64,000 nucleotides of DNA from the human T2T-CHM13v2.0 reference genome, Homo sapiens. Both the position numbers and the translations under genes were made by a program. Of the stretch, positions 1 to 64,000 are shown one piece after another. Position 1 is the first letter of the stretch; every line of letters begins with the position of its first letter. The stretch lies in the NCBI RefSeq assembly GCF_009914755.1, contig NC_060930.1; one strand, written 5' to 3'. The notes under the pieces are model-generated. The model did no database searches. It saw nothing but the letters and a program-made list of their open reading frames with translations, and was not told where the DNA came from.

Positions 1-271
1 TTATTCTGATAGGGATTTGGATAGGGATGACATTGAATTTGTAGATCAAGGTGGAGAATTTTGTCATATAATGATGTTAAATCCTCTGACACATGAACAT
101 GGGATATTTTTCCAGTTATTTAGATCTTTAATTTCTTTCAACAATATTTTGTAGTTTTTCAGAGTATAAATTTAGTAATTCTTTTCTTAAATTTATTTTG
201 ATGCTATTATAAATGGAATTCTTAATTTCATTTCTGGATTATTCATTGTGACTGTATAGAAATACATTTGA

Positions 272-595
<324 letters not shown>

Positions 596-756
596 TAGTC
601 TTGCATCCTGCAGCCTTGTGAAGCTTGTTTTTGGGTCTTAGTTTTTTTTTTTTTTTTTTTTTTTTAGTTAATTCCCTGGGATTTTCTATATACAATATTA
701 TGTCATGTATGAATAGTTTTACTTTTTCCTTTTCAATATGGATGCCTTTTGTATCT

Positions 757-1064
757 TTTTGTTTGTTTGTTTGTTTTTGAGATGGAGTCTCACTCTTGTT
801 GCCAGGCTGGAGTGCAATGGCATGATCTCAGCTCACTGCAACCTCCGCGTCTCCCAGGTTCAAGCGATTCTCCTGCCTTAGCCTCCCAAGTAGCTGGGAT
901 TACAGGCGCCCACCACCATGTCCGGCTAATTTTTTTGTATTTTTAGTAGAGACGGGGTTTTACCATGTTGGTCAGGCTGCTCTCAAATTCCTGACCTCAG
1001 ATGATCTGTCCACCTTGACCTCCCAAAATGCTGGGATTACAGGCATGAGCCACCACGCCTGGCT
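757..1064 (-). mobile_element. Alu (AluS-like)
   Basis: Antisense Alu dimer with (GTTT)n tail. Confidence 0.95.
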
Positions 1065-2324
1065 GCCTTTCATATCTTTTTATTGCCTAATTGCCCTGGC
1101 TAGAACCTCCAATTCATTGTTGAATAGAAGCCTCAAAGAGGACATCCTTGCCTTGTTCCTGATCCTAGGGGGAAAGCATTTAGTCTTTAAATATGATGGT
1201 AGCTTTGGGTTTTTCATAGATGTCCTTTATCAGGTTGAGGAAGTTTCCTTCTCTTCTTAGTTTATTGACTGTTTTTATCACAAAATGGTGTTGGAGTTTG
1301 TCAAATACTTTATCTGCATCTATTAAGATGATCATGCAATTTTAATTTGTTATTGATAGAATAGAATGTATTACATTAATAGATTTTTGTATGCTAAACC
1401 AGCCTTGCATTCCTGGGAGAAGTTTCACTTGGTCATGGTGTATAATGCTTTGTATATATTGCTGAATTTGGTTTTGTAGTATTTTGCTGAGGATTTTCAT
1501 GTCTATATTTAGAAGAGATATTGGTCTGTAATTTTCTTTTTTTGTGGTATCCTTCTCTAGTTTTGTCATTAGTGTAATACTGACTTTATTTTATACATAA
1601 ATTCATAAATTGCATATATTTATGGTGTACAGTATGATGTTTTGAAATATATTGACTTCATTAAAATGAGGTCAATATTACTAATCCCAAAACTAGAAAA
1701 GGATATCACAAGAAAAGAAAATTGGGAAATATTCCTGTTCTTCTGCTTTTTGGAAGAGCTTGTGAAGAATTTGTATTAATTTTTTGTTACATGTCTGGTA
1801 GAATTCATTGGTGAAGAATTCATTGCACTTGGGCCTCAGCTTTCCTTCATGGGAAAGTTTTTGATTACTGATGGAATCTCTACTTGTGATAGCTCTATGA
1901 AAGTTTCTGTTTCTTCTTGAGTCAGTTTTGGTAGCTTGTGTCTTTCTAGGAATTTGTCCATCTTGTCTAAGTTATCTAATATATTGGTGTACAGTTGTTC
2001 ATTGTGTATTTTGTAATCTTTTTTTATTTCTGCAAGGTCGGTAGAAATGAACCCTCTTTCATGTTTTATCTAGTAATTTCAGTCTTCTATTCTTCTTGGC
2101 TAGTCTAAGATAAAGGTTTGTCTATTTGTTGATCTTTTTAAAGAACCAGCTTTTGGTATCATTGATTTTCTCTATTACTTTCCTATTCTTTATTTTATTA
2201 ATTTTTACTCTGTTCTCTACTATTTCCTTCCTTCTGTTTGCTTTAGATTTTGTTTGCTATTCCCCCCAGGGGTTAAGGGTGGAATGTTAGGTTATCAATT
2301 GAAGATCTTCTGTCTTTTGTTTAG

Positions 2325-2927
2325 ATATTTATTTATTTATTGAGACAGGGTCTCACTCTGTCGCCCAGGCTGGAATGCAGTGGCGCAGTCTTGGCTCAAT
2401 ACAACCTCAACCTCTTGCACTCATGTGATCCTCCCACCCCAGCCTCCTGAGTAGCTGGGACTACAGGCGTGCACCATCATGCCTGGCTAATTTTTGTATT
2501 TTTTTGGTAGAGACAGGGCTTCACCATGTTGCCCAAACTGGTTTCGAACTCCTGAGCTCAAGCATCCACCTACCTTGACCTCCCAAAGTGCTGGGATTAC
2601 AGGTTGGTGTAAGCCACCGCACCCAGTGTCGGGATGTTTTTTTTTTTTTTTTTGAGACAGAGTTTCACTCTTGTTGCCCAGGCCGGAGTGTGATGGCGCG
2701 ATCTTGGCTCACCGCAACCTCCGCCTCCCGGGTTCAAGCAATTCTCCTGCCTCAGCCTCCTGAGTAGCTGGGATTACAGGCATGTGCCACCACACCTGGC
2801 TAATTTTTTATTTTTAGTAGAGACAGGGTTTCTCCATGTTGGTTGTTGGTCAGGCTAGTCTCAAACTCTGGACCTCAGGTGACCCGCCCGCCTCGGCCTC
2901 CCAAAGTGCTGGGATGACTGCCTGGCC
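2325..2927 (-). mobile_element. Two tandem antisense Alus (about 2325-2626 and 2637-2927)
   Basis: Two consecutive Alu dimers, each with its own T-rich tail. Confidence 0.93.
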
Positions 2928-3687
2928 ATGAGATCTTTTGTCTTTTAAAAAAATGATTTATTGTTTAAATTGACAAAGATTGCATATATTTATGGTGTAC
3001 AATATTACATTTGAAATATATGTATGTTGTAGAATGGCTAAATGAAGCTAATTAATATGGGTATTACTTCACATACATTTGTCATTCTTAATATAGGCAT
3101 TTATAGTTATAAATTTTCCTCTAAGTGCTGCTTTAGCTGCATCCCATCAGTTTTGGTATGTTGTGTCTTTATTTTCATTCATCTCAGAATATTTTTTATT
3201 CTTTTGCTTTCTTCTTTGAATCATTTGTTATTTAGAAGTATGTTACTTAATTTCCACATATTTGTGAGTTTCCCAAACTCTTTCCTGTTATTGATTTTTA
3301 AGTTCATTCCATTTTGGTCAAATAATCTATTCCGTATGGATTTTATTTTTTAAAATGTATTATTTTATGGCCTAGCATATGATCTATCCTAGAGAATGTT
3401 CCATGTGCATTTGAGGACAATGTATATTGTGTTGTTGGGTGGAGTGTTCCATAGATGTCTCTTGATTCTAGTTAGTTTATTGTGTTGTTTTCTATTTCCT
3501 AGTTGATCTGCTATCTATGTTGAGAGTGAGTTATTAAAGTCTTCAACTATGATTGTTGAATTATCTATTTCTCCCTTAATTTCTGTCAGTCTTTGTGTCA
3601 TGTATTTTAGTGCTCTGTTATTAAGTGCAAATTGGTGTATCTTCCTAATGAGTTAATTGTTTTATTATTACAAAATGACTCTCAACT

Positions 3688-3977
3688 AGGTGTGGTGGCT
3701 CACACTTGTAATTCCTACATTTTGGGAGGCTAAGGTGGGCAGATTGCTTGAGCTCAGGAATTTGAAACTAACCTGGGCAACATGGCAAAACCCCATAACT
3801 ACCAAAAAATATTCAATTATTAGCTGGGCATGGTGGCATTTGCCTGTAGTCCTAGTGACTCCAGAGACTGAGGTGGGAGGATTGCTTGAGCCCAGGAGGC
3901 AGCGATTGCAGTGAGCCAACATTGTGCCACTGCACTGCAGCAGAGTGAGAGACCGTGTTTCAAAATAAAATAAAATA
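3688..3977 (+). mobile_element. Alu (AluJ-like)
   Basis: Sense Alu dimer ending in (AAAAT)n. Confidence 0.9.
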
Positions 3978-4138
3978 GGGAGGGATAGCATTAGGAGATA
4001 TACCTAATGCTAAATGACGAGTTAATGGGTGCGGCACACCAGCATGGCACATGTATACATATGTAACTAACCTGCACATTGTGCACATGTACCCTAAAAC
4101 TTAAAGTATAATAATAAAAAAATAAAATAAAATAAAAA
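3978..4138 (+). mobile_element. 5'-truncated L1PA (L1PA2-4-like) 3' end inserted in the Alu tail
   Basis: GGGAGGGATAGCATTAGGAGATATACCTAATG...GTACCCTAAAACTTAAAGTATAATAATAAAAAA is the canonical L1PA 3' UTR. It has GAG rather than ACA at the Ta diagnostic site. Confidence 0.92.
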
Positions 4139-6390
4139 TTCTCATTTCTAGTAACTTTTTTGTTTTAAAGTCTGTTTTATCTCACATTAGTATAGTCACT
4201 CCAGCTTTCTTGTTGTTACTGTTCTCATGATATTATCTTTTTCCATTCTTTTACTTTCAATCTATTTATATCTTTGAATCTAAGTGAGTTTCCTCTAGAC
4301 AGCCTATACTTTGGATCATTTTATTTGTGAAAGAAGCTTTGTTGGATATAGGATTATTGTTGGATATAGGAGTCTTGACTCACAGTTGTTGGTTTTTTTT
4401 TCTTTGAGCACTTTGAATACATTATCCCACTGTTTTCTTACCTCTATGGTTTCTGAGAAGCCAACTATTAATCTTATTGGGGTTCCCTTATAAAATAATG
4501 TCATTTTTATGTTGCTGCTTTCATGATTTTGTCCTTGTCTTCAACTTTTAGCATTTTTTCTCTGATGTATCTGTTGTGGCTCTTTTCATATTTAACCTAC
4601 TTGGAATTCATTGAGCTTCATATATATGTAGATTTTTGCTTTTCAATAAACTTGAGAAGTTTTCAGCCATTATTTCTTTGAATATTTTCTCTGCTCCTTT
4701 TTCTCCTTTGGTACTCCCATTATGTCTGCATCAGTGTAAATGATGGTGTCCCACATTTCTCTGGGCTTTCCATTTTTCTTCTTTTTTCTCTTTGTTCTTT
4801 GGCTTACATAGTCTCTATGAATCTACAAGTTTGCTTATTCTTTCTTCTGACAATTCAAATCTACCATTAAGCCTCTGAGTTTTTAAAAATTATATTTATT
4901 ATAACTTCTAAGTCCAAAATTTCCATTTGATTCTTTTCTATAATTTCTTTTTCTTTATTGATATTCTCTAGTTGATGCAACATTGTCGTACCTTTCTTTA
5001 CTTCTCAATCATGTTTTCCTTTAGTTCTGTGAATCTGTGGATAATGGCTAATTTGAAGTCTCTTTTTTTTTTGTTATAAATCTGTTCTCACAGGCAGTTT
5101 CTGTTGTCTGCTTTTTTTCCTAGTGTATGGGTCATGCTGTTTCTTTGCATGCCTTGTAATTTTTTGTTGCAATCTGGACATAATAGGTAATATATTGTAG
5201 CAACTTTGTGTATAGGTACTCCCCTCCCTCCAGGACTTATTGTTATCTGCTCATTTATTTGTTTAGTGACTGGCTGGGTTATTTTAATGAAATGTATTCC
5301 TGCATCCTCCCTCCAGCGTAAAGCCTCTGTGTTGCTCCTCGGGGAGATGCAGCATCCTATAGTCACCATGGGGTAACACTGGTTTTGGTAAGGTTCTCTT
5401 CCTCTTCTTCCTTGACCACTCCCAGGAATTAAACTTCACTAATTCTTGCTGATTGCTCTATTGTTTTCAACAGTTATCTGGTTTATAAATAGCTCTACAC
5501 TGTAATTCAATCAAATTCTGGCTCTTTTGAAGGAATAGTTTCTGACGTTAGTGTTTGATATTTGTTCTAATCCCCAGAGGGCTCCTCTAAGCTGTTTTAT
5601 TCCATGGTTTTCCTGGAAACTAGGCAGCCTTCAGTTTGTCCTGCATTCCAAATCCCAGTTGGACTGTCCTCCCAGTTGACTTCTGTCACAATCTCCAATG
5701 TTCTTGAGAGCACCCTTAGGGTTGAATGTCTCCACTATCTGTTGGAGATGAAGTCAGCTCCTTTGTGAAAGGATTAAGAGTTTCCTGTTTTACAGCTTGC
5801 TTCTCACATCAGGCAAAATCTCTAAGCCAAAGCTCTGGAGTTGCAAGTGGGAAAAATGGCAAACTTCTCTTTTAGTGAGCTGTAGAAGCTAAGTGCTTGA
5901 TAGAGGATTGAGAGCAGCAGACTGAGGTCCTCTTGTCTTGCCTCTCCTGGTAAGGCATGGAACCATCACCTTTCCAGATTGAGCAAGGGTGCTAAGGGGC
6001 CCAGTATTCTCAATGTGATGAGTTCAAGGTAGAGCCTCTGTCCCAATGGAAGAGGAGAGCCCCTGCCTCTCAACTGCACTAGCCCAGTGCTTAGCTTCAA
6101 CAATAGGTAGCTGAGGACAGGATGAGAAACAGTGATGTCTTGCTCTTTACAGGAAGGGGGCCCTCCAAGTGGAAGTTGAGGAAGGGGGATAAGTTGGAGA
6201 GGGAGCCTGTGTTCTTGATTATAGCAGTCTGGAGTGAAGTCTGTCTTGCTGAGCTGGGAAGGGGGTGGGAGCAAGTGGTCTTGGTTTATATACCACAGAT
6301 GCTTTCCTTTCTTACAGAATTTTCAGATTTCCTTTGATATATGTTTCTTCATTTGCTGTTGGCCCTTAGGACTGTCTCCATAGGCTTTAA

Positions 6391-6696
<306 letters not shown>

Positions 6697-6719
6697 TAAG
6701 AAAAAGAAAAGAATCAGAA

Positions 6720-8110
<1,391 letters not shown>

Positions 8111-8724
8111 CATACCGAGATGTCTTGCTTCTGCTTAGGATTTTTCACTCTCCTTTAGCTTGTAGGAAGTAACAAATGTTAGTTATACCTGTCTTAAATT
8201 CCTCCTCAGTTGCTCTTAAATAAATCAATTTTGACAATGATTTTAACATGTAGATTATTGTAAAAGAGGTTAGACGATATAACCTTCTAATAAGATTGTT
8301 ACAATTATACCTACCTACCGCACTACAGACCAATTCCTTTAATGAATACAATCTGGTTCTAATATTTTTGGTTGTCTGTGGTGTTTTCAAACCCCTTTTT
8401 AATCACCACAAGTGATTGAACCATCAGTAGTTTTGTTCAGTGGCCTGACATGGAATAATACTATTAATATGATCCAAATACACTGAACTGAACGGTGATT
8501 CTCCAAATCTTTCTAGAAAGAAAATAGGATGTGTAGGAAATTACTCACAATGTTTAGTAATAACACCAAAAACTACTGTCATCAGTGTACTCATAAGGCA
8601 AATGCATTTTGCTTGAAAGGGAGAATGTCCATATTCTAAATAAATTATGATAGCTTCCTCTAAATGAGTCAAGCAGCTTGTGCTTATGAGCCAGTGACAG
8701 AAATGAGCCACCGTCTTTTGTCCT

Positions 8725-9440
<716 letters not shown>

Positions 9441-9831
9441 TCAGGATGAAAATATCAACACTGATACTTTCCCTTTTTTGAAATTTATGAGTATCAGATA
9501 ATGTTTCTAAACAGGGCTTCCAAACTGATGCATTTAATTTGCCTCTTGGTGGCACACCCTTGGCCAAGAACACAGTCTCTAGAGTCTTAAATGCTGTTAG
9601 CAGCCAATGTTCAGATAGATGGTTCTATAAATTACCATTCAATACAAGCAGTAAGACAGTCGATGGAGATCTGATGAAAAATTTTAGTTTTGAAAACAAA
9701 ACTAGACTTCTTTGATACATAATGATAATGAGTTGAAGGAAGAATATCAACATAATGTCACTGATACAGATCTAGAAATCTATTATGATGTCATTTGGGA
9801 AAAAGTCTAAAAGTATTAAATTTAGGGGGGT

Positions 9832-10804
<973 letters not shown>

Positions 10805-10913
10805 GGATTTTCTTGTAAACACATAGTCCAGCTGCCCAGAAAAAAAATAAATTACTATTCCTGTTTAAGTAGGTTTTCTCTTTCAGGGATGCTTTTCTTG
10901 ATGGCTTGACATG

Positions 10914-11291
10914 TGATATGGTTTGGATTTGTGTCCTCACCCAAATTCCATGTGGAATTGTAATCCCCAATATTGGGGGAGGGGCCTGGTGGGAGGTGAT
11001 TGGATCATGGGGGCGGATTTCCCCCTTGCTGTTCTCTAATAATGAGTGAGTTCTCACGAGATCTAGTTGTTAAAAAGTGTGTAGCACCTCCCTGCTTTGC
11101 TTTCTTCCTCCTCTGCCCATGTAAAGAGGTTCCTCCTTCCTCTTCACCTTCTGCCACAATTTTAAGTTTCCCAAGGCCTCCCCAGCCATGCTTCCTGTAC
11201 AGCCTGTGGAACTGTGAGCCAATTAAACCTCTTTCTTTTATAAATTACGCAGTTTCAGGTAGTTCTTTATAGCAGTGCAAGAACGAATACA
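10914..11291 (+). mobile_element. MaLR solo LTR (MSTA/MST-like)
   Basis: TGATATGGTTTGGATTTGTGTCC...CTTTATAGCAGTGCAAGAACGAATACA, with a 5-bp TSD ACATG on both sides. Confidence 0.9.
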
Positions 11292-11916
11292 ACATGGTTC
11301 TAATTATCCTATATATTTCTTGAATTTTTGAAAAATATGCTTTGAGAAATGTTAGGTAAACATTTTCAGTGGAGATAAAACACTGTAATGTTATCTTTAT
11401 AGCATACATACCAAAATTTAAACATTACATTCCCCAATTATTAGACATTTAGATATTTTCCAGTTTTTGCTGTTATAAAAAAACCTGTGATGTATCTTCA
11501 GGAAAATCCCTGCAACTACAGTTACTGAGTTGTATGGTGTGAGAAGTTTTTGGGTCTAGCCACATACTGCTTGTTTTCCAAGAATTTTACCCATTAACTC
11601 CTGCCTCAACTGATTAAATATTAGAGGACACTTTCACCAGCCCACTAGGAAGAGCTTTTAAATACAAGTTTTGCCTACACATTAACGTTTTAAAAATATT
11701 TAATTTACACACAGCTTTTGAAGAACTCCCCATGCACGTCTGTCATTCTCAATTGGCTTCCACAAGTCTCAAACTTACTAGGTAGAAAGTAACTAAAGTC
11801 ATAAAGCACTTGGTGGAAATGCAGGAAATGTCAAATATTAAACAATAATTACTACAGGCTTAGGCAATCAGATGGTAGTTTTGCATACAAACAAAAACAG
11901 GAATCTGAGATGTTAA

Positions 11917-12226
<310 letters not shown>

Positions 12227-12996
12227 TAAAATAATGTTATCACTTAATTCTTTTCATAAACTTTATTGACAACGATTGGTGTGTTTTTTTAAAAAACCTT
12301 TTTAAATTTTTGGTAAGGTATTACCTGAGAACAGATTAAATGCATAGTTGAATATAAAAGATCTATTTTATAGACTGGTTTATGAGTGTGAACACACAAA
12401 AGGTTAAAAGGTCAACCTTACAGCAGTCTATAAATAGATCTCTCATATTCTCTCAGTATATCTGAGAATATTGAAAAAGTGCATTTCAAAATCACTGGCT
12501 AGGGTTTAGTGATAGTTAGGTAGACCTCGGTTCCCTTTCCTATTGGGCCCTGGATTTCCCATCCCTATTTTCTTCCTCAGGTGTATTAATACTGGCAGGG
12601 CCTGGGAGACTGACGCTAGGGAAGAGGTGTGTAATGTAAGGATACTTCAGATTCTTTCCTGATCCTAGGATTCAGCTAAACCTCCACATAGCCCCTGTCC
12701 TCAAAAATGAGTAAATACATAAATTTAAAAATGAAAGGAAAAAAAGAGAAATCCGTTCCCACCACCCACCTTCAGGGCTAAAACAGAAAAATCAATGAGC
12801 TGCGCTTCACAACCATACCAAAACCAAACAAATACCAACTCAAACCCTCCTTCACATCCTCCCACATCTTCCCAGTGCTTCGCTATCTCACAGGACCCAG
12901 CTGGCCCCTGGCTTCGCCCCACCCACTGCAGCTGGCGTCTTTTAGGCGCATGGTTCTTTTCCTCTCCGGCGAGGGGCGGTCTCGGGGCGGACCCGA

Positions 12997-13015
12997 ACTA
13001 CAATTCCCAGCATCC
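12997..13015 (+). promoter_or_regulatory. ZNF143/THAP11 (SBS) motif ACTACAATTCCCAGCATCC
   Basis: Close match to the ACTACAnnTCCCA(G/A) promoter motif, upstream of exon 1. Confidence 0.8.
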
Positions 13016-13255
13016 TGCGCGGCGCGGGGAAGGAAGCCCGGGAGTGAGAGAAAGCGGCTCCGGGGGCATAGCGGGCCAGTAAGGGCCGCTCCTCCTTTGA
13101 AGAGGTTTTGCGTCTCTTTCCGCCGGTGGCGTCGGCGCTCACGCAGGGGCGGGTCCCGGTAGCGCCAGGCGGTGCAGGGCGGGAAGGGGATTCGTGGCGA
13201 CGGCGGCGGCAGGGACAGCAGGAGCAGTGGTGCTGTCAGCGCGGCCGTCGGAGAC

Positions 13256-13276
13256 ATGGGAGACCCGGGGTCGGAG
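13256..13276 (+). CDS. ZNF451: ZNF451 coding exon 1 (MGDPGSE)
   Basis: ATG in GACATGG context, followed by the donor GAG|GTGAGT; matches the ZNF451 N-terminus. Confidence 0.95.
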
Positions 13277-13812
13277 GTGAGTAGTCGAGTGAGGGTCCTG
13301 GCGTTCTCAGAGGCGAACCGCGAAGGGTTTGTGTTTTCTGCGGTCTGAGGCCTGGTGCTCCGTCGCAGCCTCGGGGCGATACCTCTTCAGTGTCTTGGGC
13401 CGAGCCCAGCTCTGGGGCCTGGTGCGTGTCTGAGCGAGGAACCCGCAGCAACAATGGCCGCCCGGCCCCCCGCACGGGCCCTGGCGTTCGTTGTGGCCGC
13501 GGCTGGGCCAGTGGGAGCGACGTTTTAAGGCAGGATTGCCCTTCGGTGTTGAGCTTGCGTTCCTCCTGGAGTAGATAAGGGGAATTGTGAGAGGCTGGTA
13601 ACTAACGCGTTTTCAGCGTTGGGTCCCTGCAGCTCCGCACACTCTGTGGCAAGAGCCAGAGCTCGAGTTCCGTTCCTAGTCGGGTTTCCGTGAAATTGTG
13701 CTCAGTTCGTTTTCCTCAAGAGCTCTCTGTCTTTAATTGTTCCTTTCGGAAACGCTCTCTTCCTACACGAATGTGGCTGAACAGATAAGCATGTTTTGGC
13801 TTGTTTTTATAG

Positions 13813-13896
13813 ATAATAGAATCTGTCCCTCCAGCTGGCCCTGAGGCATCTGAGTCAACAACGGATGAAAATGAAGACGACATTCAGTTTGTCAGT
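13813..13896 (+). CDS. ZNF451: ZNF451 coding exon 2 ([28 protein letters not shown]), containing SIM1
   Basis: TTTTATAG| acceptor, |GTAAGT donor, 84 nt, phase 0; acidic SIM DDIQFV. Confidence 0.96.
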
Positions 13897-14436
13897 GTAA
13901 GTAGCAATGATGATTGGGGTTTTCCCAGAGTAAAAGACTATGGTGGGCCATTATGTAATGTTACCTCACCTGGTCATTTAATGTTCATGAGTGTCTAATA
14001 CATACTAGACACTGGAGCATGGCGCAGGATTGGGAAATTTACCAAAAGAGCTATCTGAGCCACCCCCGTAGCCATCACAAAGAGCACGTCCTAAAGAACG
14101 TGCTGTACACTTAATCTCGCCCCCTGCCTTTCATTTAAACTTAAGATAAAAACGCTGGTGTCTAAAACGCTGTTTTGAAATGGAGCAAGAGTAACTTCTA
14201 AAGGCGACACGGAGGAAGGAGCTGCTAATGATGAGCAAGGACGTAGAAAACAGGAAGGGTTGTGAGAGCCCAGAATCTTAGCGTTATGGTGCTTCTAACA
14301 TGAAGGCAAATAGCTTGAAGATTTCTCTAACCTCTGAGATCATCATGTTACGGCATAGTACAGTTGATGCTCATAATGAAGAATCCTACATCACTGGGAA
14401 CATGCTCTATTTTTCTGAGTTTGTTCCCTTTGAGAC

Positions 14437-14578
14437 AGTAGTTTTCAAGCCTTAGTAAGTATAAACAGGCAGATTCCTGGGCCCCACTGCAGACCTACCG
14501 AATCAGAATTTCCAGGCGGGGGCCTAGGAATCTTCATTTTCAGACAAGTGCAGGGACATAAGGATTTCTGAGCACACT
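14437..14578. mobile_element. MER5-like hAT-Charlie MITE
   Basis: CAGTAGTTTTCAAG...GCAGATTCCTGGGCCCCACTGCAGACCTACCGAATCAGAAT. Confidence 0.7.
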
Positions 14579-17294
14579 TTGTACAGCATGGGTTTCCAAA
14601 GCAGAAGAGAGTGTTTTATGATGTATTTTGGGGTGATTTTCTTCCATAATTATTGGAGTTTTAGAAAGGCTTTGCGTAAAGTGGTATCTCAGCTCGCCAG
14701 GCAGAAAACGGTTCTGTCCCCAACTCGTCTTTTGGAATGCCGTAGTTAGTTGCAGTTTGGTATTCAAGCTGTAGAATTTTTCGTTGAGTGTCAGATGTGC
14801 ATTTATGGTGGATGCTGGGAAACCTTGTAAAATTGGTTATTAAACAGTTTCTTTCCCAGCATTAGGGCCATTTTGGTAATTCATTTTTGTATGGTATTTT
14901 AATAGATTTGTTTAGGAGTCCTTCACAAGATTGTTTTATTGAATTTCTTTCCCTTTACCAGTGTATGTTGTACTCTCTCCTTTTCATTTTGATCTTCTAC
15001 GGATTTGGAGTAGAGGATGGGGGTGAATTGTATCCTGTCCTTTCCTTCACCATGCGCTGAAGTATGTTTAATAACAGGTTTCCATGGCTCTTGAGGACAG
15101 ATATTTCAGGTTCTTCCTGAATCTTGGTATATTTGTGAAGAGAATTTTTTTCTTATGGTGTTTAGTAGAAATAATACTAGGAATGACATACTTCTTTATG
15201 AACTATGGCCCTTTTTGAGAAACACGAGTAGCATCTCTTAATATTTGAAAAATGTTTTGTGTAATGAATTACAGTGTAGCTTGTGACTAGTTAATGTAGG
15301 CTTGAGTTCACCTTTGGTTTAAAGGAGTCTTTAAATTTTATGTTGAATGTAGAGGATCACTTCCGTCTTTGCATCAAGAGTAAAGAATGTACAATCATTG
15401 AATATCTGACATGATACAACTTCTTACTCTTGTTCCCAAATAAAGGTTCAGAGGTTTGACAGTTCCACATGGAGAAGTGAATTATATGTTGTAAGTGTAA
15501 TTACAATACTAGAAGAAGCCTATTAAAAATTTTCCCTTTACATTTAAGTGGCACCACTTACATGACAATAATAGCTTAATTATATTTCAAAATATATTCA
15601 GAGACAGAATCTTTACTTTTCTCTGGAATCCAATCCTATATGTGGCTCCTCCAGTCAGTAATGCTTATTCAGTAAAGATGAAAAAGTTTGATTTTTTCAG
15701 ATAAAAAATGAGTATTGTGATGTTACTTCTTCGTTTTTACGGTTTGGATTTCATAGCTCTTACTAACCTAATTTTCCCACTTTTAGTCCACTTGGTGGCC
15801 CAGGAGTTATTCTGTGATTTGTAGAATACAGAATCTGAAACTAAACACAGCATGCTGAAGGAAAGGAGTGATATAGATATGGAGGGGGGTGCAAAAATGG
15901 GCCCTCTCATTTAAATTTTATTGAAATATACATAAAAGTGCACAATTCATAAGTATACTTGTTGGATAAAGTTTTGCAAAGCCTCATACATCTATGTAAA
16001 CAGCGCCTAAATCAAGAAACAGAATGCTGCCATAACAAAAACTTCTTATTTAGGTCTGTTGTTCTTATTTCTGTTTAGTAATATGATCCTTTATTCAACT
16101 ACTGTTTTTATATCTTTCTTTGAAATTGCAGATTTTTTATGTGATTTACTTCTAAAAAACTAATAGCTGATGATGTGATAGTTCACAGTGCTGTTCTAGA
16201 TATGAAGGTATACAAACTGCTGAGGGAACCTATCGTAATTTTGCTAACAAAACAATACAAGAGATTCAGGTTTCAGCCAAGATTATTGATATAGTGTAGA
16301 ATCATTGGAAGTCAGTGAAATCAGGATATAATTTCCTAAATAGCTTCAGTACCACATAGATCAAGTATTAATACTTTAGCTGCAGAAGGGAGTCAGGCAG
16401 AAAATAGTATTATTTGGCTGGGTGTCTTGGGGCTGTGATTGGTTTAATAAATAAAAAGTGTTGAAGCTCATAATATGCAAAGCCGTGAGTTAAGTTCCTT
16501 AGAGCTACAAGGATTAATTTGAAATACATCCTACCCTTAAGGGTCAGTATTTTAGTGTGAATGATGAGATAGGAGGTGAGAAGTATGTAAATAGTCCTTA
16601 GAGGTAGTAGAAAGTTCTCTTACAGAAAGTACATAGTGCTGTTAAAAAAGGACATAAGACTTGCAGTTTATCATAGTAGTAGTTAGTAGTAGTAATAAGT
16701 AGTAGTTAGGATTTATATGTGTTTAAAAGGGCATTTTGAGTAGAAGAAACAAGGAAAGGCATCAGAATGGGAAAGCAGAGAGGATTATGTGTAGTCGTGA
16801 AAGATTTTTTGTTGTTTTTTAAGGTGGGAGGAGGCGGCATGGGCCAGGTAGTATAGATCTTGAATGTTGGATTAAATTTGAACTATAAAACAGGCACAAT
16901 TGGAAACTATTTGAAATGTTGCCTGTCAGGACTGCACAAGTAACCTGTGTCCCTGACTTCTCTATATGGGGGGAAAAATGAATTATTTAGGGTTTCAGAT
17001 TTATGCTCAAATCCATATTCTTTGTTTTAGAGAAAACTTTGGTTGTAGTAAACTACCTTTTTAGTAGACCATATTTTGGTGTATTGATATCTCTTTCCAA
17101 TTAGTAGGAAATTGGTGTTTTGGCTTAGAGAATCAGTTTTCTCATAACAGGAATGAAAGCTTTTTATTTCATGAAACATATTTTAAAACTTAGAATATTG
17201 GTTTAACTGTTTTCCTAAACTGTTTTGCCATGCTTCTACATGTGCTTCTGCCCCTAAATTGTGTGGTATTGGGAATAGAATTCTTTAATTTTTA

Positions 17295-17475
17295 AATTTT
17301 ATTTTTATTTAATTTTTTATTTCTATTTCAGAGACAGGGTCTCACTCTTGCCCAGGCTGGAGTGCAGTGGTATGATCATAGCTTACTGCAGTTTTAAACT
17401 TGTGGGTTCAAGCAACCCTCCCTCCCCAGCCTTCCGAGTAGCTGGGACTACAGGTGCACTCCACCATGCCCTGCT
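17295..17475 (-). mobile_element. Partial Alu (one arm)
   Basis: GAGACAGGGTCTCACTCTTGCCCAGGCTGGAGTGCAGTGG... Confidence 0.85.
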
Positions 17476-17879
17476 TAGAATCCTTTATTTTTTGTTAGTG
17501 GTGCAATAGGGCATGAGAATGATGGTTTACTAGTTGATGGATAGAACAAATGCAAATAAAAATACCTTGTAATTACAGGACCATACGCAGTTATAGTTGT
17601 TAAAGATATAAGTAGTAATTATAAATATTATACCAAATTATTTTTTCTTGATATTTTTATTATAAACATAACTTCTTTTGAGAAATTGGTAATTTATTTT
17701 TGGTCAGTGTTACAAAGTATTCACAGATGGGGTAATAGAGGTAGTCCATTTTCTCTTAAGGAAGAAAAAATGTGTTATTTCAGGAACTCAGGTAATAAAC
17801 ATTGATTTAAAAATAGTATTTATGTTTTGAACTACCTCACAATTATAGTGCCTGTACAGCCAGTTGTGTTTAGAGAACC

Positions 17880-18030
17880 AAGTATACCCCACTCAGTTTT
17901 CCCATCTGTTAAATGGGATAATACTGATAATTCAATATCTCACCTTGTAAAGTAATTTGGGGGATTAAGTGAAATGTACATTAAAAGCTTTGCACAAGGC
18001 ATGGTACAGGGCTCAATAAATGTTATTGAT
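17880..18030. mobile_element. MIR SINE fragment
   Basis: CTCAGTTTTCCCATCTGTTAAATGGGATAATA core. Confidence 0.65.
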
Positions 18031-18327
18031 TCTTAGTCAAATAAATGGAGTACTAAATGTTTTACTTCCGTAAGCTCATTATCATGGAAGTTTTTCCATA
18101 TTCACTGAAAATTAGCTAGTGTACACTATTTGTGTATAAGTAATCTTTTCCTTTGGGGTACATGTCTGTCCTTATTTTTCCACTCAATCTCTTTGCCATT
18201 TTAGTGATTTTCAACATGATTCCCCTTCTCATTCTACTCTGTCACTTAAAGCTCAGTAATTATTTGTTGAATGTATAAATATTCTAAATGACTTCTGTTT
18301 TTTCTCAATTTTGGATTTTCTGTGATA

Positions 18328-20159
<1,832 letters not shown>

Positions 20160-20939
20160 TAATTTTTACTTCCGTGTTTATAGTTTGAGCAAAAATCTCA
20201 ATTCCTTTGCTACAGATCCCTGCCCAGTTTTGCCCTCTTGTTTTATCTTGGTATCTGAATTAGTACCCAAAAGATGGCAGTTTCTTGGTTGAGCAGAAGT
20301 CATAGCCTAGGGGAGAAAGAAGCTATCTTTGAGACTGGATGCCTATTCTAGGGAAGATCATTACCTAGATCTCAGCTTCTGTCTCCAGCAGTCAACTTTC
20401 TACATCCTACAAAATCCTTTCCTCAGCTATTATTTCTTCTGTGTTCCTTTCTTTTGTTTCCAACATACTGGATTTCTCAAAAGAATATGGCCTTTTCTAC
20501 TGCATTCTCTAGTGTTTTAGAGCCTGGCTTCTGTGCTCACTACTTTCTTGAAAGTTGCTCTCTCAAAGACATTTAAAAATGTCTGGTTGCCACATTCAGT
20601 GGCATTTTATTGTTGCCGTGTTTCTGGCCACATTTAACACTGACAGCTTTTTATTGAGGCAATATGATAGTTCAGTTTAGTTCTAGAGTTTAATAGTCTT
20701 CTAGGGGAGCAACTCTCAAGTCTTTATTTCCAGGTATGTTCATACTTCCCAGATTACAGGCCTGCATTTCCAGCTGTCTGCTAGATACACCCTGTGTACC
20801 ACTGTTACTTCAGCCCATAGGAATGTCAGCTTTCTGTTTCTGCTTTCCAAAGTTATACTATTGGCATTACTATTCTTATAGTCACCTGAGGTTAAAAACT
20901 TAGAGATCACTGACTCCTTGTTTTGTTTTTTAAATAATC

Positions 20940-21334
<395 letters not shown>

Positions 21335-22062
21335 TAATAATCAATCTCTTTTAGTTTTCCATTTTACTTGTATTCTCTTGTATATCCACTACCATACTCT
21401 TCTTGCCATCACCACCATTAGTTCTGCATTGTCATGTGCCTATACTGATTATCTTGCTTTCCCTGCTCTCCATACTCCTCTATGTGATTGATCTTGAAGC
21501 ACAGTTCTCATGTTATTGTCTTATTATTATTTTTTATTTTCTTTTGCCTATTGAATAAAATCTAGGCTTTTAAGCCTGACATTCAAGGCCTGGTTGATGA
21601 AGAAATTGGCATGGATGGAAAGAAAGAATGGAAAAGAATTCAGGTTTGATGCTTGACTCTGCAGTGGTGGATGATGAAGCTGAGCTATAAGTCAATTCAT
21701 TTTTGAACTTGGATATATTAACAGACTTTTGATACCAATTCTAGGTGTAAAGCACTGGATTATAATATTTGTGTCTTTGTAGCACTGTTCTTATATTAAT
21801 TTTCCTTTCCCAAGTAATTGACATGGCCCTAATATTCTACAGGGGTGTAGGTGCTTCCTTTTAGGTCTTGTCATCATTTTACATTTATATATTTTGAATA
21901 TTTTCCTCTGCTGCTTTTGTTCTGGTTATTTTCTGCTACCCACAAAGCTCCCTCTTCAGAGTAATTCTTGCCAGTCCCAACCAAAAAAAACACTGTAGGT
22001 TTAAATGCTAATTTGGTTTGAATAACTGTTAATGACTTCTAAATTTGCTTGATTGTTTATAG

Positions 22063-22143
22063 GAAGGACCATTACGACCTGTTCTTGAATACATTGATCT
22101 GGTCAGCAGTGATGATGAAGAGCCTAGCACCTCTTATACTGAT
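22063..22143 (+). CDS. ZNF451: ZNF451 coding exon 3 ([27 protein letters not shown]), containing the PLRP motif and SIM2
   Basis: TTTATAG| acceptor, |GTAAGT donor, 81 nt, phase 0; tandem-SIM catalytic module of the ZNF451 SUMO E3. Confidence 0.96.
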
Positions 22144-22859
22144 GTAAGTACATTATATTTGATTTGTGTTTCTTCACTTGTGTCTTTTAAGAGGTATTCT
22201 CTAAAGAGAGTTACCAAATCAGGGAAGGCTGTGTTTAGAAATAGCCAGTTCTATTAGAATGGGCTAAAATAGGTAGTCCAAGGAGTCCTTTGCCCAGATC
22301 TCCTACTTCCAGTTTTTTTCCTCTACTTTGAATGAGATTATGAAAAAAATGATAATATGACTCTGGGAAATTCAGAGCCTTAGAGGTGATATCTGATAAA
22401 ATGGAAATGGAATAAAAACTGCAAGCTTATTGATTCCTCTTTCCCTTCTCTTTTCCTTTACTCTCCTCAGGTGCCCTATACAACAGGATTCTTTTGTTCC
22501 AGAACCACATGACCACAGAAAATTTGTTTTCTCTTAGAAAAAAGGATATGTAGAGATCCTTTTAGGAATGGAAAGTGGGGGAAGGGTTTATAGGGGATAT
22601 ATTACTTCAGTCATCATCCCTTTAACCTTGTCTGTGCCCCACATATTTGGAGTTATTTATCTTACCTGTGATGTACTGGTTGTAGGTTTGACCCTTGGAC
22701 CAATACTTCCCTTGCTCTGAGAATTGAACTAGTTGAGCCCTTTGTAACAGTCTTGCCTTTCATTTGTCCTTGCTTTAGCCCAAACTTCTGTTAATGAGCT
22801 GTTTTCATCTTGGATTAGAAAACTCTTAGTTATTGTTCAGAGTGGCCACAAACTTCTTG

Positions 22860-23050
22860 CTCTGTGATATAGGGGATTGAGACTTGGACTTGGAATCAGA
22901 ATACCTGGGTTTGAGTCCCAGCTTTACTCTTTACAAATTCTGTGACTTTGGATAAATTAAGTAACCTTTTAGCCTCCGTTTTTTAATCAAATAATACCTA
23001 CCTCACAGGGTTGTTGTGAGGATGAAATGAGGTAACAAATTATAACTTCT
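22860..23050. mobile_element. MIR SINE
   Basis: GACTTGGAATCAGAATACCTGGGTTTGAGTCCCAGCT...ACCTACCTCACAGGGTTGTTGTGAGGATGAAATGAG. Confidence 0.75.
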
Positions 23051-23604
23051 TATAACTACAAACCATAAAGTAGGACTATACAACTGGGAAGTTTTGTTAT
23101 TCGTGGACAGTGAATGACAGAATTTTCAGAGGTGCCTAAAATGACTCTAATGGGGGAGTTTTAGATTTTTTTTCTTCTCAGTGGAACTTTCCTTAAGTTC
23201 TCTTTGCCATCATTAGCTTCTTGCATATCTTGAGTAGAACTTAACATATCTTGAATGGGATATTTTTTTCTTTTATTCTTATGAGTGGTCTCACACAGGA
23301 CCAAACAGCAGGCCAGCATAGCACCACGTGATCTGAGCTTGTTTTTACTCTCTCCTTTTTCATAAACAGAGTCCCAGATTAATGCCAGTAGTTGATTTTG
23401 GGTCTTTGGGGTAGTGAAGCTTGTGGATTTGACTTCTCTGATTCCTTTTGCTGACCTTGAGTGGATTGTATCTTTCACTGTTAATTATAATAATTTAAAA
23501 ATTGAGTTCTACTTACTGGACATGAATCTCTGCACTTGAAAGTTAACATATTAAAAGCATATTTTTTTTCTTCCTTGGTTTTCTTGTTCATGTGGATAAC
23601 CCAG

Positions 23605-25098
23605 AGAATGCCTGAATCTAAGGTGCCATCCTCTGAGAATCATCGCCCAGAAATGTGCTCTAGCTGCAATGTTCCTCTTCCCATTGGAGATAGCAGCTCC
23701 TTCTCTGGGAGTTGTTCCAGCAGTCCAGAAAGGATAGTTTCTCAAACTTCCTCTGTTGAGAACCCATTGGAGAACCAGAAAAATGATCAAAATAATTCAG
23801 ATACTAAGATCTCTGAGACAGAGACCCTTAAATCATCACAGAATTTTCAGACTCTGCCTTCATCTCCACTTCTGGTCCCCCAAGAATCTTTGGCCTCTTC
23901 TGAGGTCAAAGAGAATTTACGTATAGATTCTTCTTCAGCTTCACAGCATGGACGGGATGCCATCCTCTATCTCCAGACACAAGTAGCTGAAATGTCCCGA
24001 GTGATACGTGATCTGCAGTCCAGGAGCTGTTTTAGATTTCATCATTCTAGGCCAAGTGAGAACTCCTCAGTTCCTTGGGACATCTCCACCTCTAAAGAGG
24101 AAAATTTATCCACAGTTGAAGAAGAAACTGATTACAAATCACCATCAGCTGATGACAAAGGGCAGCCATCTGACCCCAGCCAATCTAGTTTCACAGGTCT
24201 TTTGAAGAGAATGGAACAAAGAGGTGTTATAAAAAGGGTGACATTACAATCTGAAGCGGAGTCATGTGAAGGGAAACCTGATTGTGTGACTTCTAAAAAA
24301 CGTTTGGTTCCTCCATTGCATCCTCTTCTGAGAATTGCCACCACTGAGGTTTTTAAAGACCCTGCTGATTGCCATCCTTCTTCCTTCATGGGACACAGGG
24401 TATATCCTGTGGCCAAGGACACCTCTCCTTTCCAACCAAACCCACCAGCTGAAGGCCCCATTGTAGAAGCATTAGAACACAGCAAAAGAGGAAACACAAC
24501 ATCCCCTCTAGATTCTACCTCAAAAGAAATGGAGGTCATGGGTTGTAGGTTTTACCACGCTGCCTCCATTGCAGCCCGAGCTGCTAGCTACATGGCCTAT
24601 ATGACTCAATATCAGCGTAAACTCTGGGAAGACATGGAAGATCTGGTTCATGACCCAGAATTTGATCGTGGAAAAGCAAGATGCATAATATCTGATGGTA
24701 TGGATGCAGGCCTTTGGCAACTTTGTACTACTAGGGACATAATGGACTCTGTAGTCAGAGTTATGGCCATGGCCATAGACTATAGACGGCAGGCCTGGCT
24801 TCGACTTACATCTCTCACTAAGAAAACCCAGGAGAAGATCTCCCACTTGCCCTTTGATGGTACTTCCCTTTTTGGACAAGATGTGAAAGCTGTTGTTGCA
24901 GAAGACAACAATATAAAAGAAAATGACTATAAAGATCACAAATACTATAATCAGCATCGATACTTTTATAGTCATGATCAGAAAGCACATTATCACAATA
25001 GAGGATACTCCAAAGGGGATTGGTACAAACCTCGAAACCACCCCTATAGATATAGAAAGAAGGGAGACTCTCCAGAACGCCATGGGTACAAGAATTAA
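23605..25098 (+). CDS. ZNF451: ZNF451 alternative terminal exon (short isoform, ZNF451-3) encoding the LAP2alpha domain, a domesticated DIRS1-like gag
   Basis: Acceptor CCCAG| is in phase 0 with exon 3; 497 open codons to TAA; 62+497 = 559 aa. DIRS gag-type motifs RRQAWLR and HLPFDGTSLFG are present. Confidence 0.93.
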   Translation, partial: RMPESKVPSSENHRPEMCSSCNVPLPIGDSSSFSGSCSSSPERIVSQTSSVENPLENQKNDQNNSDTKISETETLKSSQNFQTLPSSPLLVPQESLASSEVKENLRIDSSSASQHGRDAILYLQTQVAEMSRVIRDLQSRSCFRFHHSRPSENSSVPWDISTSKEENLSTVEEETDYKSPSADDKGQPSDPSQSSFTGLLKRMEQRGVIKRVTLQSEAESCEGKPDCVTSKKRLVPPLHPLLRIATTEVFKDPADCHPSSFMGHRVYPVAKDTSPFQPNPPAEGPIVEALEHSKRGNTTSPLDSTSKEMEVMGCRFYHAASIAARAASYMAYMTQYQRKLWEDMEDLVHDPEFDRGKARCIISDGMDAGLWQLCTTRDIMDSVVRVMAMAIDYRRQAWLRLTSLTKKTQEKISHLPFDGTSLFGQDVKAVVAEDNNIKENDYKDHKYYNQHRYFYSHDQKAHYHNRGYSKGDWYKPRNHPYRYRKKGDSPERHGYKN

Positions 25099-25181
25099 TA
25101 ACCTGTTTAATGTTCAGCAGAGTAGTCATTCAAGATCCTAACTATTTTACTTGTTCCTCCTTGTACAAATAGGATCTACAG

Positions 25182-26440
25182 GTAGGAGATCATCTCAAAA
25201 ACTGGATGCATGTCTGGAATGATCACAGCTGACATTTGAATTCTAGACTTTTGAAATGAAGTATATAATAAAGAAACTCATGACTTATTGGCCAAGTGAG
25301 CAGTGGAGACTTTCTTGAAAGGGTTGGACAAATGTTTATCCTTTATTTCTGGTCCAAAAATAAGTGTGGAGGAGGACCACTCAGGAATCTGAATCCTCTT
25401 GTGATTAAAGAAAAATATAAAGATGTGTTCCTCAGGAAAATCTTATTTGTAAACTGAGGACTAGCAGATTTTGAATCTAGAAATAATACTAGATGTCTGT
25501 TTACTAAGACCAGAGGTAAATCCTTAACTTTTAGGTTATCAGTGCTTCCTTGTTCAGGCTTCAGTTTGACAGATCTTCACAAAATGACACATCTGTTAAA
25601 ATGTCTTTATGTCAAGATGGTCAACTCACCAAGAGTCCGTACTACTATCAAGCTCTGTGAGACTTCAGAATCAGCCATGAAGCTTTGTGTCAACTGGAAT
25701 TCAAATCAAATTTTGCCAAATCCAGTTTGCTTCCCCTTGGAATGGCTAGATGTCGCAGGTCTATTATGGACACCAACTGGAAAAAGACTTCTACCTGTAA
25801 CATCTCTGTAGAAATTGCACAGTAACTATCTTCATCAAGACTTTGATGGCCACCATACCATCACTACTCATAAAGCTACATGTGAGAGAATTGTTTGTTG
25901 TTATCAATCCTAATAGTCTTTGACCTATCAAGCTCTCGTATCAAGCTGTAAGACTGAGTCATGGTAGTCTCTCACTGTAAGCTGGGCCTTTCACCAAGAT
26001 GGCCTTCTTAAACAACCTACCTTCTAAACATTTAATTCTTTTGAGCTTGATAGTGCATCACACTCTAAATACAAAAAAGATACGCACATCAGTGCCCTGG
26101 AAATAAAGGATGTTACACGATCCAGGCATGCAAATCTGAACTCCTAAGACCAAGAATTCCAAACATGCCTGACAATCTTGTCCCCTTATTGTAATAAAGA
26201 GGGATACCATCAGTCTAGATTTTATTGAGAATCCTTAAGATTTAAAGCATAGCTGTGGATGTGGTGAAGAGAACAAGCCACACAGCTCTGTTTCTGGATA
26301 TCTAAGTGATGATATCCATTAATGATTTGAAAGGCTGAAATCAAGATTTAAGTGATACGCTCTTGGTTAATTGGTTACTTAATTTAGTCAGATTCTTAGT
26401 GTAAGAGACAGCTTATCTTTTTGCTCCCAATTGGTCCCAT
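25182..26440 (+). mobile_element. Decayed DIRS1-like pol remnant (reverse transcriptase, RNase H and following region)
   Basis: Colinear motifs across frameshifts: VGDHLKNWMHVW/ITADI*ILD, LLAK*AVE, VYPLFLVQK, LRNLNPLVIKEKYK, VLP..IFTK, QLEFKSNFAKSSLLP, HISALEIKDV, DN..YCNKEGYHQSR, YLFAPNWSH. Confidence 0.78.
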
Positions 26441-27030
26441 TAATAGTTTTTCACCATACTGGAACTGGCAGCAGATACCTCAATTATATGTCCCACAGTA
26501 TCTTCTCTTTAGACTCAAGGTAGTGGATGTATGGTATATCAGCCCTTAGATCCATGTCTTCACAGCATGACATCAGGAATGGAGAATATGTCAAATTTGA
26601 GGGGTCTGAATACATCACCTAGTATTATTTGCTTGGCAGCCAAAAACAGTTGTTTTTATTGACAGACTTAATTCTGTAACTTCTGCGTTTTTTCATCTGC
26701 TTGATCAAGGCATTTTGGATGTACTGCTAATGGAATATGGCACTGTTTTACGGTTTATGTGGCTTCTGTTCTTGCCACAGTTGTTGCACAGTGGTAATTG
26801 ATGTTTTCTCTGGTGCCACACTTTTTAATAATCTATTGGAAGCTCATTCCTCCTCCCCCATCATAACCATATTCAGCACCCATTTTTAAATCTACTTTTC
26901 TTCCTTATTTGTGCTACAGAGGTTGATGGCGTAAATTTTCCTACTTGGAAGAAATTACTTTATCAGTTAATTTCAGGGTACTGTATTGATCTTGTTTGTC
27001 CTATTTGTAGATTAAACTTGAACTAGTCTT

Positions 27031-27036
27031 AATAAA
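27031..27036 (+). terminator. Candidate polyadenylation signal AATAAA for the LAP2alpha isoform
   Basis: AATAAA preceded by ATTAAA (27011-27016) and followed by GT/T-rich sequence; usage not demonstrated. Confidence 0.35.
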
Positions 27037-28969
27037 GGGGATATTGTTTTGCAAATTTAGCCCAGTCATATCAAGAGTTAATATTTATCTTATTTTTCTG
27101 TATTTTACTCAAAATTTTATTTCCACTTCTGTAGAAATAGGTCCATGCCAGTGTTCTCTACAAAGTGTCTTTCAAACTAAACTCTAGAAGAATATCGATT
27201 ACCTGAACAGAAACAAAGGCCTAAGAAATCATACATTTTTGTAGCTTATGTGTATTGCACCAATCAAGCAATCCCATGTGCTCTTGATATTGGCACTGTA
27301 GTTTTATCTTAGAGGACTTGCCACTGGAGAACTCAGTGGTGAGAGACCTTGGAAATGTTTTATGTGGCTGCACATAAGTGTTTCTGACTAGCTAAGGCTA
27401 CTTCAGACTTTTCACTTTCCATTTGTCCCCTTTTCCTTCCCTGAATTAGATGCTATGTCATAAACTTGGTGGTTTTTGAAATACTCTTATTTCAAACCTT
27501 AAACTAAACCGAAATAAGTTATGCCTGAGAATGCGTTTGTCTGAAACGATTTTGGCACTTCCCTTTAATATGCTTCCCCTTCCCTTTGCCTTTTAAATTG
27601 TGGTTAAAAAAAAAGAAAAAAAAAGGCACATAAAGCTGAGCACCTTAACCATTTTTTAAGCGTATGGTAGTGTTGACTATATTTGCATTGTTGCGCAGCT
27701 CCTCCATTCTTAAATATTTGTAAGATGATGTTGCTGTTCTCTTTTCCTCCTGTGATATTTATGTTGCCCAGTAATAAGTAAAAGTATCCTTTCTTAGTTA
27801 CTCTAACTGATATGCCCAAGTGTCTCCAGATACTCTGTTTTCCTGGAAGTGTAAAGGTATTGGGAAATTATCAAATTGGTGACCAAGTAGTTCTGAAAGG
27901 ATTTGACCGTTTAATAGGGATGGGGACAGAATGCAGATCAGGAAGAGTTTTTAGTAATAGATTAGTTTCTTGATTGCAAAAGAAATATCTTTAATGTGTT
28001 AATTTTTTATTATTTTAAAATCTCTGGCATACTTGAATGATAATGTTATAAAACTTAAAGTGAGGATTTGGTCTAGGGAGATTACCCCAATAGAATCAGA
28101 AACTCTTAGTCAGATAATAAATCCTCATATTATGCCTGCCATGTTCAGAACCTGCAACAAAATTCCCTACTAGGCCAACCTCTAACGTTTAAATACCTCT
28201 AGGTTTTCTAGGAGGCCTTGGAATAGTTGCAAGTTTAATGATCTGGTATTCTCAAAAAGGATGTATCTAATGATCTTGATTCTTCAAAATGTTATTTCTT
28301 GATTAGATATACAATGTATATAGAGACAATATGGTTTCTTGTAGTTACTGTGTATAGAGAAGTACTGTTTCCATTTTTATATGAAGTGCCTTTTTAATTC
28401 TACACTTTTCTTTAAAACTTAAACTTTGATGTCTTGCATATATTGCTGGTGGTATTTATGTGAATTTTGTACAGTGATTTAATCTTGTAGTTTATCATTT
28501 GTACAATTGCACTATCTAAATGTACTCCCTTCTGAATGTTAATTTGTTTTCTTTATAGCACTGTTGATTCATTTCAGAAGGTTGTAGAGTATACCTCCCT
28601 CCCCCTTATTTAACTAACTAGACAGTAGTTCCTTTTTGTTATTAGTGAGTGGCTAATTTTGGGGGGCCTTAAGGCAGCTTTGTTTTCTATAGATATGCTC
28701 TAGGTTTTCTGATTGTCTCGTATCTAACCTTGTTCTTAGCCATGATAACACAACTTATATTTGATAAGTGGATGTGTTTACTTGGTTAGAATAAGCAAGG
28801 ACATTTTTAAAAAGCAGTAAATTTGCTGACACTTTTATCTTTTTTTAAAAGAATGAATGACAGCTTCCTTATCAGTATAATTACATTTAAACTTTTTTTT
28901 TTAAACCGTGTGGCAGCTTCTTTATCAATCAGTATAATTCCATTTATTTACTTAGCCCTCAAAATGACA

Positions 28970-29720
<751 letters not shown>

Positions 29721-30841
29721 TAGTCCAATAATTGATTGTCTCATCTGTATGCATCTTATGCATGTGATTCAATAGACTAGATCGATTCTGTGTGGTTTAT
29801 CATAGTAGATACACAAACCAGTCTTTATTTTTTACTTAAGAAAATATATAAGTGGAAGTTATCAGTAAACTGGTGATTATTGTATTGAATGCAAATCTTT
29901 TTATTATTTTTCCAGATATATTGAGTTTTATAAACCATTAAAATATTATTTTATGAAATTTCCCTTCCTGGATGAACAGAATATTGTTTTATTAAATCTT
30001 CTCTTATTAGTGGAATATTTTTTACTTCTTTGTCTTTTCATTTACTTGTTTTTTGTTATAATGAAAACTTTACTAGTGTTTGGTACCATTGAGATAACTT
30101 ATTACTGGAAATTTTGTTTGCTTCCTGTGGGATATATCTGGAAGTGGTCATAGTCCAACCATGTCCTTTTGATGTTGTTAGCATATCAGTTATTCTATGT
30201 ATTGATCTTTTCTTCTCCTGTATTCAACACCTCTTTCTGAAAGGATGTCTGATCTTCCCATAATCGCTTTGATGTAGATGATATTTTTATTCTATCAGTG
30301 TATACTAGACAGGATTTTGATGTGGCTTTGTATTTGTATATTTAAATACCATGTCTTTAAAGCATTATTAGAAGAGATATTCTAGTTTCTTCTAATGTCC
30401 CTTTTAAAAAAAATATAGCCAGTCCAATATCTCAAACTACTTTGATTTTTGAACTTAAATCAACTTTTAGTGCTACCTTGTTTAATGGTAGTAGTATTTT
30501 CTCATTTCTACATGTTCACACAAGTTTATTATATATAGTTTATGGTCATATGTATCTTATAAAAATTTTGAAGCCCATCCCCATGGATTTATTATAATAC
30601 AGCTCTGATATATCTTAAAGTTAACCCGTTTTCCGTAGATGTTAAGGGCTTTACTGGTTGAGGTAACCTATTTCAAATGGTCTGTTGGGTTTTGTGGTAC
30701 CTTGTCAAGAATTCAATAAGAATTCTCAGGCTGTCTGTATTTTCTTTTAGGACTTTGGAGATCTCTCAAGTTGTACTGTTTTCTAGTATTCCTGAGTATA
30801 TTCCTTTGGTAACGTGAAAGTAAATAGTTTATATTTGATGA

Positions 30842-31141
<300 letters not shown>

Positions 31142-32694
31142 TGTATTTGGTGATATTTTAAAAAATTCTACTTTGACCTTAAGTGCTTCAAGAATTGTGT
31201 TCAGTTAGTAGTCCTTTTGTAAGACTAACTTTCATATGCTATCTTTGCTCCATGAGCTATCATAGTACTGTTTTCTTTCATTACCCGTAAGAGTGGCTCT
31301 ATCACAGCATTTACTGTTAAGGGCTACAGTTAGACCTCTTGTTAACTCTACTTTTATTTGTGATGGCTGTGTTTCACACTACCTTGATTTATAAATGTAG
31401 TAATGTGTTAAATAACTATATGTTGTGGTCCCTTAATACCTCTTTTGATTGGTGAGGTAACAGTGATGTGGATGATGAAATAAAAACGTTTCCCCAAGTC
31501 ACTAAACACAGTTTTCAATTCATTTTTTTTTACATATTTAATTTACATCTAACTACTGTTAGGTATGCAGCCCGTTCCTTTTTGCCTTCAGTAGAATATA
31601 GTTATATAAGTAGTCTCATTTAGATTCTTGGGACAGAACGGCCTGTGTATTGATCTTTCTTTAATGGCTTGGAACAGCTTCTATATATTCTGACAGGTCT
31701 TGGAAGCATGTTAATATCCGTGTGTTTAATTGTCATCTTCCTGCCTGGGAAGGCAGTAGAAGAAAGAATCTACATTTGTATAGTCTGTAGTACAGGCTCT
31801 GTGCTGATTGCAAGGCACTCTTGAGAGAAATTCATTCTTATTTTGCAGAAGAAGAACTGAAACTTCATTAAGTCATTAAGCAACTTGCTCAGGTGGTGGA
31901 ACTGAGCTTTAAATATGGACTTTTTCCAGTCTCAATTCAGCATTATACTAGGCTGCCTCCATGTGTTTTTCAAAGCCCCATTCAAGTTTTACTTCTATGG
32001 TAAACTAATTTTACATACACAAATCTTTTCATTTTCTGAACTTCCTTTATGGCTTTACTGTCACCCCACTAGTATTTGATGTCTTAGCTATTAACTAATT
32101 CCTGATTATTTCACTTGTCACATCAGGAACCCTATCCTCTTAGTTCTCCCATTGAGATTTCACTGCTGGACTAAGATTATTCTTGATTCGTAGTCATTGG
32201 TTTCTGTTTCCATTCATTTTCAGCACTGATTATGTTAATCGTATTGCTTGAGTTTTTTCTTTGTTCAATGTTGTTTATTACATTCATTTTGTTTCATATA
32301 CACACATTTTTTTTTTTTAACTGGCATTTTGAGGATATTGGTTTAATGGAAGGAAAAAGGAATGGTGCAAAGCACATGGTATTTGAATTCCAAAGACCTT
32401 GACCCTCAGCATTAGCAAGTCACTTGTTTTCTGAGCCTCAGTTTTCTTACTCTCAAATGAGGTAATATCCGAAAGTACTTTGACAACACACTAAAGCCTG
32501 ATGCAGATTTCCTTTTTGAAGTAATTGTGCTGTTTCTATTCATATTGGATATGGTATTCTATGGTATTGGCTATAGATACATACATTTTAAAATGTTATT
32601 TAACAGCATGTAAATGTTCATTTCATGCCATGTGATCATGTTCCCCTTTATGATTTTTTAAGGCTGTCTTACAAGCCTAACAGTGTACTAAGTC

Positions 32695-32700
32695 ATTAAA
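32695..32700 (+). terminator. Candidate distal polyadenylation signal ATTAAA
   Basis: Ends a long U-rich, UTR-like stretch; usage inferred only. Confidence 0.3.
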
Positions 32701-33934
32701 AGATATATTTAAAGTAAAATAGTCTCTTTTCTCAAGTACAAGCTAAGAAATGCTCATAATAATAAAATAAGAGAATGTAGAATGAGGAGTTAGAGTGTAT
32801 ATGTATGTGTATACAATTTTTGATAGATGGTATTTTGTTATTTCATATCTGTGTTGAAAACAGTCTTTTAGTTTGTCAGACATCTTTTTCAGTACCTGCT
32901 ATGTGCAGGCAGGTATTGAGAAAGGTCTGAGAATACTGAGGGTTAATAAGAGATGGTATATTCTCCAGAGAAATAAATACCACTAAAGTATAAGAGCAGA
33001 TGTCCTTTTTGGAAGAATGCCTGTGGTGATGGAATAAGAAAAGCCATATAGAGGGGTGAGGAAAAGCTTTTCTTACCAAGTGTGTGAGCTGAGTTTTGGA
33101 GGATGATTAGGCAAGAGTTAGTTGGCCTGGTGGAGAAACAGGAGCCAGACATTCAGCTGGAGGAACAGGAGTGTGGAACAGTGTGGGTAACACAATGGGG
33201 TGTGTCTGGTTTCAGAATTATAAGAAATAGTCTTTAGGGGGAACAGAAATGAAGGAGACTAAATAGATGATGATAAATTATCTGTGAATATGTACTGGTT
33301 CCTACATATTCAAAGTGTGCTAAGTTTGTACAGCCATTACTTGTAAGGTTCTAGGAGTTGTCTCTCTAGGGGTTGGTTTGTACCATAGTCCATTATGTAC
33401 ATCTAGAACAATTCTTTCTTTCCCGGAACTGAGCCCAAGGTGGGCTTTCTACAGTGCACCTCTGGCTCTGGGGCAGCTCAAGCAATCAGAAAGAACTGAG
33501 GCACTGGTAGAAAACAACTCTGAGGATGAACAGGATAATGTTCCTGAAGTGGAATGTGGTATCCCTTCATGGTTAAATGGTTGCATACTTCAGGGTCACC
33601 TATGGAAAGGTGTCCTCAGGGTAGCTAAAAGTGGTTAATTTCCTTGTGTTTTGACTTACAGATCATTTCTAGGTGGACTTGGGGAAAATAAAGTTACTTA
33701 TAAAAATATTGCTTCATTGGCATTTGGAGGTGTTGTATTGAAGGAGGAAGTGGGTTCCTATCACCAGAACCCTCTCTAGGTGTTTCAGATAGGAAACTGG
33801 GTTGTAGACCTTGTCCCAGTAATATCTCCAGCAGCTCCAACACATTTTGTCAACTTCGTATTCGTTTTTTAAGTTTTTTTCCTTGCTGTTGGCCACCTTT
33901 ACCTTCTTTTTTTTTTTTTTCCTTCTTTTTCCCT

Positions 33935-34683
<749 letters not shown>

Positions 34684-35999
34684 GTATATTTTAAAAATCT
34701 CTTAAGGTCCAGTTACTGTTATATTTTGGTCCTGTACTGAAGGAGGATGTAAGTCATTTTCCTAAAATGATTTTTATAGAGATAGATGTTGGCAGTTTAC
34801 TCAAAAGAGAATATAGGAAAATCTTTTTTAACAGGTTTGGTGGGACTAGCCTTATTCACTGAATAAAGTACTTTACAGAATGGAGTATATCTATATGTGT
34901 GTTTTAAGATTTGTTCATACAAAGCAGATGTTCTGTGTACTTTGTATTTGTAAACAACTAATTGGGGGTGGGAAGGAGATTGCTTTGTAAAAAGAGGGTT
35001 TCCTTGTTCTAAAGCTTTGCTGCTGGAGATGGTAAGATGGTAAATAAATATTGTACTGTTATGCTGCGTTTATCTCTTCTGCTTTATCTGTATTTGCATA
35101 TAAAATTCTTGAGAAAAACCATTGCTTTTCAAAGTGTTATTTGGGATACGGGTTTGAGTTATATAAGTTGAGTAGAAGGGGCTTCTGGTAAACAGAACTT
35201 TGGGGGGTGGTGCAAACTTCAGACCAAACTATGAATTGAAGCTTTAGGATGGGCAATAATAAGCGGACTTTGAAATTGGGTTTTTATGAAGTAATCCATT
35301 TGTTGCAGGAATTCTGTTCAAACCAAATGCGCTAGTCAGATACCGTGATGATGTGCAAAGTTAATTCTTTTGCAGTTGGTTGTTCCTTTGAGCTTTCTTT
35401 GAACTTGGAGTCCCTTACATATAAGATAGAGGTGATGAAAGAAATAGTCTCCAGTTGGTACTCCTCTGGATCATCAGTGCCAGCTGATGTTCAGGGAGAT
35501 ATTATGACTGTAAATAAACCTGCCTTGGATTGTTTTGTGTATATCCCCTCACCTTATTCTTTACCTTCTTCCCTCCTACAAATTGCATCTTTTTCTATTA
35601 CTGGCTTTTTCAGTAGGCAGAAAGTGCCTATGATGAGTGAGATAGGAAACTGGGTTGTTGTGATCACTTCTCTGGGTAGTAACTGTTCTTGCAGAGTGCT
35701 TTCTTCCTAGGTTATATCACCGTGTGTGGTATATGGAGCAAAATTGTTCCATTTCACAGAGAGGTCTAGTGACTTCATGTTCATAATATATTCATATTTC
35801 TATTAAAGTAATTTTGTAGAAAATATAAAATGGAAGCTTTTTGGTTCATCAAGAACTAAAGTGCTTTCTGAAATTAGTAATAATGATTTACAAATATAAG
35901 TCATTTCTTTATCATTAAAAAGCCACAAAGTAGTACAATGCTATGAGCTATTATAAAATAATTTCTTCTATGAAGCCCAGCTTTTTGTTCCTTTTTCTT

Positions 36000-36380
36000 T
36001 TTTTAAAGCCTTTATTTTAGGTTCAGGGGTACATTTACAGGTTTGTTTTATAGGTAAACTTGTATCACGGGGGTTTGGGGTACAGATTATTTTGTCACCC
36101 AGGTACTAAGCGTGGTAACCGATTGTTATTTTTCTGGTGCTCTCCCTCCTCCCTCATTCAGGCCCAATGTCTGCTGTTCCCCTATTTGTGCCCATTGGTT
36201 CTCATTATTTAGCTCCCACTTATAAGTGAGAACATGCAGTATTTGGTTTTCTGTTCCTGTGTTAGTTCACTAAGCCCTCCAGCTCCATCCATGTTCCTGC
36301 AGAGGACATGATGTCATTCTTTTTTTTTTTTTGGCCGTATAGTAGTCCGTCGTGTATATGTACTACATTTTCTTTACCTA
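36000..36380 (-). mobile_element. L1PA/L1PB 3' end fragment
   Basis: TTTTAGGTTCAGGGGTACAT...CTCCCACTTATAAGTGAGAACATGCAGTATTTGG is antisense L1 3' UTR. Confidence 0.88.
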
Positions 36381-36613
36381 GTCCTGCTTTTTAATATTGT
36401 TTTCTAGAAATTGCTTTGCAAAAGTAAAATCACTCCATTAATTCCGCATTCCCTTTGAGTTAATATTTGCAAACATTTAAAGTAACTGATTTAGCTAGTT
36501 ATCACAATAAGTTACTCAGAGGTTCAACTTTTCGATGAGTGATGTATGAAGAATAAAGTGAAAGATCTGCCTGAATTTAATATTTGTAAAAAATATACTC
36601 ATGGGTCTTCTGA

Positions 36614-36927
<314 letters not shown>

Positions 36928-37981
36928 GAAAAATTTTTTATAAAACAGTTTAGAGCCAGTTCTGTCTGGCATTTAGCTTCCTAAACCATACTACATTTTC
37001 AGGATCGAGAGTGAATTGTTCAAGAAATAGGCATTTGTAGATGAATTTTAACAGAAAGTTCATGTATGAAGTCATATACATTCATCTGAAGTTACTTAAG
37101 TAGAAATTTAGCTTCTACTAAAAATTTATTTTGGTTTTTAATTAGCTTCCTTTTGAGCACATTTGTTAAACTTACCTAAGAGAACTTATCTTTGTGATTG
37201 GAAAAACTAAGAATCCTGCTTTCTATATTTACATTCCAAAGAAGAATAGAGAAAGGTCAGGTCTAAGTGAGCTGAATAAGCATATATTTTTAAGTTTCAA
37301 CTTTTAATTTGACTAAGTGTACTTTCATCAGTATTTTAAATACACTTTAAAATACAAAATCAGACATGCTTTTAGGAAAACCATATATGTAAAAAAATAT
37401 ATACAAATTTGTGTTTTAGCTAAATGTTTTTTGCTTTAAGTGATAACGGTGTTTGGCTTGAAATTTGTGTAAAAATATTTTCCCAATAGCCATTAAGCTT
37501 GTTGACCTGAAAGTGACTTTCCTTAATTCTTGATTAATATGTTTCTGTTGAGTTTGGAAAATAATGTAACCCAATCATTATACATATAGGGACAAAAATC
37601 TGAGAAAAGTTACATACAATTTACTAATAGATTATGTTCCTTCTAGATGCAGCATTTCTGTCTATATTTTTGTAGGATATATATTAAACATATTTTTATA
37701 AGGCAAAATTAGTGATTTAAACCAAGTCCATTATGTTCCCAAACAAAAGACTGAGATCCTTAACATTTTTGTCTTTGTATAGTCTTCTTCATTAATAATT
37801 AAAATTAGTTAACAATTTTATTACATATGCTGATTGTAGAAAAATTAGAAAATAAATGTAAAAAAGAAAAAACCCTCCAGACAGAAATAACCACTATTTA
37901 ACATTTTGATTTATATAGCTTTCTAGATTTTATTCATATATATATTTACAGGATCATTTTCACTTAAAAACTGCAAGTGTT

Positions 37982-38278
37982 GCTTGGCACAGTGGCTCAT
38001 GCCTGTAATCCTAGCACTTTGGGAGGCCTAGATGGGAGGATTGCTTGAGGCCAGGAGTTCAAGTCCAGCTTGGGCAATACTGCAAGACTCTGTCTTCACA
38101 AAAATAAGAAAAACTTGCTGGGAGTGTTGGTACATGCCTGTAGGCCCAGCTACTCAGGAGGCCGAAGTGAGAGGATTGCTTAAAAGTGAGCTCAGGAGGT
38201 TGAGGCTTCAGTGAGCTGTGGTCACACCATTGCACTCTAGCCTGGGTAACAAAGTGAGATCCTGTCAGAAAAAAAAAG
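37982..38278 (+). mobile_element. Alu (AluJ-like)
   Basis: Sense Alu dimer with an A tail. Confidence 0.9.
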
Positions 38279-39278
38279 TATCTAATTGATTGATCTATTA
38301 GTACTAATAGGGAAGAGATGTTGAAATGTAAGTTTAACATTATCATTTCGTTGATTATGGGATTTTGTGTCAGGTTGTCATTTCTAGACTTGGACTTTTT
38401 GCTGTAACTCTACCAGGATACATTAAAAGATAAACGTTGTTTAGAAGTGTTGCTTTACCTGTGTATGCTTAACTTTCATGGAGATGTTTCGTCAGGTGTA
38501 ACCAGTATCCTCAATATGGCTATCATTTCTAGGATACAACCGAAATTTGCTCTGTGCATGTTTTACCTAAAATTTTAGATAAAAATGTAAAGAAGTATAT
38601 TTGAGAATGTAAGAATTTCATAGTGACTGAACCAGAATCTGCCTTTAGGCTTCTTCTGGCTTTACATCCTCCTTAATTCTATGCAATTCTGGGTATGGAA
38701 GAAAACTAATGCAGAAATTGATCTGAAGTATTGGCAAACAGAAGACCTCCAATTTTCCCAATATTTTTCCTAAGGCTTTCCTGTGCTTCTCCCCAACACT
38801 GATTGGCTAGCATTGATAGCTTATTCACTGTCGGTATGGACCCTTTAATATTATGTGTTTTATTTAAAGACATTAGTCCAGGGTGACCATAGGAAATACT
38901 TCAAGGAGGATAACCCTGAAGATCCTATAGCTGCTAATACTCAAAATGAAACTTAAAAAAAATAATGATTTTTGCCATGGATCAGAGCCAATTCAATTCT
39001 AGCTTGAGAAGTGAATTCAGGTCATATCTGAAAGCCTTACCTTTGTTAGAAATTAGGTCCAAAGACCTAAGTGATAATTCAAGTTATGGGCTTTGTGGGA
39101 GATGGCAAATCCAGCCTAAGGAAAGGAGTTCTGGAATTTTACAATTTCACATTAAATTACACGTCAGTATGTGGCATTAGGGGAATGGTAGAAATTCTCA
39201 GTGCTAAGAATTGAGTGGCCCCTTTAACCAGCTACCTTGACCCCCAAAGCCAAGATTTGTAATGGAAAAATATTGTAT

Positions 39279-39735
<457 letters not shown>

Positions 39736-39821
39736 CTACTCCTAGCAGATTTCTCCCAAATCTGTTTTCAGTATTGGTAGCCAGAGTTCCTTTTTTTCTT
39801 CCTTTTTAAGAAGAAAATAGA

Positions 39822-39955
39822 ACCAGGCATGGTTGCATGTACCTATAGGCCCAGCTACTCTGTAGGATGAGGTGGGAGGATTGCTTGAGCCCCGGAGTTT
39901 GAGTCCAGCCAGAGGACCTTATCTCTAAAGGAAAACAAAACAAAAAAAAAAAAAA
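39822..39955 (+). mobile_element. Alu monomer (FLAM-like)
   Basis: Single Alu arm with an A tail. Confidence 0.75.
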
Positions 39956-40134
39956 TGAAGAAACTTTCTCCTCACAGGGAAGAAGTAAGCCCAAAGTCAA
40001 TTCTAAGATGCCTTTTGTTTTCAGCATTAGGGCTTGTGGGTCTTTTCAGCCCTTCAGTGTTGTGAAAGAGAATAAACAGATCAGCAGAATTAGTAGAGAA
40101 TAACAGAGGCAATTTATTGAGACATAACCATATA

Positions 40135-40373
40135 CAAGTTGAGTGTCCTTTATCTGAAATGCTTGGAATCAGAAGTGTTTGGGTTTTAGATATTTTTGGA
40201 TTTTGGAATATTTGTGTTACAGCTGTTGGTTGAGCATCCCTGATGTGAAAATCTGAAATCTGAAATGCTCCAAGGAATGTTTCCTTTGAGCTTCATACGG
40301 GCACTCAAAAAGTTTTGGATTTTAGAGCATTTTTTTTTTTTTCCAGATTTTTGGATTAGGGAAGCTCAACTTG
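40135..40373. mobile_element. Tigger4a/MER46-like TcMar MITE
   Basis: Terminal inverted repeats CAAGTTGAG...CTCAACTTG, flanked by TA target duplications. Confidence 0.85.
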
Positions 40374-41123
40374 TAGTTAAATAAAATATGTAGGCTACTA
40401 ATAGCTAAATATAAGAAAAACAATTGTAGTAAATAATGACAATCCCAACAGGTTTTAAGGCCTCCAAGATGGTAGGCTAGTGATTAATTTTAGAGTGAAG
40501 TTGAAGAGATCTAAATTAATGTTTAAATGGCTAAACAACTTATCTTCCTAGTGTCGTGAGTATGTTTTGATAGCACGTGAGTATAATTTGAAGGGAGTGA
40601 AGTTTTAAGAATATACTTATGTGACTAGTGAATTACTGAAATTTTTTCCTACTGAATATATAATTGCTGTGTTTCTGAATTTAATTTTCATTGACCTTTG
40701 CATCAAGAGTATATGCAAAGGTCAGTGAAAAGTATTGCATCAGATTCATTTAGTATGCTTTAAAGTAAACATTAAGAAGAATAAATATTATGTAAAGCTT
40801 TCCTGAATGACTATAACTTCAAAAGTAACTTAAAATGGTTTTATTATGGCCTAGAACAAAGTAAAATGATAGTGGAAACATCAATTCAAGGATAGTTCTT
40901 CCCGAGTTAGGATTACCTAAATTTATCCAAAACATGGCCTTCTTCCTGTCCCTAGAATATTCACATTGTTGTTGTGACACAGGAATTTCGGAGAGATGAA
41001 AAAAATCCCTTGATTTCCTATCCTTACACCCACATGGCTGCATAAGTGACTTAATGTTTGATTAGGAAATATTTTGTTTGGTGTAAGGGTAGCAACTTGA
41101 AATATCTTGATAAATTTTCTGCA

Positions 41124-41294
41124 GCTTCTAGTCTCCAGACAAATTTAGGCATAAGATATACTTTCTGTTTAGGAATGTCAGTCCTTCTCTCAACCTTTAG
41201 GAGAATTGTCATTACTGTCTTTTTTTTTTTGGTAGGTAAACAGTAATTTATACCTTGTCCACTTTGCCTGTATGTTAATGTGACCTTGGTTTAC
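41124..41294 (+). repeat. Donor copy of a local duplication of about 170 bp
   Basis: Closely similar to 42754-42936. Confidence 0.9.
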
Positions 41295-41507
41295 CAGGAC
41301 TTTCAAGCATGACTTTTGTTAAAGTTTAAAACCTAGAAAGTATTATCTCTGTTGAGAAAGTTAACACACTCTATACCTGTGTTTAAATTTTACCAGCATC
41401 TTTAAATTAAAGTTTATATTTGTGATCTATGCTAAATTTCCTTCTCGAGGTAGTATCTACATTTTGTAGTTTTTGCAAGGAATAAATTTAATTTGACCTT
41501 TCTCCCC

Positions 41508-41787
41508 CTTTTTTTAGAAGAGAGTCTTGCTTTGTTGTCCCCCAGGCTGGATCATAGCTCTTTGGAGCCTCGATCTCCTGGGCTCAAGCAATCCTCCTGC
41601 CTCAGCCTCCTGAGTAGCTAAGACTATAGGCACATGCCACCACACCCAGCTAAATTTTTAATTTTTTTGTAGAGACGAGGCCTTGCACTGTTAGCTGGGC
41701 TGGTCTCCAACTCCTGGGCTCAAGTGAACCTCCTGCCTCAGCTCCCAAAGTGCTGGGATTACAAGTGTAAGCTACTACGCTCGACCA
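41508..41787 (-). mobile_element. Alu (AluJ-like)
   Basis: Antisense Alu. Confidence 0.88.
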
Positions 41788-42247
41788 CTAATTTGCTTTT
41801 AAGGCAGATTTGCCTGTACTAAGGGATCAAAGTTTAGAAAAATAACTTCCTGTGACTGCCATTTCTGAGGACCTGCATTGCCCTGTAACTTGTAAAAGGA
41901 TATTTTGAAGTTAGTAGAATGTCACCTACTACCTGGGTGCAAGGCTGTATGCTGTCCAAGTAGTCAGAAAGTGAGCTGGGGTTACTTCTATCTAAAGTGG
42001 TCCTATAAACAGTCCCTACTGCAAAGGTGTAGCCTCATACTGAAAATACCAATTTGGCCTTTTTATATATGCTTACTTCAGTATAACTTCTTTCTACCTC
42101 TAGAAAGAAGTCATACCTGCTGTTTGACTTGGCCAGTGCACCACTATCCCACTTTAGATAAAAATTGGGTTGTACATATGTGACTGATTTGCCCAAAGAG
42201 TGATATTTTATTTGTAACCAATCATTCTGGTAGAAAAAGCCAGGGAA

Positions 42248-42553
<306 letters not shown>

Positions 42554-42569
42554 CTATTATTTTTCTTTT

Positions 42570-44545
42570 CTTAAAATAGACTTTTTAAAAAGAGCAGTTT
42601 TAGGTACACCATAAAATTGAGCAGAAAGTACAGTCAGACAGTGTCCACTTACCTCCTCCCCTCCCACCCCTCCATGCAAAACCTCCACTATCCTCATTGG
42701 AAACTACAGGGTACATTTGTTTCAATCTGTGAACCTCCATTAACATATTTTGTGCTTCTAGTCTCTAGAAAAATGTAGGCATAAGATATACTTTCTATTT
42801 CTTTCTATTTAGGAATGTCAGCCCTTCTTTCAACCTTGTAGCAGGAGAATTGTCATTACTTTTTTTTTTTTTGGTAGGTAAACAGTGATTTATAAGTTGT
42901 CCACTTTGCCTGTATGTTAATGTGAGCTTGGTTTACATTAGGGTTCATAGTTTACATTAGGGTTCACACTTGGTGTTATACATTCTCTAGGCTTTGACAA
43001 ATGTGTAATGACATGTATCTGTCATTGTAGTATTACTGAAAATAGTTTGACTGCCCTAAAAATCTTGTGTGCCCTGCCAGTTTATCCCTCCTCCTTGACT
43101 ATCCTGTCAGTCACTGATCTTACTACAGTTACCGTAGTTTTGCCTTTTCCAGAATGTGATATGTGGCCATACAGTATGCAGCCTTTTCAGATTGGCTTCT
43201 TTCACTTAGTAATCAGGTGCTTTTAAGGTTCCTCCATGTCTTTTCACAGCTTGATAGCTCAATTCTTTTTAGCATTGAATAATGTTCTATTGTCTGAATA
43301 TACCAAAGTTTATCCATTCACCGATTGAAGGACATCTTGGTTGCTTCCAAGTTTTGGCACTTATGATACAGTTGCTGTAAACAGCTGTGTGCAGGTTCTT
43401 GTGTGGACATAAGTTTTCAATTCATTTGAGTAACAACCAAGAAGTCCAATATGTTTAGTTTTGTAAGAAACTGCCAAACTGTTTTTCAAAGTGGCTATAC
43501 CATTTTGCATTCCAACCAGCAATGAAATGAGAGTTGGCTCTTGCTGCACATCCTTGCTAACATTTGATGTTGTCAGTGTTTTAGATGTGGCCGTTCTAAT
43601 AGATGTATATTGGTATCTCGTTGTTTTAACATATACTTCCCTAATGGCATATGCTGATCTTTTCATATGCTTAATTTGTAATCTGTATATCTTCTTTGGT
43701 GAGGTGTCTGTTTAGCTATTTCCCCATTTTTAAGGCAGGCTGTTCATTTTCTTATTGTTCAGTGTTGAGTTCTTTGTACATATTGGATTACAGTCCTTTA
43801 TCAGATGTGTCTTTTGCACATATTCTCCCAGTCTGTGGCTTGTGTTCTTATTTGTTTGACATTGTCTTTTGCAGAGAAGTTTTAAGTTTAATGAAGTGCA
43901 GCTTATAAATTATTTTTTTCAAGGACCGTGCTTTGCTCCTGTATCTAAAAAGTCATTGTCATGCACAAGGTCATTTAGATTTTCTCCTATGTTATCTTTT
44001 AGGAGTTTTATAGTTTTGTATCTTGTATTTTGTTCTGTGATTCATTTTATGTTAATTTTTGTGAAGGGTGTAAGGTCAGGGTCTAGATTCATTGTTTTTT
44101 GCGTGTGGATGTCTACTTGTTCAAACACCATTTGTTGGAAAGACTGTCTTTTCTCCATTGTATTGTTTTTGCTCCTCTGTCATAGATCAGTTGACTTTAT
44201 TTATGTGGGTCTATTTCTGGACTCTGTTGTTTCATTGATCTGTTTGTCCCTTCTTTTGACAGTACCACACAGTCTTGATTACTGTAGTTTTATAGTAAGT
44301 TTTGAAGTCAGTTAGTGTCAGTCCTATGACTTTGTTCTCCTTCAGTACTGAGTTGGCTAATAGTTTTTTTGCCTCTCCATATACACTTCAAATTGAGGTT
44401 GTTGTTATACAAAAAATAATGTTAGGATTTTGATTGTGATTGCATTGAATATATAGATCAAGTTAGGAGAACTGACATCTTGACAATAGTGAGTCTTCTA
44501 TCTGTGAACATGAAATACCTCTCCACTTCTTGAGAGGTTCTTTGA
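42570..44545 (-). mobile_element. L1MB-like LINE (3' UTR and ORF2 end), antisense
   Basis: L1M 3' UTR and ORF2 C-terminal remnants (ORFs 43361-43666(-) and 43869-44315). Confidence 0.88.
42754..42936 (+). repeat. Second copy of the local duplication, inserted inside the L1M
   Basis: Direct copy of 41124-41294. Confidence 0.9.
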
Positions 44546-46687
<2,142 letters not shown>

Positions 46688-46689
46688 GT

Positions 46690-47265
46690 TTTATGTGTTA
46701 TTTCATTATAGTTTTGTAGTTTTCTTCATAAAGATGTACACATTTTGTTATATTTATACCTAAGTATTTCATCTGGAGGGAGTACTAATGTACATAGTGA
46801 TTTTTTAACTTCAAATTCCACTTGTTCATTGCTGATATATATGAAATCAGTTGACTTGTGTATTAACCTTGTATCCTGCAACCTTGCTATAATTGCTTAT
46901 TAGTTCCAGGAATGATTTTGTTAATTATTTTGGATTTTCTATGTGGATGCAAACAAAGAGTTTTATTTCTTCCTTCGCAATCTGTGTATCTTTTATTTCT
47001 TTTTCTCATCTTACTTCATTAGCTAGGACTTCTAGTACAATGTTGTGAGTGGCAAGAGGGGATATCCTTGCCTTGTTCCTTATCTTAGTGTGAAGACTTT
47101 CTGTTTCTCATCATTAAATGTGTTGTTAGCTGTAGGTTTTTTGTAGATGATCTTTATAAAGTGAAGAAAGTTCCCTTCTATTCTTACTTTGCTGAGAGTT
47201 TTTATCATGAGTGGGTGCTGGATTTTGTTAAATGCTTTTTCTGCATCTATTAATATAGGATCATG
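46690..47265 (-). mobile_element. Continuation of the antisense L1M ORF2
   Basis: Antisense L1 sequence continuing from 44545. Confidence 0.82.
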
Positions 47266-47737
47266 TGTGAGGGCCCCTCTATGGCTGGCTCCCCCTGGAG
47301 TTTTTAACTCTCAGGCTCGTCCACGCTAAGCATCCATTAGAGTTTAGTTTCCTATGGAGGTTCCTGCTAGAAGGTTTCTGCTTTAGTAAGTCGATGTTCT
47401 TTATTTACCTCTCTCTCTCTCTCCAATTTTAGGGGTCGGCGCTTTGCCTGATGACCCTACCTCTCTGACAGATCTGAGAAGAGTTTACTCTTCAGCTTTT
47501 AAGTGAATAAAGATGATAAATGTCCTAGCAGCTCATTTGTCTAACTTCTTGAAAACCAAAGATGCTGGTGGATAATTGACAGACCTACAAAATACCACAT
47601 AAAACCTACAATACACAAAATAGGTTCTTATAACTCAAGTAAATGGTTCTTTAGTATAGTAGCTGTTTTATGAATGGATGTATATTATCCAAATGCTAAT
47701 TTTGTTAAAAGGAATGAAAATTTTTTTCATGTTATAG

Positions 47738-47863
47738 GAGAATATTAAACGTAAAGACCATATTGATTATCAGAAGGATAAAGTTGCTTTAACTCTGGCT
47801 CGTCTAGCCCGCCATGTTGAAGTGGAGAAACAGCAGAAAGAAGAGAAGAATAGAGCATTCAGA
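47738..47863 (+). CDS. ZNF451: ZNF451 coding exon 4 of the long isoforms (ENIKRKDHIDYQKDKVALTLARLARHVEVEKQQKEEKNRAFR), coiled coil
   Basis: TTATAG| acceptor, |GTATGT donor, 126 nt, in frame with exon 3. Confidence 0.95.
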
Positions 47864-49642
47864 GTATGTGCTATTTTAATTGGTATTTTATATAATTAAA
47901 AAATTATTTATAATAAAGTTGGTAAAAAGCCTTTAATCAAAAAAAGATATGATTTAATCAAAGCTCAGTATGTACCCTAGATAGCTCATGAATTTAGTAG
48001 TAATTCATAATAGCTTTTTACATCTATTTTTAGTTTGTTGGATTCTTATCTGTATATAGGAAAAGAAAAAATAAAATTAACTGAGTGGACTTCATTTTTG
48101 AGAATTAAAAATCATGGATTTCTCAAAACAGATGAGCAATTAACAAGTTTCTGGTTATTTTATCATACGAGTGAAAAGAGTTTATCAGGGCTTTTATAGA
48201 TATAAGCTGTTGAAAGATTATTTTCTACTGGATAGAACCAGATTGCTTTCTCAAATTTTAGCTTATCCTTCCAAATTAAATCCATTACTAAAAGGAAGAA
48301 ATTTGAAGCAGGTTTGTAGATGAGCTGCTGTGTGGAAATGAAGCCCATTTTTAGAATCTTGCATGATATAATTTTTTTCCTTGACTTGCTTTAGAAGGCC
48401 CCAAATGAAATTACTTAAAGAATTCCCTCAATAGTGACAAATGTCCTTTAGGAGCAGAATGTTGATATATTGGGTAAAAAACTCCATACTAAAGTACAAA
48501 AATGGAAATTTAAATCATGCCTCTGGCCAGCAGCTGTTTAGATTTCAGTAGATCACTAGTTTTATAGACTTTGGGTTTCATTCTGTGAATGGACAATTTA
48601 GAGATTCTCCCAGGTCAGAATAAGCTCCATGATTTTGTAATTTTAACGTGCATGTTTTTGACTCCTTATTCCATTGGTTATTATAAAGTAATTTGTGTAT
48701 TTCTGTAGCATCCTAATCTGTTATAAAATGGTCTTTAAATTTAGAAATAAGCTAGTTTGGGGGCTTTTACTTTATGATGTAATATCAATTAAATTAGACT
48801 ATGGTATTCTAATTGTATGTTTTAAATGCTTATTGCATATATACACACACACATACACATATGCAAACACAGACAATATTATTTTTATCCTGGCAGAAAC
48901 ACTATTCAATTTTAAGGAAGTTCCCCACCCCCCTAGAACTATAAGTATGTTGTTTGATTTTTTTATGTGTCAAATCTCTTTGACAGAGGGATCATTTGCA
49001 AACTGTCTTACTTTCCCTCAGATTTCCTAAGTGATGCTAGCTTCTTTTCCCAGGCAGTCTTAATGGCTACATAGATAATAAAGTTTTTGTGATGAGCCCA
49101 GAATCTTGTATAGTTACTGTGACAACTAAGTTTTTTCTCAAGGGTAGTTTCAGCCTCCACCCATGTAAATGGTCATTCATTTTATTAAATACTTTACATT
49201 GAAGATTTTTTTTGAAATTTTGAAATTTTTAATTTTTTGTTTAACCAGTTGGAAAGAATAAATTTGTCTAGATTTCATTCTTCTTTAAGGAAGAAAATGA
49301 CTCACATAGCAAGCTCATTGCTTGCTATCCAGCCATAATTTTGTTTTTCTTACTTTGATTCCCTTTATGGATTACTTATTTTTTAAAAGTAGATGACAAA
49401 ACAACAACAACAACAAAAAACCACCCAGAAAGGAAGATATTGAAACTGAAATAGAAATAATTTTTGAAGAATTCTAGTGAATGATAATTCTGGTTAAAAA
49501 TAGACACTATAGAAAATGTCTTTCAACTATTGTAGGCCTTTGTGAATTGTTGGTGTCTTCACTATTAAAGTAAGTTATCTTACTTTTGTGCTGGAGAGGT
49601 TTCAAAGAAAAAAAAAGGAATATTCATTAAAATCTTCACTGG

Positions 49643-49766
49643 AGCCAGACCTGGTGGCTCATGCCTGTAATCCCAGCACTTTGGGAGGACAAGGTGGACA
49701 GATCACCTGAGGTCAGTGGTTTGAGACAAGCTTGGCCAACATGGTGAAACCCCGTCTGTACTAAAA
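49643..49766 (+). mobile_element. Alu left arm fragment
   Basis: Sense Alu 5' half, truncated at the central A-rich linker. Confidence 0.85.
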
Positions 49767-50889
49767 AGTTTTTGAAAGTTGCTTTGTGATAGAGAAAAAG
49801 GGTGGCTAATTTTAGGATGATTTCAATAAGTGTTTTTTGAGCATTGACTATGCATGTTCATAGAGTTCAAATTCTATTATAAGAAATGCCAGAGAACTTG
49901 AAAAAAAGATGTTTAATTTTAATTATTGGAAATTGTTAAAATAAGTATGCTAGTAGTTGGTATGTAGTAATATTTAATCTCAATTATATTACTTTAATTG
50001 AAGGGTTTTTATTGTAATTGATTCTTGCAAGGAACTTTGATAAATGGTCTAATTTAATATATAAGATGTCTTAGGATATATCTATCAAGGGCTATTGCTT
50101 TCTTTGGATAGGCTAACTTTGATTTTACTATTGTTTGTTTCTTATTGCATGTTATTCAGTATAGTGATCCTGTAGGATACACTTTGAAAAAGTATTTGGT
50201 GATTTATGAAGTTGGGATACTGCATACTCTATGTATGAAAAATAGGGGTGCACATTAGCACTTTAGGGCTTTAGTAGTCCTACATGAAAGTAACGTTTTA
50301 AATTTTGTGTTAAAACCAGTGTTTCTATACTTAATTTGATTACAGAGAATTTTAAAAAATGTATATAATGCATATTAACATTCATGAGAAGTAGTATTCT
50401 ATGGCTGTAATTTGAACAATGTTATGTAGATTTTCTTCAGATTAAAATCTTGATCCACTTTTTCGCCTCATTTATCCTTCCTGATAGAAAACCCTGTTAC
50501 ATTGATAACTAGGCCATACATTATTATGGTTTATATCTTACAAATCCAGTGTTTCTGACTCTGATCCCTTTTGAAGTACATGTAAATCTTTTTGAGAGGC
50601 AGTATGATTATACTCGTTAGGGCATGAATTCTAGAATCAGATTGCCAGAGTTTGAATTCTGACATTATTATATATCCTTGGGCAATTTATTTGACCTCTG
50701 TGTACCTCAGGTTTTTCATCATAAAAGGGGAACAATAATACCTAAAATCTAAAGTCTTTTTAAAACTGCCTCACACATGGTTAGTGGCCAAAAAGTATTA
50801 ATTTTAATACACATGATTGGAAAATACACAAATAGTTTTATGGATAATATAACTAGAAAGATTTAGGCTTTTAGCAATACAGAGCATCT

Positions 50890-51090
50890 AGTTCAGCATT
50901 GTCATTGGCCTGCTGCCTGCTATAAACAAAGATTTATTGGAACACTGCTACACTCACTTGTTTACATATTGTCTGTGGCTGCTCTCCTGCTACAATGGCA
51001 CAGTTGAGTAGTGGCAGTAAAGAGTCTATGGCCTGCAAAGCCATAATGAAATATTAACTAGCCTTTGTGGAAAAGTTTGTTACCCCTTGG
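50890..51090. mobile_element. MER58-like hAT MITE
   Basis: TTTATTGGAACACTGCTACACTCACTTGTTTACATATTGTCTGTGGCTGC...TATGGCCTGCAAAGCC. Confidence 0.7.
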
Positions 51091-51732
51091 TCTAGATGGC
51101 AACAAATGCTTTACACTGGCACATATTAAGTGCTAATGAGTTATGTTATTAATATTACTCAGTGAACAAATACTTACTAGGCTCCTTCTGTATGTTTCAG
51201 ATTAAATATGGAAAATTTGAAACAATACATAAAACTTTAAAAATGAAAATAATCCTTTACATAGAAATTCCTAGAGGTAGCCTTAATAACTTTTAATACA
51301 TCTATTTTCAGGCTTTTTTTTCCTCTGCAGATACAGTTGCACATGGATTTGAAATTATTCTTTGTTTATATTTTGCCTCATTTGTTTAATACAGTTTGGC
51401 GACCTACTTGATATCCAAAGTATATTTCCACACCTTTGAAAAATTTGGTTAATGTTTTTAATGACGTCCATCAAATGTACATACCATAATTTACTTAAAC
51501 CATACCCTGTTGTTAGGGGTGTAGGTTGTAGTAAATTTTGTGCAATAACACTGGTATACACATCTTAGAGCGTGCATTTTTATTTTGATGTATTTCTTTG
51601 TCATACATTTCTAGATGTGGAGTTCTGGGGATAAAAAGTAATCAGTATTTTCTGATCACTAATGTGTCAAAATCCTTTTCTCAAGGAAAACAGGGTAGTA
51701 ATCTTAATTGAGTTTTTTCTTAATGTCTTCAG

Positions 51733-51844
51733 GAAAAAATTGATTTTCAGCATGCTCATGGGTTACAAGAATTGGAATTTATTCGAGGACATTCTGATAC
51801 AGAAGCAGCAAGACTGTGTGTGGACCAGTGGCTAAAAATGCCAG
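51733..51844 (+). CDS. ZNF451: ZNF451 coding exon 5 (EKIDFQHAHGLQELEFIRGHSDTEAARLCVDQWLKMP-G)
   Basis: TCTTCAG| acceptor, G|GTATTC donor, 112 nt, frame continuous. Confidence 0.95.
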
Positions 51845-54800
51845 GTATTCTTTAGAAATTACACTAAGGTTACCTAGCTTCCCCAAAGCCTTAAGGCAGA
51901 AAGTACGTCTGTTTTATGCTATTGCTAATAAGCATATAAGATATTAAATTTTGTTTCAGTGATACTAATATCACCTCATAATGGCCTACTTTATAATGGC
52001 CTGCTTTGCCCATTGTCTTTCTTCTTTGGCACAAGTATATTTGAGTATAAGCAATATAGGTCGTACCTGAGCTCATTAGATATTACTCATTTATTCATTT
52101 ATATATTTAATAGTTATTGCATGAAGTAGCACATATGTCCATGGGAGGTGTGTAACAGATTATTTGAGGTCAGAAAAAGCTTCTCTAAGGAAATGGAATT
52201 TAAACTGAGATCTAGAGGATTCATGTTTATTTATTTATTCATCAGTGCAGCCTATGTAGATATTTAATAAGGAAGCATCCTCATAGACTTGTCAAAACAT
52301 TGGGTAGCTTCTTCGTTACTAACTCTTTGCAGATCTGAGATTCCTTGAAGAGTTGCTGTGGAACATGTCTTACTCCACCGGATAATTTGGTGGAATTTTT
52401 AAGAGCCAGTAGGAGAGTCCCACCATGACAACTTTCCTGTCTTGTCTTGAAGAATATCTACTGAGCCTTTAAAGAGTTAGGATATCCACAGAAACTGTAG
52501 CTGTGGATTTAATCCAACAAAGTTTAATTACAAAAGTTCATGGAAATATCTATGCATGCAATGCTTAACTTTGTTGAACCTAGGTATCTTGGATTCTAAA
52601 GTTAGTTTTCAAGGGCTTTGCTTTGAATGGAATCAAATTGCCACTTATAAAAGAATTCTAATAATTTACATGTATTGGTATTTAGCAGTTCATTCCATTT
52701 GATACCTGACATAATCGATGTTTTAGACACTTGGCACCCCCTGAAACTATATTTTCTCCTTATCAACCTGCCTGTGCCTCGCAAACTCCCCTCCTGCCCG
52801 CAAAAACCTTTTTTCTTTGTTTTCTTCTTACTTGCCTGTGGGGTTTATACGTGGCCAACAAATAATACAGTATTAGGGATTGCTGAGTGAATATGGTTAT
52901 TGTATATCATGTCCAATTATGTGAGAAGCTTATCTAGATTTATTCTATATAAGTTTGGTTGCTCAGCCATCTGTGATCTCAATACTTTATTCATTTCACT
53001 AATACAGTATTTATTATGTTCGATTGATCCGTTTATATGTCTGTCTCTTCCACCCAGCTATGTGCTTCTTGGGCACAAAGACCAAATCTTACTAATACTT
53101 TTTAGCGTCAGTTCCTTAAAAGAATGCTCAACATAGAGATACTCAATAAATGTTGGTTGAATTTTTATAGAGGTAGGCTATAAATATTTGCATAATGAAC
53201 ACAGAAAGGAAGCCTAGAACTTGGGCTCCAAATCTGACTGTTATTAAACAAAAAAATTATATGGCACTCCAGATCTACTTTGGCAAAAGACACATAGAAA
53301 ATATGGTAAATGGTTTTGCCTCTTGGGGTGTTTTTTGAAAGCTTTTAGTTTTAAAAATCCCTCTTCATGTACATTCTTCTCAGTGGAAGAAGTTAATGAC
53401 TAGCTCAGTGGTGTCATCTTTGCTGCGTCAGAATATTCTGGGACCTTTTAAACAGATGCCTACACCTTATTATCTCCAGAGATTCTTCTAGGGCATCTGT
53501 ACTTTTGGGAAAGATCCCTAGGTGGATAGGAAAATGGACTAGAACTAGAAGACTTTATCATCTCTAGATCTCTTCTAAAAATTATCTCATGAGTCTGACA
53601 CTTTCAAGTCCTATACAGAATGGTAGTCGGGCCAGTAATATGCCCTTCAAGCTTAATATCTGGCCTCCAGGTTGTCAGAATATTATAATGCATTGTAAAA
53701 TGAATCTTGAGCATCTGTTTATGTATTTCCCTGAGCAGGTCAAGTGGGATCAAATGAGTTATTTAGCTGTGTCTTTATGGTACTTTCAAGATTAGTGTTT
53801 TCTCTGCCTTTCAGTACTGGCTTTTTGATGGCTGATAAGCTTAAGCCTGGAGTTAAGGTCTGTAGTTATGATCTTTTTTGTGTGATGGGCTCAGCTTTTT
53901 GCTTGGTCTCTGAGGCAATGTAAAAATAAAGTTTGGAATCTATTGCTTGAACAGCTGTGTAGTATTGGGCTATATTTGGTATGGTGCTATTCCATAAATG
54001 GGCTTTAGAGAGTGCTGAGATCCTTTAAGAGCATATAGCTGGGGAATAGAGAGGAATCACAGTTCTCTTTAATTATAGAGAGTGAGATTCTACTTCTCAG
54101 TAGCATTAAAGGACTCATTCAATCTATTTCAAAATACAGTACTCAGCTGTTATAATTCAGTTCTTTCATTAGAAGTATTTTAAGTACCTTATTTATAATT
54201 ATTCTAATGTTGGACAATCCATTCTTTATGGGTTTTTAGAGTTGGCCAGTTTGCATAAATTTGAATACTTAGTATTATAATTTTTAAAAATGCTGTCTGT
54301 ATTATTTAAGACAAAAGCTGTTTAAATCTCTGTATTTTGCCTTTCCATGGGGAAGCCTCCCCACCCCTCCACCCAGAAATTGGCTTCTCCAACTTTATTT
54401 TTATCCAGAGCCACTATTTATAGCTAAATAAAGGTCCTAATAGGAAACATCTGGAATGTGGGTGGACAATTATAACAGTTTTCATAATTCTTACTACATT
54501 AAGAATGTTAAAGTATATTGCCATTTTAATGCCTTGTTAAGACTAAAATATGATTAATTCCATGCTGTCCATTATTTGTTGTCAGAACATATTTATAAAC
54601 ATTTTGACAGTTTGATAGAGGTATTCCCCCAATAAAGACTAAAAGAGAGGAAAAGCAATTAAAACCTTAATCATATATAACCATTTTGGGATTTAAAAAT
54701 CATATTGTCTTAAGGGAATAATTCTATTTAAATGCTTAGGGGCTTTGTAGAAAATTCAATAAAGATAAATATTTAGCTTTTTGTTGTATGAAATATTCAA

Positions 54801-55441
54801 AGCATTTGAGTGAAATTAGTCCACAAGAGATAGTAATAAAACAGAGAGTAATCAAACTGTCTGTGAATCAGAATACTTGTGGTTGTTTTGCAATTGTTTT
54901 TTATACAACTTAACTGTTTAAATTTTTCTTCATATATCATGCGTTGGGAGTTGCCCCGAGGACATTTGGCTGGGGGATTCATCTACAAGTTGTGTGACCT
55001 TAAGATCAAAATTATAAAGAAAGAAAGGGATGAAGAATGGACCAGGATAAAGGAGGATTAATTAAGAGAAAAAAATTGTGGACAAACTGTTTCCTAATTG
55101 GCTTTTTAAAGGGAAAAAGAGAAGGGACAAAATAGGATAAGTAGAAAGGGGAGAGGTATCAACAATAAGTAAATCTCTGCTTTGTGTTCTATAAATGTGT
55201 TATCCCTTACACTTGTATTACTTGATGTGTCTAGACTGGAACTGATTGATCAGTGGCTTGATTCCTCAGAAAATAACACACTTATCCTCCTTGCTTCCCT
55301 GCTTTCTTCATTCCATCCTCTCTACCCCAGTTACATTGTGTAATATAATTTTCATAGAGCTCAGACCCTCTATAATATAGCTAAATTTATAACACAGTTG
55401 AAATAGTTAAAAGAGAAAATAAGAATTAGAGGAAAAGATCT

Positions 55442-55824
55442 GGCTGGGCACAGTGTCTCATGCCTGTAATCCCAGCACTTTGGGAGGCCAAGGTGGGAGG
55501 ATCACTTCAGGCCAGGAGTTTGAGACCAGCCTGGGCAACATTGAGAGACCCTGTCTCTACAAAAAATAAAAATATTAGCTGGGCATGGTGGCATGTGCCT
55601 ATAGGCCCACCTGCTCAAAATGAAGGGAGTAGGGGCGTAACCTTCTAATGCATTTGGTCTTTAACATTTTTTAGCTGTTGAGCTTAAAGAAAAGGATTTT
55701 TTTTCCCTAAAGGGAAAAAAGCTACTTGGAGCTGGGCATGGTGGCGTGCTCCTGTAGTTTGAGCGACAGCAGGAGAATTGATTGAGCCTGGGAAATACAG
55801 CAAGATGCCCATCTCAAAAAAAAA
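55442..55824 (+). mobile_element. Alu fragments (about 55442-55610 and 55729-55824)
   Basis: Sense Alu pieces. Confidence 0.8.
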
Positions 55825-56045
55825 AGAGAATGCTACTTGGTGATATTAAGGGCTTTTTTTTGGTCATAACTTATTTACTTTTAGGTTATTATATCTTTTA
55901 TAAGAGAGGTTTTAAACAATTATAATTAGCATCATCCAGTTGATGCTATGTCATAATTTTCATTGTTTTGTCCTAATTTTGATCACTAGCCCAAAGGATA
56001 AGTATCTGAAATAATAACCTAAGAATTCATATTCTGATGATGCAG

Positions 56046-56196
56046 GACTCAAAACAGGCACAATTAATTGTGGAACAAAAAGTTCATTCCGAAGAGGAGG
56101 CCACACGTGGGTGTCTGGGAAACCAATTTTATGTCCTATAATGCACTGTAACAAGGAGTTTGACAATGGGCACCTTCTCTTAGGACATTTGAAAAG
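56046..56196 (+). CDS. ZNF451: ZNF451 coding exon 6 (GLKTGTINCG...CPIMHCNKEFDNGHLLLGHLK-R), first C2H2-type zinc finger
   Basis: TGCAG| acceptor, AG|GTAAGT donor, 151 nt; CPIMHC-x12-H pattern. Confidence 0.94.
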
Positions 56197-56670
56197 GTAA
56201 GTAGGATATTCATAATAGTGAATGCTGAAGATCTAGTGAGCTACCAAGTGATTTCATAAAATGAAAGCGTAATGCTCCTTTGCCATTATGATTATATAGC
56301 TTTATATTCCAAACTCAAATTATTTTGTGCCATTATGATATAATTTTTTCATAATTGATGAAGTCAGATTTTTCTAGTGGGTGTAGCTTTCAGCTTTATG
56401 GGTATAGCTTTTAAATATTTATTTTTCCCTGATACAGCTTATAAAGTTCTAAACAGACTTTCTCCATCAAAATCCAGATAGGTTAGTTTTAGAGAAATCC
56501 AGCCCATAAATGTAAATTTCAAGAGACAAGGAGCGTGTACAGACATTTGGTCTAGCCTGAAGAAAGGTAATAGGCATTACAAAATAAATGTTAAAAGCAA
56601 ACTGATGTAAGCAAAATTAATAATAAAAATTCTATTTATTGAAACCCATTTTATCAATTTACTGAGTTTG

Positions 56671-56979
56671 GTGGTTTTTGTTTGTTTGTTTGTTTGTTTG
56701 TTTTTTTGAGACAGGATCTCACTCTGTCGCCCAGGATGGAGTGCAGTGCAGCTTCCACCTCCTGGGCTCAAGGGATCCTCCCATCCTCCCATCTCAGCCT
56801 CCTGAGTGTCTGGGACTACAGGTTGTGCGCCACCACACCCAGCTAATTTTTGTATTTTTTGCAGAGACGTGGCTCTGCCATGTTGCCCAAGCTGGTCTTG
56901 AACTCCTGAGCTCAAGCATTCTGCCCACCTCAGCCTACCAAAGTGCTGGGATTACAGGCGTGAGCCACCGCGCTCGGCC
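56671..56979 (-). mobile_element. Alu (AluJ-like)
   Basis: Antisense Alu with (GTTT)n tail. Confidence 0.9.
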
Positions 56980-57747
56980 AGTTTACTGAATTTTTGAATA
57001 GTGGAGCTTGAGAAAGGTATCAAGGGAAGGTTGTATTAAACATTCGACTCCCCATAGCCTCCCTTTCTAATAGCTGAAGAATGGGAAATTGAGAGTTTGG
57101 GGCTCTAAGCCATTGTCTTTTCCATATGTCTCACCCTACTTATGCCTTACCTTATCAAGAGAAGCTTCTAGAGGGAGTTGTAGCATTCTATAAAAAACCA
57201 GGTAAAGTCAAAGCTGGACCTGGGGTCGGGGAGGGAACAAAATTTGATAGCATACTATACCTTAGCTAAAGTGCTCCAGGCAGTTTAAAATAATGCAGAT
57301 TTATTAAATGGTAAAAATGAACATTAAAAGCCATTATGGGAAACAAGTGTACTAGAAATCTTAGCATGAGATTATTATTGCAGTGATGTATTTAAAGTTA
57401 GTTGTGAGTCTTATGGTAACCAAGGCAAGAAGTAAAAGATGCTGGACTTACAATTTTCAAACGAGAAGTTTACCAGTTTGGTAAGAAATGTCTAAATCTA
57501 TTTTACCGGATATTTAGTACATATGAAATCTTGCACTAACTGTTGGTCACTATCTGAGGGAATTGCTGAGCATATGGGAACCACTTGATATTTACTGTAT
57601 ATGAAGAACATTACTTAATATTTCAGTAGAAAAGTGCAAAGTTCTGAATGTGTGTGTATGTGTTTAGCTTCACAAATGAAGCGACATAGTTGTTTCCCTA
57701 GAATGTAGATTTATCTAATATTACCTCTTACCTCTTTTGCTGAGTAG

Positions 57748-57874
57748 GTTCGATCACTCTCCATGTGATCCAACAATTACACTACATGGACCTTTCTTCA
57801 GCTCCTTTGCTTGTGTAGTATGTTATAAAAAATTTGTTACTCAACAACAATATAGAGATCACCTTTTTGATAAG
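57748..57874 (+). CDS. ZNF451: ZNF451 coding exon 7 (FDHSPCDPTITLHGPFFSSFACVVCYKKFVTQQQYRDHLFDK); gene continues beyond the window
   Basis: GAGTAG| acceptor, AAG|GTAAGA donor, 127 nt; CVVC-x12-H finger. Confidence 0.94.
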
Positions 57875-60384
57875 GTAAGAGCATGTCCTAAATTAAAAGT
57901 ATTATTTTTCTAGATAGCCATGGAGTTAAGTGGAGGTTTTTTCCTGCTGTTCTTAAGCTTGCAATTACCAGTGATACACATAAGTATCAAAACTGTAATT
58001 GTCAATTGAAAATAAAATGATTTGGGCCATTTAGTTATTATAGGCAGGTAAACTTGATACCTTACAGTCAGCAGTCCTAGAGATTATCATCAAAATCCTT
58101 TCATGGAGTTGCTCTATGAAATTAAATTACCTTGTTCAAGATGCTCTGAGTGAGTCACTTGATGAGAACCAGAACCCTGTTCTTAAGTCCACTGTCTTAC
58201 ACTGCTTGTTGAAATGTTGGCGCCATATAGTAAATGACAAGTTATTAATGCTAGTTTTTGAGGAATATAACTAGTATTTAAAAAGCTATGTCATATAATT
58301 CTAAGTAAGTGTTAAATCTTAAGAGACATGAGTTGATTCATGGATATGCACATCCATGTAATACAGAACTCTAATGGGTTTTTACCATATTTGATAGTAG
58401 ATAACTTTAATGACTTACTAACATTGCAGAAGTAATGTATGTTCATTATGAAAAATTTTTAAAATATTAACAAAAAGACAAGAAGTCATCCTTAATCTCA
58501 CAGAGATAAGGACTGGGATTAAGATTTTGATATATGTGTTTTTAGTATTACTCCATATATAGATAAATGTTTTTACATAAGATAAGATATCTAAATTGTT
58601 CTGTGATTTAAAGCAGTGTGTTGCAAACATAAAAGCTTAAATATTCATCGAATCAATGCATACATTTCTACATTTTAAATCATTGAATTGTTTTCTTCTG
58701 TATGAATATAGTATTAATTTAATAAATTTCCCATTGGATGTATTGTTTGTTTTCTATTATTAAAAACTATGCCATATTAAATATTCTGTTAACTAAAAAC
58801 CTTTGAGAATATCCATATTTGGATATTTGAGTAAATATCAAATTGGATTTACCGAATAAATATTAGATTTTGAAATAGTAAAACATTTATTTAGTTAATG
58901 TTTTCAGAATTTGCTTCTATCTAGAGCTATACCTGGAAAGTAACATGGAGAATAGCTTGGATTCTGTGTAGGTTCACAGCAGAGAATTAAAGCTTGCATT
59001 CTAAGTATATCTAATTGAATTCTGCAGTCCTCCCCATCTCTGTCCTGGCACTAGAGAACATTCCCAGAACAGATGTGCATCTTGAAGCAGATTTTATTTT
59101 ACACTGACTCATTAGTTTTTGGAGAGCCTGCGTCTTGTTCAACATTGACTAGGCACTGTAGTAGGGTAGTCTTGGGGATTCCTAACAAAAATAAATAGTA
59201 ACATGATCATAAAGACACAGGATTTTAAGCTTGATATTGGCAAGAAGAAACTATTATAGAACAGTGACATGATGAAAATAACACATTATTCTTTTAAAGT
59301 TAGAAGGACTTCTAATTCTATAGCCCAATTCCTTCCTTTTTTTTAGAGACCCTGAAGAGACTGAGTGGCATTAGAATGGCAGTATTGTTCAGAATGGATT
59401 CAAAGATGTGGACAAAGAGACCAGTTTAGATGACTTTTACAGTAATTTAGCTCTGAGATGAGAGAATTGTTTGACTTAGGTAATGGCATTCAGAATGAAG
59501 ACCTTAAAGTGAAACCAAAAGACATATTGAAGAAAGAAATGATAGGGTTATCCATTTCCATGACAAATGGAAGATTTGGGGAAGGAAGGGAAAAAGGGTG
59601 AAAGAGAACTGCATTCCGTACTTTAGGGTTTGCAGTAGGTTACTGATGTTCTGCATTTTCCAGAATTAGAGTTCTTTCAGGACATGTTTCCCTATTCATA
59701 TACTGAGTGTTTTCTCTACTATAATGAGTATATATGTCTGTTTTCTTTAGTAAATTTGAGTAGGTAGTTTAAAATGAATTTTTTCACTTATTTTTTTCCC
59801 CAAATTTCATTAATTTGTTTTTTCTTTTTTCTCGGAATCACACATTCCATGCTGTTTTGCACTCCTTTTTGCCGTCTCTCTAGGAAGTAGATTTATGACC
59901 TTCAGCGTTCTGAAAAGCAGTATGGTAACATAGAAAGGGCAAAGGCTTTGGTATCAGACAGACCTGGGTTCCACTGTTACTATTATTTGCTTCATATTCT
60001 TAACAGGTTACTGAATCTGTGAGTTTAGTTTCTTCATCCCTAAAATGGTATCGTTATGCTTATGTACGAGATTGTTAAGAGAAAATGTAATACTCTATTT
60101 CAGGCCTGACCTGTAACCTTCAATGATTGCTTATTCCTTGACATTTGTGTCACCACAAGGACTCTAAAGAAAACTAGTATGCATGGGGGGTTGTAATTGC
60201 CTCTTTTAAATCAACAAGAAGAGGTCACTAGAAGATTGTATAAGCCTCGCTGTTTTTTATAGGTATGAATTCTGTTTTGTAAAGAGGCAGTCCCCAATGG
60301 AAAAAAGTCAAATTATTCACAATTTGCATTGTTTTCCTTGCTCCCCTCCCCCATTTTCTTTCATCTTCAATTTCTTCACTCTAG

Positions 60385-60550
60385 ACTAGGCCTTCTCAAA
60401 CTTAAATGTACACACATATCACTTGGAAATTTTGTTAAAATGCAGATTCTGACTCAAGATGTCTCAGGTGGAGCCTTAGATTCATATTTCTAACAAGCTT
60501 TTAGGTGATGCCATTGCTGTCGTTCCTTGAGTCATACTTTGAGTAGCAAG
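60385..60550. mobile_element. MER5A-like hAT MITE
   Basis: TTCTCAAACTT...TTGTTAAAATGCAGATTCTGACTCA...CATACTTTGAGTAGCA. Confidence 0.72.
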
Positions 60551-60759
60551 TTTCTAGTGGCTTTTGACACCTAAACCCATCCAATGGCTATTACATCACC
60601 AGATAGCACCCTGCTTTTCTCCCTGTTGTGTGATAGTGGTGGTCGATATACTGTGAGCTCCTTTGTACCTCAGTGTCATTTGTGAGTCTGTTGAAGCTAC
60701 CACTGGTTATTCTGTTTCTAGGGCTACTGTATCATCTAAGGTGACTTTTCTCCTTGCCT

Positions 60760-61566
<807 letters not shown>

Positions 61567-61703
61567 TACTTTTTTTATTGTACAAATTTGTATGGTGTCT
61601 TTTAATGTAACCAGAAATATGGTAAAAAGGAATTGAGCACTTTAACTTATCAGATATCTTATTTCCCATTCCTTTTCCCAGTTTGTAGAATGTATTTGCA
61701 GCT

Positions 61704-61708
<5 letters not shown>

Positions 61709-61790
<82 letters not shown>
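61709..61790. repeat. Compound microsatellite (AT)n(GT)n(AT)n
   Basis: Visible directly; abuts the poly-T of an antisense Alu monomer (about 61795-61907). Confidence 0.97.
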
Positions 61791-61791
<1 letters not shown>

Positions 61792-62763
61792 AAATTTTTT
61801 TTTTTTTTTTTGAGAGAGAGGTGGTCTCAAATTCCTGGGCAAAGCAGTCCTCCCACCTCAGCCTCCTTAAGTGCTGGGATTACAGGTGTGAGCCACTGCT
61901 CCTGGCCAAGTATGCCATATTTTTGTAATAAGTATATTCTAATAAAATTTTATGTAGAATCACATTTTGGTTCTGTTGAGCAAATCATTTAAACAACTTT
62001 ATGTGAGTTCATTTATAACTCACAATTAAACTAAAAATGATTTAATGAGTTTAGGGTTCTTCAAGTAGGAGAAATATGTATAAATTGGTGGTTACTAAAT
62101 GCCTTTATTGCTCTTATCATTTAGAATCTTCAAATTGGAATGAAAATGTCCTCCTCGGTGTTATTTCTTCTGTGTGGCACTCATCAAATTAAAACAGGAG
62201 GGGAGTGTGGTGGGGAGGGAGTAGTGAAAGCAGCATATAATTCATAACCAAGATTGGAAAGCTGGGTTTAAATGGAAGTTTGTCTTTTCTATGGAGGGGT
62301 ACAACTTGGGAGGAGGGGTAAGTTGGTTGACTTATCAGAACTTCAATTTTCTCATTTCTAAACAATGAAAATGGTACCTCATGGGATTATTATGAGGATT
62401 AAGTAGGTAAACATATTTAGAACCTCAGTGTGGTTCCTGACATGTGCTCGGTATAAATAAAAATTTTTTATCTCTCTTCTGGTTGCATCTCATAAGCACT
62501 ACACAAACTATACTGATGGTTCTAGTGTTAATGATAGTAAATATGAGGCACAATACAATGTTTGAGGCTATTACTCTAAAGACCATTAACAAGAAGTTAA
62601 ATTATATTTATAACAAGCACACACAAATATACATACACTTATAAATACACACTTTTTAAAATTTCCTATTTTAAGGTAGAGGAGGCTCTTAACAAGGTTT
62701 AGAAACTTAGATGCTAGAAAAGACATACTTATTTGACTGTGTCAAATTTAAAAAGTGACCATA

Positions 62764-63039
62764 GGCCGAGCACAGTGGCTTATGCCTGTAATCTCAGCAC
62801 TTTGGGAGGCCAAGGCAAGAGAATTGCTAGAGTCCAGGAGTTAGAGACGAGCTTGGGCAACATGGAAAGACCTTGCCTTTACAAAAAATAAAAAAATTAG
62901 CCGGGTGTATTGGTGTATGCCTGTGGTCCCAGCTACTTGGGAGGCTGGGATAGGAGGATTGCTTGAGCCCAGGATGTCAAGGGTACTAGTGGGCCAGCCT
63001 GGGTGACAGAGTGAGCTCGTGTCTCAAAAATAAATAAAG

Positions 63040-63040
<1 letters not shown>
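62764..63040 (+). mobile_element. Alu (AluJ-like)
   Basis: Sense Alu dimer. Confidence 0.9.
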
Positions 63041-63780
<740 letters not shown>

Positions 63781-64000
63781 TTTAGGGATTTCCTTTAGGT
63801 ACTATGGAATGAGAAAACTAATAGGCAGAAGAGCCTATAAAATAATATTTGATAAAACAATGACATTCCCCCTTATTTCTATGTGTCTTTGTAACTGAGT
63901 AAGCATGGATAAATTTGTGGAAGAATAATAATGCAGGGTAGAGTGAATAAAGCAAAACATTAGGAAAAGTGTATGTGGTGTGATCACATTTATGCATTTA

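What the first reader, a model, noticed from the sequence alone, without database searches (positions are those of the whole stretch)
25182..26440. Fossil DIRS1-like reverse transcriptase and RNase H directly downstream of the domesticated LAP2alpha (gag) exon
Seen by hand translation, starting about 80 bp after the gag-derived stop, in order on the + strand across frameshifts. RT region: VGDHLKNWMHVW (25182-25217) then ITADI*ILD (25222-25248), resembling the DIRS pol start VGGRLxxFxxxWxxITSDxWVL; LLAK*AVE (25285-25308), resembling LLAKGAIE; VYPLFLVQK (25334-25360), resembling FYSRLFLVPK; LRNLNPLVIKEKYK (25380-25421), resembling LRxLNxFLxxxKFK; VLP (25542) then IFTK (25573-25584), resembling LPFGLxxAPRxFTK; QLEFKSNFAKSSLLP (25691-25735), resembling LGFxINxEKSxLxP. 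RNase H region: HISALEIKDV (26085-26114), resembling HINxLELxAV; DN (26171) with YCNKEGYHQSR (26187-26219), resembling SDNxxxxxYINKQGGTRS; YLFAPNWSH (26414-26440), resembling DLFASxxNxK. Established: the LAP2alpha exon of ZNF451 derives from DIRS1 gag, and active DIRS elements are not known in mammals. Inference: pol survives as non-coding sequence in the probable 3' UTR, so the exon is the original insertion site rather than a transduced gag fragment. The YxDD motif is not recognisable. I cannot tell whether this remnant has been reported.
Basis: partly seen in the sequence, partly recalled or inferred. Interest (0 to 1): 0.85.

Follow-up and report, generated by a model that had tools for sequence, protein, structure and literature searches.

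The report
Fossil DIRS pol in ZNF451 UTR
Just after the ZNF451 exon that evolved from a DIRS1-type retrotransposon gag gene lies the badly decayed, non-coding wreck of the same element's polymerase gene, so a whole gag-pol element landed here and only gag was kept.

Summary
All 12 peptide strings sit at the stated coordinates. Ordinary searches miss the signal: Pfam on single frames and tblastn find nothing. I built a profile from 101 natural DIRS1-like pol proteins and aligned it to 25100-26800 with a frameshift-tolerant method. It scores far above controls: z 7.1, reached by 0 of 300 and 0 of 1000 dinucleotide shuffles, 0 of 134 other window tiles and 0 of 74 TMPO-locus tiles.

Four sub-profiles find their best matches independently. 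They fall in native order on the + strand: RT N-terminal part 25255-25445, RT 25616-25735, RNase H 26064-26288, C-terminal methyltransferase-like domain 26417-26542. Plain HMMER on whole frames hits the same four places and only + frames.

Turtle and lizard DIRS proteins score best. Six human retroviral-type RT stretches, one ERV pol and L1 ORF2 score at background. The gag-to-pol spacing is native.

The central RT motifs are not significant alone. No recombinase or terminal repeats were found.

Four further DIRS-like fossils turned up elsewhere in the human genome.

The parts
23605..25098 (+). LAP2alpha exon coding part of ZNF451 (gag-derived), ending in the stop at 25096-25098. DIRS gag homology runs 24052-25062. 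AG acceptor at 23603-23604.
   Evidence: Pfam LAP2alpha E 1e-8. 233 library proteins at E<=0.001, among them DIRS gag-pol fusions. tblastn gag HSPs for 11 of 11 DIRS fusion proteins. Sequence.
25176..25248 (+). Pol N-terminal block (profile 10-34), two frames, one stop. Marginal on its own.
   Evidence: 12.3 bits at the expected place, reached by 19 of 500 shuffles (medium) and 32 of 500 (loose); when the whole 1.7 kb is searched, the best match of this sub-profile lies elsewhere.
25255..25445 (+). RT N-terminal part (profile 65-134: the LLxKGAIE, FYSxxFLVPK and LRxLNxF...KFK region). The strongest anchor.
   Evidence: 27.4 vs 14.5 +/- 2.1, 0 of 200 shuffles (medium); 40.7 vs 25.2 +/- 2.7, 0 of 200 (loose). 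Alignment.
25446..25621 (+). RT centre (profile 143-205: DLxDAYF, LPFG, FTK region). Placed only by colinearity. YxDD not recognisable.
   Evidence: 118 of 500 (medium) and 189 of 500 (loose) shuffles reach the score; profile 206-214, which holds YlDD, is deleted in the alignment.
25616..25735 (+). RT C-terminal part (profile 213-252, ending in the lGfliNlkKSelaP motif).
   Evidence: 19.9 vs 15.7 +/- 2.1, 5 of 200 shuffles. HMMER hit profile 222-252 at 25643-25735, i-E 0.43.
25736..26063 (+). Connection between RT and RNase H (profile 259-382). Placed by colinearity only.
   Evidence: 224 of 500 (medium) and 41 of 500 (loose) shuffles reach the score.
26064..26288 (+). RNase H (profile 398-472: HiNvlEllAv, tDn, YinkqGGtrS).
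   Evidence: 21.8 vs 15.4 +/- 1.9, 1 of 200 shuffles. HMMER profile 398-472 at 26064-26288, i-E 0.023.
26417..26542 (+). C-terminal part of the methyltransferase-like domain (profile 580-622). About 107 profile positions between RNase H and this block are covered by only 129 nt.
   Evidence: 23.7 vs 15.2 +/- 2.0, 0 of 200; 0 of 200. HMMER profile 576-623 at 26405-26545, i-E 0.0011.
25869..25881 (+). End of the short annotated 3' exon (25881), with a CATAAA hexamer at 25869, inside the RT-RNase H connection remnant.
   Evidence: Hub annotation for the exon end. Hexamer scan. Use as a poly(A) signal is inferred, not shown.

Best explanation
A DIRS1-like tyrosine-recombinase retrotransposon carrying at least gag, RT, RNase H and the methyltransferase-like domain inserted in sense orientation into a ZNF451 intron. 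According to Abascal et al. this happened in the eutherian stem lineage.

Its gag reading frame was spliced in through the acceptor at 23604/23605 and kept under selection as the LAP2alpha domain. Everything after the gag stop lost its coding function. It has since decayed as the 3' untranslated region of that isoform.

What remains at 25176-26542 is a non-coding fossil of pol. In the best alignment it has 9 stops and 12 frame changes over 332 matched codons, and 27% identity to the DIRS consensus. It makes no enzyme. Its only present role is as UTR sequence, and one annotated transcript end (25881) lies inside it.

Shown: the homology, order, strand, spacing and family affinity. Inferred: that the element was complete, the timing, and neutral decay.
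For: 1. Whole-profile frameshift-aware score: z 7.1 under two of three preset penalty sets. Reached by 0 of 300 and 0 of 1000 shuffles and 0 of 134 window tiles. The reverse strand and the reversed profile score at background.
2. Four of six sub-profiles place their best match independently and in native order: 25255-25445, 25616-25735, 26064-26288, 26417-26542. Shuffles reaching each: 0, 5, 1 and 0 of 200.
3. Plain HMMER on six whole frames with X at stops reports only + frames, at the same four places and in the same order. i-E values are 1.2, 0.43, 0.023 and 0.0011.
4. Family affinity, RT core: 10 DIRS proteins give z 1.7-7.3, with Pelodiscus 7.3, Pogona 6.2 and Chrysemys 5.3. Six human retroviral-type RT stretches give z 0.0-1.0.
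5. Family affinity, whole pol: P0155 5.9, Pogona 5.2, Pelodiscus 4.6, against 0.2 for an ERV pol. L1 ORF2 gives z -0.8 to 0.1.
6. The gag LPFDG motif lies 329 nt (about 110 codons) before the pol start. In two natural gag-pol models the distance is 108 and 98 residues.
7. The method recovers other DIRS fossils that HMMER confirms at 32-77 bits.
Against: - No single piece is significant in a conventional search. Pfam finds nothing, tblastn finds no pol HSP at E<=10, and the strict penalty set gives 10 of 300 shuffles.
- The statistics rest mainly on an aligner I wrote myself, calibrated only by shuffles and real-sequence tiles.
- Three of six sub-profiles (pol N-terminus, RT centre as part of 141-262, connection) are not significant alone.
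- The catalytic YxDD is absent.
- No tyrosine recombinase was found in 25500-31000 and no terminal inverted repeats in 21500-33000. A complete element is therefore not shown.
- The independent LAP2alpha insertion in TMPO shows no pol remnant.
- Ty3/Gypsy and BEL pol proteins were not available as comparators.
- No orthologous mammalian sequence could be examined.
Confidence: 0.9

Rival explanations
1. Chance: an AT-rich 3' UTR that happens to contain short strings resembling conserved DIRS motifs, picked out by a reader who knew what to look for.
For: Each piece is at noise level in standard searches. With penalties that forbid frameshifts, 10 of 300 shuffles and 4 of 134 tiles reach the score. 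Three sub-profiles are not significant.
Against: 0 of 1000 shuffles, 0 of 134 window tiles and 0 of 74 TMPO tiles reach the chained score. Four independently placed anchors are colinear on one strand. HMMER agrees on their places. The spacing from gag is native.
Confidence: 0.03
2. A fragment of another LTR-type retroelement pol (Ty3/Gypsy such as the old mammalian Gypsy repeats, BEL, or an endogenous retrovirus) that cross-matches the DIRS profile.
For: DIRS RT and RNase H are related to those of Gypsy and retroviruses. A DIRS RT query cross-hits many human retroviral-type RT stretches at 23-36% identity. Gypsy and BEL comparators were not tested.
Against: Six retroviral-type RT stretches, one full ERV pol and L1 ORF2 give z of 1.0 or less on the region, while reptile DIRS proteins give up to 7.3. 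The block at 26417-26542 matches the C-terminal domain of the DIRS profile, outside its RT and RNase H regions; that Gypsy and retroviral pols lack this domain is my recollection, not tested here. The position, strand and spacing are those expected after a DIRS gag.
Confidence: 0.04
3. A real DIRS pol fossil that is still detectable because parts of it are constrained as functional 3' UTR or regulatory sequence, rather than decaying freely. This adds to the main reading rather than replacing it.
For: The TMPO locus keeps nothing detectable. One annotated transcript end lies inside the remnant (hub table).
Against: 27% identity to the consensus, with 9 stops and 12 frame changes in 332 codons. 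By my own rough estimate (not computed with a model) that is about what free decay since the eutherian ancestor would leave. TMPO's insertion is older according to Abascal et al. (mammals rather than eutherians), which alone could explain the difference. No conservation data were available here.
Confidence: 0.15

Closest known systems
DIRS1-like retrotransposons of turtles and lizards (gag, RT/RNase H/methyltransferase-like pol, tyrosine recombinase), as used by Abascal et al. 2015 to trace the LAP2alpha domain
   Same: Same order gag, RT, RNase H, C-terminal domain on one strand. Same gag-to-pol spacing. Best single-sequence scores come from Pelodiscus, Pogona and Chrysemys proteins.
   Different: Non-coding wreck with 9 stops and 12 frame changes. 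About 190 nt are missing between RNase H and the C-terminal block. No YxDD, no recombinase, no terminal repeats detectable. It sits in a mammal, where the papers I read report no such elements.
TMPO LAP2alpha exon, the other DIRS gag domestication in the human genome
   Same: A single large 3' exon from DIRS gag, spliced as an alternative terminal exon (Abascal et al.). The locus was recovered with the ZNF451 domain at E 5e-6.
   Different: No pol remnant is detectable in the 12 kb after the TMPO exon. All 74 tiles score at background.
Other domesticated gag genes of LTR-type elements that keep decayed pol sequence downstream. This comparison is recalled from general knowledge and was not tested here.
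   Same: gag is kept by selection while the neighbouring pol is lost or decays.
   Different: Those derive from Ty3/Gypsy elements. Here the source is a tyrosine-recombinase element, and gag became an alternative terminal exon of a host gene.

Membership tests
Fragment derived from a DIRS1-like retrotransposon | gag-type ORF1 homologous to the LAP2alpha domain, upstream on the same strand | tested here: met
   Pfam LAP2alpha E 1e-8. Homology to DIRS gag-pol fusion proteins.
Fragment derived from a DIRS1-like retrotransposon | Reverse transcriptase of the DIRS type | tested here: met
   Profile 65-134 at 25255-25445, 0 of 200 shuffles. Profile 213-252 at 25616-25735, 5 of 200. DIRS proteins z up to 7.3 against 1.0 or less for retroviral-type RT and L1. 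The catalytic YxDD is not recognisable.
Fragment derived from a DIRS1-like retrotransposon | RNase H of the DIRS type following RT | tested here: met
   Profile 398-472 at 26064-26288. 1 of 200 shuffles. HMMER i-E 0.023.
Fragment derived from a DIRS1-like retrotransposon | Methyltransferase-like C-terminal domain of pol | tested here: met
   Only its last third is seen: profile 580-622 at 26417-26542. 0 of 200 shuffles. HMMER i-E 0.0011.
Fragment derived from a DIRS1-like retrotransposon | Native order and spacing of gag and pol domains | tested here: met
   The order of four independently placed anchors is native. gag motif to pol start is 110 codon-equivalents against 108 and 98 residues in natural models.
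Complete DIRS1-like element | Tyrosine recombinase gene | tested here: not met
   A profile of 50 DIRS recombinases gives background scores on all + tiles from 25501 to 30751. The same profile finds recombinase fossils elsewhere at 60-179 bits.
Complete DIRS1-like element | Inverted terminal repeats and internal complementary region | tested here: not met
   Only two weak inverted pairs in 21500-33000; the right arm of one looks to me like Alu sequence (recognised from memory, not tested).
Endogenous retrovirus pol | RT and RNase H closer to retroviral than to DIRS sequences | tested here: not met
   Six retroviral-type RT stretches z 0.0-1.0. One pol with RVT_thumb, RNase_H and rve gives z 0.2.
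LINE-1 ORF2 | RT similar to L1 ORF2 | tested here: not met
   z -0.8 to 0.1 for the RT part and the whole ORF2.
Ty3/Gypsy or BEL pol | RT and RNase H closer to Gypsy/BEL than to DIRS | not tested
The argument against rests on the C-terminal domain block and on position after a DIRS gag.

The most novel reading that the evidence does not exclude
The ZNF451 fossil is one of a small, so far unlisted set of DIRS-type remains in the human genome. I found four more:
- chr9, 13.74 Mb: RNase H.
- chr12, 28.14 Mb: RNase H end plus methyltransferase-like domain.
- chr5, 94.97 Mb: recombinase.
- chr11, 73.37 Mb: recombinase.

If so, autonomous tyrosine-recombinase retrotransposons were active in the ancestors of mammals or early in the mammalian stem lineage. 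Some pieces may have been kept by selection. The chr5 recombinase half has no stop in about 170 codons and 45% identity to the consensus.
Probability: 0.5. Interest if true: 0.65.

Novelty: new member of a known kind. Interest (0 to 1): 0.5.

Why it matters
The open literature I could search says the human genome holds no DIRS or other tyrosine-recombinase retrotransposon sequence apart from the two gag-derived protein domains:
- Kojima 2018, passages read.
- A 2024 review, passages read.
- Piednoel et al. 2011, who found none in 37 mammals, passages read.

The pol fossil adds direct evidence on how the ZNF451 LAP2alpha isoform arose. At least a gag-pol element inserted in place; this was not capture of a loose gag copy. 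Its tail became the isoform's 3' UTR. That fits Abascal et al.'s guess that the insert brought its own transcript end.

It also shows that frameshift-tolerant profile alignment next to a domesticated gene can recover remains that masking and BLAST miss.

The gain is incremental. It confirms and details a known domestication rather than revealing a new kind of system.

Tried and rejected
- **Pfam on the three + frames with X at stops:** no RT or RNase H family, only a spurious AVR-Pik_HID at E 0.031.
- **tblastn of 11 DIRS fusion proteins against the window:** gag HSPs only.
- **hmmsearch of the pol profile against 4728 stop-to-stop fragments:** all at noise level. Four + strand fragments of the region did appear in colinear order among the top 45.
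- **The search for homologous proteins with the exon protein, longer proteins only:** none scored.
- **My own guess that HHLVLFAWQPKTVVF (about 26610-26655) was the LiaPlW motif:** rejected, 99 of 200 shuffles reach that score.
not supported. The sub-profile holding DLFA finds its best match elsewhere, and 22 of 200 shuffles reach it.
- **Tyrosine recombinase downstream:** none.
- **Terminal inverted repeats:** none.
- **Pol remnant after the TMPO LAP2alpha exon:** none.
- **Genome-wide search with a whole DIRS pol and with its N-terminal 163 residues:** swamped by RT-core cross-matches at 23-42% identity, which look retroviral. Pfam confirmed that for the six stretches I scanned. Neither search listed the ZNF451 locus.
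- **Searching the human genome with an alignment:** not accepted.
- **Pfam PF08333:** not in the library. I used PF02994 to locate an L1 instead.
- **Pfam on the two chr5 recombinase blocks:** silent.

Full report
**Observation**

The window is human chr6 around ZNF451 (hub table). The alternative terminal exon 23605-25098 encodes the LAP2alpha domain: Pfam PF11560 at E 1e-8. The stop lies at 25096-25098.

**Conventional searches see nothing**

- Pfam on each + frame of 25099-26700 with X at stops gave no RT or RNase H family.
- tblastn of 11 DIRS gag-pol or gag-recombinase fusion proteins against the window gave gag HSPs for all 11 (24052-25062). It gave no HSP in the 3' UTR at E<=10.
- hmmsearch of a DIRS pol profile against all 4728 stop-to-stop fragments of the window gave only noise-level scores. 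Four + strand fragments of the region did stand in colinear order among the top 45.

**Comparators**

- phmmer of the exon protein against 1.84 billion representatives gave 233 hits at E<=0.001.
- Some of these hits are gene models that fuse a LAP2alpha-like gag with RVT_1, RNase H or phage-integrase SAM domains.
- A second search with the pol part of one of them gave 814 proteins at E<=1e-20, 120 of them listed. Named sources include Varanus, Pogona, Chrysemys, Pelodiscus and many fishes.
- I kept the 101 proteins that covered at least 90% of a reference pol. These gave a 637-position HMMER profile.

**Frameshift-aware test**

I wrote a local aligner of a profile against DNA. It allows frame changes, codon insertions and profile deletions, and I fixed three penalty sets beforehand. 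Results on 25100-26800:

| Penalty set | Real score | Shuffles (mean +/- sd) | z | Shuffles reaching it | Window tiles reaching it (outside 23500-27500, both strands) |
|---|---|---|---|---|---|
| Loose | 161.2 | 107.1 +/- 7.7 | 7.1 | 0 of 300 | 0 of 134 |
| Medium | 33.4 | 18.1 +/- 2.2 | 7.1 | 0 of 300 | 0 of 134 |
| Strict (frameshifts in effect forbidden) | 20.5 | 16.5 +/- 1.7 | 2.4 | 10 of 300 | 4 of 134 |

- The reverse strand scores 107.1 (loose) and 15.5 (medium).
- The reversed profile scores 118.7 (loose) and 19.0 (medium).
- A further 1000 shuffles at medium penalties: none reach the score, maximum 29.6, Gumbel-fit P 3.3e-5.

**Anatomy**

The medium alignment runs from 25255 to 26288 against profile 65-472. 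It has 332 matched codons. Of these, 91 are identical to the consensus, 9 are stops, and there are 12 frame changes.

Six sub-profiles were searched separately over the whole 1.7 kb (medium penalties):

| Sub-profile | Best match | Shuffles reaching it |
|---|---|---|
| Profile 65-134 | 25255-25445 | 0 of 200 |
| Profile 213-252 | 25616-25735 | 5 of 200 |
| Profile 398-472 (RNase H) | 26064-26288 | 1 of 200 |
| Profile 580-622 (C-terminal domain) | 26417-26542 | 0 of 200 |
| Pol N-terminus | at an out-of-order place (25553-25624) | 4 of 200 |
| Connection | at an out-of-order place (25605-25715) | 41 of 200 |

The first four best matches are in native order on one strand. The last two are not evidence on their own.

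Tested only at the expected place:
- The N-terminus, 25176-25248, is marginal: 19 of 500.
- The RT centre is not significant: 118 of 500.
- The connection is not significant: 224 of 500.

Plain HMMER on the six whole frames with X at stops reported only + frames, in the same order:

| Profile positions | Window coordinates | i-E |
|---|---|---|
| 65-83 | 25255-25311 | 1.2 |
| 222-252 | 25643-25735 | 0.43 |
| 398-472 | 26064-26288 | 0.023 |
| 576-623 | 26405-26545 | 0.0011 |

- The string at 26414-26440 aligns to the LiaPlWprreWf motif of the C-terminal domain, and the match continues for another 29 codons. No shuffle of 200 reaches it.
- The sub-profile that holds the DLFA motif finds nothing there.
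- The fossil therefore includes part of the methyltransferase-like domain. About 107 profile positions between RNase H and this block are covered by only 129 nt, which implies a deletion.

**Which family**

On the RT core (25100-25900), 10 DIRS proteins and 6 human retroviral-type RT stretches were each used alone with BLOSUM62:
- DIRS proteins: z 1.7-7.3, with Pelodiscus 7.3, Pogona 6.2 and Chrysemys 5.3.
- Retroviral-type RT stretches: z 0.0-1.0. Pfam finds RVT_1 in all six. One also has RVT_thumb, RNase_H, Integrase_Zn and rve.

Over the whole pol:
- 12 DIRS proteins give z 0.0-5.9. The best are P0155 at 5.9, Pogona 5.2 and Pelodiscus 4.6. Five of the 12 have z below 1 or have 6 or more of 60 shuffles reaching the score.
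- The ERV pol gives z 0.2.

L1 ORF2 gives z -0.8 to 0.1. Gypsy and BEL proteins were not available, so that rival is met only indirectly.

**Link to gag**

The gag LPFDG motif (24847) lies 329 nt, about 110 codons, before the pol N-terminal block. In the two gene models that keep both landmarks the distance is 108 residues (Chrysemys) and 98 residues. The gag stop is 77 nt before the pol block.

**What is missing**

- A profile of 50 DIRS recombinases gives background scores on every + tile from 25501 to 30751.
- No credible inverted repeats flank the region.
- The independent TMPO insertion was located with the ZNF451 domain at E 5e-6. Its locus was fetched as 17 kb.
- TMPO shows no pol remnant. 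In 74 tiles the maximum is 21.9 (medium) and 132.7 (loose), the latter on the opposite strand.

**Present role**

The fossil lies in the annotated 3' UTR (exons 23605-25881 and 23605-32719 in the hub table). The short transcript end at 25881 lies inside the remnant, 12 nt after a CATAAA. The long end at 32719 follows ATTAAA at 32695. Function beyond being UTR is not shown.

**Literature**

- I read the whole main text of Abascal et al. 2015. It derives the LAP2alpha domain from DIRS1 ORF1. It finds RT, RNase H and integrase downstream of gag in turtle copies. It says nothing of pol remains in ZNF451 or TMPO.
- Its spreadsheet supplement has no occurrence of 'human', 'ZNF451' or 'UTR'. Its PDF appendix could not be read.
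- Passages of Kojima 2018 state there are no DIRS traces in the human genome except the two genes.
- Passages of Piednoel et al. 2011 report none in 37 mammals.
- Passages of a 2024 review say no recognisable tyrosine-recombinase retrotransposon sequences exist in the human genome.
- Passages of two other reviews only cite the domestication.
- Four full-text searches returned no paper reporting the remnant.
- I cannot exclude a mention in subscription journals or in Dfam.

**Seen in passing**

Searching the human genome with DIRS-specific pieces and re-scoring the weak hits revealed four further fossils. They are listed under Noticed in passing.

**Verdict**

It extends into the C-terminal domain and supports in-place insertion of at least a gag-pol element. 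It is a new detail of a known domestication, of moderate interest.

Noticed in passing
G000 C9:13737678-13737993, minus strand (loci L016, L025, L028): DIRS-type RNase H C-terminal part running into the start of the methyltransferase-like domain (pol profile 408-513), with 2 in-frame stops. My aligner gives 68.7 bits against 18.1 +/- 2.1 for 200 shuffles. HMMER gives 32-34 bits, i-E about 1e-12 for the locus. Nothing else DIRS-like lies within 10 kb.
   Followed up: partly
G000 C5:94965496-94966009, minus strand (loci L019, L021, L024): C-terminal half of a DIRS-type tyrosine recombinase (profile 194-365). 179 bits, with 41 of 87 and 30 of 66 residues identical to the consensus, no stop in about 170 codons but two frame changes. 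HMMER gives 76.9 and 50.9 bits. Pfam is silent. No pol within 10 kb. It is much better kept than the ZNF451 fossil, and the reason is unknown.
   Followed up: partly
G000 C12:28137720-28138011, plus strand (locus L029): End of RNase H plus methyltransferase-like domain of DIRS pol (profile 471-581), including the DLFA and DAf...W motifs, with 2 stops. 66.5 bits with my aligner. HMMER 36.7 bits, i-E 5e-13 for the locus.
   Followed up: partly
G000 C11:73365283-73365465, minus strand (locus L020): Short DIRS-type recombinase piece (profile 199-259), 24 of 61 identical, one stop. 60.0 bits with my aligner. HMMER 37.7 bits.
   Followed up: partly
G000 C12:98503000-98520000 (loci L003, L004), TMPO LAP2alpha exon: The open frame holding the TMPO LAP2alpha domain is 539 codons long. 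The 12 kb after it hold no detectable DIRS pol.
   Followed up: yes
proteins P0107, P0030, P0075, P0122: Reptile gene models named 'lamina-associated polypeptide 2, isoform alpha', and models fusing a LAP2alpha-like domain to KRAB or COE1 domains, look like DIRS gag copies merged into host genes by gene prediction. Database names for this domain outside mammals should be read with care.
   Followed up: no
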